Positions 1-64,000 of a DNA stretch of 64,000 bases are shown here, piece after piece; within the stretch, counting starts at the first letter, position 1; each line of letters begins with the position of its first letter. The translations under genes were made by a program, and so were the position numbers. The stretch spans positions 67,073 to 131,072 of the forward strand of contig CAYQPN010000002.1 of the NCBI GenBank assembly GCA_964419675.1, read 5' to 3'. This DNA comes from an uncultured Candidatus Saccharibacteria bacterium (GTDB taxonomy: Bacteria; Patescibacteriota; Saccharimonadia; Saccharimonadales; SZUA-47). The notes below the pieces were generated by a model. It was not told the DNA's origin. It saw only the letters and a program-made list of their open reading frames with translations, and did no database searches.

Positions 1-1256
1 ATGGCTTTTTCTAAGTCTGCCAAAGTTTGATGAGACGGTGGCATAGCAGGCGGAACGATAGGAAGAGGTTGGCTCAGATTATTTTCTGAATTATCAGATT
101 GCGTTGAATCTCCATCAGCTTTTAGAGGCTCGATGATTTTTTGATGTTGCATCATCGGTCCTTCTATTTGAGCGGTTGGTAGTGTAGGTTTATCTTCATC
201 TGAATCTGGATTATAAGGTGTAGGAAGACTCGATTCATGAGTAAGACTAGTGCCTTCAGAACCTTCTTGGGGTTGGGCTACTTCTTGCGATGCTTCAGGT
301 TCCTGAACTTTGTCTGCCAAGGGCAACTCGTCTGGAACTGTCGATTCTTCACTATTATCGGTGTCTAAATTCCCGTGCTCATCAATATTTATATTCTTTA
401 GCTCATCTAACTCTTCGTCGTCATGCGAGATCTCTAATGAACCATCGTCATTCACCTGTGACGTATTTGCATCTTGAGAAGCAGAATTTAGTACTTGTGG
501 TGCTGGTTCTGGCGCTTCAAGCTCCTCTGCGATGAGTTGTTGGTTTGCCCCTGATGCCATCAACTGTGAACTAATAGATAGCGTAAATGGTTGCGTTTTC
601 TCATTTTTAAACCTATCGGTTTCCGAAACTATTCCTGTTAGTAGCGCAGTTGCGGCCTGACCGTCCAATAAATCATTACCCAAATCATTTACGATGCTAG
701 CTATCATTTCACAAATAGAGCTAGCCACTTGTCCATGCCAATTAATGTTGCCCAGTTCGCTGTTAATATCCTGTTTGGTAACCGTAATTACGCTAGCATC
801 GTGCATGATTCTGCCGTGTGCGGTAATTGCCTTATCTAAATCTTCTTTCTTGGTCACGCCTAGCGCAACAACTGCGTCTACGTTAAAGTCTCCCTGGCTG
901 AAATTAAGATCTTTATCCGTAATCGAAGTTCTGTACGGAGTAATAAATATTCGGACTACATCATCTTCGACTTTGTATCGAAGCTTATCTGCTTTGGACT
1001 TATCAAGCGCAATTATGAAGTCACGCAGTGAGTCTGTTGTCGTCTCAATAGTTTTTTCAGGCTGCAGAAATTCTAATGCTGAAGGAACAACACCGCTAAA
1101 GACTGTCGTCGCGTGCTTGTTTAAATGATTTAAAACGATAGTTAGGCCAATGGCAGCAGAAAGTTCATCCAATGTTGGGCTGCTAGTAACAGTTACCAAT
1201 ACGTTGTTGGCTGAGGCTAATTGTTCTACGACTTGTTGTTTCTGCTGAGTATCCAT
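1..1256 (-). CDS. DHH/NrnA-like fold protein, probably catalytically degenerate, with a long acidic low-complexity C-terminal tail (3' end lies outside the window)
   Basis: Hand check of the minus frame: ATG at 1256-1254 and no stop down to nt 1 (absent from the ORF track because it is unterminated). TALLTGIVSETDRFKN resembles the GIxTDTGxF motif of DHH/NrnA proteins. The usual N-terminal Asp/His motifs are not evident (SSPTLDE instead). Plus-strand ORFs 290-535 and 694-1128 are antisense artefacts. Confidence 0.5.
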   Translation of the reverse strand, partial: MDTQQKQQVVEQLASANNVLVTVTSSPTLDELSAAIGLTIVLNHLNKHATTVFSGVVPSALEFLQPEKTIETTTDSLRDFIIALDKSKADKLRYKVEDDVVRIFITPYRTSITDKDLNFSQGDFNVDAVVALGVTKKEDLDKAITAHGRIMHDASVITVTKQDINSELGNINWHGQVASSICEMIASIVNDLGNDLLDGQAATALLTGIVSETDRFKNEKTQPFTLSISSQLMASGANQQLIAEELEAPEPAPQVLNSASQDANTSQVNDDGSLEISHDDEELDELKNINIDEHGNLDTDNSEESTVPDELPLADKVQEPEASQEVAQPQEGSEGTSLTHESSLPTPYNPDSDEDKPTLPTAQIEGPMMQHQKIIEPLKADGDSTQSDNSENNLSQPLPIVPPAMPPSHQTLADLEKA

Positions 1257-1324
1257 AGGTGTTTTTATTTTTTGATTAGTTACAGGGGCAGAATACCACA
1301 AGCACGATTGTTTGTCCAGGACTA

Positions 1325-1353
1325 TTTACTTTTCTCTGTTAATCCGGTATAGT
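1325..1353 (+). promoter_or_regulatory. Putative sigma70-type promoter of rpsT
   Basis: TTTACT (1325-1330), 17-nt spacer, TATAGT (1348-1353), about 55 nt upstream of the rpsT ATG. Confidence 0.4.
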
Positions 1354-1407
1354 TACACCGATAACAATACAAGATAAAACGTCTTTAAGGAGATTAGCAA
1401 CGATACT

Positions 1408-1761
1408 ATGCCAATTATAAAATCTGCAAAAAAGCGTGTTCGAGTAACCCAAAAGGCTACGGCGAAGAACGCAAAAGTTAAGAAAAGTCTTCGAGCCAGC
1501 CTAAAAGCCTTTCAAACTGCCGTTAGCGGTAAAAAGGATTCATCAAGTTCGCAAAATGCTGTATTCAGCTCAATTGACACCGCTGTAAAAAAAGGCATTA
1601 TGAGCAAGAATAAAGCTGCTCGAAAAAAGAGCCGTCTAAATGCACAGGCCAAGGCAACTGGCGCGACTCGTTCAACTGTTAAAAAAGCAACGCCTAATAA
1701 AACAGTCGCTAAGAAGCCAGCAACTAAAAAAGTCGCTAAAAAGAAAACCGCTAAGAAATAA
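1408..1761 (+). CDS. rpsT: 30S ribosomal protein S20 with Lys/Ala-rich C-terminal extension
   Basis: MPIIKSAKKRVRVTQKATAKNAKVKKSLR is a typical S20 N-terminus. GGAG Shine-Dalgarno upstream. Confidence 0.9.
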   Translation: MPIIKSAKKRVRVTQKATAKNAKVKKSLRASLKAFQTAVSGKKDSSSSQNAVFSSIDTAVKKGIMSKNKAARKKSRLNAQAKATGATRSTVKKATPNKTVAKKPATKKVAKKKTAKK

Positions 1762-2698
1762 CTGTTCTACTTCCCTGATATTTCAGGGCAACTTCAGAAA
1801 AGAAAGTTTCAAGTGCTGATTCTCCGTCAGCACTTGTTTTAATTAGGTAATCAATATCGGCTAAAGAGCTTACGTAAAAACGTAAATCTTGTTTTGTCAT
1901 TCTTCTGGCCAGCTGAAGCGACTTTTTTGCACCGTACGGTGACATTCCAGCGCTAGTCAATGAACTTTCAGTCTTTTGGGGGCTCAATACAGCCAAAGCC
2001 AGTTGCTGAAGTTGCCAGGTAATCATAGCTATTATTTGCTGGTGTTCTATACCTTGGGCTCTTTGATCTTGGTATAGTTCCCACGCCCTTTTAGACTGAC
2101 CATTGAACAACGCATCAAGCATCGTAAAGATTTTGCTTTGAGGAGTTGGCTCAACAAGCGCTGTTATAGCTTGTTCAGATATAACTTTTGTATAGAGAGA
2201 AAGTTTTCTTATCTCACTCTCCAAATGTTGCTGATTGGTCCCCACTAAATCTATTAGCATCCTAACCTCGGCTATAGCTATCTCAGCATTATTTTCATGA
2301 GCGGTATCCTGCACCCACTTTTCTAGTAGATAGGGAGACAGCTCTTCAAAACTTTTAAAATCGGTCTTATTTTTTAGGAAACTATAAACTTTTGACCGCT
2401 TGTCGAGCTTAGCGTCGACAAGTATCAAGTCGGTAGACTCGGCAACTTGGCCTACGATTGTCTCAATACCTTCAATTATTTTACTAGATTGAAAAAAATC
2501 TCTTACAATAACTAATTTCTTTGGCTCTAAGAACGAGATACTTCTTACTGCGTCCAGAAGATAGTCAGTTGAATCTAAATCTGAACCATCATATCTCTCA
2601 ATTGTATTAGCACCATGTGCTTTTTGGTGGATACTTTGGATTCTATTTAGCTCACCTGCAATCGCTAATAAGTTTTTTCCCGTCAACGTGACTATCAT
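1751..2698 (-). CDS. holA: DNA polymerase III delta subunit
   Basis: 315 aa with overall HolA-like layout (N-terminal MIVTLTGKN..., FLEPKKLVIVRD, later helical domains). Its 3' end overlaps rpsT convergently by 11 nt. Confidence 0.75.
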   Translation of the reverse strand: MIVTLTGKNLLAIAGELNRIQSIHQKAHGANTIERYDGSDLDSTDYLLDAVRSISFLEPKKLVIVRDFFQSSKIIEGIETIVGQVAESTDLILVDAKLDKRSKVYSFLKNKTDFKSFEELSPYLLEKWVQDTAHENNAEIAIAEVRMLIDLVGTNQQHLESEIRKLSLYTKVISEQAITALVEPTPQSKIFTMLDALFNGQSKRAWELYQDQRAQGIEHQQIIAMITWQLQQLALAVLSPQKTESSLTSAGMSPYGAKKSLQLARRMTKQDLRFYVSSLADIDYLIKTSADGESALETFFSEVALKYQGSRTVIS

Positions 2699-2803
2699 AG
2701 GCTACAATATACCACTTCTCGCACTGTTAGTCTCATGAAAGGCTACAAAGAACACGTCTAATACGCACTAATATTCGTATCGATAACAGAGATAGGGACT
2801 GAA

Positions 2804-3694
2804 CTACTTTTTTGTTCGTTTTATATTTGGTGGTCTTTGACACTTTGGGCAGAGGTGTGTACCCCTACCAGCTACACGCGTCTTTTCAATAGTAGTTTTA
2901 CAACGTGGACACGCCAGATTTTCCCTGTGAAAAACACGGGCAAAATCCATATAGCTTCCTTTTTTACCTTCGGCATTAACATAATTCCGATTCGTACTTC
3001 CACCTTTATCTAATGCAAGATTTAGAATGTAAACTACTTCCTTGTGTAGTTTTTTTAGTTGAGTTGACGAAAGGTCTTTAACAATTGAAGCAGGATGTAT
3101 ACTAGCTCCCCATAAACTTTCATCAGCATATATATTGCCTACGCCGGCTAATACTGTTTGATCTAAAAGGGCTGCTTTTATTGATGTACCCGGACGCTTT
3201 CTTACCTGTCCTAGGAAAACTCCTGATGTGAATCCCTTTTCTAATGGTTCCGGCCCAAGTTTTTTTATAAAAATATCTTCTTTTACAATTTCAGTTGGAA
3301 TCAATTTTACCCAACCAAATTTACGTTGGTCATTAAAATATAAATGCGATTTATCTGAGAATGCAATCACTACTCTAGAGCTCTTGTCTGGAAGTTTGCT
3401 AATTAACGAATCGTTAGGATGGCCTGCCCCAAAACGTTTACTACCAACAAAAACCAGTTGTCCTGTCATCTTTAAATGAATCATTAAGCTATAGCCTGAT
3501 GACAGCCCTATCAACAATACTTTTCCTCTACGACCAACAGATATAATCTTCTCATTTATTACAAATTTATCTACTGAGTTTTTGTCGTTGGGGAAAGACT
3601 TATGATTATCGTTAGTGACAGATTTTATCTTTTTCCCGACGATTAATTTAATTAACCCACGTCTTACTGTTTCAACCTCTGGCAACTCTGGCAT
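2804..3694 (-). CDS. mutM: Formamidopyrimidine-DNA glycosylase
   Basis: MPELPEVETVRRGL N-terminus and C-terminal zinc finger CPRCKTTIEKTRVAGRGTHLCPKCQ. Confidence 0.93.
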   Translation of the reverse strand: MPELPEVETVRRGLIKLIVGKKIKSVTNDNHKSFPNDKNSVDKFVINEKIISVGRRGKVLLIGLSSGYSLMIHLKMTGQLVFVGSKRFGAGHPNDSLISKLPDKSSRVVIAFSDKSHLYFNDQRKFGWVKLIPTEIVKEDIFIKKLGPEPLEKGFTSGVFLGQVRKRPGTSIKAALLDQTVLAGVGNIYADESLWGASIHPASIVKDLSSTQLKKLHKEVVYILNLALDKGGSTNRNYVNAEGKKGSYMDFARVFHRENLACPRCKTTIEKTRVAGRGTHLCPKCQRPPNIKRTKK

Positions 3695-3711
3695 AGTAAA
3701 TATATTGTATA

Positions 3712-4458
3712 TTATGCTGCCAACCTAAAAGCAACGTCTAAACATATGTCCGGTTCAAGAAGTGGTGTCATATGGTGACCTTCGTATTCATCAACTGTTC
3801 TACCGGTCGGTTTAGGGACTATCCTATCTTTGGTACCATAAATTTCAACTTCTCTTTCAAAAACTTGACCATCTCTAAGTCTATCTATATCCGCTTCAGT
3901 ATCACACTTTAGAGCAGTAATCCCTTCTGCTACAGCCAACAATGGGTTCCTTAATAAATTATTCGCCGACATTCTGAGTAGGGCAGCCTCATTATTGTAA
4001 TTACCTCTTATAGTTCTAGTATTTGCCAAAACTTCGCGAGCCATAGAAAAAGGACTAGGGCTATAACCGTTTCTACCGACTGCAGAAACAGACCCAAAAC
4101 CATAAACCGAGTAGCAAAGTCTCTCCCTGTTGTGTTCTACAAAATTCATAAAATTAACAGCATCCTGGCCGGCTTTAGAATGACCTATTAAGTGCAGTAC
4201 CGCTTTGCCGGTAATAATTACTGCCTGCTTTGCGGCATCGTGTATGTCTTTTGCTCTTTCTCTGTCGGAGTCCCAAAATGGAGCATTTCTGGGATGCCCA
4301 ACTGTCATGACATCAAACCCGTTTTGAGCCAAAGCGGGTGCTACTACCCTGCTCATTGTACCCTCGCCCAACCAGCCTGCCATAAGTAACACGATTCCAT
4401 CATGAGTCATTCTACGGGCTCTTTGTGATGGAAAAAATTCGTGTTTTCTATTTTTCAC
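3712..4458 (-). CDS. Alpha/beta-fold hydrolase (serine esterase-like)
   Basis: Nucleophile elbow LIGHSKAGQ (GxSxG variant) and typical alpha/beta hydrolase length. Confidence 0.65.
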   Translation of the reverse strand: MKNRKHEFFPSQRARRMTHDGIVLLMAGWLGEGTMSRVVAPALAQNGFDVMTVGHPRNAPFWDSDRERAKDIHDAAKQAVIITGKAVLHLIGHSKAGQDAVNFMNFVEHNRERLCYSVYGFGSVSAVGRNGYSPSPFSMAREVLANTRTIRGNYNNEAALLRMSANNLLRNPLLAVAEGITALKCDTEADIDRLRDGQVFEREVEIYGTKDRIVPKPTGRTVDEYEGHHMTPLLEPDICLDVAFRLAA

Positions 4459-4519
4459 TCTACTGCAATATAACCATAAACATTACCAGTAAGCAAACTG
4501 GGGGTGTTAAGATATTCTC

Positions 4520-4762
4520 ATGGATTCATTATCAGAGTTACTAAAGTCAAATCGCCCGGCAGAGCCACCACAGATCAAGGCTCTTAAAGAATACGTCAAA
4601 AAGTTTCATGATGAACCAGCGCAAGCTAGAGTCGGTCAGCTTGGATATTCATTAACTGTTCCAAACTCTTCACTGGCCAGTAACTTACAGATGGAAATGC
4701 CCAAAATAGTTGAATACTGTAATTTGGATAAAAAACTATTTATCCGTATCGGCCACTTCTAG
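4520..4762 (+). CDS. Small conserved hypothetical protein, tentatively DUF721/DciA-like
   Basis: 80 aa. The segment YSLTVPNSSLASNLQMEMPKIVEYCN...LFIRIG is reminiscent of the DUF721 pattern. The call is weak. Confidence 0.3.
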   Translation: MDSLSELLKSNRPAEPPQIKALKEYVKKFHDEPAQARVGQLGYSLTVPNSSLASNLQMEMPKIVEYCNLDKKLFIRIGHF

Positions 4763-5323
4763 CAATTTGTTTATTTCACTTAAGAATTGCCGAAAAGACT
4801 TATAATGAATAGCCTTCATCCCTGCTAGCTCTGCGGCTTCACAATACCTTGCTATATCATCAACAAATAAACATGACTCGGGTTCAACACCCAGTCTTTT
4901 TGCTGCTAGCTCATAAATTCTAACGTCGGGCTTAGCCATGCCAACGGCATAAGACAGAACAAAATCGTTAAACAAATTAATATCGTCTTTTTCGAATAAA
5001 CTTTCCAGCCAATTGTCAGACGCGTTAGACAAAAAACCTAGTTTATAGGAACCTTTCAAATTATCTTTTATATATGAAAGCAAGAGATTATTCCGCGGGT
5101 TAGTGTCCATCTCTGCTCTGGCTTGAGCAATATCAATATTAGCCATGCTCGCAAAATAATATAATTGCTGGTCATAACTAATCCGGCCCAAACTTGCTTG
5201 GTCGTTGATTGCATGTGCCCTTTCGCTCAACTCTTCATTTTTTGAAAAATGTTTATCTATGAATTGTTCAAGAGAACCGGCAACCAGCACACCAAAACAA
5301 TCAAAAATAATAGCCTTAATCAT
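4736..5323 (-). CDS. HAD-superfamily hydrolase
   Basis: Motif I IIFDCFGVLV (DxxG variant) and late motif LFVDD. Confidence 0.8.
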   Translation of the reverse strand: MIKAIIFDCFGVLVAGSLEQFIDKHFSKNEELSERAHAINDQASLGRISYDQQLYYFASMANIDIAQARAEMDTNPRNNLLLSYIKDNLKGSYKLGFLSNASDNWLESLFEKDDINLFNDFVLSYAVGMAKPDVRIYELAAKRLGVEPESCLFVDDIARYCEAAELAGMKAIHYKSFRQFLSEINKLLEVADTDK

Positions 5324-5363
5324 TGTTAACAGTTTACAGTAAACAGTTTAGAGTTAACAGTTA

Positions 5364-5957
5364 TTAAAGACCGGTGCCGCTAACAATTGTGTTGTAGTCA
5401 GCAACTTGGCCCTTAAAAAGAGACTTTATGACTGACATTTTTGCACCAGAAGTTCCCTGTTTTGCACTACAAGATGTGCCCCATCTTCTAAGATCTGAGT
5501 CTAGCTCAATGATGTAGCGTTTGCCTGTTGCACAAACGCCTTCATCGGCAAAATCTTCTTCAGCAGTAGTGTCTTTTATCCTTGATGTCACGCTGTTTTT
5601 ATCTAGCGCACTTAAGAATGCGTTATAAGATTCAAGGGTGTTTGGATAGCTTTTTTCTGAAATAAGAATTTGTCCGTAAGCCTTATATAACTTCATAGTT
5701 ACGGTCTTTTGTGTAACTTCAATTACATATGAACGCTGTTTATCACTAGCCACAATTGGTCCTTCGGTGATAAATCGTGCAGAAGCGGTTGTTTCAATGT
5801 TGTAAGGCTCTTCAGTTGTAGCCTGTGAAGTTGTGCTTTTACTACCGCCCTTAAAGACATTCTTAGCTATTGAGGCAATTCCCCATCCAACCAATACCAA
5901 TGCAAGCAGTGATATAAAGATGACAATTATCCAACGTAATCGTGATGCAAACTCCAT
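5364..5957 (-). CDS. Hypothetical membrane-anchored protein
   Basis: N-terminal TM helix WIIVIFISLLALVLVGWGIASI followed by a soluble domain with two Cys. No recognisable family. Confidence 0.55.
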   Translation of the reverse strand: MEFASRLRWIIVIFISLLALVLVGWGIASIAKNVFKGGSKSTTSQATTEEPYNIETTASARFITEGPIVASDKQRSYVIEVTQKTVTMKLYKAYGQILISEKSYPNTLESYNAFLSALDKNSVTSRIKDTTAEEDFADEGVCATGKRYIIELDSDLRRWGTSCSAKQGTSGAKMSVIKSLFKGQVADYNTIVSGTGL

Positions 5958-5997
5958 GATGCAAGCATTATATCACATTTCAATAATTATTGCAACA

Positions 5998-6402
5998 CTA
6001 TTTCAAGACCTTACTAATGATATGCGCTATCTCTGGATACAGACCATCCAGATTTAGCTGGTCCGGACTAACTATCCACCTATAACTCTTATGCTCTTCC
6101 GTTAATAAGATTTTTTCAGGCAATGTTGCCTCGACAGTATAGTAGTGAAGAACCAGGTATAAGTCACCCTCAAATTTCTTATCCGGTAGAAAATACACTC
6201 CTTTAAGATCTGCAATCTTTTCTACCTTGCTTCCGGGAAGCTCTTCGACAATTTCACGCTTGAGTGTACTTTCGACGTCCTCCGCATCGTTCATTCGTCC
6301 ACCAGGAACATCCCAATGACCGTTTCGATACTGTAACAGTAGAATACCCCTGGGGTCCTTGATAATTCCTTTAACGCCGACGTAGAATTTTTTTATTGCC
6401 AC
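5998..6402 (-). CDS. NUDIX hydrolase
   Basis: Nudix box GGRMNDAEDVESTLKREIVEELPG. Confidence 0.85.
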   Translation of the reverse strand: MAIKKFYVGVKGIIKDPRGILLLQYRNGHWDVPGGRMNDAEDVESTLKREIVEELPGSKVEKIADLKGVYFLPDKKFEGDLYLVLHYYTVEATLPEKILLTEEHKSYRWIVSPDQLNLDGLYPEIAHIISKVLK

Positions 6403-6461
6403 TATAATTCGCCCCAGTTTTTGCCTATACTCAAATCAACTGTTATTTTTTTCATCACTAT

Positions 6462-6995
6462 TTACTTTACTCCGTATAAGAGAATAAACAAAAATATATG
6501 GAACGACCCGAAGAAGAGCATTTGTGTTCGATAAAACCTGTGCTTATTAAATAACGCGTAGACACCAGCTACAAATAGGGCTAAAACAAGGCAAAGATAA
6601 GAAAGATACCAAATAGGCATGAGCTCTAACAAAAATGGCGAGATTAATACTATACAACTAATCAACACTCCCATGGCTACAGCAGCTCTAGTGTGTAATT
6701 TTTCATGTACGAAATTATTAGGAAATATTGCTTGTATTTGCTCAAAGATAAAACCAACAAAGGAGAGATAGAGCAATTGTGAAGAACCTTTTTCAAGGTA
6801 AAAATATTTATAAGCAAAGTATAGAAATGCGAGCCCTCCAACGAAGTGGCCTATCGAATACGTTAAGTGGGTATTTTTGCTTATGGCCATATGGTGACTT
6901 ACCGATGTTTTTCTATCTTGTCTATGTCGGTAGATAAAATAAAGCATAGGACCATTTGTACCGATAAAAGAAATAAAAATCAGCGTAAGAAGCAT
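6462..6995 (-). CDS. Hypothetical polytopic membrane protein
   Basis: 177 aa with about five hydrophobic helices. Last gene of the polA-kinase-membrane gene string. Confidence 0.55.
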   Translation of the reverse strand: MLLTLIFISFIGTNGPMLYFIYRHRQDRKTSVSHHMAISKNTHLTYSIGHFVGGLAFLYFAYKYFYLEKGSSQLLYLSFVGFIFEQIQAIFPNNFVHEKLHTRAAVAMGVLISCIVLISPFLLELMPIWYLSYLCLVLALFVAGVYALFNKHRFYRTQMLFFGSFHIFLFILLYGVK

Positions 6996-6998
6996 GAT

Positions 6999-7871
6999 TT
7001 ATATACAGCCCCAGTTTTTTAGGTAATACTTTGCCTGATCAACTCGCCAAGGCAACTCTTTTTTTATGTATTTGTCCTGGACAATTACCGCTAGTTCATA
7101 TACCTTCGCAAAAATAAATATCTCTAAAGCTTTAGTACTCCCTGCTAGATTGCCTATCTGATCAATAATTAACTCAACAACATCAATCCCAAACCTTACT
7201 AAAGTGCGCATCTCTGAGTGAATACTGGTGTATCTTAGCTCAGCAAAATCTATTAGCCCAACCAGTTCGTTATTATCATTAAATAACATATTGTCCTCGT
7301 GCAGGTCTTTATGTGCTATTTGGTTGCCTACACAGAATCCATACGGTAATACTTCTCTAAATTCAAAGTAAAGTGACATATATTTTTCTGCGAGTTCACT
7401 CGGGTGTTTTTCGCAAAATTCAGCAATTTTTTTAAGCCAACTATCTACATAATAAAAATCGTTTGGGTCATTCTTCAAAATACTATCAATGTTTTTTCTT
7501 AACTTGGGCGAATTAATTTCTTGAATGAAAGTTGCGAGTTTGTCTGCAAGGTTCATTCTTTGTTCTTTTGTGAGTTTAGATGCTACTTGCGGGGTCAGAG
7601 TTACACCCCCTACATACGATATCTGTAAAAATCCTAATTCTTCATTCAACCCAATAACTTCCGGGATCTTCAGACTCACCTTTGAGTTAAATAAGTCATA
7701 CAAATTTTTCTCTTTTCTTAACAGATTAAAATCCGCTTCTTTTTTCGGAAATTTATAAACATAGTCGCACCCCACAATTGCAACATTGTTCATTTGACCT
7801 CTATCTATCCAATTAACCTCAACATCCCTATGTTTTCTGGCAATATACTTTTCTGCCTCCTCTATCCTCAA
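6999..7871 (-). CDS. Aminoglycoside/choline-kinase-like phosphotransferase (APH fold)
   Basis: Catalytic loop HKDLHEDNMLF and GLIDFAE (DFG-like). Its start overlaps the polA stop by 4 nt. Confidence 0.75.
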   Translation of the reverse strand: MRIEEAEKYIARKHRDVEVNWIDRGQMNNVAIVGCDYVYKFPKKEADFNLLRKEKNLYDLFNSKVSLKIPEVIGLNEELGFLQISYVGGVTLTPQVASKLTKEQRMNLADKLATFIQEINSPKLRKNIDSILKNDPNDFYYVDSWLKKIAEFCEKHPSELAEKYMSLYFEFREVLPYGFCVGNQIAHKDLHEDNMLFNDNNELVGLIDFAELRYTSIHSEMRTLVRFGIDVVELIIDQIGNLAGSTKALEIFIFAKVYELAVIVQDKYIKKELPWRVDQAKYYLKNWGCI

Positions 7872-10552
7872 ATCTCGCCCCAGTTTTTGCCCATAGATAC
7901 ATCCACTTTCAGATTAACCCCTAAGTCTGGTTTAATGTTTTCCATCACACTCACCATCATTTTGCTAACCACACCCGCATCTTTTTCCAAACATTCAACC
8001 ATTATGCTGTCGTGAATTTGCATGATTTGGAAAGCACCTTTTGGCAGTTTTGGCTCAATGGCTGTCATAGACATTTTTGTTAAATCAGCGGCACTCCCTT
8101 GAATTGGCATGTTGATGGCTGCACGATATGCGCCTTCTCGGACCATGAAATTACTTGACTGCACATCTGGTGTTGGGCGTCTGCGCCCCATAACTGTCTC
8201 AACGTATCCCTTATTTTTAGCCTCATCACGGAATCTTTCTATCATTGCTTTCAAACTTGGGCGAACTTCAAAATATTTATCTATAAACTGCTTAGCCTCT
8301 GCGTAACTTATGCCTGTTCCCTCACTTAAACCGTGAACGCCTTGACCATACAAAATACCAAAGTTAACTGCCTTGGCGGCATAGCGCATTTCTTTGGTGA
8401 CTTCTTCTGGTTTCACACCTTGAATTAGGGCCGCTGTCTCCGTGTGAATATCACGATTCTCATTAAACGCTTTAATCATGGGCTGATCGCCTGACATTGC
8501 AGCTGCAATGCGCAGTTCAAACTGGCTGTAGTCAGCACTTATTAACACGTTGCCTTTTTCTGCTACGAATCCCTTGCGTATCTCTCGCCCTAACTCTGTC
8601 CTTACCGGTATATTTTGTAAGTTCGGATCAATGCTAGAAAGTCTACCGGTAGCCGCAATTGTTAAGTTCATTGTGCTGTGGATACGATCGTTTTCATCAA
8701 CCATTAAAGGCAGTGGGTCAACATAAGTACTCTTGAGTTTTGTGTATTCCCGGTATTTCTCAATCTCTTCAATAATAGGGTGCAGGCCCTTAAGTTTACC
8801 AAGCACGTTAGATGCAGTACTGTAGTGCCCTGCTTTTCCTTTTTTAGACGAGGCGACTGGTAAACTTAATGTTTCAAACAATATCTCCGATAATTGCGAA
8901 GGGCTTGAGATGTTAAATTCTTTGTCAGCGTAACCGTAAATTGTTTGCTCAACGTCACTAATTTGATCGCCAAGCTGGTCGGATAGCTTCGCAAAAAACT
9001 TGGGGTCAATCTTCATCCCTGCTCGCTCCAATCTGGCCAGAACCGGAATTACCGGCCAGTCAACTTGCTCTGATAATTTGATTAGACTCGTTACTTCGCT
9101 CATTTGTTCACCCTGATTTGTAGCAAGTGCTCTAATTACAGCAACGACTTCTGCTGATCTAGCCAATAGTTCATCATCATCTAGGTTTTCCAAATCAACT
9201 TGTATGCCAAGATCGCTTTCAATCAACTCACTTAATGACTGGTCCCGACGAAGCGCATCAATAATGAAAGCTCCTATCAAGCAGTCGTGGCCAACCCGTG
9301 GGAGTTTATCAACTTCAAGTTCTAAAAGTACCTTGAAACTATTTTTTAAATCATACCCAATAACAGATTGGAGGTTGAGAATTGGGGATTGGAGAAGCTC
9401 TATCGATATGTTCTTGCGAAGGTCTATTGCGTAACAAGTTTTTTCGTCTGCAAGTAACAAAACTGTCGGGTTTTTGCCGTGTTTACCGCTACTTCTGGCG
9501 TGTAGAACAACATCATCGTTACCGGTCAGCTTTATTTCTTTTAATTGTTTATCATTTGTGACTGATACGATATCTGGTTTTTTCAAATCATCAACGTGGT
9601 TTACTGTTCCCGAACTTTCACCCCCTGCTTCGTACTTCGTACTTTGTAGCTCACTAGATGTAACTTTCATAATCTCAGGAAGATTACGAAGTAGCGACCT
9701 AAACTCTAGCCTTTTTAGAATACTTTCGAGTTTATAAACATCGAGCTTTGCAACGTCCATTTCAGCCAAATCTAGCTCAATCGGGGCATCATCATACAAA
9801 CGAGCAACTTCTTTACTCATATAGGCAGACTGACGCCCTGCTTCCAATTTCTGGGCAATAGTGTGCTTAATTAAAGCCAGATTCTCATAGACCCCGTCAA
9901 GCGTTTTATATTCCCTGAGTAAATCTGAAGCTCCTTTTTCTCCAATGCCTGGCACCCCTGGTATATTGTCAGAACCATCCCCTTTTAGAGCCTTTGAATC
10001 CAAGAATTGATCAGTTGTAATCCCGTATTTTTGTTCAAAACTCTCAGGATCAAAACGCTCAATATTTGTTAAGCCTTTTTTCAAAGCATACATGTGAGTT
10101 AAGGGCCCAAGACACTGCAACATATCTAAATCACTACTAATTAGCATTGTTTCGATACCTTCTTCTGACGCCTTTTTAGCTAAACCGCACATTATGTCAT
10201 CAGCTTCATAATCATCAAGTTCATAAAGTGGCCAGTTAAATGCTTCTAAAACCTCATGTAAAATTGGAATTTGCGCATAAAAATCTGGTGGTGCGGGTTT
10301 ACGCCCCGCTTTATAATCTGGATAGATTGCTAACCGTTTACGGATGTTAGTTTTAGGCTTATCCCAAGCTACACATACATAATCTGGCTTTAGCCTTTTG
10401 ATTAGCTCTAAAGCCATCGCACAAAAACCGTATACCCCGCCCGTCGGCGTACCGTCTTTAGTAGATAAATTAGGCATGGCATAATAACCGCGGTAAAACA
10501 CCGACTTACCATCAATAATTGCTAGTTTCTTACGCTCTTTGACCTCTGGCAT
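7868..10552 (-). CDS. polA: DNA polymerase I
   Basis: 894 aa with an N-terminal 5'-nuclease region (GVYGF, DNIPGVPGIGEKGA). Pol A motifs are DYSQFELRI, KAVNFGILYG and QIHDSIMVE. Confidence 0.97.
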   Translation of the reverse strand: MPEVKERKKLAIIDGKSVFYRGYYAMPNLSTKDGTPTGGVYGFCAMALELIKRLKPDYVCVAWDKPKTNIRKRLAIYPDYKAGRKPAPPDFYAQIPILHEVLEAFNWPLYELDDYEADDIMCGLAKKASEEGIETMLISSDLDMLQCLGPLTHMYALKKGLTNIERFDPESFEQKYGITTDQFLDSKALKGDGSDNIPGVPGIGEKGASDLLREYKTLDGVYENLALIKHTIAQKLEAGRQSAYMSKEVARLYDDAPIELDLAEMDVAKLDVYKLESILKRLEFRSLLRNLPEIMKVTSSELQSTKYEAGGESSGTVNHVDDLKKPDIVSVTNDKQLKEIKLTGNDDVVLHARSSGKHGKNPTVLLLADEKTCYAIDLRKNISIELLQSPILNLQSVIGYDLKNSFKVLLELEVDKLPRVGHDCLIGAFIIDALRRDQSLSELIESDLGIQVDLENLDDDELLARSAEVVAVIRALATNQGEQMSEVTSLIKLSEQVDWPVIPVLARLERAGMKIDPKFFAKLSDQLGDQISDVEQTIYGYADKEFNISSPSQLSEILFETLSLPVASSKKGKAGHYSTASNVLGKLKGLHPIIEEIEKYREYTKLKSTYVDPLPLMVDENDRIHSTMNLTIAATGRLSSIDPNLQNIPVRTELGREIRKGFVAEKGNVLISADYSQFELRIAAAMSGDQPMIKAFNENRDIHTETAALIQGVKPEEVTKEMRYAAKAVNFGILYGQGVHGLSEGTGISYAEAKQFIDKYFEVRPSLKAMIERFRDEAKNKGYVETVMGRRRPTPDVQSSNFMVREGAYRAAINMPIQGSAADLTKMSMTAIEPKLPKGAFQIMQIHDSIMVECLEKDAGVVSKMMVSVMENIKPDLGVNLKVDVSMGKNWGEI

Positions 10553-10611
10553 AATATAAGTATAACTCTTCTCCTGGAAATATTGAGCTTAAGCGCTTAC
10601 AATAGGATTCA

Positions 10612-12660
10612 ATGAGTCATGTATTTGAGCTATTCATAAATAAAGACAAAGTTACAAAAGAAGACTTCCAGACCTTCTACACTACGCTGTCCGGATATAT
10701 GGGTGGTTTAAAAAAACTATGCTTTCACATATTACTAATAGATAAGCATGTAAGATATTTTGTGGCCTCTGATAGAGATTTAAGTGCCATCTCAAGCAAT
10801 GTTACATTCTGCGTACTGAAGCCTGCAGAGGAGAGCGTTGTTGAACTACCAAAACATAGTTCAAGAGAAAGGTTTATAAACTTCGTTAACGGCGGAAGTT
10901 TATTAAATTTACAGGAAAAAGTCTCTGTCAAAAGGGGTAAAAACTTGGAGCACTTCGTATGTGATGTTCGTCGGGTTACTTCAGGAACGGCAAAAGTTAC
11001 TATCAAACTGTATTTTAAAAATGCCGGGGGCGAATGGTCGCTATCTAAAAAATTAACCAACAAGTTTCCTGCTCATTTATTTGCCTTCGATTTTAATACA
11101 GCCAACAACTTTATGAAAAGCGAGATTCCAAAGTATTTAAACATTGAAAAAGTACTACACATGATAGTGTCAGAAAATATCAATGCACTTTTAGAAGTTA
11201 ACACTTTCCCTTATTTCCCAAAATCTTACTACCTACCCCTACCAGCATATGAATTCGATAAACACTCGATGATTGTAGGCGCATCAGGAAGCGGAAAATC
11301 TAAATTTATTGAATTATTCATCGACCGTTTAAATCGCCTACCTAGTAAAATTAACTACCGCGTAATCGTCATTGACCCCCATGCCAACTTAGCAAATGAC
11401 CTGCGGGGTATTGAAGGATCAAAAGTAATAGATTTTAACGGTGAAGCCACGGAACTATTTGCAGGAGCAGAGGCCGACATCACAGCGGCTACTGAGTTAA
11501 CGACCACACTTATGAAATCGCTTATGGGTGATAGTTTCAACCCAAGAGTAGAACGAGTTCTACGCTTTAGTTTGTTTGTCTTGTTTACAGCTCAACGCAT
11601 GTCGCTAGGTATGCTAAAGCGCTTCTTAACAGATTTGGAATTGAGACAACAAATACTTGATCATGTTGCGGGGCATGTTCCACAAAACATCAGCCAGTTC
11701 TTTGCAACGGACTTTAACGAGATACGAACTGCATTTTATAATGAGGGGTTATTACCGATCATCGCAATTGTTGACGAGCTTGAACTGCAGCCTGCTCTGC
11801 TGGCTGAAGGCGGAGTATCTCTCCAGCAAACCATCAATAGTAATTTTTTAACCGTATTTTCCCTCAACAAAGTTAGCATGGGTGAGAAAGTGGTAAAAAC
11901 TGTCGCCGGCTTACTTATCCAGCAAATTTTCTTACTTGCACAATCTCGAGCATTTAATGAACGCGTGCTACTGTTCATAGATGAGGTGTCTGTAGTCCAA
12001 AGCCCCGCTCTTGCCTCAATACTATCTGAGGCGCGTAAGTTTAATCTGTTTGTAATCCTTACTCAACAATACTTTTCACAAGTTGATAAATCATTACGTG
12101 ACTCTATTTTTGCAAACGTTTATAACTATTACTGTTTTAGGGTTGCCGAGGAAGATGCAGAGTTGTTAGTTGGTAACTTACCTATGGAGCTTCCGAAAGA
12201 AATGCTTCTGGACGCTAAATCTAAAGGAGTAAAAGAAGAAACTGTCAAAATGAGAATGCTAACAGACCTGCACCCGCGCGAGTGTATAGTGCGGGTATCT
12301 TCTAACGGGCTACTACTGCCCTGTTTTAAAGCGCGTACATTAGACGTTTCACATAACGTCGTGCAGACATTCGTTCGTGATGATTACAAGCTTCAGGAAT
12401 ATACAGGCACACCGGTTACGATAGATAAGTTTGTAGAAAAAGTAGAAAGCGTAATCAACGAAGAACAAGTTTATTCTCCTCAACCCGAACAAAATATTGT
12501 CTCTACGGGAGAGCCACCGCCTGGACCGCCAGGCTCTAATATCCCGCTTGGGATAGTAGAAATAGAGCCGGTAATAGAAAGCAGACCCTCTAGCTTAGAT
12601 GAAATAATGAATCAACAATCAACTAAAGATAACGAAAACGGAAGAAAGGAAATATCATGA
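10612..12660 (+). CDS. FtsK/HerA/VirB4-superfamily P-loop ATPase (DUF87-like) with unknown N-terminal domain and Pro-rich acidic tail
   Basis: Walker A VGASGSGKSKF (DNA about 11278-11304), RVIVIDPH, and Walker B/arginine region VLLFIDEVSV...EARKFNLFVILTQQ. No TM helices seen. Confidence 0.7.
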   Translation: MSHVFELFINKDKVTKEDFQTFYTTLSGYMGGLKKLCFHILLIDKHVRYFVASDRDLSAISSNVTFCVLKPAEESVVELPKHSSRERFINFVNGGSLLNLQEKVSVKRGKNLEHFVCDVRRVTSGTAKVTIKLYFKNAGGEWSLSKKLTNKFPAHLFAFDFNTANNFMKSEIPKYLNIEKVLHMIVSENINALLEVNTFPYFPKSYYLPLPAYEFDKHSMIVGASGSGKSKFIELFIDRLNRLPSKINYRVIVIDPHANLANDLRGIEGSKVIDFNGEATELFAGAEADITAATELTTTLMKSLMGDSFNPRVERVLRFSLFVLFTAQRMSLGMLKRFLTDLELRQQILDHVAGHVPQNISQFFATDFNEIRTAFYNEGLLPIIAIVDELELQPALLAEGGVSLQQTINSNFLTVFSLNKVSMGEKVVKTVAGLLIQQIFLLAQSRAFNERVLLFIDEVSVVQSPALASILSEARKFNLFVILTQQYFSQVDKSLRDSIFANVYNYYCFRVAEEDAELLVGNLPMELPKEMLLDAKSKGVKEETVKMRMLTDLHPRECIVRVSSNGLLLPCFKARTLDVSHNVVQTFVRDDYKLQEYTGTPVTIDKFVEKVESVINEEQVYSPQPEQNIVSTGEPPPGPPGSNIPLGIVEIEPVIESRPSSLDEIMNQQSTKDNENGRKEIS

Positions 12661-13349
12661 ACGACAATCAAGCAAAAGAAATCATAGACAAAATTATCGG
12701 TCAGATATTTGGATTACAAAATCCTTATACACTTGACCAGTTTGCCGCTAAGTTCGCTTTTGATATTCGCCTAACTTCAGAAGTATTTGATAGTACTACC
12801 GGTGAAAGTACTTGGGCTCAAAACACAAAGCACAATAAGTATGTCAAATTTGAGAGATTAATAACTTCAGATACTGACAGCATGGTCAGCAAGAAAGATG
12901 TTAACTCGATGGAAGATATATTGCACTACTGGCAAGAAACAAACTATACAGCAACCGAGCGCCACTTAAATTCAATGAATGTCGCAAAAAGTGATGCAAT
13001 CTATGGTTCTCAGAATATATATAGAAGTATTGACATACACGATTCTAAAAATGTAGTTTTCAGTGAAAGTAGCAATAATCTTGAATTTGCGGCAGCTATT
13101 CAGAGATCTAACAACTGTGTTTATTCTTTGAGAATCGACGACAGTAAAAAAGTTAGTAAGAGTTTTCAGGTTTCTTGGTCTGGAAACATATCTAATAGTT
13201 TCTTCATTAAAGATGCTAGCAATCTAGCAGACTGCATGTTCTGCTCGCAGATAACAGATAAGAGATTTTGCATTGCTAACATGCAATTTGAAGAAGCCGA
13301 ATACCGTAAATGGGAAAAAATCGTCAAAGCCTGGATACTAAGCAATTAA
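12657..13349 (+). CDS. Hypothetical protein with short Ser/Asn-rich repeats, translationally coupled to the ATPase
   Basis: ATGA stop/start overlap at 12657-12660. The C-terminal half shows a roughly 11-residue periodicity (GSQNIYRSIDI / DSKNVVFSESS / SNNCVYSLRID / DSKKVSKSFQV / GNISNSFFIKD / ASNLADCMFCS). No recognisable family. Confidence 0.6.
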   Translation: MNDNQAKEIIDKIIGQIFGLQNPYTLDQFAAKFAFDIRLTSEVFDSTTGESTWAQNTKHNKYVKFERLITSDTDSMVSKKDVNSMEDILHYWQETNYTATERHLNSMNVAKSDAIYGSQNIYRSIDIHDSKNVVFSESSNNLEFAAAIQRSNNCVYSLRIDDSKKVSKSFQVSWSGNISNSFFIKDASNLADCMFCSQITDKRFCIANMQFEEAEYRKWEKIVKAWILSN

Positions 13350-13352
13350 ACA

Positions 13353-13943
13353 CTAGCATTCTCGATGCGGTTTTAACGCATGTATGGCTAAATGACCTGC
13401 TGTATAGCTAGCAAACAGTAGGCCTCCCCACGTTGAAGCTCCATCAACCCCTGCTGATTCTAGGGTAATTGAACTTGCAAGCCCCCACGAAGCAGTCATA
13501 TCAACCTGCGCATGGTTTAGGCTTGCCATAGAAGCATTACTATGCTCGTGGAGTGAGTTAACTTGCTGATATGCATACGTGTTCCCACCTGCAATAGTTG
13601 TTGCACCTAATAAATTTATAAGATTCTTGTTAAAGTTGTCGTGTGGTATATTACCTGCTCTTATTTCAAGTCCGAGTCGATATGCAGTATATCCTGACAG
13701 CAAACTAGCCATTAACATACCTGTTTTTAGAAAACGTTTAAATATTTTCGTATCTTGGTCTACGGAGAATTTTTCAGATAGAAACCTTGAACCATGATTT
13801 CCTGTATCTGCTCCGTCGTGAATTATCTCTGATATATATGCCTCGTTTCCAGTAAGACCAAAAGCAACCAATGAAACAGTCACAAGCCCAAGATTTGCCA
13901 GCGTCGCATTACGAAGACGCTTTATGCGGTTTAATTTTTCCAC
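13353..13943 (-). CDS. Hypothetical membrane protein (His-rich)
   Basis: 196 aa with several hydrophobic segments and HDGADTGNH. No firm family assignment. Confidence 0.5.
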   Translation of the reverse strand: MEKLNRIKRLRNATLANLGLVTVSLVAFGLTGNEAYISEIIHDGADTGNHGSRFLSEKFSVDQDTKIFKRFLKTGMLMASLLSGYTAYRLGLEIRAGNIPHDNFNKNLINLLGATTIAGGNTYAYQQVNSLHEHSNASMASLNHAQVDMTASWGLASSITLESAGVDGASTWGGLLFASYTAGHLAIHALKPHREC

Positions 13944-13976
13944 TAATTTATAATAGTCTACCTTAGCTGGGTTAAC

Positions 13977-15059
13977 CTAAAGCGCTATTTCATTTACAAG
14001 TGCATCAAGAAATACTAATTGCCCACTATTACTTCGACCCAGTTTTTTTAAGGCCTCTGATGCCTGATTTGCTGAACGTTTTACTTCGTTCCTAGAATAT
14101 TCCTCTGCTCGACATTCTTTTATTAATCTTTTTAACTTGTTAAATTCTGATTTCGTAACTTTTTTATTTCCTAGCATTGTTTTTAAAAATCTGGAATCAT
14201 CATTATTAGAAAATTCGATAGCCTTAATAATTAATAGTGTTTTCTTGCCTTCTTTAATATCGTCATACGGACTTTTACCTGTAGATAGTTGATCTCCAAA
14301 TATTCCATCTATATCGTTTTGAATTTGAAACGCTCTGCCGGCGCTTAAAGCGAAATTTTCAAGTTTTTTTAGCTCTTTCTTGTTAGCCCCTGCCAAAATT
14401 CCGCCAAGTTGCAATGGGTTTAAGAACGTATAGTGGGCGGTTTTCAGTAACATCACCCTGTCTATATCTTCTTCAGTTACTTCTTCTACTACTTCATTAA
14501 AAATATCCAGTGATTGACCGTGGGAAGTTTTTATAAAATTATCATTAATATTACTAATTGCATCAATCTTACGCTGGGCTTCTATGGGCAAATTTGCAAT
14601 AACGTTAATTGCACTATGTACTCCAAATAAAAAACTATTAATCGTAAGGCTTATACCAAAATGCTCAGAGTCACCTTTTAGTTTTAGGCTAGCGTGATAT
14701 TTTTCTAGAAGCTTGTGAGCCGATGCTCCTCCGCGCCGAAGGTCTGAACGATCCTGTATGTCGTCTGCCATCAAAATGTAAGCCTGAAGCATTTCAATGA
14801 CTAGCCCGGCTTTTAGAGCTACATCTTCATCTTCCCCGCCAAACATATAATAGCTATTCATGGCCAAAACTCCTCGAAGCCGTCTGCCTCCGCGGGACAG
14901 AATTTCGCAATAAGTTTTTACTGCTTCGGCTGGTATATAACCATACTCTTTTTCAGTATTGGATATTATTCGCTTTGAGTATTTTAGTATTTCTTGATCT
15001 ATTTTGCTTTTATAACTAGCATACTCAATCCTAAATTCAGTGTTTTTCATGTTTGGCAC
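13977..15059 (-). CDS. Polyprenyl (geranylgeranyl-type) diphosphate synthase family protein
   Basis: First Asp-rich motif LMADDIQDRSDLRRG. The second motif region is FQIQNDIDGIFGD...GKSPYDDIKEGKKT, a non-canonical NDxDG in place of DDxxD. Confidence 0.85.
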   Translation of the reverse strand: MPNMKNTEFRIEYASYKSKIDQEILKYSKRIISNTEKEYGYIPAEAVKTYCEILSRGGRRLRGVLAMNSYYMFGGEDEDVALKAGLVIEMLQAYILMADDIQDRSDLRRGGASAHKLLEKYHASLKLKGDSEHFGISLTINSFLFGVHSAINVIANLPIEAQRKIDAISNINDNFIKTSHGQSLDIFNEVVEEVTEEDIDRVMLLKTAHYTFLNPLQLGGILAGANKKELKKLENFALSAGRAFQIQNDIDGIFGDQLSTGKSPYDDIKEGKKTLLIIKAIEFSNNDDSRFLKTMLGNKKVTKSEFNKLKRLIKECRAEEYSRNEVKRSANQASEALKKLGRSNSGQLVFLDALVNEIAL

Positions 15060-15660
15060 TTAAAAATTCTTTGAGCTTATTTATTGCCGTTTTTTGGAAT
15101 TGCTCAATACTATTTTGGTCATTAATAATTACTAAATCAGCCATTTCCTTCATAGCGGTCAAATTCTGTACATTCTTGTCTGCTGGATCTACATCAATTT
15201 CAGAACGTTCTGTTTCAATGAATTCTTGGAATGTTTTACCTTTTTCATTTGCGTCTCTCCCTCTAGCTAGAGAGCGTTTGTAGCGCACCATAGGATCAGC
15301 GTCTACAAAAACTACAATTCCCCCAAGTTCTTTAACTTTTTCGGCTTCTCCGATTGCTCGAATGGCGCTAGCAACGTAGCCTCCAGGAAATTTTTCTTTT
15401 TCTGCTAGCCAATCATCGTGTACTGCCTGGACTAGAAACCCGGGACCTCGCTCGGCGCGCATATTATTTATATACGGATCATTTCGTAAAAGTAGCGCTT
15501 GAGGGGTATCGCCAAATTCACGTTTTTTCATTAATCGAATCATGTCACTGGTAGACATATGTAAAAAACCATATTTAGCAGAAAGTACATCGCCAAGACT
15601 GTCTTTCCCGGCGTTTAGAGTACCCGCTAACCCAATATAAATTGGCTTATCAATTAACAT
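15037..15660 (-). CDS. P-loop nucleotide/nucleoside kinase-like protein
   Basis: N-terminal P-loop IGLAGTLNAGKDS. Size and layout resemble small NMP or dephospho-CoA kinase-like proteins. The substrate is unknown. Confidence 0.55.
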   Translation of the reverse strand: MLIDKPIYIGLAGTLNAGKDSLGDVLSAKYGFLHMSTSDMIRLMKKREFGDTPQALLLRNDPYINNMRAERGPGFLVQAVHDDWLAEKEKFPGGYVASAIRAIGEAEKVKELGGIVVFVDADPMVRYKRSLARGRDANEKGKTFQEFIETERSEIDVDPADKNVQNLTAMKEMADLVIINDQNSIEQFQKTAINKLKEFLSAKHEKH

Positions 15661-15664
15661 ACTC

Positions 15665-16798
15665 TTATTTTAAGTAGTCCATAAGTTTTTTGCTATCTTT
15701 GTGCTTTTTTAGTTTGGCAAGAGCTTTGGCTTCAATCTGGCGGATACGCTCACGAGTGACTGAAAATTCTTGCCCAACTTCTTCAAGTGTGTGGTTCTTG
15801 CCATCTTCTAGCCCAAACCTAAGCCGTAGAATTTTCTGCTCACGTTCACTTAGAGACGAAAGTAGGTCTTTTACGTGTTCTTTCAAAAGCTGACCTGTTG
15901 CCGACTCTTCAGGGGTTGCGGTGTCTTCGTCCTCGATAAAATCGCCTAAAACCGAGTCTTCTTCATCATCACGAACACTAGCATCTAGTGAACTAATATC
16001 TTGTTTGATTTTCATAATGTGCTCAACTTTTTCCACGTCTAGCTCCATGGCTTCTGCAATTTCTTCGTTTGTCGGCTCTCGGTTCAAATCCTGTGTTAAT
16101 CGACGTTGTGTTCTGAGTAGTTTATTGATTGTTTCAACCATGTGCACCGGAATACGAATTGTGCGAGCTTGGTCGGCGATAGCACGCGTGATGGCCTGTC
16201 TAATCCACCACGTAGCGTAAGTCGAAAACTTAAATCCTTTATCCGGGTCGAATTTTTCTACAGCCCTGAGTAAACCTGTATTCCCTTCCTGAATTAAATC
16301 AAGGAGGTCAAGCCCACGCCCTACATAACGTTTTGCGATCGAAACAACTAAACGCATATTTGCTTCAGCCATTTTGTCTTTAGCCCGTTTTTCCCCGGCT
16401 ACAACTCTGTGAGCTAGTGCTAGTTCTTCCTCAGATGTCAAAAGAGGTATCTTACCAATTTCGCGCAAGTAAAGACGAACTGAATCGTCAGCAACGTCAT
16501 CAAGATAACGCGTATCTTGTATAATTATTTCTTCATCATCTTCTTCTTCATCGGCCCAAGCATCTTTAGTACTGTTTCCAACAGGTACACCTGGGGCAGT
16601 AATTGCAATGTTTGCATCTGCAAGTTCTTCGTATAGCGCATCCAAAGCATCTATATTTTCAGGAGTTTCGGGCAATTCTTTAAGAATATATTTTTGGTCT
16701 ATCTTGCCATCCTTTTTTGCTTGGTCAAATAGTTCTTTAACTATATCTTCAACACTTTTATCGTCTTTATCTTCTTTAGGTGCTGGCTTTTTTGGCAT
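15665..16798 (-). CDS. rpoD: RNA polymerase primary sigma factor
   Basis: Regions 2-4 are recognisable: [62 protein letters not shown]. Confidence 0.95.
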
Positions 16799-16840
16799 AA
16801 TGTTTCTAGCTATTGCCCTTCCGTAAAATTATTTTAATTA

Positions 16841-18562
16841 CTACTTGATTATATTTTTAAGTTGTTCTAATTCTGTAACTTGTCGAAGCAATACGTTTTC
16901 TTCTTTCTCGTCTGCTGATTCAAGTTTATTTAAAATCTGTGTTTTCTTACTCTTTACATAAAAGTCGATCAGTCTTCCAAGGAGTTGCTTTGTTTGATAA
17001 GCCAGTTCGTCCCATTCAGTATGCTGATACGTCTCTTCAAATAGAAGTAACAACATTTTACCATATTCATCTGTTTTTGCCACATTTTGAAAGCTATTCG
17101 TACGCTTAATAAAAGTACTTGCGTCCTCGTTAAAAAAATCTGCGGGTAGTTTTTCGTAATAGTTTCTGAGGTTCGGAACCGACATAAGTATTGCTAAATA
17201 ATGTTGCTGTCTAACTCTTTGTTCAACTACTTCCCTGTCTTCTGATTCTTTAGTTTGTTGAACATGTTTTAGTCTTTTTACCTGAGCAAGCGGTTTTTGA
17301 TTAAACTTTTTACTCAACGATTCTAGGGAAGTGTTAGTCTTTTCGGCTACAATATTTAAATAGTGTTCTTGTTCTACGTTATCCTTAAGCTGTCTAATAA
17401 TATCCAAAACTCTCGACGTAAATACGCGTTTTCCTTGAGCCGTTGAAAGATCACTTGTATTTGCGATTTTTTCGATTAGCCAATCAACCATATACACTGG
17501 TGAGCTGACCGTTTTGCCCCACAGAGTAATATCTTTTTTGATTAATTCATCTGGATCTTTACCTTCAGGAATTGAAATCATACTCAGCTCAAGCCCAAGC
17601 GTTTGTGCCAAAGGAATAGTCCTCTCTGCTGCCTCTTGGCCCGCACGGTCATCATCAAAAGCAACACGCACGTCTCCTGTAAATCTTTGTAGAGTTTTCA
17701 AATGAAAAGTTGTAAGTGCTGTTCCGGCAGATGCTACAACTTGTTTAACCCCCGCTTGGTGACTTGCCACAACGTCAAGATTACCTTCAACCACCACAAC
17801 ATAGCCAGATTTCCTGACGTATTCTTTAGCCATATGCATACCAAATAGCTGTCTTCCCTTGTCATATAAGACCGTGGACGGCGTGTTTATATACTTTGGT
17901 GCTTGAGGGTCATCTTTCAATATTCGTGCCGTAAAACCAACGGCCCTTCCCTGTGCGTCACAGAGCGGAATCATAATACGTGAGCGGAACATGTCAATCA
18001 CCTCATTGTTACGCTTTACAACTAAACCAGCCACTAATAGTTCCTGTTCGCTAAATCCTTTGCCAGTAAGATAGTTGAGTAAATTTTTAACACCGGATGG
18101 TGAGTAGCCAAACTTAAAATCAAGTAATGTTTGTTTCTCATAACCCCTGGTTTGTCGTAAATATTTAAGAGGCTCATTATGTTTCATCAGCTGAACTTGA
18201 TAATATCCCACCGCAGCATTAACGGCTTGGTATAACCTCTCTTTTTGCTGTATGGAAGTCTGAGAACTGACTTCCTTTCTAAATTGGCTAAGATCAACAC
18301 CGGCTTTTCTGGCTAGTTGCTCTAACGCTCCTTTAAAATCTACCCCTTCAACTTGTTCGATGAAACTGATAATATCTCCACCCTTACCGCTGCTGAAATC
18401 ATGCCAGATTTGTTTTTCAGGGCTTACAATGAAACTGGGAGATTTTTCGTTTGTAAATGGGCTAAGACCTTTAAAATTTCTTCCTGCACGTTTGAGCTGA
18501 ACATACTCAGATATAACATCTTCGATGTTTAGCCTGCTTTTAACTTCCGTTACCGCATCCAT
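16841..18562 (-). CDS. dnaG: DNA primase
   Basis: GLSPFTNEKSPSFIVSPEKQIWHDFSSGKGGD zinc-binding region and TOPRIM VVVEGNLDV. The start is placed at MDAVTEV (ATG 18562) rather than the track start 18577. Confidence 0.92.
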   Translation of the reverse strand: MDAVTEVKSRLNIEDVISEYVQLKRAGRNFKGLSPFTNEKSPSFIVSPEKQIWHDFSSGKGGDIISFIEQVEGVDFKGALEQLARKAGVDLSQFRKEVSSQTSIQQKERLYQAVNAAVGYYQVQLMKHNEPLKYLRQTRGYEKQTLLDFKFGYSPSGVKNLLNYLTGKGFSEQELLVAGLVVKRNNEVIDMFRSRIMIPLCDAQGRAVGFTARILKDDPQAPKYINTPSTVLYDKGRQLFGMHMAKEYVRKSGYVVVVEGNLDVVASHQAGVKQVVASAGTALTTFHLKTLQRFTGDVRVAFDDDRAGQEAAERTIPLAQTLGLELSMISIPEGKDPDELIKKDITLWGKTVSSPVYMVDWLIEKIANTSDLSTAQGKRVFTSRVLDIIRQLKDNVEQEHYLNIVAEKTNTSLESLSKKFNQKPLAQVKRLKHVQQTKESEDREVVEQRVRQQHYLAILMSVPNLRNYYEKLPADFFNEDASTFIKRTNSFQNVAKTDEYGKMLLLLFEETYQHTEWDELAYQTKQLLGRLIDFYVKSKKTQILNKLESADEKEENVLLRQVTELEQLKNIIK

Positions 18563-18646
18563 GACAATAAGTATCAAGTATTAGGTAGTAAGTATCAAGC
18601 GTAAGCAACTTGTCACTTCTAACTTCTTTCTTCTATTGCTACAATA

Positions 18647-19240
18647 GTGCTTATGCAACCTGACCAAAACCAGTACAATTTTATTCTAGACCCGTCGCAG
18701 CCCAATAAAAAACCTTCTGCCCTGCAAAATCCAAAACAGCGGAAGATTATGGCAGTAATTTTTGTAGCAGTAGTAGTTTTGTTAGTTACCGTTATTGCAG
18801 CAGTTATTCTTTCATCCGGAAAACAAAGCAACAAAAGTAGTGTTGATGTAGCCGCATACCAGACAGAGTTATTGAGATTAACGGATTTAGGGCTAAAAAG
18901 TGGTAAATCTACCGACGTATTAGGTAAGATTGCAACGCTCCAAGCATTTATAAGTTCTGACCTTTCAGCAACAACATCTCGCCTGGCAAAAAACGGGACT
19001 AAGCTTAGCCCTCTTCAGTTAGGAAGCAAGAGTAGTACCGAAGCTGACAAACAGCTCGAATCAGCTTCAGCTCGGGGTGCTTTTGACGAAGTAATCCTGG
19101 ACGTTATAGAGTCTACTAGTGCATCCTACAAACAGAGTTTGCAAACTGCTCTTAATGAATCAAGTAGCCCTAAGTTTAAAGAAGTTCTTGAAACAGCCGC
19201 AAAGAACATTCTTTCCTACGAAAATATTAGCCTAGACTAA
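18647..19240 (+). CDS. Hypothetical membrane-anchored protein
   Basis: Single TM IMAVIFVAVVVLLVTVIAAVIL followed by a helical soluble region. No family recognised. Confidence 0.5.
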   Translation: MLMQPDQNQYNFILDPSQPNKKPSALQNPKQRKIMAVIFVAVVVLLVTVIAAVILSSGKQSNKSSVDVAAYQTELLRLTDLGLKSGKSTDVLGKIATLQAFISSDLSATTSRLAKNGTKLSPLQLGSKSSTEADKQLESASARGAFDEVILDVIESTSASYKQSLQTALNESSSPKFKEVLETAAKNILSYENISLD

Positions 19241-19605
19241 AGTTCTGGCTTTACCTGAGATAGACCTGTTACTAAGTTGTAGCTATGCAATATAAGTGAT
19301 TCAATTTCTTGTTCATCGAGCTGACCGGTTACTAGTACTGTGTTCCAGTGCTTTTTATTTAAATGATACCCAGGCATGACAGACTCAAACTTATTTCTTA
19401 ATAGTTCAGCAAATGGGGGGTCGCATTTCAAACTTATACTAACCGGGGACTTTTTTTCTGGTATTAGTGCAAACATCTTATCTTCACCTTCAACCGGCAC
19501 TTTATATACAGCTACTTCCTTACCAAACGGGTAATCGAGTTTTGCATTAGGCAAACTTAATAAGTATTCTTCAAGCTTCTTATGCGTCATCTTTATTATT
19601 TTCAA
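19237..19605 (-). CDS. MmcQ/YjbR-family protein
   Basis: LEEYLLSLPNAKLDYPFGKEVAVYKV...KFAL..., the typical YjbR pattern, at 122 aa. Confidence 0.65.
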   Translation of the reverse strand: MKIIKMTHKKLEEYLLSLPNAKLDYPFGKEVAVYKVPVEGEDKMFALIPEKKSPVSISLKCDPPFAELLRNKFESVMPGYHLNKKHWNTVLVTGQLDEQEIESLILHSYNLVTGLSQVKPEL

Positions 19606-20143
19606 ACCAATCTAAATAATGTTGAATTTCAGCTATGCTTGCTTGAATATCTTCGTAAGCACGGTGGACTTCAGGTTTTTCAAAGTTTACCCCGAACTTG
19701 GTTTGCATAACTAGTTTCCAAGAGGTGACGTCTAGCATTCTATAGTGCAATTTTAGCTCCAGCTCAGGCATCCATTGTTTAATAAAAAGCCTATCATTGT
19801 AAATTGAGTTTCCGGCAAGGACTGCAGGCTCAGTGCCAAAATGATGCTCAACAAAAGCAACTAATTCTTTTTCAACAGCTTCTGGTGGTTTAGCGCTTGA
19901 TAACCCCTTAATAAAATCGTCTCTATTTTCAGGAAAGTCTTTCCACCAACTATTTTCTTGCATTCGTCTTAAAACTGTTTCTTTGGGGTGTGCAATTCTA
20001 GCTTCATACGAATCCAGAGTTTCTAAGTTTACATCAGTAACTTCTGCCGCAACTTCCAAGATAACGTCTTGCTCTGGTGAAAGGCCTGTCATCTCCAAAT
20101 CAATCCACAGTAATTTTGTTGGAATAAAATCTTTTTTGCTCAT
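19580..20143 (-). CDS. orn: Oligoribonuclease
   Basis: LLWIDLEMTGLSPEQDVILEVAA (DEDD exo I), later HRAYEDI, at 187 aa. Confidence 0.88.
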   Translation of the reverse strand: MSKKDFIPTKLLWIDLEMTGLSPEQDVILEVAAEVTDVNLETLDSYEARIAHPKETVLRRMQENSWWKDFPENRDDFIKGLSSAKPPEAVEKELVAFVEHHFGTEPAVLAGNSIYNDRLFIKQWMPELELKLHYRMLDVTSWKLVMQTKFGVNFEKPEVHRAYEDIQASIAEIQHYLDWFENNKDDA

Positions 20144-20182
20144 TGCCTACAGTTTACAATCCCTAGGCCACAATTGCTATTT

Positions 20183-20584
20183 CTAGACCGCTTTTTCTTT
20201 AAAATCTAGTGATAGCGAATTTATACAATAACGCATTCCTGTGGGTTGATCTTGCGCATCGTTAAATACGTGCCCAAGATGAGAATCGCAGTTTGAACAC
20301 TTTACTTCTACCCTACTCATACCAACGGAATCATCTTCTAGGAGTTTGACGGCTTTGGTGTTTTTAACATCGTAGAAGCTAGGCCAACCGGAACCACTAT
20401 CAAATTTGGTGGCTGAGTCAAATAATACGTGACCGCAGTTAGCGCACATGTAGTCCCCTGTTTTATCGTTATGCAGTAATTCTCCAGAAAAAGGTGGTTC
20501 TGTCCCACAATCAAACAGCACTCTTTTTTGTTCGTCCGAAAGTTTTGGATTAATGGGTGTATCTTTCATAGTTTTATTATACAA
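20183..20584 (-). CDS. msrB: Peptide-methionine (R)-S-oxide reductase
   Basis: GTEPPFSGE, two CxxC pairs (CANCGH, CSNCDSHLGHVF) and RYCINS. Confidence 0.92.
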   Translation of the reverse strand: MYNKTMKDTPINPKLSDEQKRVLFDCGTEPPFSGELLHNDKTGDYMCANCGHVLFDSATKFDSGSGWPSFYDVKNTKAVKLLEDDSVGMSRVEVKCSNCDSHLGHVFNDAQDQPTGMRYCINSLSLDFKEKAV

Positions 20585-20622
20585 AAACTGCCGATTAGGA
20601 CGGTTTTTTGTTCGTAGCTTGA

Positions 20623-20943
20623 CTACTTTTTCTTATCAAGCTTGGTAAGACCAGCTTTTTCGACTACAAAATATACTACAGTTGCTGTTGCAAGCAATGT
20701 GATTACAGACTGCAGAATTATACCCCAACCAAAAACTTGATTTGAATCTCCAACCGATACCGTAGATTTTATTCCTGATAGATCTGTTCCCTGCAGAACA
20801 ACTCCTACCAAAGGATTAATAAATTGATTAACAATTGCGCTTACTGTACTGCTTGCCTGAATACCTATTGCAAGTCCTATTGCTAAACCTACTACTCCCT
20901 GTTCACGAACAAAAGTCATGAATCCCTTTATATACTTAGTCAT
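20623..20943 (-). CDS. mscL: Large-conductance mechanosensitive channel
   Basis: FVREQGVVGLAIGLAIG N-terminal helix motif, a second TM, and a short basic tail. Confidence 0.85.
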   Translation of the reverse strand: MTKYIKGFMTFVREQGVVGLAIGLAIGIQASSTVSAIVNQFINPLVGVVLQGTDLSGIKSTVSVGDSNQVFGWGIILQSVITLLATATVVYFVVEKAGLTKLDKKK

Positions 20944-21010
20944 TAAAAATTCCTTTTTTTAATAGCAACATACTACAACGAGTAATATATTAATGCAATT
21001 TTAGTTTGCT

Positions 21011-22231
21011 CTACTTTGGTGATTCAGAAAGTCTTCTGACAGCTATAGCAAATGCCGCCTCACGTACCGATGTATGTTCCGTTGAAGCAAAATTGGCTAC
21101 CTCTCTTGTAGCATCCTGCATATATTTTAATAGCTTGCTATTTACAGAGTCAATATCCCAATTCTTACCGTCCAAGTTTTGAACCCATTCTAAATAACTT
21201 ACCACGACTCCACCTGCATTGGCTAGAATGTCCGGAATTACCACAACATTTTTCTCTTCCAGTTTCTCAATCGCTTCTACCTCTACTGGCCCGTTCGCGA
21301 GTTCTAAAATTATGCCCGGCTTAACTTCTTTAAAATTATTTATGTTTACCGCCCCGCCTAACGCTGCCAAGACCAGTACATCAGAATCAGTGCTTAATAT
21401 CGCCTCACTATCTTTATGCACAACCCCTTCCTCTTTAAAGTCGGCAAAGCGTCCGCCTGTCTTTTTGTATTCAACAAGTTTAGCTACATTCAAACCAGTT
21501 CTTTTGACTAGAGTCCCGCTAGAATCGCTAACTGCAACTAGTGACCACTCCTTGTGATTTTTGCTGGCAACATCTGCAAAAAAAGCACCAACATTACCAA
21601 AGCCTTGTACGGCGTATGTTAGATTTCTTGAGAGAGGCGCATCCCCAACTAGCTCAAGATACGTATCAAGTACTATTACTCCACCACGCCCTGTTGCAGC
21701 ATCTCTGCCTTGGCTACCGCCATTAGCAATACTCTTACCAGTAAAGCTAGCTTTTGTTTCATCCCCGGTTAATTTTGAATACTCATCTACCATCCAGTCA
21801 ATAATTTTGGGGTTCGTATTTACATCAGGTGCAGGCACATCTTTATCGGGACCAATAAATTCAACTAGTTTCCTAACGTATCCCCGCGACAGCTCTTCAA
21901 GCTCTTCTGCTGAAAGCTCTTTTGGGTTTAATACTATCCCCCCCTTTCCTCCACCTAAGGGCAAATTCAGAAGTGATGTTTTTAAGCTCATGAGAGTAGC
22001 AAGAGCCCGAACTTCATCAAAATCTACCTCTGGATGAAACCTAATACCGCCTTTATAAGGCCCCCGAGCATTATTGTGTTGCATTCTGAAGCCCTTAAAA
22101 CTTTTACCGTTTTTTAAAGTAATTTCAAATTCATGAGCAGCGTTAACGTATAAAATTTTCTCGAGTTGTTCTTGGCTTAAACCAAGTTTTTTAGAGGCAA
22201 CACTTATTGCCGCATGAGCTGTTTTTAGCAT
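21011..22231 (-). CDS. gdh: Glu/Leu/Phe/Val-family (glutamate) dehydrogenase
   Basis: GPYKGGIRFHP, LPLGGGKGG and the dinucleotide fold VQGFGNVG. Confidence 0.92.
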   Translation of the reverse strand: MLKTAHAAISVASKKLGLSQEQLEKILYVNAAHEFEITLKNGKSFKGFRMQHNNARGPYKGGIRFHPEVDFDEVRALATLMSLKTSLLNLPLGGGKGGIVLNPKELSAEELEELSRGYVRKLVEFIGPDKDVPAPDVNTNPKIIDWMVDEYSKLTGDETKASFTGKSIANGGSQGRDAATGRGGVIVLDTYLELVGDAPLSRNLTYAVQGFGNVGAFFADVASKNHKEWSLVAVSDSSGTLVKRTGLNVAKLVEYKKTGGRFADFKEEGVVHKDSEAILSTDSDVLVLAALGGAVNINNFKEVKPGIILELANGPVEVEAIEKLEEKNVVVIPDILANAGGVVVSYLEWVQNLDGKNWDIDSVNSKLLKYMQDATREVANFASTEHTSVREAAFAIAVRRLSESPK

Positions 22232-22267
22232 CTTGACTACACTTTCTTAAGTTAGAATATTCTAATA

Positions 22268-23770
22268 TTACAGTGCTGTCTTAGCATTTAAGAAATCCTC
22301 AGCGCGATAGCTTATTATTCGCTTGCGGTTTTCGTCCATTTTATTAAACTGTGTAACAGCCGTAGACATGTAGGTGTTCTTTCCAAACCGCTCTTTATTT
22401 TTCTCAATAAATCGCCAATACAGACCGTCCCAAACATCACACCAATCGCCTTTTTCATAATGGCTAAGATTTAGAATGTAATTACTGCTACTAATGAATG
22501 GCTTGGTTGTCATACTCCCGCCGTCAGCAAACTGACTCATTGCGTAAACATTTGGCACTGTAACCCAATCGTAGGCATCAATGTACATTTCCGTGAACCA
22601 TCTATAGACATCGTCGGGGTGGAAGTCGCACAAAAACATAATATTTCCAACCACCATCAGCCGCTCGACATGATGGGCATAAGACCTCGTTAGTGTTTTC
22701 TTGATTACATCATCTACAGGAGGTATCCCAGTGGTGCCGTTATACCAATCTGCTGTGAGTTTTCTATTATGCCCAAATGTATTGCTGGTTCTTAGTACTA
22801 CATTTTGTTTAATATATATGCCACGCACATATTCTCTCCAGCCCAATACCTGGCGTATGAAACTCTCTAGGCTTACTAACGGGACTTCTTTGTTCTCGTG
22901 GTGCTTCAAGGCTCTCTCTACCACTTCCTGGGGGTTTAGTAGACCTGCGTTAAGCAAGGGAGACAAACCGCTGTGATAAATCCAAGGGGCTTGACCATCT
23001 ATTGCGTCTTCATATGGTCCAAAATCATCAAGTCTGCCCTCTAAAAATTCATCTAGCCAATCAGAAGCCTCTTTATGATTGGTTGGCCAAGGAAAATCTT
23101 CTAAACTTCCGGGGTTTTCGGAAAAGTTGTGTTCAACGTACTTGATAGCTTCTTCTACAAACTTATTAGACCCAAACACCTGAAAACTCGGCAATACTTG
23201 GTCTTTTGGCAAACGTTTCCTGGGCTCTTCGTCAAAGCTTAGTTTTCCGCCAACAGGCTTATAGTTTTCTGGGTTAATTAAAATATTAAAACGTTCACGT
23301 TGCCACTGATAAAAGTTCGTAAATTGAGACTTTTGCTTATTCGAGAAGAAATCCTCAACCTCTGCGCGAGTTAGGAAAAAGTTCGGAGAATCTAATTGTT
23401 CAACTGTCGGTGGAGTTGCCAACGATTCTATTGAGCTAACCAGCCTTCTGTTCAAAACTTCGTCAGTCAAATCAAAGTACGTAACTTGGTCGAAATGACT
23501 TAATTTATTCACTATGTCACCTGATTCTAGAAGTTGATGAAACTCAACGTACTCTACCTGATACCCTGCTGGCCACAGAACTTCTTCGACATATCTTTGC
23601 ATGCAACTTCGCATAAAAACCAGTTTCTGTTTGTGAATAAACAAAGGATACTGCTTATCTCTGCCAAATAACAAAGGTTCTTCAACAATAATTACTTGAT
23701 CTACCTCTTTTGGTAGATGCTCCGGTGTAAATAACTGATTCGGGTATAGTAACAGTACGCTTTTACTCAT
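22268..23770 (-). CDS. Cryptochrome/photolyase-related protein of the COG3046 (FeS-BCP / (6-4) photolyase-like) type
   Basis: YAHHVERLMVVGN, DAYDWVTVPNVYAMSQFADGG, LYWRFI. The start is placed at MSKSVLLLYPNQLF (ATG 23770). Confidence 0.82.
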   Translation of the reverse strand: MSKSVLLLYPNQLFTPEHLPKEVDQVIIVEEPLLFGRDKQYPLFIHKQKLVFMRSCMQRYVEEVLWPAGYQVEYVEFHQLLESGDIVNKLSHFDQVTYFDLTDEVLNRRLVSSIESLATPPTVEQLDSPNFFLTRAEVEDFFSNKQKSQFTNFYQWQRERFNILINPENYKPVGGKLSFDEEPRKRLPKDQVLPSFQVFGSNKFVEEAIKYVEHNFSENPGSLEDFPWPTNHKEASDWLDEFLEGRLDDFGPYEDAIDGQAPWIYHSGLSPLLNAGLLNPQEVVERALKHHENKEVPLVSLESFIRQVLGWREYVRGIYIKQNVVLRTSNTFGHNRKLTADWYNGTTGIPPVDDVIKKTLTRSYAHHVERLMVVGNIMFLCDFHPDDVYRWFTEMYIDAYDWVTVPNVYAMSQFADGGSMTTKPFISSSNYILNLSHYEKGDWCDVWDGLYWRFIEKNKERFGKNTYMSTAVTQFNKMDENRKRIISYRAEDFLNAKTAL

Positions 23771-23811
23771 TGCTACTATTGTGCCAGGGGATACAGATAA
23801 GCACAAGTGCT

Positions 23812-25509
23812 TTACATAGATTCTGGAGCTTTAATACCTAATATATTCAGACCGTTTTTTAGAATTTCTGCATATTGGGACACCAGGGTAAGCCTTAACT
23901 CTTCTCTATCACCACCTATCACTTTGTTTGTTTCATAAAAACGGTTAAAAGCTTGAGCGAGTTCAAATATATAACTACATACGTGGTGGGGTGCTAATTC
24001 ATCCACAGCCCTATTGACAACCTCTGTATATTCAGTAAGTTTACGTACTAAACTCCTCTCCCCCGGCTCAAGTATCAAGCTCGTTTCGAAATTCGTCCGC
24101 TGGCCGACGGATTGAATTTCTGATTTGCGGAGAATACTATTCGCTCTGGCGTGTGCGTACTGCAAATAAGGCCCCGAGTTTCCAACAAGACTAACAGATT
24201 CTGCCGGGTCATAAATGACATCTCCGCCAACACGATTTTTTAAGAAGGCGTATTTAATTGCCCCAAGAACCACGTTTTCATCTTCTTTACCTGTGGCTAG
24301 TTTATTGGCTTCACGTGCAGCATTAATTACCTCTTGAGCAAGCAGTACATTCCCTTTCCTGCTACTCATCTTTTGGCCACCGGCTAGTTTAACAATCCCG
24401 TGAGTAATATGCTCTGAACGTTCGAATATCTCAGGCGAAAAAGTCTTTATAACTTCTTGAACGACTTTCATATACTCTACTATGTCGTTCGCAGTAATCA
24501 TGATACTTTTATCAAAATGGTAATCTTGCCATTTTGTAATTGCTAGCCCTAAGTCTTTAGTTTCATAAGTTGGTAGCCCATTTGAATTCAAAAATACCCG
24601 AGTGTGTAGTCCAACTCTCTCTCCTTTAAATACCACCGCGCCGTCGGATTCCTCTAAAACACCCTTTTTTAAGGCCTCCTTGGCGGCTCTAATCCCGATT
24701 TGTGTAGTTGCACTTTCTGGGTAATACTTATCAAACTTTTTAACACCGAGATTCTCATATAGTATTTCAAATCCATCGTAACTCCATTGCCGACAAGTCC
24801 AATATGCTTTAGAAAGCTGAGATTCTTTCTCATTGCTAGTATGCAATTCGTATATCTTTTTATTCAGTTCAATAATTTCAAACTTAGCGGCTTCATCGTT
24901 CTCATAAGCAGTATTTCCTTCGACATACCTAGCACTTACCCATTCAGGGCGCGCTGTCTCAGCTATTGAACTTAAAAACAGTTCAACATCTTGGGCGCCA
25001 ATTGTTTGCATGATTGCCCACATTGCTCTCGCTACATGTAAGCCTACATCGCCTCCAAAATTTACTCGCTTTAGGTCTGCGCCCGCAATCTCAAACAAGT
25101 TACCAATTACATCACCCACAAGAGTTGTATACAGGTGGCCTGCATGCAGAACCTTGAATGGGTTTGGGTCTGAGTATTCACAAACAACCACCTTATCTTG
25201 CCAACTTTTTTCTGATTCAGCTCCTAACCCGTTTAATAAAACTTTATCTGCAACACGAATATTAATAAACCCTGGCCCATCTACCGTCACCTCAATAAAG
25301 TCTTCATTTTCTCGCAGTTTTTTAGCTATATTATCGGCAATTTCTTTAGGATTCTGCTTTAGTTCGCCAGCCAATTGCATCGCAACATTAGTAGTAAAAT
25401 CCCCAAATTTTTCCTCTGGACGTTCCAATATAACTACTGTTTCACGTCCATAGATTTTTTGAACCACTGCCAAAATAGAGTCTGTTATTTTCTTCTTCAT
25501 ATCTGGCAT
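23812..25509 (-). CDS. argS: Arginyl-tRNA synthetase
   Basis: Class I motifs PNPFKVLHAGH and the KMSSRKG loop, plus a C-terminal anticodon-binding DALR-like region. The start is placed at MPDMKKK (ATG 25509). The track ORF extends upstream through unlikely sequence. Confidence 0.92.
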   Translation of the reverse strand: MPDMKKKITDSILAVVQKIYGRETVVILERPEEKFGDFTTNVAMQLAGELKQNPKEIADNIAKKLRENEDFIEVTVDGPGFINIRVADKVLLNGLGAESEKSWQDKVVVCEYSDPNPFKVLHAGHLYTTLVGDVIGNLFEIAGADLKRVNFGGDVGLHVARAMWAIMQTIGAQDVELFLSSIAETARPEWVSARYVEGNTAYENDEAAKFEIIELNKKIYELHTSNEKESQLSKAYWTCRQWSYDGFEILYENLGVKKFDKYYPESATTQIGIRAAKEALKKGVLEESDGAVVFKGERVGLHTRVFLNSNGLPTYETKDLGLAITKWQDYHFDKSIMITANDIVEYMKVVQEVIKTFSPEIFERSEHITHGIVKLAGGQKMSSRKGNVLLAQEVINAAREANKLATGKEDENVVLGAIKYAFLKNRVGGDVIYDPAESVSLVGNSGPYLQYAHARANSILRKSEIQSVGQRTNFETSLILEPGERSLVRKLTEYTEVVNRAVDELAPHHVCSYIFELAQAFNRFYETNKVIGGDREELRLTLVSQYAEILKNGLNILGIKAPESM

Positions 25510-25561
25510 GAGTATATCACCGAAGTCCCCTTTTGTGACCAAAAACTGTATACTAATACGT

Positions 25562-26200
25562 ATGAATGACCCTACTGTGGAGATTGTAACTTTCGTCAGA
25601 AAAATGATGGCTAAAGAAGCCCGACTCATAAATAGACTCTTTAGAGGGAAGTTAAAGCCCGGGCACATAACACTATTGTCGTTTTTAGGTCATATTCCCG
25701 CTGCTTGGGCATTGTATACTTGCCGTCCGATCTTGGCAGCAGTGTTAATAGCTGTGTTTGGAATTTTAGATGCCTTTGACGGAGCCCTGGCACGTGAACA
25801 AAAATCGGCTTCAAAAATCGGCATGCTACTAGACTCAGTCAGCGACCGGTTAAAGGAGATTCTGGTGTATAGCGCACTTGCGGTATTCGTCTCCAATCAT
25901 GTTCCAGAAATTGGGGTTTGGGTTGTGCCGGCTGTACTAGGAACATCTGTTTTAGTAAGTTACGTCAGAGCTAAAGGTGAAACTGCAATAGTCGAGATTG
26001 TGGCTGAAAATTACAGACTAAATAAGGTGTTTTTGTCAGGAATATCTAGATATGAAATACGCACCTTTCTATTAATTATCGGCCTAATCTCCGGCTCATT
26101 AGCGCCAATTTTATATCTGATTCTTGCGCTTAATTTAATAACAGCAATTATGAGATTTTTTGAGGTAGTTACTGTACTTAAAACAGAATCAGTTAAATGA
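25562..26200 (+). CDS. CDP-alcohol phosphatidyltransferase family protein
   Basis: Signature DAFDGALAREQKSASKIGMLLDSVSDR (DGx2ARx8Gx3Dx3D) with multiple TM helices. The start is uncertain (25508, 25562 or later). Confidence 0.85.
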   Translation: MNDPTVEIVTFVRKMMAKEARLINRLFRGKLKPGHITLLSFLGHIPAAWALYTCRPILAAVLIAVFGILDAFDGALAREQKSASKIGMLLDSVSDRLKEILVYSALAVFVSNHVPEIGVWVVPAVLGTSVLVSYVRAKGETAIVEIVAENYRLNKVFLSGISRYEIRTFLLIIGLISGSLAPILYLILALNLITAIMRFFEVVTVLKTESVK

Positions 26201-26853
26201 TAAAAATTGATTTACATACCCACTCTATAGCCTCCAAAGATGGAGGAATAACGCCCGAACAGTACGCTGATATTTTAAAGAACGAAAAACTAGACATAAT
26301 AGCCATAACAGATCATGACAGGATTGATTTTGCCCAAGGCCTACAAAAAGCTCTTGGTTCTGACAAGATAATTGTTGGCGAAGAAATATCTACTGCCGTG
26401 GGAGATGTCATTGGATTATATCTAACGGACATTATTGAACCTGGTCTTAGTATTAAAGACACTATAGACAGGGTCCACGCTCAAGGTGGAATTGTCTATA
26501 TACCACATCCTTTTGAATCGATACGCAAAGGAATAAGCCGAGAACAACTTGATTCTGTATCTGAGAACGTAGACATTGTCGAGGGTTTTAACGGAAGAGC
26601 CTTTTTCCAACATAAAAGCCCTGAAGCAACTGCGTGGGCCAGACTCAACGGAAAAGTAGTTTCGGCCAGCAGTGATGCACATGGTAAATCTGGGATAGGA
26701 CGAACCTACTCCGCTCTCCAAAATACTCCGACAAGAGCTACCCTAGTTCATGAGTTAGCAATTTCTAAGATGGTAGTATCAAGGCCAACACTAACAAGTG
26801 TATTGACACCTAAAATTTATCTTTTAAAGAACCGCTTGAGGGGTCAGAAGTAA
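26197..26853 (+). CDS. PHP-domain metal-dependent phosphoesterase
   Basis: IDLHTHSIASKDG, AITDHD, IPHPF, SDAHG. ATGA overlap with the upstream gene. Confidence 0.85.
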   Translation: MIKIDLHTHSIASKDGGITPEQYADILKNEKLDIIAITDHDRIDFAQGLQKALGSDKIIVGEEISTAVGDVIGLYLTDIIEPGLSIKDTIDRVHAQGGIVYIPHPFESIRKGISREQLDSVSENVDIVEGFNGRAFFQHKSPEATAWARLNGKVVSASSDAHGKSGIGRTYSALQNTPTRATLVHELAISKMVVSRPTLTSVLTPKIYLLKNRLRGQK

Positions 26854-26857
26854 TTAT

Positions 26858-27412
26858 ATGGGTGGTGTAGCGTTTGCACTTTGGTTTTTCCTGCCGGCAG
26901 GACTGGCAAATGCCGCCCCAGTTTTGGCAAATAAATTTAAGGCCTTTAGTTACTTTGACTTCCCTTTGGACGGAAAAAAGTCATTCAGAGGGAAACGAAT
27001 CTTTGGGGATCATAAAACTCTACGTGGCTTAATTGCTGGAGTTCTAACTGCAATAATAATTGTGTGTTTTCAAATGCTTCTCTACAATAATTTTGAATTT
27101 TTCCGCACTATTTCACGCTCGATAGACTACTCCCAGTTTGAAGTTCTTCTGCTAGGTTTCGCGCTAGGTTTTGGGGCTCTTGCTGGAGACGCGATTGAAA
27201 GCTTCTTCAAAAGACAATTTAGTGTTGCTTCCGGGAAGAACTGGTTCCCATTTGATCAAATCGACTTCATCGTTGGTGGTTTACTGCTAAGCATACCCTA
27301 CGTTCTCCTAGATTTATCACAATACATAATCATAGCAATAGTCTGGTTTATACTCCATCCGTTAGGAGCGACTATTGCTTGGATGTTAAGGCTTAGAGAT
27401 TTTCCTTTTTAG
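26858..27412 (+). CDS. CarS-like (CDP-archaeol synthase family, DUF46) integral membrane cytidylyltransferase
   Basis: FFLPAGLANAAPVL...FPLDGKKSFRGKRIFGDHKTLRG...GALAGDAIESFFKRQ...FDQIDF follows the conserved CarS pattern as I recall it from archaeal CarS. Confidence 0.72.
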   Translation: MGGVAFALWFFLPAGLANAAPVLANKFKAFSYFDFPLDGKKSFRGKRIFGDHKTLRGLIAGVLTAIIIVCFQMLLYNNFEFFRTISRSIDYSQFEVLLLGFALGFGALAGDAIESFFKRQFSVASGKNWFPFDQIDFIVGGLLLSIPYVLLDLSQYIIIAIVWFILHPLGATIAWMLRLRDFPF

Positions 27413-28079
27413 ACTGCTTAAAGACATACTCATTTGCTTGTTCTATTTTGTCTAATCTACCACGGTAGTTTGTAAGAGCCAGGTCTAACTCACCCTGATT
27501 TGATGCAGTTAGGTTGTAAACAACCGTTGGCTTGAGGACATCAAGCCCACAAAAAGCCAGTGTATTATGTATTAACGGATATAGGTGTTGTTCAACGGTG
27601 GCTTTATGAATGCCTTTTGACGAGTAGTAGCTAGCTGGATCTCCAACTGAGACTACTAATAGTGCTTTCTTGCCTCTCAGTAAACCTTTTTCAAATTTAT
27701 TTTCTGCACCCCAAGCAAAACCAAGTGCAAATATTCGCTCAAACCAGCCTTTCAATATAGCCGGTGGGCCACCCCACCAGAGGGGAAAATGAAATATCAT
27801 CAAATCTGCTTCTTTTACTTTTTCCATCTCTGCTGTAATGTCAGGGCTAAATCCAGAACCGGTGTTCACCGCCCTTTGTTGCTCGAACATATAGTTTGCG
27901 TGAACTCCTGAATTGGTAGTGAAGTCCCAAACATTAGCAACTGGGTTAAACTGTTGAGCATATAAATCGCTCACAGCTACTTTATGATCAGCTCTTTCCA
28001 ATACACTCAAAGCTGTGTTGTTCATGGCAGCAACAAATGACTTCGGATCATCGTGAGCCGAAACAAGCAAAATGTTCAT
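27393..28079 (-). CDS. Flavodoxin-like fold NAD(P)H:quinone oxidoreductase family protein
   Basis: MNILLVSAHDDPKSF..., FHFPLWWGGPPAILKGWFERIF, the typical NQO/Flavodoxin_2 pattern. Confidence 0.8.
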   Translation of the reverse strand: MNILLVSAHDDPKSFVAAMNNTALSVLERADHKVAVSDLYAQQFNPVANVWDFTTNSGVHANYMFEQQRAVNTGSGFSPDITAEMEKVKEADLMIFHFPLWWGGPPAILKGWFERIFALGFAWGAENKFEKGLLRGKKALLVVSVGDPASYYSSKGIHKATVEQHLYPLIHNTLAFCGLDVLKPTVVYNLTASNQGELDLALTNYRGRLDKIEQANEYVFKQSKKENL

Positions 28080-28112
28080 GCTTATTAGTATACGATGTTT
28101 TTTGCGGAAGTG

Positions 28113-28553
28113 TTAAGCGCCAATTGGCGAAAGTGATTTTTCATTTACTTTAAGTCGCAGACTATCAATCTTCCAGCGACCTGCAACTTTTTTAAAGTTG
28201 TATTCATAAACACCGTTCATTTTCAAAACGTAACGCTCGCCTTTGTTCATTGAATAGTAGCGTGCTTCAACTTCACTCTCTGCGCTAACTTCTTTCTTTC
28301 CCGTCCGTTCAATGTTCATCGCACCAAGAGTATGTCTAGCGCTATAATAGAAATCTCTAATTAGCCTGCGCCATCCATAAGTAATATTTGTTGCAGGTCT
28401 GTTACCTGGTTTTTCCTTATTAAATACTTCCTCGTCAATATATGGCGATTCAGTAAAGAGTTGTTCAAGTTTTTGCCATTGTCCTTGATCTCGATATTCC
28501 ATAACTTGTTCAATCAATTCGCGGATATGAGCGTTAACTGCAGCTGAATACAT
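28113..28553 (-). CDS. SnoaL/NTF2-like fold protein
   Basis: 146 aa. The N-terminal helix IRELIEQVMEYRDQGQWQKLEQLF and the C-terminal GRWKIDSLRL are typical of NTF2-like proteins. Confidence 0.5.
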   Translation of the reverse strand: MYSAAVNAHIRELIEQVMEYRDQGQWQKLEQLFTESPYIDEEVFNKEKPGNRPATNITYGWRRLIRDFYYSARHTLGAMNIERTGKKEVSAESEVEARYYSMNKGERYVLKMNGVYEYNFKKVAGRWKIDSLRLKVNEKSLSPIGA

Positions 28554-28621
28554 ATTCCCTCCTTATAGATTTAAGGTTATTTCAAACCGTAGCCAAATAA
28601 TGATACATGACTCCCGAAAAA

Positions 28622-28648
28622 TTAGCAATAGCGATGCTTGAGTGCTAA
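28622..28648. promoter_or_regulatory. CIRCE-like inverted repeat (possible second HrcA operator)
   Basis: TTAGCAATA-N9-GAGTGCTAA versus consensus TTAGCACTC-N9-GAGTGCTAA (right half perfect, left half two mismatches). It lies between the divergent SnoaL-like gene and rlmH. Confidence 0.4.
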
Positions 28649-28682
28649 TTATTAGAATTCTTTATCTGTTATTATTAATTAC

Positions 28683-29138
28683 ATGACTATTAATATTTTA
28701 ACTATCGGCAGTAAATCAGGACCTGAAATTTCTTCACTTATTAATAAGTACGAGAAGCGACTACCCCGAACTATTAATATCAATTGGAAATTTATTGGCC
28801 ATGGTACTGGTGATAACCAGCTCAGTAAACAGCAGGAATCTGAGAAACTGCTTAAATATATTTCAGCAAAAGATTACGTAATACTACTTGAAGAATCAGG
28901 ACACCAGTATGACAATCAGGCCCTTTCCGTGGAGCTTTTTGAGAAGCTGGCAGGAAAGAATGTAGTAATAATTATCGGTGGTGCTTATGGAGTAACAGAC
29001 AAGATATTAGGCCGTGCAGACACAATTTGGTCACTGGGTTCTTTGGTTTTCCCACACGAATTAGTAAGACTGATGTTGATTGAACAAATTTATAGGTCGC
29101 ACACCATTAATATTGGTCATCCCTATCATCATGGCTAG
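28683..29138 (+). CDS. rlmH: 23S rRNA (pseudouridine1915-N3)-methyltransferase
   Basis: SPOUT RlmH pattern: VIIIGGAYGV, SLGSLVFPHELVRLMLIEQIYRS, PYHH. Confidence 0.88.
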   Translation: MTINILTIGSKSGPEISSLINKYEKRLPRTININWKFIGHGTGDNQLSKQQESEKLLKYISAKDYVILLEESGHQYDNQALSVELFEKLAGKNVVIIIGGAYGVTDKILGRADTIWSLGSLVFPHELVRLMLIEQIYRSHTINIGHPYHHG

Positions 29139-29773
29139 GCGGCAAGATTCTTAATCGTGTCTAATAATTCTGTGGGTGAATGCACCAGCACATCAGGTTT
29201 TGCTGGTTGTAAACCCTCCACCCCTCCTAGCCCCCAACTGACACCAATCACTTGAATTCCTGCCTTATGGCTTGCCGTAACATCTCTTGGTTCGTCACCG
29301 ACATATATTACCTGCTCCCTGCTAAGCTCATGGCGTTTTAGTATACGTTTTAAAGCTTTATCCTTTCCGAATAAAGTCTTTTCAGAAACAACAAAATCAA
29401 AATCGGGGAAATTATGTTTTCTAAAAAATTCTTTAACAAGTGGAGCTTGATTTGAAGTTAAGACACCGATAGAAAATCCACTATGCCTCAAGCCTTCTAG
29501 CATTGAAACGATGCCTTCGTAAGGAAGGACCTCGTCCATATGTTGTCGCATCTCTCTACCGATTGTTAGCACAATTCTAGGGAACATCGAGTATCTTATA
29601 TTCTTAGCTTTCATGGCCTTTTTATAACCAAGCTTTCTGAGAGACGGAAATTCTTGTTTTGTTAACGGTAAATAGCCGAATTGTTCAGCATGTTTGTTAT
29701 ACAGCCTGAATACGAGGTCTATACTATTGGCTAATGTCCCATCAAAATCAAAAATTACTGTTGCTCTACTCAT
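29135..29773 (-). CDS. HAD-superfamily phosphatase (phosphoglycolate phosphatase-like)
   Basis: VIFDFDGTLANS, GVLTSN, YVGDEPRDV. Confidence 0.85.
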   Translation of the reverse strand: MSRATVIFDFDGTLANSIDLVFRLYNKHAEQFGYLPLTKQEFPSLRKLGYKKAMKAKNIRYSMFPRIVLTIGREMRQHMDEVLPYEGIVSMLEGLRHSGFSIGVLTSNQAPLVKEFFRKHNFPDFDFVVSEKTLFGKDKALKRILKRHELSREQVIYVGDEPRDVTASHKAGIQVIGVSWGLGGVEGLQPAKPDVLVHSPTELLDTIKNLAA

Positions 29774-29780
29774 AACATAA

Positions 29781-30380
29781 TCATTGTACTATCTCTGAGA
29801 TTTTTTGAACCTCTTTATGTTTAAAACAGTCTGTCGCATGATCGTTTACTATCCCCGTTGCTTGCAAATGCGCATAGATTATAGTTGAGCCGACAAAACT
29901 CATCCCGCGTTTTTTTAAATCACTGCTTATAGAGTCCGACAAGTGCGTTGTTGCCGGAATTTCTTTAGCTGATTTATCCAAGTTAACTACTTGTTTGTTG
30001 CCTACAAACCCCCACATATAGCTTGTGAAGCTACCAAATTCCTTCTGGATGCTTAAGAAAACTCTCGAATTATTTATGGCAGCTCTTATTTTCAGCTTAT
30101 TTCGAATAATACCCACGTCCTTAACTAAACGATCAAAATCTTTTTCAGTAAACTTTGAAACTTTTTCTACGTCAAAGTTTGCAAAGGCCCTACGATACCC
30201 GTCACGGCGTTTAAGAATAGTAATCCAGCTCAATCCAGCTTGCGCACTTTCTAGTGTTAAAAATTCAAACTGTTTTTTGTCATCATAAACAGGTACTCCC
30301 CACTCCTCGTCATGATATTTTACATAAATTGGGTCTGTGCCGACCCAGCCACAACGTTGTTTTGTATTTTCTTTTTTCAT
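29781..30380 (-). CDS. tag: DNA-3-methyladenine glycosylase I
   Basis: RCGWVGTDPIYVKYHDEEWGVP, FLTLESAQAGLSW, DHATDCF. Confidence 0.92.
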   Translation of the reverse strand: MKKENTKQRCGWVGTDPIYVKYHDEEWGVPVYDDKKQFEFLTLESAQAGLSWITILKRRDGYRRAFANFDVEKVSKFTEKDFDRLVKDVGIIRNKLKIRAAINNSRVFLSIQKEFGSFTSYMWGFVGNKQVVNLDKSAKEIPATTHLSDSISSDLKKRGMSFVGSTIIYAHLQATGIVNDHATDCFKHKEVQKISEIVQ

Positions 30381-30400
30381 ATTTGTTTCGAGATTCGTGC

Positions 30401-30817
30401 TTAGTTTGCTAGCCCAGGATTTTTTGCAGCTTCTTGGATTACTTTTTTCAACGTATCCAGATTCAAATCTTTTAGTTTCTTAAACCGAATACAACTTCTA
30501 CCGACACTGACTTTTCCCAGTTCTTCTTTATACTTCTCAGCTACATATTGACCATCCGCTACTGCGCAGACATATACACTTACGTAATTTTTTTGACTAG
30601 CTACAGATATTACGGGCCAGTCCAACTTCTCTTTTTTATTATTCGTATACTCAAAAGCTCCATATCCTGGCATATTGTAAGAAAAATGAGGCTGTAGACT
30701 CGGTGCTGTAGTACGAATTATTTTGTCGACTGCTTCCAATATTTTTCTTCTGTCAGGAGTCAACATACCCAAATATTCTTCTGTTGAATTGGCGCTTACC
30801 GGTTTAAACATGTTCAT
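30401..30817 (-). CDS. DUF1801/YdhG-like protein
   Basis: 138 aa. The pattern ...ILEAVDKIIRTTAP...YNMPGY...GRSCIRFKKLKDLNLDTLKKVI is typical of the family. Confidence 0.55.
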   Translation of the reverse strand: MNMFKPVSANSTEEYLGMLTPDRRKILEAVDKIIRTTAPSLQPHFSYNMPGYGAFEYTNNKKEKLDWPVISVASQKNYVSVYVCAVADGQYVAEKYKEELGKVSVGRSCIRFKKLKDLNLDTLKKVIQEAAKNPGLAN

Positions 30818-30821
30818 GTTT

Positions 30822-31751
30822 TTAGGCCTCTGTTTTTGGAGTACGTGTGTGAGTAGTCTTGCTCACTTCATTAGCAGTAATCATGGCATTACGAAGCTGT
30901 TCGGCTATATCGTTCATGCCAGCAGGGCTATGCGGAATCATGATTGTGTTGCTGTTTGAACTAATTCCCACCTCTTTTAGAGTGTCGAAATACTGAGTCA
31001 TTAGGACTAGGTTCATAACGTCTTGTGCATTAGTGCCGTGAACATCGGTTTGAAAGTCAGCTACACTATCCTTTAATCCATTTATAATTGCTGTACGCTG
31101 ATCTGCAATACCTTTACCTTGCAAAGCTTTGCTTTCAGCTTCGCCCTCGGCAGCCTTAACTACTCTGATTTTATCAGCTTCGGCCTGCTCTACCGCAGCT
31201 ACTCGCAACCGCTGAGCAGCATTTATCTGGTTCATGCTGGCTTTAACGTTTGCGTCTGGGTCAATATCGGTTACGAGTGTTTTTGTTATTCCATAACCAA
31301 AGTCATCCATTATTTGTTCCAGTTCAATTTTTACCGCCTGAGCAATATTATCTTTAGTTTCAAATACATCATCTAAATTAATGCTTGGCACCCTGGCCCG
31401 TACTACGTCATACACATAACTTGTAATCTGAGCTTCGGCATTCTGCAGTTTATAAAAAGCATCTATGACTTTTTCAGGTATTACGAAATATTGAACACTT
31501 ACAATGACAAATACAAATACGTTATCTTTAGTCTTGGTCTCAACCCGCACGTCTAATTGGCGTACTCTGAGAGATAAGCGCCCAGCAACTCTGTCAATCA
31601 ACGGGATCTTAAAATTCAAACCCGCGCCCGCGATACGCTTGAATTTCCCAAACCTCTCCACTATTGCTGCTGTTTGCTGCTTGACAGTAAATAGGCCTGT
31701 GAATATAAATACGACTATTACTATTGAGAAAAACACTACTGAATCCATCAT
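30822..31751 (-). CDS. SPFH/band-7 (stomatin/prohibitin-like) membrane protein
   Basis: N-terminal TM, then VKQQTAAIVERFGKFKRIAGAGLNFKIPLIDRV and an Ala/Glu-rich coiled region. Confidence 0.88.
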   Translation of the reverse strand: MMDSVVFFSIVIVVFIFTGLFTVKQQTAAIVERFGKFKRIAGAGLNFKIPLIDRVAGRLSLRVRQLDVRVETKTKDNVFVFVIVSVQYFVIPEKVIDAFYKLQNAEAQITSYVYDVVRARVPSINLDDVFETKDNIAQAVKIELEQIMDDFGYGITKTLVTDIDPDANVKASMNQINAAQRLRVAAVEQAEADKIRVVKAAEGEAESKALQGKGIADQRTAIINGLKDSVADFQTDVHGTNAQDVMNLVLMTQYFDTLKEVGISSNSNTIMIPHSPAGMNDIAEQLRNAMITANEVSKTTHTRTPKTEA

Positions 31752-31856
31752 TCCTCCTCTTTATAAATATTAGTATAACTATAAATAATTAGGCTACAAA
31801 ATCCTTCACTACTTAGCCAAAATAATAAACCGGCCAAGGTGGTCGATTCTTTAGTT

Positions 31857-32021
31857 TGGAGGAGAGGGAGAGATGAGTAGCCTAAATAATCTATGCGCCG
31901 AATGCAATTCGGGCACTAGACTATTTAGCGAGCTCTTTTTTGCTAAAGCAAAAAGTCAGGTTCGAATTCTTCCAGCTACAACAACACAGAAAGCCACGTC
32001 TATGGACACGACTTGTTGTAT
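31857..32021 (-). other. tRNA 3'-end echo module downstream of tRNA-Ser(UGA)
   Basis: The 18 nt at 31857-31874 (tggaggagagggagagat) repeat the tRNA 3' end 32022-32039 (tggcggagagggagagat) with one mismatch at the discriminator; the offset is 165. In between lie an 8-bp closing hairpin (TACAACAA...TTGTTGTA), a TTCGAA T-loop-like box (31961-31966) and two further hairpins. Confidence 0.6.
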
Positions 32022-32111
32022 TGGCGGAGAGGGAGAGATTCGAACTCTCGAGACCCTTGCGGGCCTGACGGTTTTCAAGACCGTTTCCTTAAACCACTCG
32101 GACACCTCTCC
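32022..32111 (-). tRNA. tRNA-Ser (anticodon UGA), CCA encoded
   Basis: Hand fold: acceptor GGAGAGG/CCTCTCC, D stem TCC/GGA, anticodon stem ACGGT/ACCGT with loop CTTGAAA, long variable arm, T arm GAGAG-TTCGAAT-CTCTC, G-CCA. Confidence 0.93.
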
Positions 32112-32156
32112 TAGCTCGAGCAATTATAACAGAGATAAAATCAGGTTGCTAGATTC

Positions 32157-32246
32157 TGGCGGAGAGAGTGGGATTTGAACCCACGATACTCTTACGAGTA
32201 AACCGCCTTTCCAAGGCGGCGCCATAGGCCACTAGGCGACCTCTCC
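32157..32246 (-). tRNA. tRNA-Ser (anticodon GGA), CCA encoded
   Basis: Hand fold: acceptor GGAGAGG/TCTCTCC, anticodon stem CCGCC/GGCGG with loop TTGGAAA, long variable arm, T arm GTGGG-TTCAAAT-CCCAC, G-CCA. Confidence 0.93.
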
Positions 32247-32254
32247 ATAATTCC

Positions 32255-32303
32255 AAATTAAAGAACCCGGATTTAATTATACTCAAATTAAAAGTCCGGG
32301 TTC
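32255..32303 (-). terminator. Long hairpin with T-rich tail downstream of the 32317-32760 gene
   Basis: GAACCCGGA (32263-32271) pairs with TCCGGGTTC (32295-32303). The loop carries an internal TTTAATT/AATTAAA pairing. A T-rich run follows on the minus strand. Confidence 0.5.
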
Positions 32304-32316
32304 TCGTTAAATACTA

Positions 32317-32760
32317 CTAGCTATTAGAGCCAGAGGCTTTGCTATTCTTCATTTTCATTGCTGCGTGAACTGTCATTGCGACTGCGCCGGCAGCTGTTAG
32401 CCAAAAGCCTATGCCAGTTTTGACATATGAGCCTAGACCGCTATCAGGGTAATTTGAGAATACTATTAATAGTGCAACCACTCCGGCAATTAAACCGACT
32501 GTTGTCATCATTTTCTTCTCTTGGTTCATAACATTTAGTGCTGCCCCGGCTGCTGCAACCGCACAAAGAAGCAATAATATTCCTGTGCTGTTTAGCCCTG
32601 GGCTAACTGATCTTGAAATTCCAAAGATTGAAACAGAGTACCAAGGTAGGAACAAGCCAACAACTGTTGCTGCTGCCCCGCCAACTCCTAGTGCTAACAT
32701 TCTGTCTTTCTTAAGTTGATCTACTACTTTTGATGCGTCGAATTTCTCTGATTCTGCCAT
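32317..32760 (-). CDS. Hypothetical polytopic membrane protein
   Basis: 147 aa with four Gly/Ala-rich hydrophobic helices. Confidence 0.55.
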   Translation of the reverse strand: MAESEKFDASKVVDQLKKDRMLALGVGGAAATVVGLFLPWYSVSIFGISRSVSPGLNSTGILLLLCAVAAAGAALNVMNQEKKMMTTVGLIAGVVALLIVFSNYPDSGLGSYVKTGIGFWLTAAGAVAMTVHAAMKMKNSKASGSNS

Positions 32761-32962
32761 AACACTCCTCTATTTAAAGTTATACTGATATCTTACTCCT
32801 ACTGGTTTCTAAATAAAAATATAAAGTAAACAAAATGAACAATTTTTGTATTTAAACTTGATGTTAAGCATTTTACAGATGTAGTATATATAAAGATCAA
32901 TAACTAAATATCCTGTATTTAATACGAAACAGGTATATAAAAGGCAATTTAGCGAGAAATTA

Positions 32963-33853
32963 ATGCCAATAATTGAAATAACCGAACTCTCAAAATTGTA
33001 CGGCTTTGGCGATGCTACCACTGTAGCGTTGGACGAAGTCAGTCTAACTATTGAAAAAGGAGAATTTATTGCTGTTATGGGCCCGAGCGGCTCTGGCAAG
33101 ACAACTTTAATGAACGTCATCGGTCTATTAGACAAACCGACTCATGGAGTTTACAAATTGAACACTAAAGATGTGTCTAGGCTTAGCAAAAATCGCCAAG
33201 CAAAGGCTCGTCGAGATAACATTGGCTTTATATTTCAATCTTTTAACTTGCTGCCGAAATTAACTGTGATTGAGAACGTTGCGCTACCCCTAGCATATAA
33301 AGGCATGCGTCAGGTAAGAAGACTGAGGGCAGCCGAGAGTACATTGAGCCAGGTAGGATTAAGTGATAGAGAATACTACTTACCGTCTCAGTTATCTGGC
33401 GGACAATTGCAACGTGCCGCAATTGCAAGAGCTCTCGTAAACGGACCCAGCATTATCATTGCTGACGAACCTACTGGAAATCTAGACAGTGTTTCTGCAA
33501 GAGTAGTAATGGAGCTACTAAGCGACATCCACAAGCTTGGGAACACTGTTTTAATGGTAACTCACAACCCTTCCCTCACCCGTTATGCCGACCGAATAAT
33601 CTATATGCTAGACGGCAGTATTGTCTACGATGAAGCCAGTGTAGTTGGTGAAATACCATCAAGAGTACAGCGAGCAATAAGTGCGCTTAGGAAATCGGAT
33701 GACGACGAAAAACTCGCAAATGTTAGTGCCTTGATGGAGACCATGCCAGATAACCAGGTGGTTGCAACTCGGGAGAGAGCCAAACAAGGTAGACGAAAAG
33801 GCCTGAGAAAAAAGAAGAACAAATCTACTACCTCATCGAGGAGAAATAAATGA
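32963..33853 (+). CDS. ABC transporter ATP-binding protein (MacB/LolD/FtsE-like) with basic C-terminal tail
   Basis: Walker A GPSGSGKTT, signature LSGGQLQR, Walker B IIIADEPTGNLD. Confidence 0.92.
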   Translation: MPIIEITELSKLYGFGDATTVALDEVSLTIEKGEFIAVMGPSGSGKTTLMNVIGLLDKPTHGVYKLNTKDVSRLSKNRQAKARRDNIGFIFQSFNLLPKLTVIENVALPLAYKGMRQVRRLRAAESTLSQVGLSDREYYLPSQLSGGQLQRAAIARALVNGPSIIIADEPTGNLDSVSARVVMELLSDIHKLGNTVLMVTHNPSLTRYADRIIYMLDGSIVYDEASVVGEIPSRVQRAISALRKSDDDEKLANVSALMETMPDNQVVATRERAKQGRRKGLRKKKNKSTTSSRRNK

Positions 33854-35064
33854 TTCCAGAATACGTAAAAATGGCGTTGTCATCAATCCGGAGTGCCCGT
33901 TTTAGGAGCGCCCTGACAATGTTTGGGATAATAGTTGGTGTAAGTTCAGTCGTAACCATTGTTTCACTGGGAGAAGGCATAAAACACCAGATAACAAATC
34001 AGGTGGGTGAAATTGGAGATTCTCTAATCGTTGTAAGACCAGGAAAGCAAACTAAGGCTAGAGCTGTCAGCTTAGATGCCCTGCGTAATTTTTCAGGAGG
34101 GGGTGGAAGTTTAAGCGAGAAAGACTGGAGAGATGCAGAAAAAGTTACAGGAGTATCGTCTGTTGTGCCGGTTGGGGTTATCAGCGGAGTCGCTGGATAC
34201 GGAGACAGAGAATACAGCGGAAGCATAATTGCTAGTACTTCCCGTTTACCGATTTTGTTAAACCAGCAAATTGAGTTTGGATCATTTTTTAGCGCTCAAG
34301 ACAACGATAGCAAAGTAGCAGTCATCGGTCGTGACGTAGCTGAACAATTATTTCAAGAGAATGTTCCAATTGGAAAAAGACTACGAATCAGAGGTGTTGA
34401 TTTTGTGGTCCAGGGCATATTTGAACAGCAAAACTCAGGTACTTTTGCAACAATTAATGTGAACGATTCAATTTTTATTCCATATGACGCAGCCAGGTCA
34501 ATCAACACAAACATCCAGCTATTGCAGCTTTTTGTAGAAGCCGACAAACCAGAAGATATTGGAACTGTAGCCTCTACAGTACGCTCTACCTTGAAAGCCA
34601 ATCACGCTGGTCAAGAAGATTTTTCAGTACTCGAAAAAGAAGAGGCCCTTGAAGCTACAAATGAGGTATTTTATCAATTAACGGTGTTTATCGCAGGAGT
34701 AGCTTTTATCTCGTTTATTGTAGGTGGCATCGGCATTATGAACATTATGTTTGCAACCGTCAGCGAAAGAACAAGGGAGATTGGTGTGCGTAAATCAATA
34801 GGTGCCACCAACAACCAGATACTTGGACAGTTCTTAATGGAAGCGGTTGTACTGAGCCTGGTTGGCGGTATTTTAGGAATCGTAGTTTCGCTACTTGCAA
34901 ACGTTGTTATACGGGTTACGACAGATCTTCAGCCTGTAATCACCTTACCTGTCGTCGTGGTGGTTTTCGGGCTATCGACTGTAACGGGAGTTATTTCAGG
35001 TCTCTTGCCCGCAGCTAAGGCATCCCGTAAAGATCCTATCACTGCGTTGCGCGATGGAGGCTAG
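33850..35064 (+). CDS. ABC transporter permease (MacB/FtsX-type)
   Basis: N-terminal TM, a large periplasmic-type domain, and a C-terminal FtsX region with ERTREIGVRKSIGAT. ATGA overlap with the ATPase gene. Confidence 0.9.
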   Translation: MIPEYVKMALSSIRSARFRSALTMFGIIVGVSSVVTIVSLGEGIKHQITNQVGEIGDSLIVVRPGKQTKARAVSLDALRNFSGGGGSLSEKDWRDAEKVTGVSSVVPVGVISGVAGYGDREYSGSIIASTSRLPILLNQQIEFGSFFSAQDNDSKVAVIGRDVAEQLFQENVPIGKRLRIRGVDFVVQGIFEQQNSGTFATINVNDSIFIPYDAARSINTNIQLLQLFVEADKPEDIGTVASTVRSTLKANHAGQEDFSVLEKEEALEATNEVFYQLTVFIAGVAFISFIVGGIGIMNIMFATVSERTREIGVRKSIGATNNQILGQFLMEAVVLSLVGGILGIVVSLLANVVIRVTTDLQPVITLPVVVVVFGLSTVTGVISGLLPAAKASRKDPITALRDGG

Positions 35065-35067
35065 AGG

Positions 35068-35664
35068 GTGAGATTACGTCGTTTAAATAATCTACTATCA
35101 CTATTGATTATTGCACTAGGTTTATATATTTCATTTTCACCGTTTTTGCCTGAAATTGCATATCGCTTGAGAGATAAATCAGCTGATGCATCAGCTCCTT
35201 ACTCGGGTGAACTGGCAAAAGAAGAAGGGTCTAGTTCTACTGCCCCTACACCATCCGACAACCGTATAGTCATACCTTCTATCCAACTTAATGAGCCAAT
35301 CTTTGAGGGAGGTGGAATCGGGGTTATTCGAGACGGCGGAACTTGGCGCAGGCCAGGCACCTCTGAACCAACTAAAATCGGAAACACCGTTATCATCGGA
35401 CACAGATTTTACGGGAATAACATTTCAACGTTCTATCATTTTGATAAAGTATTGGTTGGTCAAAAATTGGCTATTTATTGGGAAGGAAAAGAATTATTGT
35501 ATGAAGTGGCAGAAACTAAAGTTGTAGAGACCACCGCTGTCGAAATTGAGGCCCCAACGTCTGACAGAAGGTTGACCCTTTATACTTGCACCCCAATTTG
35601 GACAGCAAAACAGCGACTGGTGGTGGTTGCAAAGCCTGTGAACGCACTTGATAATAATAAATAA
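35068..35664 (+). CDS. Sortase family transpeptidase
   Basis: N-terminal TM, catalytic His IIGHRF, TLxTC motif LTLYTCTP, and downstream Arg (QRLVVV). GTG start 4 nt after the permease stop. Confidence 0.88.
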   Translation: MRLRRLNNLLSLLIIALGLYISFSPFLPEIAYRLRDKSADASAPYSGELAKEEGSSSTAPTPSDNRIVIPSIQLNEPIFEGGGIGVIRDGGTWRRPGTSEPTKIGNTVIIGHRFYGNNISTFYHFDKVLVGQKLAIYWEGKELLYEVAETKVVETTAVEIEAPTSDRRLTLYTCTPIWTAKQRLVVVAKPVNALDNNK

Positions 35665-35686
35665 GCGATAAACAAGGTATAAAATT

Positions 35687-35863
35687 ATGATGAAGAAAAA
35701 AGCGGAACCCGAAAAAACAGAAGGCGTAAATAAAATTAAGTCTAGATTTCAACTTACGGAAAAACAACGAACAATTATATTAATATCTTTATTGATTTTT
35801 GCAATCGGCTTTATTTATTGGACAAAAAATAGCTACAACCAAAACTTCATCGACAGTTTCTAG
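35687..35863 (+). CDS. Possible small single-pass membrane protein (58 aa)
   Basis: Hand-translated: MMKKKAEPEKTEGVNKIKSRFQLTEKQRTIILISLLIFAIGFIYWTKNSYNQNFIDSF. It is below the ORF-track size cut-off and has only a weak SD. Confidence 0.35.
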   Translation: MMKKKAEPEKTEGVNKIKSRFQLTEKQRTIILISLLIFAIGFIYWTKNSYNQNFIDSF

Positions 35864-35880
35864 AGTAGTCCTGTTAATAG

Positions 35881-36912
35881 TTATTCGTCCAAAGCCTTCT
35901 TAAACTTCTCGATTAAGTCTACTGGTGTTGGGTCTAGACCATTTAATAGCGCTGTGTAAATACTTACAAAATCTCCAAAGGCCACACAGTAAAGAAGTTG
36001 TTCAAGCACTGTTTCACCCTTAGCCTCCACAATATTTGGTGACGGTCTCTTTCCGCTTAGTAGGCGTTCTGTCACCTCAAACCTTTTTTGTACTCGGGAA
36101 TGTTCAAACCCAGATCTAAGCTCTATAACTGAATAAGGTTTTTCTACGGGGTGAGATGTCCAACCTAAAAATTCATTATGTGAAAATTCAGGAATTTCAT
36201 TACACCATGCAACGTTTTTAGCGTTTTCATTAAAGCTAATCTTCCATTTATACGCAGCCGGATACATCTTTGGTCCAGCATAAATTACCGGTGAAGTTCC
36301 TGCAACCTCTAGAGCAAGCTGTTTAGCTGGATTTTTAGCTGTCGGGACATCAGGCAACCAGTTTGCTATTTCTGTTTTCAGAAATTCTGCCGTTTCTTTA
36401 AGTATCTCCTCTGCTCTCTCTTCATAAACAAACCCTGCTCTCTCTAAAATGGTCACTATCGCCTTAACCCCGTTAAGTACCCCGAATCTTGGCTGTGATG
36501 CTACTGGCAAAAGCGCATAAGGATAACCATATTTTTTTGTAAGTTCAATTAGTCTTCCGCCACTTGCTGCTACAACAATGTGCGACCCAGCCTTTCGCCC
36601 CGCTTCAAGTGCAGATATAGACTCTTCCGTATTCCCTGAATAACTTGAAACAACTAACAGAGTTTTATCGGTGATATAAGCTGGCGCATCATACTTGCGC
36701 CAAATTTCAAAAGGCAACTTATACCCTGGCCAAGTTAATGACAATAGGGCCCATAGTGCTGAACCACCCATTCCAGCAAATACAATATTTTCAACTTCAA
36801 AATTTAGCTCGGGCAAGTCGTACACTGTCTCTAATTGTTGCCACTGCTTCGCCGCAATACCTAAGGCATCCTCGGCATCTTTTGAATGAATATATTTAAG
36901 ATCATCAAGCAT
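35881..36912 (-). CDS. Bifunctional phosphoglucose/phosphomannose isomerase (SIS domains)
   Basis: FAGMGGSA, VVSSYSGNTEE, and a C-terminal PGI/PMI-type region, as in archaeal and CPR bifunctional enzymes. Confidence 0.82.
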   Translation of the reverse strand: MLDDLKYIHSKDAEDALGIAAKQWQQLETVYDLPELNFEVENIVFAGMGGSALWALLSLTWPGYKLPFEIWRKYDAPAYITDKTLLVVSSYSGNTEESISALEAGRKAGSHIVVAASGGRLIELTKKYGYPYALLPVASQPRFGVLNGVKAIVTILERAGFVYEERAEEILKETAEFLKTEIANWLPDVPTAKNPAKQLALEVAGTSPVIYAGPKMYPAAYKWKISFNENAKNVAWCNEIPEFSHNEFLGWTSHPVEKPYSVIELRSGFEHSRVQKRFEVTERLLSGKRPSPNIVEAKGETVLEQLLYCVAFGDFVSIYTALLNGLDPTPVDLIEKFKKALDE

Positions 36913-37075
36913 TATTATTAGTATATAGTATTTGAAAATTAGAATTTAAGAATGCAAAAAATTCACAAAATTATTTTAGACTACATAATTGTTATGCTTT
37001 TTGGTAGAATTAGAATAATTTCGAATATGCGATTTCAAGCTTCGTAGTATAAACGAAGTAAATAATGGGGGTGAG

Positions 37076-37741
37076 ATGTTCGGTACAGATGATAACACAC
37101 AGCAATCAGTAAATGATCCAGCAATGCTAGACAACGTCACTCAATTGGCAAAAGAACCAGCAAGCATGTTCCAAGCAACTCCTGTAAGCTCTGACGCCTC
37201 GGCCGTTACCGCTCCACAAGCACCAGCTAGCGTTGCAAAGCCTTGGACAGGATATGACCAGACAGATGATTCAGCAAATGAAGATATTGCCGAGGATGAT
37301 TCAAGCGAAGAGTCTGATCAGTTGCTTGACGATACCGACAACTCTGAAGATGCTGATGCTCCCACACCCATTTCGGACATTACCCCACCACCAACTGCAC
37401 AATCAGACGACGATCAAACTCCTGATGATAATTCGCATACCGTCGCCTTGGGCCAGCAAGTCTCCACAATAAACTCAGTTATTGATATTGATAAATTGGC
37501 AAGCGTAAAACAGCAAGCCCTAAATCATTTAGAGCCACTAGTTGGCAAGCTAAACCAAACTCCTGAAGAGGAATTTAGGACCACTATGATGATGATTCAG
37601 GCTAACGACAACCACACATTAATTGAAAAAGCACTACACGCAGCCAAAAATATTAAAGACGACAACGAGCGTGCTCAGGCCATGCTAGACATTGTCAATG
37701 AGGCTAACTATTTCACACATCAAGCTTCTGAAGAAGAGTAG
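37076..37741 (+). CDS. Hypothetical highly acidic protein
   Basis: 221 aa with an Asp/Glu/Ser/Pro-rich disordered N-terminal two thirds and a helical C-terminus. Good SD (GGGGGTGAG). Confidence 0.55.
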   Translation: MFGTDDNTQQSVNDPAMLDNVTQLAKEPASMFQATPVSSDASAVTAPQAPASVAKPWTGYDQTDDSANEDIAEDDSSEESDQLLDDTDNSEDADAPTPISDITPPPTAQSDDDQTPDDNSHTVALGQQVSTINSVIDIDKLASVKQQALNHLEPLVGKLNQTPEEEFRTTMMMIQANDNHTLIEKALHAAKNIKDDNERAQAMLDIVNEANYFTHQASEEE

Positions 37742-37745
37742 TCTT

Positions 37746-38225
37746 CTATAGATTATTTAGTTCGCGTCTACGAGCTATGGCGTAGCCAACTGCAACAGAG
37801 ACTATAGGAAAGGTTAACAATATTGAACCAGACCCAGTATTTGGGATGGCAGTGCTTGATTTGGCGACTACTGCTGGTGTATTAACGGCTGTAGTAGAGT
37901 TTGGAACACTAGTTGTAGCTGCGCTGTTGCTAACGACTCCTCCAGGCTCAACAGCAGGAGTAGCCGTATCTGTTTTACTAGTGTCTGTAACTAGTGAATT
38001 TTCTTTATCATTACCATTAACAACTGCTGTTTTTGTATCTTCCTTAGTAAGCTGACGATAAGTCCAACGACCACCAATAAACAACCCTGCTATTACTCCG
38101 ACTGTAATTATTAAGCTAAATAAAGCCATAACCCAAGCCCTGCCACTTCGATTATTGCGCTGATTCTCGTAATATTCTTCAAGCTCAGCAATAGTTGCTT
38201 TCTTGTCTCTATTAAATAGTGCCAT
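37746..38225 (-). CDS. Putative sortase substrate (surface protein with LPXTG-like sorting signal)
   Basis: C-terminus ...TAIPNTGSGSILLTFPIVSVAVGYAIARRRELNNL reads as an LPXTG-like IPNTG motif, a hydrophobic helix and a basic tail. There is an N-terminal signal-anchor helix and a Thr/Ser/Ala-rich stalk. The start is set at MALFNRD (ATG 38225), preceded by AGGAG. Confidence 0.62.
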   Translation of the reverse strand: MALFNRDKKATIAELEEYYENQRNNRSGRAWVMALFSLIITVGVIAGLFIGGRWTYRQLTKEDTKTAVVNGNDKENSLVTDTSKTDTATPAVEPGGVVSNSAATTSVPNSTTAVNTPAVVAKSSTAIPNTGSGSILLTFPIVSVAVGYAIARRRELNNL

Positions 38226-38337
38226 ATAAACTCCTGTTTCCACCCGTTTCTAAGCCTATTGTACTACATATTTTATTATAATGCAAGTACTTATTTGCGC
38301 TTTATATAATATGGTGAGATAATTTACCTAAGAACTA

Positions 38338-38784
38338 ATGGAAACACATAAAAGAACAGAGGCTATCTTAAGACACTCTTATCGGTTCCCATTGTACATT
38401 ATTAACTACTCTCGTTGGATAATGCACAGAATCGGATCAATTGAAAGCCAGAGATTATCCAGAAATGAACATTGTGGGGGTTCATCCTACAGGTACAGAG
38501 ATATTGTCAGAAACGTAGGCCACTTGATGTTAGATGCCGGCAGAGAAGCGCCTTCAGTCTCTATTGAGCTGTGGAGAGAGGGGTTTATGCCATTTGCAAA
38601 GGGCCTTTGGGAAAATAAAAGCAGAATACTTACAAGAAAGTTTGGAGAGGACCAGCCACTCGTAGAAAATCCTAATATTGTGCCACCTATGCCCTTACCG
38701 ACGGATATTATTTCATTAGGAAGCTTAATTGTCGAAACTACAATTACAGAGTTCCCTGCCGAGGCCACAATCCACAGTAATTAA
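38338..38784 (+). CDS. Hypothetical protein
   Basis: 148-aa ORF with no recognisable motif; coding status uncertain. Confidence 0.3.
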   Translation: METHKRTEAILRHSYRFPLYIINYSRWIMHRIGSIESQRLSRNEHCGGSSYRYRDIVRNVGHLMLDAGREAPSVSIELWREGFMPFAKGLWENKSRILTRKFGEDQPLVENPNIVPPMPLPTDIISLGSLIVETTITEFPAEATIHSN

Positions 38785-38841
38785 AATAATATATTGTCAA
38801 AAATCACTGTTCTATATTTACAAAAACCTGGTCCACGAGAT

Positions 38842-40488
38842 TTACATTCCTAGACCCATACCACCCATACCAGGTGAATCGGTAGCCCCAGAATTTTTCT
38901 CAGGAACATCGACTACCAGCGCCCCCATCGTCATAGAAGTTCCTGCAATTGAAACTGCATTTTGAACCGCTTGTTTAGTAACTAATACGGGATCAATGAC
39001 GCCGGCAGATTTCATGTCTACTAATTTTACAGGGTTATTAACGTTCACGCCCTGCCCGGCTTTGGCTTTTTTAACCTGTGGCAACCATTCATCAGGATTT
39101 TGACCAGAATTTTCCATCAAAATTCTAAATGGCTGTTCTAAAGCTTTTGCCAGCAATTGCGCACCGACATTTTCTGTCTCGTTTTTCAATGCTTTTATCT
39201 GCGATGACAAGTCAACCAAAGTCACGCCACCGCCAGGTACAATACCTTCATCCATAGCTGCTTTAACAGCAGCAACAGCATCGTCTACTCTAAACTTCTT
39301 TTCTTCAATCTCTGTTTCTGATGCTCCGCCCACTTTAATAACCGCTACCTTGCCACCTAGTGATGCTCGGCGCTTTTCCAAGGCTTCTTTATCATATTCG
39401 CTACTTACAGATTTAATCTGCAAATTTATCTCAGCAATTCTTGCTTTTACAGCTGAATCCTTGCCGGCCCCTTCAATAATTGTAGTGTTATCTTTGTCTA
39501 CAATTACCTTGCGTGCAGAACCAATCATGTCCATAGTTGCGTTTTCAAAGGTAATGCCCTGTTCTTCAGCTATAACAGTCGCGCCGGTTAAAACAGCAAT
39601 ATCACTCAAAACATCTTTTCTGCGTTCACCAAAGCTTGGAGCCTTAACTGCTACAGTGTTAAACACCCCTTTTAGCTTGTTTAAAACCAACATTGTCATA
39701 GCTTCACCCTCGACGTCTTCAGCAATCAATACCAGTTCCTTTTTACCAGCAGCAACAAGTTGTTCTAAAAGTGATGATATTTCTTGAATATTACTGATTT
39801 TCTTATCTGTTACAACAATTGCCGGCTTGTTCAAAACTGCTTCCATCCGGCCGGTGTCAGAAACCATGTAAGGGCTCACAAAACCACGGTCAAATGTAAA
39901 GCCTTCCACTACTTCGCTCTCTAGTGTCAGTCCTTGCCCTTCTTCAACAGTTACTACACCGTCTTTGCCAACCTTATCCATGACATCTGCTATCAAGTCT
40001 CCGATGGCTTTATCACCAGCAGAAATTGTAGCTACTTCGGCAACGCGCTCTTTTTTGCCGACAATAGGTTCACTCATAGCTTCTAATTGGTTTATAACGT
40101 CCGCAGAAGCTTTCTCTAGCCCTTTTCGAAGTTGCATTGGGTCATGTCCGGCTGCGATCAGCTTATTAGCCTCGTTCAATATGTGATACGTCAAAACCGT
40201 CACTGTCGTCGTACCGTCACCGGCTACGTCGTTCATCTTACTGGCAGCCTGTTTGATAAGCTCTGCGCCAACTTTATACCCCAATGTTTCATCGTCAACA
40301 TCTGCAATATCAACTCCTTTAGCCACCGTAACACCGTCATGCGTAACAGTTGGATGACCGTAGCTCTTGCCAATAACTACATTACGGCCTTTCGGGCCTA
40401 AAGTTGTTTTAACTGCATCATATAAAATCTTCGCGCCACCAAGAACCCTTCTTCTTGCATCCTCATCATAAAATACTTTTTTACTCAT
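38842..40488 (-). CDS. groL: Chaperonin GroEL
   Basis: Full-length GroEL: AVKTTLGPKGRNVV, GDGTTTVTVL, and the C-terminal GGMGGMG-like tail. Confidence 0.98.
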   Translation of the reverse strand: MSKKVFYDEDARRRVLGGAKILYDAVKTTLGPKGRNVVIGKSYGHPTVTHDGVTVAKGVDIADVDDETLGYKVGAELIKQAASKMNDVAGDGTTTVTVLTYHILNEANKLIAAGHDPMQLRKGLEKASADVINQLEAMSEPIVGKKERVAEVATISAGDKAIGDLIADVMDKVGKDGVVTVEEGQGLTLESEVVEGFTFDRGFVSPYMVSDTGRMEAVLNKPAIVVTDKKISNIQEISSLLEQLVAAGKKELVLIAEDVEGEAMTMLVLNKLKGVFNTVAVKAPSFGERRKDVLSDIAVLTGATVIAEEQGITFENATMDMIGSARKVIVDKDNTTIIEGAGKDSAVKARIAEINLQIKSVSSEYDKEALEKRRASLGGKVAVIKVGGASETEIEEKKFRVDDAVAAVKAAMDEGIVPGGGVTLVDLSSQIKALKNETENVGAQLLAKALEQPFRILMENSGQNPDEWLPQVKKAKAGQGVNVNNPVKLVDMKSAGVIDPVLVTKQAVQNAVSIAGTSMTMGALVVDVPEKNSGATDSPGMGGMGLGM

Positions 40489-40513
40489 CGTTAGTTTCCT
40501 TTTTTATTATTTA

Positions 40514-40783
40514 TCAATTTACCTTTGCGTAAATATTCTCATTTTTTACAAGCATATATTCAACACCCTCTACCTTGATGTCGGTGTTGCTATAACCACC
40601 AAACACTACTTGGTCGCCAACTTTTACATCAACAACAGCTGGCCCAACCGCTAAAACACTAGCAATCTTTGGTTTTTCAGCCCCACTATCTGGTAAATAT
40701 AGTCCACTAGCAGTTTTTGTTTGAGCCTTTTCCTGCTGAACAACAACATAGTCAGCTAAAGGCGTAATAGGAACTTTAGACAT
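40514..40783 (-). CDS. groS: Co-chaperonin GroES
   Basis: MSKVPITPLADYVVVQQ...GLYLPDS...VGDQVVF, 89 aa. The start is set at ATG 40783, preceded by GAGGAG. The track ORF is extended upstream. Confidence 0.95.
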   Translation of the reverse strand: MSKVPITPLADYVVVQQEKAQTKTASGLYLPDSGAEKPKIASVLAVGPAVVDVKVGDQVVFGGYSNTDIKVEGVEYMLVKNENIYAKVN

Positions 40784-40859
40784 GTAGTTACTCCTCTTTA
40801 AAATATAAATCAAAAAATTATTGTGAGACAGGTACCCTCGCAAAAAACTGTACCCATTT

Positions 40860-40886
40860 CTAGCACTCATCATACAAGAGCGCTAA
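40860..40886 (-). promoter_or_regulatory. CIRCE (HrcA operator) upstream of groES-groEL
   Basis: CTAGCACTC-N9-GAGCGCTAA versus consensus TTAGCACTC-N9-GAGTGCTAA (one mismatch per half-site), about 77 nt upstream of the groES ATG. Confidence 0.75.
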
Positions 40887-40898
40887 TACTCTAGTCAA
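40869..40898 (-). promoter_or_regulatory. Putative groESL promoter overlapping CIRCE
   Basis: On the minus strand: TTGACT (40898-40893), 18-nt spacer, TATGAT (40874-40869). Confidence 0.5.
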
Positions 40899-40914
40899 GG
40901 TGCTCTAATTATAT

Positions 40915-41598
40915 TTATCTTAAGGATGTATGACTTTGCGCGCTTTGTTCCTGAAACCGTAAGACATTTGCAGCGGCTACTTTGAACCGTGCTTTGCTAT
41001 GGTCTATTTTGCCATTTTTGCTAGGTGCTAGGGCTTCTCGAATTACAGACGGTAAAGAGACTTTTGGTATGTATCCGTACTCGCTCACGACAAGCGCACT
41101 TGTACCTACACATATATTGCCTAAATTATAGGCGTTTCCAAGGACCTCGGATGCTGGTGAAAATTGTTCTACAGTACATTCACCATCACTCAGAGTATCG
41201 TCTAGGTATAGACTACCTCCAGCTACATCGGGAAAAACATACCCTGGGAACAGTGATATTCTAGGTTTTTTTGGACCTGCTACTCTATCTTCTAGAGTTT
41301 TTCTTACCCTATTCTTTAGTTCAGCATGTGGGTTAAAGTGCGCTTCTGGTGGCCTAACTAGGTAGTCTAGATCCACAGATCCTTTAACAAACCCCGATTC
41401 CTCGGGTTGAGGGCGTCGTAAATTCGGAAAACCCAAACCAACTACAATAGGTGCAACTCTAGCCCCATAGAACTCATCAGAGAGTATCCCTGCTTCTACA
41501 AGAGGTGCTGTTAGCCAATCCGCAGGCTTAATAGATGGTACAACATCGTTATTCCAATGCGATATTTCTGAGGTTCCAGACAATAAATTAACAGACAT
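40915..41598 (-). CDS. Hypothetical protein
   Basis: 227 aa with no signal peptide or recognisable motif. Putative promoter upstream: TTGTAA-17-TACAAT with TGC. Confidence 0.55.
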   Translation of the reverse strand: MSVNLLSGTSEISHWNNDVVPSIKPADWLTAPLVEAGILSDEFYGARVAPIVVGLGFPNLRRPQPEESGFVKGSVDLDYLVRPPEAHFNPHAELKNRVRKTLEDRVAGPKKPRISLFPGYVFPDVAGGSLYLDDTLSDGECTVEQFSPASEVLGNAYNLGNICVGTSALVVSEYGYIPKVSLPSVIREALAPSKNGKIDHSKARFKVAAANVLRFQEQSAQSHTSLR

Positions 41599-41677
41599 AC
41601 TATTATTGTAGCATAATTATACATATATTACAATAGTCTTTTGATAAGTTTACTTGAGGTAGTAGAATATATGGAGC

Positions 41678-42538
41678 ATGGCAGAAATAAATACTAAGAT
41701 TCTAGTGACTGGTGCGGAATATTTTGATGATGGATTTGCAATTAATGCCTATATGGACAATAAAATCCCGGTAAATATACAAAAAGCTATCACTGAACAT
41801 GCCGAAATAAAAAATTGTTTTGAAAAAGCCGGTATAGAAGTTATAAAAGTTGACGCTCCAATAGATTGCCAAGATGGCGTTTATACCGCAAATTGGGGGT
41901 TAGTTAAAGGTAATAAGATTGTCTTGTCGAACTTACCCAATAAACGCAAGGCTGAAGAAGCATACGCTGAAAGAGTATTACATGACTTGGGTTATGAAAC
42001 TGTTAAATTACCTGAGGGAATACATTTTAGCGGCCAAGGTGATGCCTTGCCATGCGGAAAATACTTGTTCGTTGGCTCACATTATCGCACCAGCCCTGAG
42101 GCGCACCCACTACTCGCACGCGAACTAGGACTAAATGTCATTGGGTTGCAAACCATCCCTCAACTTGATGGTAATCAACACCCCGTGATTAATCCCATTA
42201 CAGGGTGGCCTGATAGTTTTTTCTATGACATTGATCTAGCACTTGCAGTGATAGACGAAAACACAATTGCCTGGTGCCCAGAAGCTTTCCTACCTGAGTC
42301 ACAAGAACAAATCATAGCGATAAATGACCTCGAAAAAATAGAAGTTAGCCTAGAAGAAGCGATGAACGGCTTTGCTTGTAATCTCGTATCAACCGGTGAG
42401 ACTGTGATAATGAGCAACCACGCACCAAATCTTAAAAAAGCCCTAGAAGACCGAGGCTTAACTGTTTACGCTCCTGAAGTAACTGAACTGCTAAAAGGCG
42501 GGGGCTTCATCCGCTGTGTAAGCCTTACCCTTGCTTAG
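41678..42538 (+). CDS. Amidinotransferase/DDAH-family (guanidino-group-modifying) enzyme
   Basis: The C-terminal GGGFIRCVSLTL matches the catalytic-Cys motif of this superfamily. Size (286 aa) fits DDAH/amidinotransferase better than arginine deiminase. Confidence 0.72.
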   Translation: MAEINTKILVTGAEYFDDGFAINAYMDNKIPVNIQKAITEHAEIKNCFEKAGIEVIKVDAPIDCQDGVYTANWGLVKGNKIVLSNLPNKRKAEEAYAERVLHDLGYETVKLPEGIHFSGQGDALPCGKYLFVGSHYRTSPEAHPLLARELGLNVIGLQTIPQLDGNQHPVINPITGWPDSFFYDIDLALAVIDENTIAWCPEAFLPESQEQIIAINDLEKIEVSLEEAMNGFACNLVSTGETVIMSNHAPNLKKALEDRGLTVYAPEVTELLKGGGFIRCVSLTLA

Positions 42539-42565
42539 TATTAGCTTCTGTGGTATAATAAAAAG

Positions 42566-42811
42566 ATGACCGAGCAGTTTTCTCCCGGTAATTATCTTAA
42601 AGGCTTGAGCCTGCTATTACAAAGCACCGCCAGGAATCCAGACGGGCCTCATGCTAGTAGGTATATAGACCCAGCAACTGGTGAGGTGCTATCGAATAGC
42701 CCTGATGTAATAGTATTGGAGTTTGGTGTTCCTGGCGCACCTATATCTGACTTAATTCATCAGCAAGAAGCTACAGTACTACCTTTCAAGAGACCAGAAG
42801 CTACTTCTTAA
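42566..42811 (+). CDS. Hypothetical small protein
   Basis: 81-aa ORF with no motif. It overlaps the murE 3' end convergently by 11 nt. Confidence 0.35.
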   Translation: MTEQFSPGNYLKGLSLLLQSTARNPDGPHASRYIDPATGEVLSNSPDVIVLEFGVPGAPISDLIHQQEATVLPFKRPEATS

Positions 42812-44156
42812 ATCTTATTGCAGCTTTCACTACTTTTACCTCGTCGTAAGATCGCTTTAAAACTCTTCTTTCATCGCCGTCGTCTTGAGGTAAATGACGC
42901 AGTTCTTCAGCTTGCGGACCGTTATACAAAATCGATTTTTCATGCCCCTTACCAAGCAACATCACCAAATCGCCAATTTTGGCCATACTTATTGCGGTTT
43001 TCACTGCTTCTTCCCTATCGTGAATTTTAAATAAATCTTTGCCCATAACTTTCCCAGATTTTTCGGCGCCTTCAGCAATTTGCCCCAATATTAGTTCGCC
43101 GTCAATATCTCTGTCGTCTTCTTCTGTCGCAATCACTACGTCGCACCACTTCCCTGCTATTTCGCCTTGTCGCGCACGTTTCGCTTCGTCACGCCTGCCG
43201 GCAGAACCAAAAACACAAATCAACCTTTTATCGCTCAGAGGTCTGACCTCTGCAAGGATCTTTTCAAAACTTTCAGGCGTATGGGCGTAATCTACAATTA
43301 CTGCAAAATCTTGGCCTACGTCAACCTTTGTCATTCGGCCTTCTACTTCATGTAGGCTATCAATCCCTTTTTCAATCTCCTGCTTACGCAATCCAATCGC
43401 GATACCAGCCGAAACAGCCGCCAGCGAATTGTAAACATTAAAACTCCCCGGCAAATGACAATCTATCCGATATTCGTCACCCAATGTTTTTGCAACATAA
43501 CGTGAACCAGCAGGAGTCAGCTTAATCTTCTCCGCCCTAACGTCAGCCTGTTTTGTGCCGTAGAACATAGGGTTTGCGACATCGCTGGCAAACAACTCCG
43601 CGGACGGGTCTTCAGCATTAATTATCCCTATTCTTTGCCCGCCCTTATTCTTGTTAGCTAGCTTAAACAAACGTCTCTTAGCGTCTCTGTAGTTATCAAA
43701 AGTACCATGATAGTCGAGGTGTTCATGCCCTACATTTGTCATAACCACAAAATCAAAAGGTACTCCCCAAACCCGGTATTGGGCGAGCGCATGCGACGTT
43801 ACTTCTAAAACCAGCCATTCTACGCCTTCGTTTTTCATCTTGGTTAGCGAGCTGGTGAGTTTTTTTGCACCAAAAGTAGTCAGCCTAGACGGATTGTCTT
43901 GAGGCCCTTGACCGTCCCCGTAATCAACACTGATTGTTGTCATCATGGCCACTTTCTTTCCAGAATTCCTCAACATTTGAGTAATTAACGTGCTTGTAGT
44001 TGTTTTCCCATCTGTGCCTGTTACGCCAATAACCTTCATAGACCGCGCCGGAAAGCCAGCCCTTGTCTGATAAATAACAGATTCAATAAGGTGACCCAAA
44101 GGTTCAATCTTCTTAAACAACTGAGCGGGCACAAGGCGCTTTATCATCTTCTTCAT
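42801..44156 (-). CDS. murE: UDP-N-acetylmuramoyl-tripeptide synthetase (MurE-type Mur ligase)
   Basis: GVTGTDGKTTTSTL P-loop and the Mur ligase middle and C-terminal domains (DYAHTPES). Amino-acid specificity (Lys versus mDAP) is not resolved. Confidence 0.9.
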   Translation of the reverse strand: MKKMIKRLVPAQLFKKIEPLGHLIESVIYQTRAGFPARSMKVIGVTGTDGKTTTSTLITQMLRNSGKKVAMMTTISVDYGDGQGPQDNPSRLTTFGAKKLTSSLTKMKNEGVEWLVLEVTSHALAQYRVWGVPFDFVVMTNVGHEHLDYHGTFDNYRDAKRRLFKLANKNKGGQRIGIINAEDPSAELFASDVANPMFYGTKQADVRAEKIKLTPAGSRYVAKTLGDEYRIDCHLPGSFNVYNSLAAVSAGIAIGLRKQEIEKGIDSLHEVEGRMTKVDVGQDFAVIVDYAHTPESFEKILAEVRPLSDKRLICVFGSAGRRDEAKRARQGEIAGKWCDVVIATEEDDRDIDGELILGQIAEGAEKSGKVMGKDLFKIHDREEAVKTAISMAKIGDLVMLLGKGHEKSILYNGPQAEELRHLPQDDGDERRVLKRSYDEVKVVKAAIRFKK

Positions 44157-44171
44157 TATGTTTATTGTACT

Positions 44172-44205
44172 AAAAAAACCGCGCTAGCATTAACGCGGTT
44201 TTTTA
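44172..44205 (-). terminator. Intrinsic terminator after the repeat-protein gene
   Basis: ACCGCG (44178-44183) pairs with CGCGGT (44195-44200), flanked by A7 and T6 runs (bidirectional shape). Confidence 0.7.
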
Positions 44206-44224
44206 GCGCATAGAAGTATTTTGC

Positions 44225-45352
44225 TTATACTACTGCTGGTTCTCTATCTGTACGTCGCTTTTTTGCACGTAGTGCATCAGCTGCACGGGCATGAGCTTGT
44301 ACTCTATCAGCTCCTGATAGTACTTTCTTGACTGTTGCTTCTCGCTTAGGAGCAGCTTTAACTTCTACAGTACTAACTCTACCCTGCTCTGTAGCTTGTA
44401 ACTGAGCTAAGCGAGCCATTTGTGCTTCTATCATTTGCTGTGCGTGAGCTTTTTCAGCTTCTATTCTTTGCACTTCCGCAGTTTTTTGCGCAGCAATTCT
44501 GCTATCTAACTTGCCAAGCCTTTTTTCGGCTTTTGTAGCTCGTCTTTCACTAAGTCGTTTTGCAACCTTTTCTCTTACAGTTGCTCTAGTTTCAAGTGTT
44601 GCATCTACAACCCGGTTCTTACCGTTTACGGTTTTTTCAGCGGTAAATCTACCAGCTGATTTAACTCCTTCAGCGGTTGCTACTGCACCTCGAACTGTTA
44701 CGTCCTTAGTACGTCTTGCACCGTTCTTAGTTTTTTCAGCGGTAAATCTACCAGCTGATTTAACTCCTTCAGCGGTTGCTACTGCACCTCGAACTGTTAC
44801 GTCCTTAGTACGTCTTGCACCGTTCTTAGTTTTTTCAGCGGTAAATCTACCAGCTGATTTAACTTTGTCAGATGCGAATTCCGCACCTGCAACAGTAGTG
44901 TCTTTTACTTTGTTACCAATTTCAACTCTTTTATCCCCTACAGATTCGGCGCTTGAGAAGTTAACATTATTAACAAATTCTCCGCTATCATCTACTTCAT
45001 ATTTATATGTTAGCTTTGTTGTATCTACTGTTGCTCCAAAACGGTCAAGTTGCTTTGCAATCTTTCTGTCTTTACGTAACTGTAGAGCATCTTTTGCTAA
45101 GCTAGGTGCCTCTTTGAGGTTAACTGCTCCGGCAATAGTGGCATCTGCAAGATGTAGTGCTCCTCGTCCTATTGCTTTAACCGCGCTTCTTAGTCTCTTA
45201 GTTTTTTCTACTGACTGCATTGTGTCTGCAGTATCAAGTAACCCAAGCATTGGGTCTGTTGCTTCAGCAACAATCGGCGGCACTCCTAAGGTGCCTTCAA
45301 CTGGTGGTGCTGGCGCTTCTACTACTGGTGCTGGTGCTTCTGCTCCTGGCAT
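44225..45352 (-). CDS. Hypothetical repeat-containing coiled-coil protein (Pro/Ala-rich N-terminus, 33-aa tandem repeats, Ala/Gln/Lys-rich helical C-terminus)
   Basis: 375 aa with SD AAGGAAG, a consensus promoter upstream and a terminator downstream. The repeat unit VKSAGRFTAEKTKNGARRTKDVTVRGAVATAEG occurs twice exactly, plus partial copies. Confidence 0.75.
   Translation of the reverse strand: MPGAEAPAPVVEAPAPPVEGTLGVPPIVAEATDPMLGLLDTADTMQSVEKTKRLRSAVKAIGRGALHLADATIAGAVNLKEAPSLAKDALQLRKDRKIAKQLDRFGATVDTTKLTYKYEVDDSGEFVNNVNFSSAESVGDKRVEIGNKVKDTTVAGAEFASDKVKSAGRFTAEKTKNGARRTKDVTVRGAVATAEGVKSAGRFTAEKTKNGARRTKDVTVRGAVATAEGVKSAGRFTAEKTVNGKNRVVDATLETRATVREKVAKRLSERRATKAEKRLGKLDSRIAAQKTAEVQRIEAEKAHAQQMIEAQMARLAQLQATEQGRVSTVEVKAAPKREATVKKVLSGADRVQAHARAADALRAKKRRTDREPAVV
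44631..44864. repeat. Perfect 99-bp tandem repeat (about 2.4 copies) inside the coding sequence
   Basis: Units 44641-44739 and 44740-44838 are identical by hand comparison. A third copy matches for 26 nt (44839-44864). Ten further nt of identity precede the first unit. Confidence 0.95.
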
Positions 45353-45428
45353 AATTATTTCTTCTTCCTTCTTTTATTGATTAGTTTGTTTTTTTGTTTT
45401 AGTTTTAGTTTTAGATATTTACCAAGTT

Positions 45429-45457
45429 ATTATAGCAAATGCTTGACGTTATGTCAA
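45429..45457 (-). promoter_or_regulatory. Consensus sigma70 promoter of the repeat-protein gene
   Basis: On the minus strand: TTGACA (45457-45452), 17 nt, TGCTATAAT (extended -10; TATAAT at 45434-45429). Confidence 0.65.
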
Positions 45458-45459
45458 TA

Positions 45460-45594
45460 CTATTTATTTAAACTTAAGCTTATTTCTGTTTTTTCTAAAA
45501 CAAAAACAGTTGGAGTTTCCTCGAAGAGTAATCTAAAAGAAATGACTTCTGGTGCAGTGTCTTCGTATTGAACGTTGATCTTTTTGTGAAACAT
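45460..45594 (-). CDS. Possible small protein (44 aa)
   Basis: MFHKKINVQYEDTAPEVISFRLLFEETPTVFVLEKTEISLSLNK is the part of track ORF 45460-45648 that lies downstream of the predicted start site of the 45620-45648 promoter. No clear SD. Confidence 0.3.
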   Translation of the reverse strand: MFHKKINVQYEDTAPEVISFRLLFEETPTVFVLEKTEISLSLNK

Positions 45595-45619
45595 TTTTAT
45601 CTTTTGATTTAACTGCTTC

Positions 45620-45648
45620 ATTATAGCAAAAATGTTACTATTTGTCAA
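45620..45648 (-). promoter_or_regulatory. Second consensus sigma70 promoter (tandem with 45429-45457)
   Basis: On the minus strand: TTGACA (45648-45643), 17 nt, TGCTATAAT (TATAAT at 45625-45620). Confidence 0.6.
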
Positions 45649-45678
45649 TCCGCATTGTTTACTGCTACTCTGTTAATA

Positions 45679-46758
45679 ATGATTATTCTAGGGATTGAAA
45701 CAAGTTGTGACGAGACGGCTGCCGCGGTTGTTAAAGATGGCAGTACGTTATTGTCAAATGTAGTCTTCAGTTCTATGGACTTACATAAAATTTACGGTGG
45801 TGTTGTGCCTGAAATTGCCGCTCGCTCTCATATTGAGTCTATAGTTTCCGTCATAGAACAGGCTGTTGAGCCTGTTGGTTGGCAAAACATCGACGCTATT
45901 GCGGTGACTCATGGCGCGGGCCTGGGTGGCAGTTTATTAGTTGGGGTTATGACTGCCAAAACACTTGCAATTATTATGCACAAACCGCTATACGCTATTA
46001 ACCACGTTGAAGGACACGTCTACGCAAATTTCATCACTGAAATTGGCGTAAATACGAAATCCGAAGCACTAAATAACAAACTCGAACTTCCCAAACACGC
46101 ACCAGAATTCCCAATGTTAGCTCTAATAGTCTCTGGTGGACATTCGCAACTTGTCTTATTTCGAAATCATTTTGACTATACATTGCTGGGTCAAACCCGC
46201 GACGACGCCATTGGTGAAGCTTTTGATAAAGTAGCAAAAATTACCGGTCTTCCCTACCCCGGCGGACCAAGTATTGCAAAAGCTGCTGAAAGTGGAGACC
46301 CAACAAAATACAAATTACCAAAATCTAAACTAGACCAAAAATACGAATTTAGTTTCAGTGGAATAAAAACAGCCGTTTTAAGGCTTGCCCAAGAACTAGT
46401 TGGTAAAGATTACACCTTCCCCTCCCATAAACTGCCAGAGGCGCTCTCAGAGACTCAAAAGAATGATATTTCTGCCAGCTTCCAACGCGTAGCTATCGAA
46501 ACAGTCGTAGATAAGGCTGTTTTAGCCTATGAAGAGTTTCAGCCAAAGTCAGTGGTAATAGCTGGTGGGGTCGCCGCCAATCAAGAACTACGCCGTCAAT
46601 TATCAGATAGAATCCCAATTGAAGTTCAATATCCTGACATTAAACTCTGTACAGACAACGCCGCCATGATAGCATCTCTCGGTTGTTTCAAAATGAAACA
46701 CAATCAACCCGTAGCCGACCCATATACTCTCCAAATCGAACCAAACTTAAGCATGTAG
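45679..46758 (+). CDS. tsaD: tRNA N6-adenosine threonylcarbamoyltransferase
   Basis: MIILGIETSCDETAAAVV, NHVEGHV, ALIVSGGHSQL, GLPYPGGP, VIAGGVAAN. The start is set at ATG 45679. Confidence 0.93.
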   Translation: MIILGIETSCDETAAAVVKDGSTLLSNVVFSSMDLHKIYGGVVPEIAARSHIESIVSVIEQAVEPVGWQNIDAIAVTHGAGLGGSLLVGVMTAKTLAIIMHKPLYAINHVEGHVYANFITEIGVNTKSEALNNKLELPKHAPEFPMLALIVSGGHSQLVLFRNHFDYTLLGQTRDDAIGEAFDKVAKITGLPYPGGPSIAKAAESGDPTKYKLPKSKLDQKYEFSFSGIKTAVLRLAQELVGKDYTFPSHKLPEALSETQKNDISASFQRVAIETVVDKAVLAYEEFQPKSVVIAGGVAANQELRRQLSDRIPIEVQYPDIKLCTDNAAMIASLGCFKMKHNQPVADPYTLQIEPNLSM

Positions 46759-46773
46759 AAATGTAGCGAAATA

Positions 46774-47484
46774 CTAGGCGGCTAGTAGCTGGCCTGATGT
46801 TGTATACACTGGCGTATTAGGGAAATAAGTTCGTATAGCAGTGACTCTGTCAATCTGTTGTGACATTGCTTCTGGAATTACCATACCGGCTATTGCACCT
46901 CGTGGCACTCCGCCCAATATTGCTGCCGTATCCTCGGAACTTCTACTGGTAGGCGGACGAACAAAATCTTGCATTTCCGGATCACGATAGCCATCGCGCT
47001 GCATTAATCCATCCATTCCTTCAGCCTGCGGATCAACAATAAAAGTAACTCCGCGCAATAGAAGTCTTTCTCCTTTTTGAGTCTTAATATTACCTTTCAC
47101 CAGAGGTTCTTTCGCCGAAATCATATAGTCTTCTAACGTAGTATCTGCAGGAACCCTAAAGAAGTCTGCACATCCGTGCGTCTCAGAATCTTCACTTATA
47201 CCTATCAGCTCCCCAGACAAGATGCCTTTTTCTGCAACCCCAGCTAAAGCCTCTTCGCTAAACCCATACATCCCCATGCCGTGCAGTAGTGTTCCTTCGG
47301 GTAATGTGGGGTCACCCGAGGCAAGAGACTCACGAAGTGGACTGTACAAATCTCGCTCATTCAATTCATGCCAGGTTGATAATTGACTATCTAGCATTTG
47401 CATACCCTGCTCGCCCAGCCTAGACTCCATTTGCTGGTAAGGCCTTGTTATTGTGTCTACTGGTGATTGAGCTATTTCACTCAT
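46774..47484 (-). CDS. Hypothetical protein (third gene of an unknown operon)
   Basis: 236 aa with no signal peptide and no recognisable motif. Confidence 0.6.
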   Translation of the reverse strand: MSEIAQSPVDTITRPYQQMESRLGEQGMQMLDSQLSTWHELNERDLYSPLRESLASGDPTLPEGTLLHGMGMYGFSEEALAGVAEKGILSGELIGISEDSETHGCADFFRVPADTTLEDYMISAKEPLVKGNIKTQKGERLLLRGVTFIVDPQAEGMDGLMQRDGYRDPEMQDFVRPPTSRSSEDTAAILGGVPRGAIAGMVIPEAMSQQIDRVTAIRTYFPNTPVYTTSGQLLAA

Positions 47485-47517
47485 ACATTTTTATCCGATC
47501 TAATATTCATAGCTGTT

Positions 47518-48312
47518 CTACGCAAAACGTTTCATTACTTTTGCCGCAAATTGATCTGGGATGTCTTCAGTTGGTAGTGAACGATACCTCTTATCCTGTA
47601 AGGATACTAGTTCTTCCGCGCTCTTAACTCTGTAATTGTTTTCTAATGCTGTTCTGGCTCTATCAAACCACAATTTTCCTTCTGGTGTAGCCAACATTAT
47701 AACTAGGGTTACAGGATTGTATTTTGGAACTGGCAAAGTTGCCATTTCTGCCTCTCTACGTTTTTCCCAGACAGAAATATCTGGGGCATTGTTCATATAG
47801 TCTACAATGTGTCCTAATTCGTGCAGAAATATAAATCCAGCAAGAACCTTCGCATCTACGTTTTCACTATCAAACCCCATCTTCTCCATACTTGCTTTAA
47901 CTGACTCTCTCCGTTTTTTTAACAGGTTTTCGTAATGTTCCAAGCCATCATCAGTGTTAACTATAATTTCGTATTGCCCCGATTCAGTCTTCCCTGAGTG
48001 CATTGCGTGACCACCTGTTTCTTTTAAGACCGGATCGTCTGCTGAGCCTAGAGCGTGCACAATTATTCCTGAAAGCCTAGGTTCTATTCGTGTTGCCTCG
48101 GCGTATAAAATTGAAAACATTACGCCGAGCTCACCTTTTGATTGCAATAATTCTATATTCGCTTGGTAATTAGTTTGCCCTTCTTGCTCCTCTTTTCTGT
48201 CCGAATATAACTGTCCCAAACTGTCACCTTCAACTTGAGTAGTGGGCAAGACAGGTGCGTTGTTTAAGTAGACGACGTCCTCTGGCTGTGGTGGTACGGT
48301 TATGTCTGGCAT
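47518..48312 (-). CDS. Putative zinc metallopeptidase (HExxH)
   Basis: AGFIFLHELGHIVDY contains HELGH, with acidic residues (WEKRREAE) about 20 aa downstream. The motif is reminiscent of ImmA/IrrE-type (M78-like) or other zincins, but the family is not established. Confidence 0.6.
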   Translation of the reverse strand: MPDITVPPQPEDVVYLNNAPVLPTTQVEGDSLGQLYSDRKEEQEGQTNYQANIELLQSKGELGVMFSILYAEATRIEPRLSGIIVHALGSADDPVLKETGGHAMHSGKTESGQYEIIVNTDDGLEHYENLLKKRRESVKASMEKMGFDSENVDAKVLAGFIFLHELGHIVDYMNNAPDISVWEKRREAEMATLPVPKYNPVTLVIMLATPEGKLWFDRARTALENNYRVKSAEELVSLQDKRYRSLPTEDIPDQFAAKVMKRFA

Positions 48313-48315
48313 ACT

Positions 48316-49083
48316 TTATTGTCCTACATCAATTTGGGTTGGAAGCGCTGGTTCTTGCATGAAGTCAGGGTTCATAAAATAATTACCACTATCATCTATC
48401 AAACCGGCTATGTACTTTTGATTTACAACTTCTGCCTTGATGCCCATCGATGGTATATCACCGTACAAAAGTAGGTCTTCGGGCATTCCACCAGTAACCC
48501 TAAAAACATCGAGCCCCTGAGCAACACCTAAACCATCGCCCCACTGTTGCTTAAGACCCTCTGTTATTGGAAAAACCCCGAGCATTCTAAAGCCACCGCG
48601 CTTTACCTTCTGATCATCTCTCCCATAAAAACCATTTACTACGTGTTCTCTTATGAACCTTTCATCTGTAGTTCCCAAATATCCAGAATTAAATGTTAAG
48701 AACTGCTGAAGAATTCCGTCGTTGCCAGGGAGCTCTAAGCCTCCCCATTTTCTTAAGTATTCTTTACATTGTTCGACAGATTGAATACCCCTCTGATTAG
48801 TCCCTAGTACGTAATCACGGTATCCGGAGTGAGCCAACACTTCTTCCTGGGCTTTAGGTAGTTTACCTTTTGACAACTCTTCTATGCCTGCTGGGTTAGG
48901 TGCCCATTCGGTACTGCTCCGCTCTCTTTCCCTTTCATCCATTGGGACAACAGCAACAGCACCTCTAAGTACCGCGGGAATCATTTTCCTTGGAGGCTTG
49001 AGCGCATCCTGAGCAGTACTTTCAGCCCCTGTGGTTGTACCAGGCGAATGTATCTGTAGCCTTGGGCGTTTTGTATTTGTCAT
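48316..49083 (-). CDS. Hypothetical protein (first gene of an unknown operon)
   Basis: 255 aa with a disordered basic/Thr-rich N-terminus and no recognisable motif. It ends 3 nt upstream of the start of the next gene in the operon (47518-48312). Confidence 0.6.
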   Translation of the reverse strand: MTNTKRPRLQIHSPGTTTGAESTAQDALKPPRKMIPAVLRGAVAVVPMDERERERSSTEWAPNPAGIEELSKGKLPKAQEEVLAHSGYRDYVLGTNQRGIQSVEQCKEYLRKWGGLELPGNDGILQQFLTFNSGYLGTTDERFIREHVVNGFYGRDDQKVKRGGFRMLGVFPITEGLKQQWGDGLGVAQGLDVFRVTGGMPEDLLLYGDIPSMGIKAEVVNQKYIAGLIDDSGNYFMNPDFMQEPALPTQIDVGQ

Positions 49084-49109
49084 TTTTTTGTTTTTACCTT
49101 AACCTGTTT

Positions 49110-49138
49110 ACTATAGCAAATTTTTACTGTTTTGTCAA
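49110..49138 (-). promoter_or_regulatory. Near-consensus sigma70 promoter of the three-gene unknown operon
   Basis: On the minus strand: TTGACA (49138-49133), 17 nt, TGCTATAGT (TATAGT at 49115-49110). The sequence is clearly related to the 45620-45648 promoter (shared TATAGCAAA...TTACT...TTTGTCAATCC). Confidence 0.65.
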
Positions 49139-49498
49139 TCCCGCTCTACCCCACGTCCAAAGTACTGCGTTATACGAAATATAGACTTGTCTTGCTTATG
49201 CTTCTTTCCCCTGTTAAAATGAACTTGAAAACAAACAGCGTGAAAGTACTAGCCTGTCTGACTAGCGGGATCGAACTTACAAGAACAAAAAGCGAACACT
49301 AAATTGGTTTAGTTTTTGCGAATTCTTTGGGCACATAGCATTAGGGGATAGGGCGTATCTACCGTTGATGTTAGTTGCGCAAATTTCACGTGAAAATCTT
49401 ATGCTTATATCTGTTATTGCTTATACTTTGCCGGTAGGTATACCTCAGCGAATCGTTTTTTACTGGTTAGCAACAGAGATGATATACTAATACCAAGT

Positions 49499-52051
49499 AT
49501 GAAGTTGAGTAAAAGCTACAGTCCTTCTGACTACGAATCTGATATATATGACCTCTGGGAAAAAAGTGGTGCTTTTGCCCCTACGGGGAAGGGTGAACCG
49601 TTTTCTATGGTTATGCCCCCACCAAATGCTAATGCACCCCTTCACATTGGCCATTCTCTTAACTATTCAATAATGGACATAATTGCTCGTTATCAGAGGT
49701 CAAAAGGGAAGAGCGTATTATTTTTGCCCGGTGCCGATCATGCAGGTTTTGAGACTCAAGTTGTATACGAGAAAAAACTTACCCTTGAGGGGAAGAGCCG
49801 TTTTGATTTCAGCAGGGAAGAGCTATACAAACAAATCTATGATTATGTTGAAGAAAATAAGACTACTTTCGCCAACCAACTGAGAGCATTTGGCACTAGC
49901 TGTGATTGGGAATTTTATACCTATACCCTCGATGATAAAGTTATAAAAACCGCTTACTCTACCTTTAAAAAGATGTGGGACGATGGTCTTATTTACAGGG
50001 GTGAGCGCCTTGTAAATTATTGCACCCAACACCAAACTGGTTTTGCGGATATTGAGGTAGTTTATGAAGAGCGCACTACCCCGTTGTATTACTTAAAATA
50101 TGGCCCATTCACCCTTGCTACAACCCGCCCTGAAACTAAGTTTGGAGATACTGCTGTAGCAGTCCACCCAGATGACAAACGCTACAAACAATATATTGAT
50201 ACGATTATTACCGCCGAAGGTCTAAATGGCCCATTCAAAATTAAAGTTATTGCTGATGAGTACGTAGACCCTAAATTTGGTACTGGAGCAGTCAAAATTA
50301 CTCCTGCTCACGACTTTAACGACTGGGACGTAGCCCAGCGCCATAAATTACCAGTAGTAAAAGTTATAGATCTTGACGGAACAATGAACGAAAAGGCCGG
50401 CAAATACGCTGGTTTACCGGTAGCTGAAGCGCGTGAACAAATAGTAAAAGCTCTGGACGAAAAAGACCTACTAGAAAAAGTTGATAATGACTACCGTAAC
50501 AGAGTAGGTGTTTGTTATAAATGCGGAACAGTGATTGAGCCAATGTTGCTTGACCAGTGGTTTGTGGACATGAAAAAGCTGGCAGGCCCAGCAATAAAAG
50601 CGCTGGAAGATAAGAAGATTAAATTCTACCCATCACCAAAAAGAAAACAGACAATAAGCTACCTTGAAAATGTAAGAGATTGGAACATTAGCCGGCAGAT
50701 TGCCTGGGGAATCCCGATACCAGCCTTTCAAAACACTGAAGATAAAGATGATTGGATATTTGACGACCGAGTCGACCAAGAAACAATAGAGGTCAAAGGC
50801 AAGACTTATAAACGAGATCCGGACGTATTTGACACCTGGTTTTCTAGCGGACAATGGCCTTTTGTAACTCTTGATTTTCCGGACGGAAACGCCTTTAAAG
50901 ATTACTACCCAAACAGTCTGATGGAAACAGGGATAGATATCTTGTACCAATGGGTGGCGCGTATGCTTTGTCTGGGACTTTATATCACCGGAAAAGTGCC
51001 TTTTAGTGAAGTATACCTACATGGAATGGTTAGGTCTGAAGATGGCCGAAAAATGAGTAAAAGTCTTGGTAACGTGATTAATCCGCATAGTGTAATACAA
51101 GAATTCGGAGCCGATGCTCTTCGAATAGGAATTATAAGCGGTCGTAGCGCAGGCGACAGTTCTGCCTATGCCCCCGCCAAGGTAGTTGCAGGAAGAAATT
51201 TCTGTAACAAGCTATGGAACGTGGCACGATTTGTCGAAGGGGTCTTAGATAAAAAAAAGGACTTCCGCATTACGCCAGTTACGCCAGCCGATCATTGGGT
51301 GTTGAGTAAATTACAACATACCATAACAAATGTTTCTTCTCTTATGGACGAATACCGCATGAGCGAAGCTTACGAGATAATCTATCACTTTATCTGGAAT
51401 GACTTTGCAGACTGGTATATAGAAGGCAGTAAGAGGGAACTAAACCCGGGAGTTTTACGATATGTGCTGGAATCATCACTAAAGCTCGCTCACCCATTTG
51501 CCCCATTTGTTACAGAGACAATTTGGCAGACTCTAGATTGGACCGGAGATAAATTATTGGCTAACGAATTAATACCTAAGCCCCATGAATCTGACTCAAA
51601 GCGCGTGGCAGAATTTGACGAGATTATTAAGATTGTCACTGAAGTGAGGGCTCTTGTTTCTGTTCTACAAATCCGCACAACATCGTTATACTTCACTGAC
51701 GTTCCATTTTTAAGTGAACATTCAGAATTAATTACCAAGCTTGCCAGAATAGTTGGGGTTCACGAAGTGGAAGCAGGTAAAGGGCTACACTTAACTACTA
51801 CTAATTTTAACTGCTGGCTGGACGTGGATAGAGAAACGACGGAAGATTACGTACAAAAACTCAAAAAACAGCTTGAAGAGGCTGAAAATAAGGTAAAGGG
51901 CTATGAAAAACGTCTTGGCAACAAAGATTATATTAAAAAAGCACCTAAAGAACTGGTAGACGAAACTAAAAATGCTTTAGATGAGACAAAAATACTGCTC
52001 GAAAACACCAATAAAGAGATTTTAAGATTCAGCGAACCCGCTGAAGATTAA
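49499..52051 (+). CDS. valS: Valyl-tRNA synthetase
   Basis: PPPNANAPLHIGH (HIGH), KMSKSLGN (KMSKS), editing domain, C-terminal coiled coil. Confidence 0.97.
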   Translation: MKLSKSYSPSDYESDIYDLWEKSGAFAPTGKGEPFSMVMPPPNANAPLHIGHSLNYSIMDIIARYQRSKGKSVLFLPGADHAGFETQVVYEKKLTLEGKSRFDFSREELYKQIYDYVEENKTTFANQLRAFGTSCDWEFYTYTLDDKVIKTAYSTFKKMWDDGLIYRGERLVNYCTQHQTGFADIEVVYEERTTPLYYLKYGPFTLATTRPETKFGDTAVAVHPDDKRYKQYIDTIITAEGLNGPFKIKVIADEYVDPKFGTGAVKITPAHDFNDWDVAQRHKLPVVKVIDLDGTMNEKAGKYAGLPVAEAREQIVKALDEKDLLEKVDNDYRNRVGVCYKCGTVIEPMLLDQWFVDMKKLAGPAIKALEDKKIKFYPSPKRKQTISYLENVRDWNISRQIAWGIPIPAFQNTEDKDDWIFDDRVDQETIEVKGKTYKRDPDVFDTWFSSGQWPFVTLDFPDGNAFKDYYPNSLMETGIDILYQWVARMLCLGLYITGKVPFSEVYLHGMVRSEDGRKMSKSLGNVINPHSVIQEFGADALRIGIISGRSAGDSSAYAPAKVVAGRNFCNKLWNVARFVEGVLDKKKDFRITPVTPADHWVLSKLQHTITNVSSLMDEYRMSEAYEIIYHFIWNDFADWYIEGSKRELNPGVLRYVLESSLKLAHPFAPFVTETIWQTLDWTGDKLLANELIPKPHESDSKRVAEFDEIIKIVTEVRALVSVLQIRTTSLYFTDVPFLSEHSELITKLARIVGVHEVEAGKGLHLTTTNFNCWLDVDRETTEDYVQKLKKQLEEAENKVKGYEKRLGNKDYIKKAPKELVDETKNALDETKILLENTNKEILRFSEPAED

Positions 52052-52059
52052 TTTAACAC

Positions 52060-52929
52060 CTAAAACTCTAAGGCTTTTCGAATCTTCTCAACAGATTGCT
52101 GTGGCCGATAATCGTCAAACCACATTACCCGCCAACCAAGACGTTCAGCAGCCATAAGGTTTGTCCGACCATCATCTACAAATAGAATTTCGTTAGGTGC
52201 GACACCAGCAGCCTTGTTTGCTACATCATAAATAGTCTGTTCCGGTTTAATTGAACCAACCACAGAGGAGTCAATGACGGCGCTATACTCAACGTTTGGC
52301 AAAACGCCCTTGTCAATCATCATGTTTATAAACCCAGGCATGATGTTACTTAGTAGGCCGACTTTATAATGCTGTGCCGCCCAGACTACAAGTGACTGCA
52401 TTTCTTCAATCGGCTCTATAGCCTGAAGATAATATTTAGTCCAATCTAACTGTTTTAAGCCTAGCTTTTCGGCAAATTCACTATTAAACTCGTCTATAGC
52501 CATTTCGCCCCGGCAAACAGCATCGTTATAGTGCCAAAAAGTTGTTTCTACCAAATCACTTGGCACGCCAGTATCAATCGAAATTTGCGTAAACGCCGTG
52601 TGAAAAAACTGGACTAAACAGCCGTTAATATCAAGATAAAGAAAAGAAATACCGCTTTTTGATGTTTTTTTACTTTGACCAATAGTCTGCGTATCAGCAT
52701 CGACGATCGCGCCCAATAAATCGTCCATGCTAATACGCAAGATACTCGCAACTTTTTGAATTGTAAAAACTGAAGGGGATTTTATAGCTCCACGCTCAAT
52801 TTTTGCCAGGGTAGAGTAAGACAAACCAGCCTGATGACATAGTTCTTGTTGCGTTAAGCCCGCCGTTTGTCGCGCTTGTTGCAAAGCCTTGCCTAAAGCA
52901 AGTTCTGAATTAGCCCCACTCTCATCCAT
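52060..52929 (-). CDS. XRE-family HTH regulator fused to a HAD-like domain
   Basis: N-terminal HTH LTQQELCHQAGLSYSTLAKIERG. The C-terminal region has HAD-like motifs FLYLDINGCLV (DxN instead of DxD), GLLSN and LFVDDGRTN. Confidence 0.78.
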   Translation of the reverse strand: MDESGANSELALGKALQQARQTAGLTQQELCHQAGLSYSTLAKIERGAIKSPSVFTIQKVASILRISMDDLLGAIVDADTQTIGQSKKTSKSGISFLYLDINGCLVQFFHTAFTQISIDTGVPSDLVETTFWHYNDAVCRGEMAIDEFNSEFAEKLGLKQLDWTKYYLQAIEPIEEMQSLVVWAAQHYKVGLLSNIMPGFINMMIDKGVLPNVEYSAVIDSSVVGSIKPEQTIYDVANKAAGVAPNEILFVDDGRTNLMAAERLGWRVMWFDDYRPQQSVEKIRKALEF

Positions 52930-53099
52930 TCCGTTTTAGTCCCTCCAGACTTGAGAACTACACTTTTCCTACACCCGTTCTAAACTATCTCGCTAAAGTT
53001 TGACGGGAACCATAACCATATCGTACCAGTTATTGGCCTTTAACTACAATTAATTAGTACTAAAAGGCTACAATCAATTTACTATTCTTTACTTAATTG

Positions 53100-53137
53100 C
53101 TACACACATTATACGCTATAGCGTATAATGTGTGTAG
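53100..53137. promoter_or_regulatory. Perfect 38-bp palindrome (candidate operator/promoter or hairpin)
   Basis: CTACACACATTATACGCTA|TAGCGTATAATGTGTGTAG equals its reverse complement exactly. Each arm contains TATAAT with TACACA 17 nt upstream. It lies 171 nt upstream of the XRE-HAD start and 35 nt downstream of the small membrane gene. Confidence 0.85.
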
Positions 53138-53171
53138 GTATAACAGGTTAATGAATCCGCTTAATTACAAA

Positions 53172-53342
53172 TTAGCCGATTAACCAGAGCAAGCTCAGCG
53201 TTATCATCCCTGCTATCAAGCCGGCTATTAGGCCGGCTCCAGCACTTTTACCAAAATTACCACCTGTTCGGTGGTAAAATTGCTTTCCCGCCCATGTTCC
53301 GACCCCGATTCCTACAATTAACATAATCCAGACATTACCCAT
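53172..53342 (-). CDS. Small GlsB/YeaQ/YmgE-like (transglycosylase-associated) membrane protein, 56 aa
   Basis: Hand-translated: MGNVWIMLIVGIGVGTWAGKQFYHRTGGNFGKSAGAGLIAGLIAGMITLSLLWLIG. It starts 1 nt after the HIT gene stop and is below the ORF-track size cut-off. Confidence 0.55.
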   Translation of the reverse strand: MGNVWIMLIVGIGVGTWAGKQFYHRTGGNFGKSAGAGLIAGLIAGMITLSLLWLIG

Positions 53343-53343
53343 G

Positions 53344-53742
53344 TTATAAATTCCCTTTTATTTTTTCAGCTTCTTTTGCAAGTTCTTTGTGGTTTGGCTC
53401 GCCATCGTTTGGCGGGGAATGAAATTCAGCTCCCGAATCAACAGGAAAAACCTTCACATGCACATGAGGGACTTCTAGCCCTTCTATCTGAACAGCCATC
53501 TTTCGCTTACCTGGGTAGGCTCTGCGTTGCGCCTTGCCTATTTTCTGGACTGTTTTCATAAGTGCAATATATTCGTCTTCTGGTAAATCCTCATAATTTT
53601 CAACCTCTGTTTTTGGTACCACCAAAACCATTCCGGGCTGCACAGGATGAATATCCATGAAAGCAAAGGTTTTTTCATCTTCATAAACTTTGTGGCAGGG
53701 AATTTCCCCATTAATAATTCTGGTGAATATGCTCGGCTCCAT
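53344..53742 (-). CDS. HIT-family (histidine triad) nucleotide hydrolase
   Basis: IFTRIINGEIPCHKVYEDEKTFAFMDIHP and the triad HVHVKVFP. Confidence 0.9.
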   Translation of the reverse strand: MEPSIFTRIINGEIPCHKVYEDEKTFAFMDIHPVQPGMVLVVPKTEVENYEDLPEDEYIALMKTVQKIGKAQRRAYPGKRKMAVQIEGLEVPHVHVKVFPVDSGAEFHSPPNDGEPNHKELAKEAEKIKGNL

Positions 53743-53766
53743 AAACTTAATTGTATCAGCTACCTT

Positions 53767-54252
53767 CTAGGAATGAGTGCCCAATACTTCAACAATTTTT
53801 TGCTTGTGCTTATTAATAGCGTACATAAGCTGAGAGTGCAGTGGAGAAGGTAAGCTGTCTAGAGTAAACCAGCCTATCTCATCAATTACCCCTGGTTCAC
53901 CAATCTTGGCTTTGCTTCTATCAATTTGCATAATGTGGTCTATCGAAACCCAATGAGTTGGGGTGCCGTCATCTAACTTTCTGTGAACGTCTCGAAAACC
54001 AAGGGCTATAATGTTGTTCCCAGTCGTACAGAGTTCTTCTTCTAGTTCACGCAATAAGTTATCTTCTATTTTTTGGCCGTGTTTCAGCCCGCCACCCAAG
54101 ATATCCCATCTACCGTTTTCATCTCTGGCTTTGGGCCCGCGTTTCATCATTAAGAAGTTCCCTTTGCCATCATGGCAAAATGCAGCCGTGGTTACCCCAA
54201 CAAAACTTATGCCTTTGTGTGCTCTAAGTGTTTCTGAATCTAGCCTTTTCAT
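53767..54252 (-). CDS. NUDIX hydrolase
   Basis: Nudix box GGGLKHGQKIEDNLLRELEEELC. Confidence 0.85.
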   Translation of the reverse strand: MKRLDSETLRAHKGISFVGVTTAAFCHDGKGNFLMMKRGPKARDENGRWDILGGGLKHGQKIEDNLLRELEEELCTTGNNIIALGFRDVHRKLDDGTPTHWVSIDHIMQIDRSKAKIGEPGVIDEIGWFTLDSLPSPLHSQLMYAINKHKQKIVEVLGTHS

Positions 54253-54276
54253 TTATTTAATCATAGCAAAATTTAT

Positions 54277-54440
54277 TGGCGGAAGAGGTGGGGTTCGTCT
54301 TAACTTGCTCGCTCGAGAGCGTAAACGCATCTCGCTCAGCCAAGCATGGAAAACTCGAACATTCACAGAATGTTCTCGCCCTCTCGGGTTCGAACCTAGA
54401 TACTCGCCATCCTTCGTAGCCCTAGACAGGCGACGAAGGA
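54277..54440 (-). other. tRNA 3'-end echo module downstream of tRNA-Ser(CGA)
   Basis: The 21 nt at 54277-54297 (tggcggaagaggtggggttcg) are identical to the tRNA 3' end 54441-54461; the offset is 164. In tRNA orientation the order is as follows. First an 8-bp hairpin TCCTTCGT...ACGAAGGA directly after CCA. Then the box CTAGGTTCGAACCC (the tRNA has GTGGGTTCGAACCC). Then about 90 nt with hairpins (GAACATTC-TGT-GAATGTTC and others). Then the exact copy. Confidence 0.65.
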
Positions 54441-54531
54441 TGGCGGAAGAGGTGGGGTTCGAACCCACGTTAGGCTTTACCCTAAACACGATTTCGAATC
54501 GTGCGCCTTCAACCAGCTCAGCCACTCTTCC
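54441..54531 (-). tRNA. tRNA-Ser (anticodon CGA), CCA encoded
   Basis: Hand fold: acceptor GGAAGAG/CTCTTCC, D stem GCT/GGC, anticodon stem CACGA/TCGTG with loop TTCGAAA, variable arm TTAGG...CCTAA, T arm GTGGG-TTCGAAC-CCCAC, G-CCA. Confidence 0.93.
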
Positions 54532-54663
54532 ATATGCTAGTAATTATAGCCTAAAAATGATAAACTTACCTCTGTTGCAGTTTTGGGTTTCAATGTTGTT
54601 CTACCCAAAAAGTAATTCCGATTGCTTTTTGAGAAGGAAGAACTTTGTTAGAAGTTGAAGATT

Positions 54664-54692
54664 TTGCAGTCATTTGCAAAACGAAATATGAA
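54664..54692 (+). promoter_or_regulatory. Putative promoter of tRNA-Arg
   Basis: TTGCAG (54664-54669), 17 nt, TATGAA (54687-54692), 16 nt before the tRNA 5' end. Confidence 0.4.
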
Positions 54693-54707
54693 CAAAGGTT
54701 CTGACGC

Positions 54708-54784
54708 GCACCCGTAGCTCAGCTGGATAGAGCGTCTGTTTGCGGTACAGGAGGTCGTACGTTCGAATCGTATCGGGTGTACCA
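54708..54784 (+). tRNA. tRNA-Arg (anticodon GCG), CCA encoded
   Basis: Hand fold: acceptor GCACCCG/CGGGTGT (G1-U72), D arm GCTC-AGCTGGATA-GAGC, anticodon stem TCTGT/ACAGG with loop TTGCGGT, T arm GTACG-TTCGAAT-CGTAT, A-CCA. Confidence 0.9.
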
Positions 54785-54970
54785 CGAAAGTAGCCAGGTT
54801 TTATGCCTGGCTTTTTTCGTGATGCCACCGATTTGATACGTACGACCGAAAAGAGGTCGGAGGTGAGAAATGCCAATGGCATTTTGCAAGGAAACCTTCT
54901 CTTGAAAACTTGTTTTCTAAGAAGAAGTTTCAGGTCTGCAGAATGTGGGCGAGTCGTATCGGGTGTACCA
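54785..54970 (+). other. tRNA 3'-end echo module downstream of tRNA-Arg(GCG)
   Basis: The 17 nt at 54954-54970 (tcgtatcgggtgtacca) are identical to the tRNA 3' end 54768-54784; the offset is 186. The order runs: intrinsic terminator (54792-54817), then the box GTACGACCGAAA (54840-54851; the tRNA has GTACGTTCGAAT). About 100 nt with three hairpins follow, then the exact copy, then an A-rich stretch and a terminator-like hairpin. Confidence 0.65.
54792..54817 (+). terminator. Intrinsic terminator immediately 3' of tRNA-Arg
   Basis: AGCCAGG (54792-54798), 7-nt loop, CCTGGCT (54806-54812), then T6. Confidence 0.8.
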
Positions 54971-55020
54971 ATAAAAATGTCGAACTTTAGCTTCGGGCTT
55001 TTTTATTGGCTATATTATAC

Positions 55021-56319
55021 TTAGCCCTGAATTTTTGGAGGTTTTATGTCTGAAAACGTTTTTACTGGTTTCTTAACGGGTTTTGCTTCTGGCTTTTCTT
55101 CTTCTTTTGTATCTATACTCTGAACTGTTTCTTTGGCTTTCTCTACGCTTACGTCGGGCTTATTGTCTTCAGGTGCAGATTCTGCCGGAACAGCTTTATC
55201 ATTTTTCTTCTTAAGTTTATGCAATATTACTAATGTAGCAGAAAGCAGTAGTGCAACAACCGTATACCCAATGACCGGCTTAAACATTTGCTCAGCAACT
55301 TTAGGGCCAACATAATTTACGAAGTTAACAGCAATTTCCGGCCCAATTAATTTACTAGAGTCTGTCTCGCCAACTGATACAAATTTATCTACTGTAACAG
55401 AGGAACTACCGACGTTAATTAATATTGCTACGACACTTACCAGCATAGCGCCAATAATAAATACCTTTATTACGTGACCTATGCCTTTGCGTATGTTCTT
55501 GCCCAAGAACGCCACAAAAAAAGCCAGAGCAACTGCCAAAATCATTAACCAAGTAAATATCTGCCTAGCTTGCCCAAAATAATAAGGTACGTCGCTATTT
55601 TGCTCATCAAAACGCAAATCAGTCGGACTTTTTGTATCAGAATTAAATACTGTTTTATCCGTCACGACTGTATCTGGGAAAAACTCGTCTGAGTTTAGCT
55701 GTTTACGTAAATCAGCCTCTGATTGGTCAATAACAGCGGTTGGTGGTTTGCAGGCAATAGAAAATATATCAGTTTCTTGTTGAAGTTGAGCAGGGGAACA
55801 GTCCGCAAGTGTTGAAACCTTGTTGCGTGCATAAGAAACAATAGCATCTACAAAAGTAGCTTTTGTGACCGATAAATCTACGCTAAACTCAACTTTTTTA
55901 TCTTGACCATTAAGCCAATTATAAAATCCATCTATAACGCTCTCTGCCACTTTCTGAAGCGTCTGAGGAGTTAGTGATGCAGTAATCGCTGTTTTGACTG
56001 CCTCTGGGTCAATATTATTACCATCCTGATTTTGTTGATTACTGCCGTTGTTTTGATTGTTACTTAGATCTTTATTGGGATCGTTGTTTTGCTGATTGTT
56101 CGATGATGAATCCTTGTTTAACTGTTTGTTGATATCAAAGTTCTTAATGGCACTGTCTATCGCCACCTTGTATGTTTGGCTACCGCTTAGGTACGATTTA
56201 ACTACTTCTTTATCGGCAACCGAATGATTTAATGTCCAGAAAATCGAGCCTAAAAACAAAACTACTATTAATAAAAATGAAAGAAACCATAAACCGAATC
56301 TCCGTATAAATGTAATCAT
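55021..56319 (-). CDS. Hypothetical membrane protein with Asn/Gln-rich low-complexity ectodomain segment
   Basis: 432 aa with an N-terminal TM, an NNQQNNDPNKDLSNNQNNGSNQQNQDGNN tract, three C-terminal TM helices and a Lys/Glu/Pro-rich tail. Confidence 0.6.
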   Translation of the reverse strand: MITFIRRFGLWFLSFLLIVVLFLGSIFWTLNHSVADKEVVKSYLSGSQTYKVAIDSAIKNFDINKQLNKDSSSNNQQNNDPNKDLSNNQNNGSNQQNQDGNNIDPEAVKTAITASLTPQTLQKVAESVIDGFYNWLNGQDKKVEFSVDLSVTKATFVDAIVSYARNKVSTLADCSPAQLQQETDIFSIACKPPTAVIDQSEADLRKQLNSDEFFPDTVVTDKTVFNSDTKSPTDLRFDEQNSDVPYYFGQARQIFTWLMILAVALAFFVAFLGKNIRKGIGHVIKVFIIGAMLVSVVAILINVGSSSVTVDKFVSVGETDSSKLIGPEIAVNFVNYVGPKVAEQMFKPVIGYTVVALLLSATLVILHKLKKKNDKAVPAESAPEDNKPDVSVEKAKETVQSIDTKEEEKPEAKPVKKPVKTFSDIKPPKIQG

Positions 56320-56321
56320 AG

Positions 56322-56891
56322 TTAAAACCTAAACCTCCTTGATAACCTATCTATTGCATCTAGCTCACGTTGTTCGTGTGGCAAGAAATTAGCAAGCGTG
56401 TCCACAATTTTATCCTCTTCATCAGGCGGGAAGTACATGACTATTGGTGGCGTAAACCGTTTGAGTCTTACAAGCACGACGCTATCAATAGCACCATCTT
56501 CAACAACTGAAAAGGACCTAAACCCAGCGTAGGGGTAAAACTGTTGGTCAACCATAACACCGTCTGAATTGATGAGGTATCTTTTTGTAGCCGGTTGACG
56601 GCCTGCATATACAGAAATGGCTACGCAAGCCAAAAGCACCACAGCGCTGGCTAGATAATCCCGAGTAATGAAAAAAACAATAAGTACCAACAACCCAGCC
56701 CCTGCAAACAAAGCAAAATACCAATTAGATGACTTTTGGTGTTCTATAAATTCAGATGCAGACCATTCAACAGCCTGAAACTCAGGTAGTGGCACCCCTT
56801 GGGACTGTTGAAAAGTTTTTTCCGTTAAATCTTCCTGGTTTTCAGGTTGTTGATTTAACTCGCCCTCATCTTGCATACGCTTATTGTACAC
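56322..56891 (-). CDS. Hypothetical membrane protein (two TM helices plus a small C-terminal domain)
   Basis: 189 aa. The stretch WYFALFAGAGLLVLIVFFITRDYLASAVVLLACVAISVYAG forms a helical hairpin. It lies directly upstream of the 55021-56319 gene, separated by 2 nt. Confidence 0.6.
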   Translation of the reverse strand: MYNKRMQDEGELNQQPENQEDLTEKTFQQSQGVPLPEFQAVEWSASEFIEHQKSSNWYFALFAGAGLLVLIVFFITRDYLASAVVLLACVAISVYAGRQPATKRYLINSDGVMVDQQFYPYAGFRSFSVVEDGAIDSVVLVRLKRFTPPIVMYFPPDEEDKIVDTLANFLPHEQRELDAIDRLSRRFRF

Positions 56892-56930
56892 AGTAGTTTA
56901 TTTGCTGACTAGTACAAATATGGTTGCTCG

Positions 56931-56957
56931 AAAACAAAAAAGTCCCTAAACGGGACT
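56931..56957 (-). terminator. Intrinsic terminator after the Ser(GCU) echo module
   Basis: On the minus strand: AGTCCC-GTTTA-GGGACT followed by TTTTTTGTTTT. Confidence 0.7.
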
Positions 56958-56965
56958 ATTTTGTT

Positions 56966-57141
56966 TGGCGGAGAGAGAGGGATTCGCCTGACCAGCAAAA
57001 CAAATATTAGTTTTGCTAAGGTCACCCCAAATCCAGTTGGTTTGGGGCTAAAGGTTCGGGGAGTGCCACTGGCACTCCCGTTCGAATCCTCCTCTTCAAT
57101 AAATAATAAAGCCCAGACAAATATGTCTGAGCTGTATTATT
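56966..57141 (-). other. tRNA 3'-end echo module downstream of tRNA-Ser(GCU)
   Basis: The 21 nt at 56966-56986 (tggcggagagagagggattcg) are identical to the tRNA 3' end 57142-57162; the offset is 176. In tRNA orientation the order is as follows. First the terminator (57101-57132). Then the box GAGGATTCGAAC (the tRNA has GAGGGTTCGAAT). Then three strong hairpins: GGGAGTGCCA/TGGCACTCCC, CCCCAAA/TTTGGGG, and TGACC..AGCAAAAC/GTTTTGCT..GGTCA. Then the exact copy and a second terminator. Confidence 0.65.
57101..57132 (-). terminator. Intrinsic terminator immediately 3' of tRNA-Ser(GCU)
   Basis: On the minus strand: GCTCAGACA-TATT-TGTCTGGGC (one G-U pair) followed by TTTATTATTT. Confidence 0.75.
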
Positions 57142-57234
57142 TGGCGGAGAGAGAGGGATTCGAACCCTCGCGGGAGATTTCTCCCCCCTAATGATTTAGC
57201 AAACCATCCCCTTGAGCCACTTGGGTACCTCTCC
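57142..57234 (-). tRNA. tRNA-Ser (anticodon GCU), CCA encoded
   Basis: Hand fold: acceptor GGAGAGG/TCTCTCC, D stem CCC/GGG, anticodon stem ATGGT/ATCAT with loop TTGCTAA, 21-nt variable arm, T arm GAGGG-TTCGAAT-CCCTC, G-CCA. Confidence 0.92.
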
Positions 57235-57402
57235 TCGTCACAAGGTACGGCTGATCTCTCAAAATTAATTCTATGAGAATTTATTTATTAAAAATCGCCT
57301 TCTTGTTCCTCTCAATTCTACATAAGAATGTAGAATTGGGCTAAACACAGAAACCTTTTGCGACTTATATCGTATCGTATCTGTTATAAAAAGAGAAGTG
57401 CT

Positions 57403-58077
57403 TTATATGTTCTGAGCAAAAACTGCGGCGTACACTCGCTTTGCTCCGGCAGATTTCAAAATCTTACTAGCTGCCGACAGAGAAGCGCCAGTTGTCATAA
57501 CATCGTCGATTAGTAAAATCGTTTTACCTGCAACAAACTCTTTGTTACTTACCATAAACTCGCTTTTCATATGTTCTATTCTATCTGCCCGACTTGAGCC
57601 CACCTGACGCCTATTAGTCTTCCTGCTGAGAAGCCTCATAGCCTCCCAATCTCTTAATTTACCCAGCTCATTAACCAGTAACTGTGCATGGTCAAAGCCA
57701 CGCTCTCTGATTCTTGACGGTGCGGTAGGCACACAGCACAGCACAATATCATCTGACAAAGGAGGAATTACGTCGTTCATAATTGACACAATGGCGCTAG
57801 CAGCTTGGCGCTGATACTCAAACTTGTAGCTTTTTATAAGTCTTTCGTTGGCACCTTCGTAAATTCCACAAACATACACTGCATAAGGTGTTAGCCATGA
57901 TCTACAGCTGTCACAAGTTCTAAAATTATCCGTCAAAGTAGTACACCCGGCACATCTAGGAACTAGAGGTTCATGAAAATTGAACTGACACGTTTTACAC
58001 AACACCTCTCCCTCAAGCCCACAACCAATACAAACATGGGGTGCCACCAGACCAGCTAATTTATCAAAAACTAACAT
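57403..58077 (-). CDS. comFC: ComF-family phosphoribosyltransferase-domain protein
   Basis: N-terminal Cys clusters (CIGCGLEGEVLCKTC, CAGC...CDSC) and the PRT motif ILLIDDVMTTGASL. Confidence 0.85.
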   Translation of the reverse strand: MLVFDKLAGLVAPHVCIGCGLEGEVLCKTCQFNFHEPLVPRCAGCTTLTDNFRTCDSCRSWLTPYAVYVCGIYEGANERLIKSYKFEYQRQAASAIVSIMNDVIPPLSDDIVLCCVPTAPSRIRERGFDHAQLLVNELGKLRDWEAMRLLSRKTNRRQVGSSRADRIEHMKSEFMVSNKEFVAGKTILLIDDVMTTGASLSAASKILKSAGAKRVYAAVFAQNI

Positions 58078-58318
58078 TAATTATTAGTTTACTCCCTAGT
58101 TTTGTGCTTTGTCCTAAGTTTATGATTGATTATTTGTTTCGTCCGCCAGCCGGCGTATTGTGCACGGTGTTGTGTTTATTGTGTTGTAAATATAGCACCC
58201 CAGGCTTGCCTATAAGGTTATTACTCCGCTATACTGTCATTAACATAAAAACGCTCGAGGCGAGTAGCCCAAAACAAGGCTAGACGTTTTTACTACTGAT
58301 TAACGGAGGGTACATAAG

Positions 58319-58798
58319 ATGGCGCGGAAATCTCGCGACGAAGATTTACTGATGGAAGACGAGCTAACTGCTGCCTTTCTAGGTGAAGACGAAATGACAA
58401 ATAGCATGACGGCAGAAGAACCAATGGATGACGAGCCGATTACGAGTGATGAGTGGGAAGAAGACGAAGCTGTTCCAGGACAATTGGCCGTGGACGTCTT
58501 TGAGACAAAGGAAAAATTAGTTGTTAAAGCTCGAACTGCCGGAGTAAACAAGAATGACCTAGACGTTAGCATTGCTGACAATACTCTAAGTATTCGGGGC
58601 ACTCTTTCAGCTGGTTCTGAGGAAGGTGTTGAGAATTATTTTGTTCAGGAATGTTACTGGGGCGAATTCAGCCGAAGTATTGCACTACCCGTGCCAGTTA
58701 AAGAAGACGAGATTGAGGCTGTACTTAAAGATGGAGTGTTGACGATTAGCTTTAATAAGCTAAAGCAGGACACAGTGAAGAAGATTCAAATTCTTTAA
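58319..58798 (+). CDS. Hsp20/alpha-crystallin small heat-shock protein with acidic N-terminal extension
   Basis: GQLAVDVFETKEKLVVKARTAGVNKNDLDVSIADNTLSIRG...GEFSRSIALP...KDGVLTISF. SD GGAGGG. Confidence 0.92.
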   Translation: MARKSRDEDLLMEDELTAAFLGEDEMTNSMTAEEPMDDEPITSDEWEEDEAVPGQLAVDVFETKEKLVVKARTAGVNKNDLDVSIADNTLSIRGTLSAGSEEGVENYFVQECYWGEFSRSIALPVPVKEDEIEAVLKDGVLTISFNKLKQDTVKKIQIL

Positions 58799-58823
58799 TT
58801 TTAGTAAAACAAAGACGTTTTAA

Positions 58824-58851
58824 AGAGCGGCGAACAGTCCGCTCTTTTTTT
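58824..58851 (+). terminator. Intrinsic terminator of hsp20
   Basis: AGAGCGG (58824-58830), 8-nt loop, CCGCTCT (58839-58845), then T7. Confidence 0.8.
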
Positions 58852-58876
58852 ATTTTCTGTCATCAATACCACTATT

Positions 58877-58906
58877 AAAAGAGCGCCCTGATTAGGGCGC
58901 CTTTTT
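58877..58906. terminator. Bidirectional-looking hairpin terminator between hsp20 and the pilin-like operon
   Basis: AAAAGA-GCGCCC-TGATTA-GGGCGC-CTTTTT. Confidence 0.6.
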
Positions 58907-58926
58907 ATTCACATTAATAAAATGTA

Positions 58927-59325
58927 CTAAGCAGTTGCTTTATCAAGTACATATCGCACAATAACTTGTGCTAACGCAACGATTATTAAACCAACTACTG
59001 CGTAGAGTATCGTATTCTTTGCACCGGTTACGTTACCAGAATCGCCACCCGATGTAATATACTTCAAACCACCAATAATTATCATTATTACGGATATAAT
59101 ACCCACTGCAAGTGAAAATATGTTAATTACGTTTGTAATTAGCGAATTAACTTTAGTGTCGGCATCACCAGTTTCATCACAAGATGAATCTGTCGTGCTT
59201 AAACAGGTTCCTTTTTGCAATCCTTCGGTGATTGAAGCCGCTGATACCATTGAAGGTACTGCCATTGGCAACAATAGTCCTAATGAAGCTGCTAGGCTGA
59301 ACATAATTCTCTTTACTCGTGTCAT
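58927..59325 (-). CDS. VirB2/TrbC-like two-helix pilin-type protein (paralog 6, most promoter-distal)
   Basis: Signal peptide ...MAVPSMVSAAS, Cys pair (GTCLSTTDSSCDE), helix 1, loop GGLKYITSGGDSGNVTGAKNTILYAVVG, helix 2. Confidence 0.7.
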   Translation of the reverse strand: MTRVKRIMFSLAASLGLLLPMAVPSMVSAASITEGLQKGTCLSTTDSSCDETGDADTKVNSLITNVINIFSLAVGIISVIMIIIGGLKYITSGGDSGNVTGAKNTILYAVVGLIIVALAQVIVRYVLDKATA

Positions 59326-59400
59326 AGTTTGTTTACTTCCTTTTTTACTTATTTCTCTTAGATTAATTTATAGCACAATCACTATACTCTCACAACTTTT

Positions 59401-59874
59401 TTAGCAAGGACCGCCACCTGCATTGCGACAATCATTCTCGAATTGGGTAGCGTCTTGTCGTTGTGACTGGTTTAGCCCGTCATCTGCCTTATTTAGCACG
59501 AATCTGACCATTATTTGCGATAAAGCTACGATCATTAAACCTACCAGCGCGTACAGTACAGTATTTTTAGCAGAAGAAACATTTGAAGCATCACCTTGAG
59601 ACGTAATGAATTTTACACCCCCTACTATGATCACTATAACCGTGATGACACCAGCAACTATAGATAGCAGGCCCAGGGCGGTCGTCAAAATTCCATTTAA
59701 GCTACCGCTTGAGTCTCCACTATTACAGTTAGTGTTGCTATCGGTAACAGCCACACCCTCACAGGCAGCATTTTTGGCAGCATCAAATTGAGCAAAAGCG
59801 CCAGACCCTAATAGCGTTGTTGAAAGTCCCAGCGTTGATAGTGATATAGCGAGTGTTAATAATACTTTTTTCAT
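59401..59874 (-). CDS. VirB2/TrbC-like two-helix pilin-type protein (paralog 5)
   Basis: Signal peptide ...GSGAFAQ, Cys pair (AACEG...NCNSGD), loop GGVKFITSQGDASNVSSAKNTVLYALVG, and an extra C-terminal tail with a second Cys pair (NDCRNAGGGPC). Confidence 0.7.
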   Translation of the reverse strand: MKKVLLTLAISLSTLGLSTTLLGSGAFAQFDAAKNAACEGVAVTDSNTNCNSGDSSGSLNGILTTALGLLSIVAGVITVIVIIVGGVKFITSQGDASNVSSAKNTVLYALVGLMIVALSQIMVRFVLNKADDGLNQSQRQDATQFENDCRNAGGGPC

Positions 59875-59894
59875 CCAAATACCTCTTTTTCTGT

Positions 59895-60308
59895 TTAAAA
59901 TCGTCCTAATACAAACCTTACCGTAAGTTGTGAGGCTACGGCTATAATTATACCAACTGACGCATAAATTATTTGCATCCTGGATGTTGATATCTTATGG
60001 GAATCACCCCTGGAAAGTGTCATTCTTATCCCGGCAATCATAAATACAGCCACTGCGATAATACCCACCACAAATGACAATGCATTGAGAGCCTTGGTCA
60101 AGATCCCATCTTTCCCGTAGATCGGGTTGGTGGTTTTTGCGGTTTCAATATCTCTACAAATCGCCGGCACTTCGCCGTTGCCGAAGTCCCCGCTACAAAC
60201 ATCGTTAGATATGTCTACCTGAGCTCCGGCAGGCAAGACGGACAATGCAGGTACGAATAAGCTTAGAGCCAGACTCGCTGTTAAGACAAACCTTTTTAAT
60301 ATTTTCAT
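59895..60308 (-). CDS. VirB2/TrbC-like two-helix pilin-type protein (paralog 4)
   Basis: Signal peptide ...LPAGAQV, Cys pair (DVCSGDFGNGEVPAICRD), loop AGIRMTLSRGDSHKISTSRMQIIYASVG. Confidence 0.7.
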   Translation of the reverse strand: MKILKRFVLTASLALSLFVPALSVLPAGAQVDISNDVCSGDFGNGEVPAICRDIETAKTTNPIYGKDGILTKALNALSFVVGIIAVAVFMIAGIRMTLSRGDSHKISTSRMQIIYASVGIIIAVASQLTVRFVLGRF

Positions 60309-60628
60309 TTCAATACGTCCTTAAGAAGGAATATTACTATCAAATTTGCACTTAATGACACAACCAAGCCCACAAAAGCATAAATAATACCTTTTCTGGC
60401 ACTTGCAGCTTTTTCTGGGTCACCGCCAGACAAAATAAAATTCAAAGCCTGAACCATGATAATGATTGCTGTAACCGCAGAAATTGTAGCAAAAACAATT
60501 GTCAGCACAGTCTGCAAAGCACTCCCATCTGCATTAACCTGCGGGAGATTAGTAAGACACCCAGAATTCCCCGTTGATCCTTCGGGACAGTTTTTCACTT
60601 GAGCGAATAATTTTAGTATTGTTTCCAT
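60305..60628 (-). CDS. VirB2/TrbC-like two-helix pilin-type protein (paralog 3, shortest, no obvious signal peptide)
   Basis: Cys pair (KNCPEGSTGNSGC) and loop ALNFILSGGDPEKAASARKGIIYAFVG. 4-nt overlap with the downstream paralog. Confidence 0.65.
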   Translation of the reverse strand: METILKLFAQVKNCPEGSTGNSGCLTNLPQVNADGSALQTVLTIVFATISAVTAIIIMVQALNFILSGGDPEKAASARKGIIYAFVGLVVSLSANLIVIFLLKDVLK

Positions 60629-60633
60629 AATGA

Positions 60634-61077
60634 TTAATTAAAGCTGTTAGCGATAAATGACACCGCGGCCGATGCGATAACGGTTATTGTTAGACCAACC
60701 AATGCATTTATTGCTGTAGATTGTGCCTGCTTAGTTTTGTCTGGCGCTCCTTGACTAATAACATAACTAACACCACCGTATATTATAAAGCAAATTGCCA
60801 CTAAGGCGGCCACTCTTAGTAATATTTCAATAACTGCGGCAATAATTAACCACGTGTCATTTATGCCCTTAATATCCAAGTTACATACCGTTGCATTTGT
60901 TAATGGATCTGTGTCTATGTTGCTATCAAGATATTTATACCAGGTGGGGAACCCCAGAAAGGATGACTGAGCACACCTTGCAGCGTACGCTCTTGCTGAG
61001 CCAAAAAATATCCCGACCAGTAAAAAACTGTACATAAATACTATGAATATCTGGGTCAATCTTCTAATACGAATCAT
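60634..61077 (-). CDS. VirB2/TrbC-like two-helix pilin-type protein (paralog 2)
   Basis: N-terminal hydrophobic signal/anchor ...GSARAYAARC, second Cys (TVCNLD), loop YGGVSYVISQGAPDKTKQAQSTAINALVG. Confidence 0.68.
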   Translation of the reverse strand: MIRIRRLTQIFIVFMYSFLLVGIFFGSARAYAARCAQSSFLGFPTWYKYLDSNIDTDPLTNATVCNLDIKGINDTWLIIAAVIEILLRVAALVAICFIIYGGVSYVISQGAPDKTKQAQSTAINALVGLTITVIASAAVSFIANSFN

Positions 61078-61682
61078 ATGAACATCCCTCCAGGAACCAG
61101 AAAATTAGCAATTGCAAAAATAAATAAGTATAAAAACAGCGCAATAACACTATTAGTCACTCTCTTAATGGACGCCTCTGTGGATTGTGGGTTACCTCTT
61201 GAAGCTGAGTACTGTATCCCAGCCAAAATTATAGACCCAATAACTACTATCCCTACCCCAGCACTTAAAAACCTGAATAATGCAAAAGCCATATCAATGA
61301 TTGGGTTGACATCGTTAGACCCCGGGTAACTCTCTCCTCTACAGCCGATGTTAATACTCACTTTTACTACGTGTTCTCCCTTCCCGCACTGCCTACCATC
61401 TGCTCCTGTACTTGTATTCGTAGTACCTCCAGGGTTTATCGCCGTACATTCGCTTGGGTTTGAGCTACAAAAACTACTTGACTGAGATGCTGAATTATTC
61501 GTAGTGCTGTTAGTTGCTGAGCAGGGGGTACCATCATCGGGCTTTGTCGTCCCGTCCGGGCATGTTTGCAACGGTTCTGCCCATACTATGTTTGAACCGT
61601 AAATACTCCCAAGTGCCGTGAAGCTTAATAGCCCTACCACTATTAGAGTTAATAATTTGTTCTTAGCTTGTTTAATTTTCAT
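61074..61682 (-). CDS. VirB2/TrbC-like two-helix pilin-type protein (paralog 1, largest variable ectodomain)
   Basis: Signal peptide ...NIVWAEP, six Cys in a Thr/Ser/Asn-rich ectodomain, loop AGIQYSASRGNPQSTEASIKRVTNSVIA. First gene of the minus-strand array. Confidence 0.65.
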   Translation of the reverse strand: MKIKQAKNKLLTLIVVGLLSFTALGSIYGSNIVWAEPLQTCPDGTTKPDDGTPCSATNSTTNNSASQSSSFCSSNPSECTAINPGGTTNTSTGADGRQCGKGEHVVKVSINIGCRGESYPGSNDVNPIIDMAFALFRFLSAGVGIVVIGSIILAGIQYSASRGNPQSTEASIKRVTNSVIALFLYLFIFAIANFLVPGGMFI

Positions 61683-61830
61683 AATATTCTAATCATATAC
61701 TACTATGCTACCAACGCTACTTCAATTAAAAGCTCCCCATATACTAGGTGGGTTGATTGTTAATTACAAATTTCTTAGCTTTAAATTTATGTTCAAAGCA
61801 TAAAAGAAATGATATAGTTTTCTTATATCA

Positions 61831-64000
61831 ATGGCTTCGAAGAAAAAACTTTTTAGTAAGAAATTTTTTTTGTTTACCTCAGTTATCTTTCTGGGTGTAA
61901 GTTTTGTTTTACCTATTATTAGTAATCAGAGGTCATATGCCGTGCCCGGAGATGGCCTGGCTGAAACATATGGGATTCCTGTAGTTGACGGTAAAGTTAA
62001 TTTTACTTCAAGTGATGTAAAAACTGCAGTATGGATTGACGCAAATCAGATTCAAGTAACTTTCAATAATGACACAGTATCAAATTTCTTTCCTGCTAAC
62101 GATGCAGATAACGGCGTAGGCGAGCTACAAGACCAGCGTCTTGGAAGTAGAAATGGGAGCGGAATTGTCACCTACATAAGTAAAGACATTGGTTGTTATG
62201 CACACATTAACTTTGATTTAAACGAACATAAAGGAAAAGTCGATTTTATTATGACCACCTTAACAAAGGGTGAGATTGACATAGACTTTAGGCCAGACAT
62301 TGAATCAGAGTGTAAAAATGAAAATGAACCTGAAATTACTTTCACGAACCCCGAGAATAGCATTGCTTACTTCAAATGGGATGATTCCGGAAAAATTGTC
62401 ACTGTCGATGCCAAAACTCAAGGGGGTGGTTTTTCAAGAGTTGACGCTACTTCAAACTACTTTTTCAAAGATTCCGAAGGATCAAGCACAACTTGTAGAG
62501 ATAAATTGCTCCTGGACCCCGCAACTAATACCGTTACTTTTTGGGAACTTGACAAAGATTTCAGTAAGGATCCCCCTACTGAAGCTAAGGCAGGTGATGG
62601 ATGTAAATATAAGTCTGAGGGTTTTCCACCAAGCAATGTTGCAATTCCAATTGCTGGGCTAGAAAATAGCACCAAACCACCAGGAACTGGAGATTCTGGT
62701 GTAGACATTGGTCTTAGCGGTTCAGAAGACAACCCAACCTGTGAATGGGGTGGGGGTAATTTGAGCTGGTTATTTTGCCCAATTATAAATGGGGCTCTTG
62801 ATACGACTGATTGGATATTCAATAAATTTATCGGGCCTTATCTATTTATCAGCCCCTTAACTACCGATAGCGGGGACAACGCTTACACTATTTGGAAATC
62901 CTTCCGTACTATCGGGAATATCCTCCTTATTTTTGGTTTATTATTCATAGTGTTTGGTCAAGCTATTGGTGGAGGATTAGTTGACGCATACACTGCTAAA
63001 AAAGCAATGCCCCGAATATTGGCAGCTGCGATCCTGATTAACCTATCCTTTTTTATCGTGGCTTTTTTGGTCGATGTTTTTAACATCTTAGGAACTGGAA
63101 TTGGGCAATTAATCACGGCCCCCCTAGACGGTACTGGAAGCTTCAATTTTAGTATTGGCCAGTCTGTTGGTTCTTCCGCTACGTTTCTTGGGGGTGGGTT
63201 ACTTGGTGTTGTTTTGGGTGGTACCTTTATAGCTGCCCTTTTTGCGCAGGGCATTGGCACCGTAATTTTGATGTTTATGATGTTTATTGGTCTGCCAATG
63301 TTAGTACTTACCATAACAATATTCGGTACTTTAGTAATTCGACGCGGACTGATAATATTTCTGGCCGTCATATCTCCTGTAGCATTGGCAATGTACATCC
63401 TCCCTAACACCGAGAAGTTTGCCAAAAAATGGTTTGATCTTCTCATTAAAGCACTAGTCGTTTACCCAATAATTGTAGCCATATTTGCAATCGCCGACGT
63501 TCTTTCAGTAATGATTATTGGTGGAGACGTTGATAATGCACTGTTTGGGGATATTACTTCACAGCTTGTAGGTTTGGTTGTAATATTTATGCCATTATTC
63601 CTAATACCTTTTTCTTTTAAGCTTGCTGGTGGCGCTATCGCTTCTGTATCTGGTGCAATCAATGGATTCGGTAAAAAACGGGCCGAGAAATACATGGGTA
63701 ACGAGCTTGATCAAACTAGCAGAATTTATCAGGCCAAGCACAACTTTAAAGCAACTAGGCAACAAGGGCAGAACGCACTTGGCGCAAAACTTCTTGGTGC
63801 TTCATCTGCAGGGGGCGCAGGCTCTACCACTCGAACGGCTATTATGAGTTTAAGCCCACAAATGATAGTCAATAGAGCGCGTAACAGAAGGAGGGCTAGT
63901 AGAGGACTCCCCCCCGTTACTGGTCCTACTTCCCCACCTATTGCAGTAGCACCGGCCCCTAGAAGGCTTACTATTGTAAGACCTACACCAACACCTACAG
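61831..64000 (+). CDS. Large polytopic membrane protein, VirB6/TrbL-like by architecture (3' end outside the window)
   Basis: I checked every codon by hand: ATG at 61831, frame open to nt 64000 (723 codons; absent from the ORF track because it is unterminated). It has a signal/anchor FFLFTSVIFLGVSFVLPIISNQRSYA and a Cys-containing ectodomain of about 300 aa. At least six hydrophobic helices follow (about 62900-63640), then a basic/Pro-rich tail. The gene is divergent from the pilin-like array. Confidence 0.6.
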   Translation, partial: MASKKKLFSKKFFLFTSVIFLGVSFVLPIISNQRSYAVPGDGLAETYGIPVVDGKVNFTSSDVKTAVWIDANQIQVTFNNDTVSNFFPANDADNGVGELQDQRLGSRNGSGIVTYISKDIGCYAHINFDLNEHKGKVDFIMTTLTKGEIDIDFRPDIESECKNENEPEITFTNPENSIAYFKWDDSGKIVTVDAKTQGGGFSRVDATSNYFFKDSEGSSTTCRDKLLLDPATNTVTFWELDKDFSKDPPTEAKAGDGCKYKSEGFPPSNVAIPIAGLENSTKPPGTGDSGVDIGLSGSEDNPTCEWGGGNLSWLFCPIINGALDTTDWIFNKFIGPYLFISPLTTDSGDNAYTIWKSFRTIGNILLIFGLLFIVFGQAIGGGLVDAYTAKKAMPRILAAAILINLSFFIVAFLVDVFNILGTGIGQLITAPLDGTGSFNFSIGQSVGSSATFLGGGLLGVVLGGTFIAALFAQGIGTVILMFMMFIGLPMLVLTITIFGTLVIRRGLIIFLAVISPVALAMYILPNTEKFAKKWFDLLIKALVVYPIIVAIFAIADVLSVMIIGGDVDNALFGDITSQLVGLVVIFMPLFLIPFSFKLAGGAIASVSGAINGFGKKRAEKYMGNELDQTSRIYQAKHNFKATRQQGQNALGAKLLGASSAGGAGSTTRTAIMSLSPQMIVNRARNRRRASRGLPPVTGPTSPPIAVAPAPRRLTIVRPTPTPT

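Follow-up and report, generated by a model that had tools for sequence, protein, structure and literature searches.

The closest described counterparts of the element analysed here are the tRNA-linked repeats (TLRs) of Escherichia coli, which were reportedly first described in 1978; the 178-bp repeat at tyrT/tyrV and its RtT RNA are said to trace back to Egan and Landy in 1978 and to Rudd in 1999. To our knowledge, all work on TLRs so far has dealt with one species and 22 copies. These repeats are sited in tRNA or rRNA operons, with 22 TLRs at 10 loci of strain K-12 and one to five per locus, and their hallmark is an 18–19-bp 3' end that is identical to the 3' end of the gene directly upstream (PMC8144298). 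The tRNA-linked copies have no known function, and a 2021 paper still describes both their function and their origin as unknown (PMC8144298). The TLRs of the rrn operons, RrA, RrB and RrF (of rrnA, rrnB and rrnD, respectively), lie between the rrn terminators T1 and T2, are processed products of read-through at T1, and finish with 18 bp copied from the 3' end of 5S rRNA, with RrB ending 3 nt past the repeat; for RrB, the read-through transcription, the processing, and the binding of Hfq and CsrA have been demonstrated experimentally (PMC8144298). Two further papers describe E. coli tRNA terminators situated directly after the CCA as being removed by RNase E, RNase P or PNPase (PMC5291269, PMC2811032).

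The window analysed here is a 64,000-nt stretch of DNA from an uncultured Candidatus Saccharibacteria bacterium, and a neighbouring gene places it in a metagenome-assembled Saccharibacteria genome. It contains a tRNA-Ser(GCU) gene with an encoded CCA at 57142–57234 on the minus strand (called by ARAGORN; 52.2 bits against Rfam tRNA), and an earlier sequence-only reading had pointed out that the 3' end of this gene is repeated downstream of it, between two terminators. Read on the plus strand, the 21-mer TGGCGGAGAGAGAGGGATTCG does occur exactly twice, at 56966–56986 and at 57142–57162, and none of 100 dinucleotide shuffles gave any match. The two copies are separated by 155 nt, an offset of 176 bp. 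We refer to the 3' direct copy as the echo and to a 5' inverted copy of the tRNA 3' end, described below, as the anti-echo.

All parts of the unit lie on the same strand as the tRNA, the minus strand, and the unit starts one base past the tRNA CCA. Its first element, T1 (57101–57141; terminator scan and inverted repeats), comprises an A-tract, a GC hairpin and an interrupted U-tract; the hairpin has a 10-bp stem (57133–57124 / 57119–57110) and is followed by the T-rich tail TTATTATTTATT; this is the first terminator that the sequence-only reading had placed after the CCA. T1 also lies in the middle of a long interrupted palindrome extending from the tRNA 3' end as far as the anti-echo, GAAGAGGAGGATTCGAAC (57080–57097), an imperfect inverted copy of tRNA positions ~53–72 (inverted-repeat search, 85–88% complementary). 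The stretch GAGGATTCGAAC (57091–57080) had been set beside the start of the tRNA T-arm; it is no T-arm copy but the end of this inverted copy, and it pairs with the echo. Then comes the perfect 10+10 hairpin GGGAGTGCCA-G-TGGCACTCCC (P2, 57059–57079; inverted-repeat search), found as it had been described, followed by a conserved linker, CGAACCTTTA (57058–57049), on the 5' side of the hairpin GCCCCAAACC..GGATTTGGGGT (P3, 57024–57048; MFE fold and alignment consensus), within which the CCCCAAA..TTTGGGG hairpin of the earlier reading is recovered at 57047–57025. The next hairpin, GACC..AGCAAAAC / GTTTTGCT..GGTC (P4, 56990–57023; inverted repeat and MFE fold), is the TGACC..GGTCA hairpin of that reading (57024–56989), which is present but stops 2 nt short of the tRNA-end copy instead of ending directly at it; on the minus strand, AGG stands between P4 and the echo. 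The echo itself, CGAATCCCTCTCTCTCCGCCA (56966–56986), exactly copies tRNA positions 56–76 including the CCA (57162–57142 in the gene) and forms the 3' strand of the closing stem P1. The unit ends in T2 (56931–56965; terminator scan), made up of AACAAAAT, the hairpin AGTCCC-GTTTA-GGGACT (stem 56957–56952 / 56946–56941) and TTTTTTGTTTT, and so the second of the two proposed terminators is found as well. A scan of the 1.2 kb around the unit returned six terminator sites where 1.0 was expected, and both T1 and T2 appear terminator-like in either direction. The only open reading frame between the repeats (56961–57191, plus strand, 76 aa) overlaps the tRNA in antisense.

The stretch from 56931 to 57141 is one unit of a TLR. 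It lies downstream of the tRNA in the same orientation, its 3' end is identical to that of the tRNA (21/21), it is bracketed by two terminators, and there is one unit at this locus, with arrays elsewhere. In the E. coli tyrT/tyrV TLRs, as at the focal locus, the repeat sits directly behind a tRNA gene in the same orientation, and these TLRs share with the Saccharibacteria units an exact copy of the last 18–21 nt of the tRNA including the CCA, several interior hairpins, tandem arrays, and a function that is unknown in both. Both also carry an inverted 5' copy that pairs with the copy of the tRNA end, GGGGAAGGATGAGAAC in E. coli and GAAGAGGAGGATTCGAAC in the focal unit. As a control, the four units at K-12 tyrT and tyrV, each of which ends in the last 19 nt of tRNA-Tyr, score 133–137 bits against Rfam RtT (RF00391), and the consensus of that family is closed by GgGaaGGAU:AUCCuuCcC, which is the anti-echo:echo stem, and continues with GAGAAC and a copy of GGTTCGA. 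The Saccharibacteria units differ in that a strong terminator palindrome, T1, stands at their start and is absent from the tyrT units, in having at least five unrelated core types that match RF00391 neither in sequence nor by covariance model, and in following tRNAs of at least 14 amino acids, as against 10 loci in E. coli K-12. The window gave no match to RF00391, either at the 45-bit gathering threshold or at E-values up to 10, and none was found in 19 related loci or, at E-values up to 5, in six type B loci. With RrA, RrB and RrF the focal unit shares the dual-terminator layout, the lack of a promoter of its own, and a copy of the 3' end of the upstream RNA (18 bp at a spacing of about 150 bp in RrA/B/F; 176 bp in the focal unit), but those RNAs follow 5S rRNA whereas the focal unit follows a tRNA.

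The 135-nt interval between the terminator-like hairpins (56966–57100) is predicted to fold with −62.2 kcal/mol (z = −6.7 against shuffles), and the opposite strand folds equally well, with −65.0 kcal/mol. The predicted MFE structure is a four-way junction whose closing stem, P1, pairs GAAGAGGAGGATTCG with the echo; the MFE fold, the alignment consensus and the pair counts all have the anti-echo as the 5' strand of P1 and the echo as its 3' strand. The hairpin region, or core, falls into at least five types across the units collected below (grouped by eye and by BLAST), and that of the focal unit belongs to type C. A covariance model built from five type C members recovered eight solid members, situated behind Ser-GCU, Ser-CGA and Ser-TGA. 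In these eight units 19 of the 34 pairs have changed on both sides. Type C alignment cells are paired in 89% of cases, compared with at most 57% when the partners are slid, and the observed covariation values were reached by none of 500 shuffles. Changes on both sides affect six of the nine pairs of P2 and nine of the eleven pairs of P4 (helices 4 and 5), and three of the five pairs of P3 covary. The junction sequences GAAC, CCTTWGCCCC and GGYCGAATCC are conserved while the stems are replaced wholesale. The basal G.U pair of P3 is kept in six of the eight units, and GT/TG cells number 15 in this alignment against 6 AC/CA cells.

A strand test for an RNA signature over 78 cores gave a null result, with equal fold energies on both strands. 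Interior G.U pairs number 144 on one strand and 144 on the other, the tRNA-sense strand is the more stable in 39 of the 78, and the hairpins are thus strand-symmetric. Arg units fold better on the tRNA strand. The conserved basal G.U of P3, together with CUUG-type loops, hints that the tRNA-sense strand folds, and this speaks against regarding the unit as primarily a DNA element.

Every tRNA locus of the window (Ser-GGA/Ser-TGA, Ser-CGA, Arg-GCG and Ser-GCU) carries a unit, which agrees with the four modules counted earlier; the units follow Ser(TGA), Ser(CGA), Arg(GCG) and Ser(GCU). The sister units have a type A core behind tRNA-Ser(TGA) (31857–32021, minus strand; echo 31874–31857, 17/18), a type E core behind tRNA-Ser(CGA) (54277–54440, minus strand; echo 54297–54277, exact over 21 nt) and a type D core behind tRNA-Arg(GCG) (54785–54970, plus strand; echo 54953–54970, 17/18). 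No additional copies were found elsewhere in the 64 kb. The syntenic region was retrieved from 80 other Saccharibacteria species with an alignment-based scan, along with three further contigs, giving approximately 230 tRNAs. An exact 18/18 echo lies 106–200 nt downstream of 37 of these tRNAs; exact upstream echoes number zero among the same ~230 tRNAs in the 80 genomes. At 16/18 identity or better, and counting only matches that are not merely another tRNA, there are 46 units, 44 of which measure 106–201 nt. An intact unit is present on only about 20% of orthologous tRNAs. The echo tracks the sequence of the unit's own tRNA in each species, and it was not the case that orthologous or sister units lacked a tRNA-matched 3' end. 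Exact echoes begin in the T-loop, extending over 18 nt (tRNA positions 59–76) in 23 cases and 21 nt in seven, and the identity ends exactly at the CCA, with 0 nt beyond it, in 28 of the 46 units.

A metagenome scan with one core hairpin as query returned 120 loci, with 63 matches no more than 500 nt past the end of a tRNA on the same strand (Met, Glu, Asn, Pro, Ser, Lys, Arg, Asp, Thr, Gly, Trp, Leu, Ala and Val). Among them are 29 exact echoes of the unit's own tRNA tail and 11 more at 17/18, and the same design therefore recurs behind the tRNAs of 14 or more amino acids. Nearly all cores have a same-strand tRNA no more than 450 nt upstream, and their orientation relative to the tRNA is invariant. 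The order of parts is constant: the tRNA CCA, T1 (a hairpin in 78 of 78 modules), anti-echo, hairpins (three in type C), echo, and T2 (a hairpin in 73 of 78). The anti-echo follows T1 directly, in many cases opening with TGG(T/C), which is complementary to the CCA end, and runs back through the acceptor 3' strand and the T-arm to around position 53 in Ser units and around position 45 in Arg units. In many units a direct GGTTCG copy follows the turn of P2; the core hairpins come next and the echo last. Across 78 modules the anti-echo aligns with its own tRNA at a mean score of 22 and with other tRNAs at 15, so it is specific to its own tRNA but degenerate, whereas the echo is usually exact. That the echo stays exact while the anti-echo drifts implies that something keeps the echo matched to the tRNA. 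The unit as a whole reads as a fold-back copy of the 3' part of the tRNA whose direct arm has additional hairpins set into its T-loop.

In their turnover the units behave as repeat DNA does: orthologous tRNA-Ser(GCU) genes are followed by a core of type A, B, C, D or another type, or by none, and one core type can be found at different tRNAs. At locus L040, for example, a Ser and an Arg core are about 92% identical, with a compensatory change. Arrays of at least two tandem units are common (L008, L013, L015, L017, L032, L039 and L072), some of them mixing different core types, and the focal tRNA-Ser(GCU) locus has a single unit. At L032, a block of ~250 nt comprising T1, module, echo and T2 is about 96% identical at two tRNA loci, and each echo nevertheless has the variant base of its local tRNA. 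Decayed units exist too. Near-identical strains diverge exactly after the echo CCA or the tRNA CCA, with unrelated flanks beyond, and no clean pair of filled and empty sites was recovered between such strains; at L106, cargo lies past the breakpoint without a recombinase. Core motifs remain recognisable between genomes in which the neighbouring proteins are only about 50–58% identical, which implies either selection or recent transfer. The exactness of the echo and the persistence of core motifs between distant genomes are observations that a DNA-first account does not readily explain.

At two loci, L195 and L124, a tRNA or pseudo-tRNA has the core within its T-loop. Both are best explained by a deletion between the tRNA T-arm and the internal GGTTCG copy of the module, and a T-loop intron was rejected as the general case because standard units have an intact tRNA upstream. 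The tRNA introns published for Patescibacteria are of group I and lie at position 35/36, and no group II introns are reported there (PMC13011429). A retroelement using the tRNA as a primer-binding site had been prompted by the 18-nt echo, which starts just 3' of A58, and was set aside because no reverse transcriptase was seen near the units in an unsystematic look at the ORFs. Linkage of the units to a recombinase, a transposase or a reverse transcriptase was not seen. Scans of viral contigs with two core motifs, one giving no match and the other 21 chance matches, pointed to no phage source.

Concerning transcription, no promoter-like site was found on either strand of 56966–57141 with a sigma-70-like consensus, from which promoters of the candidate phyla radiation (CPR), to which Saccharibacteria belong, may differ. 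The suggestion in the sequence-only reading that the module is its own short transcription unit is thus not borne out, there being no sigma-70-like promoter between T1 and the echo. Its account of the anatomy stands in outline, and the read-through option that it offered in the same breath has an experimental precedent in E. coli RrA/B/F (PMC8144298), by analogy with which it may apply here. Across 78 modules T1 hairpins are on average stronger than T2 hairpins, a measure that folded the U-tract into the stem and is therefore a poor test of leakiness; the idea of T1 as a leaky terminator finds no support in these values, subject to the same reservation. Rfam contains no family for the module at the gathering threshold or at permissive E-values. 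A tRNA-like or tmRNA gene is not indicated either, with ARAGORN and Rfam calling only five real tRNAs in the window and the permuted-tmRNA model giving 11.5 bits (E = 3.6). A tRNA-like minihelix with a free NCCA was discarded since P1 commonly pairs the CCA itself, which makes the end unlike a tRNA acceptor end.

The units show a constant anatomy with a tRNA-matched echo, covarying and strand-symmetric hairpins, turnover between relatives, and a match to the anatomy of TLRs. We consider it probable that the unit is a repeat cassette acting at the DNA level and transcribed only by read-through. Such a cassette would live at the 3' ends of tRNA genes, where its gain, loss, tandem duplication and exchange between tRNA genes would be favoured by three features: the tail and echo as a direct repeat, a fold-back copy that has the T1 palindrome at its centre, and a T-loop sequence that is universal. 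It would probably spread by recombination on the tail repeat and by template switching or fold-back copying at T1. Turnover of this sort would account for the variety among relatives, in which the same tRNA may be followed by another core type, an array, a decayed copy or no unit at all. Since the unit lies behind T1 and has no detected promoter, RNA would arise from it only by read-through; this RNA would stop at T2, and the enzymes that release the tRNA from T1 might cleave it behind the echo CCA, as has been proposed for E. coli RrB. Against the DNA-level account stand the absence of a linked recombinase or transposase and of a clean filled and empty pair, and the existence of TLR RNAs in E. 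coli (PMC8144298). The strongest competitor, which we hold to be possible but not the likelier course, is a small RNA that benefits the host, co-transcribed with the tRNA by read-through of T1 and folding into the four-way junction, with turnover of the DNA secondary; as part of the same proposal, the echo would either attract the machinery that processes tRNA 3' ends or vie with the 3' strand of the tRNA for pairing with the anti-echo. Real RNAs are made from the TLRs RrA/B/F and rtT (PMC8144298), E. coli terminators directly after the CCA are reported to be removed by RNase E, RNase P or PNPase (PMC5291269, PMC2811032), covariation is strong and junction nucleotides are conserved, type C retains the P3 G.U pair and has 15 GT/TG cells to 6 AC/CA cells, the echo remains exact, and Arg units fold better on the tRNA strand. 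Yet the distribution is patchy (an intact unit on only about 20% of orthologous tRNAs), the same tRNA has different core types in different species, decayed copies exist, an overall strand bias is absent, the T1 hairpin is strong, the CCA is often paired within P1 so that the end is not tRNA-like, and the tRNA-linked TLRs of E. coli are still without a known function.

The relation to integrative elements needs separate consideration. Integrase att sites typically have an identity block that reaches from the T-loop to the tRNA 3' end, and CIMEs are non-autonomous derivatives of integrative elements at tRNA genes; in such att/CIME systems, different units can stack at one tRNA, as they do at L072. 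Like att duplications and CIMEs, the units have direct repeats of a 3' tRNA segment from the T-loop to the end. It is nonetheless improbable that they are scars of an integrated prophage or ICE, with tail and echo as attL and attR and the 155 nt as the remnant left when cargo was deleted. Such a scar would account for the identity block, and L072 has a real 4.2-kb island at the tail of a tRNA-Arg, beside two exact tandem units and with genes for a large serine recombinase, a rolling-circle Rep and a HopA1-like protein. That island, however, has only about 9 nt in common with its site, lies beside the units rather than around them, and has no homologues of its genes at any other locus or in the window. 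The units, moreover, lack an integrase or cargo (no recombinase gene or cargo lies within the 155 nt between the repeats), keep to a narrow size range (106–201 nt in 44 of 46) with a complete, repeated architecture, and have cores that form a few covarying families rather than random remnants; the tRNA-specific anti-echo would have no role in a scar, and the two viral-contig scans for core motifs turned up nothing real. Nor do the units resemble a MITE or a dispersed palindromic repeat, as their inverted-repeat ends are imperfect and tRNA-specific, a short target-site duplication was not seen, and copies are tied to tRNAs. In structure-defined single-strand recombination sites (integron attC, CTX-phi attP) and palindromic repeat families (REP/BIME, Neisseria NIME/dRS3), structure is conserved and sequence varied, as in the units; also shared with the units are strand-symmetric hairpins and a closing stem that recreates a duplex copy of the target, a likeness that we note as a lead, but the units differ in having no linked recombinase and in their strict tie to tRNA 3' ends. 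It is very improbable, finally, that the unit is a separate small gene transcribed from a promoter of its own in the stretch from T1 to the echo, or an opposite-strand gene whose 5' end is antisense to the tRNA tail. Both strands do fold equally well and T1 and T2 are terminator-like both ways, but no promoter-like site appears on either strand of the interval at 56966–57141 (judged by a consensus from which CPR promoters may depart), Rfam has no matching family, and the orientation relative to the tRNA is invariant.

Returning to the DNA-level cassette, a wider and more tentative form of this account, which we hold rather unlikely, takes TLRs in general to be widespread, self-renewing fold-back cassettes templated on the 3' end of whichever tRNA precedes them, and not an enterobacterial oddity. 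A unit would then have arisen at the terminator palindrome as a snap-back copy of the tRNA 3' part, its core lying in the T-loop of the direct arm, and the tRNA body together with the exact 18-nt echo (positions 59–76) would act as homology arms with which the cassette could home into the same tRNA in other cells; alternatively, the closing stem might serve as a folded single-strand recombination site. Saccharibacteria are naturally competent and genome-reduced.

The Saccharibacteria unit is of a known but unexplained kind. The phylum and the core families are new, the range of tRNAs is far wider, and TLR-type units are common and diverse in these tiny genomes. Hundreds of independent units stand behind most kinds of tRNA in this group, and with several covarying core families that show turnover, arrays and decay, comparative genomics can address the origin of TLRs (fold-back copying, or recombination on the tRNA tail) and their function (a read-through RNA or selfish DNA). 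Saccharibacteria are now cultivable and genetically tractable. For annotation it matters that echoes look like att sites and partial tRNAs, and that fusion of a core into the T-loop, as at L195, can hide a tRNA gene from gene finders.

The tRNA-Ser(GCU) gene of the window (57142–57234, minus strand) belongs to a larger block. Together with an upstream promoter-like region and its tRNA-linked repeat (TLR) unit, it occupies positions 56890–57402 and is inverted relative to the flanking genes, which encode a ComF-like phosphoribosyltransferase and a 189-aa membrane protein. The block lies in the opposite orientation in three related genomes (L001 4433–5000, L002 1233–1508 and L003 4473–5000), and homology in the region upstream of the tRNA is recognisable across both orientations. 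Elsewhere in the window, a run of small paralogous genes on the minus strand (58927–60308 and beyond) encodes proteins of 132, 157 and 137 aa, each with a signal peptide and two membrane helices. In L001 and L003, the corresponding genes match the T4SS_pilin/TrbC Pfam families and are adjoined by a TrbL-like gene.

Several loci from related Saccharibacteria genomes and metagenome contigs carry tRNA copies beyond the usual echo, the downstream direct copy of the tRNA 3′ end. Incomplete copies of tRNA 5′ parts, Arg in L001 (6560–6620) and Ser in L108 (~1940–2010), are found upstream of or fused to TLR-like sequence, and echoes are therefore not confined to 3′ ends. At L010 (~4400–4640) and L020 (7583–7800) the direct repeat continues for 42–43 nt beyond the CCA, so that T2, the terminator-like hairpin after the echo, is identical to T1, the one following the tRNA. 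Such a layout suggests that the tRNA tail and its terminator were recently duplicated in tandem.

TLR cores can also be found within tRNA T-loops. On the minus strand of L195 (5450–5620), a 64-nt core sits inside the T-loop of a tRNA-Ser(CGA) gene, which reads GGTTCG, then the core, then ATCCC..CCA. ARAGORN made no call for this interrupted gene and no intact copy was called within L195. Either this tRNA is dead, or it is interrupted and hidden. A pseudo-tRNA-Thr in L124 (4750–4905, minus strand) likewise has a TLR core in its T-loop and lies directly upstream of an intact tRNA-Thr(CGT), whose own TLR unit contains an internal duplication of ~80 nt.

Immediately behind tRNA-Arg(GCG) in L072 lies a 4.2-kb island (1329–5601) with genes for a large serine recombinase (1307–2851, minus strand), an ORF2/G2P-family rolling-circle Rep (3031–3843, minus strand) and a HopA1-like protein (4572–5486, plus strand). 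The island is followed by a short degenerate copy of the tRNA tail and then by a tandem pair of exact TLR units that repeat every 182 nt. A further TLR-bearing metagenome contig, L212, contains a c-di-GMP-II-GAG riboswitch match (7129–7209) that barely reaches threshold (40.7 bits against a gathering threshold of 40).

Mini-hairpins with GNA-type loops (GCGAAGC, GCGTAGC and GCGAAAGC) recur at the hairpin tips of the Saccharibacteria units, and in many of them (e.g. L106, L129, L206 and L175) cap P2, the first hairpin after the anti-echo. The TLR-derived RtT RNA of E. coli carries such mini-hairpins at its hairpin tips as well. In the hairpin of type B, one of at least five core types, the loop is CUUG-type and the stem contains a conserved asymmetric internal loop (GC-ACA / GA-GC).
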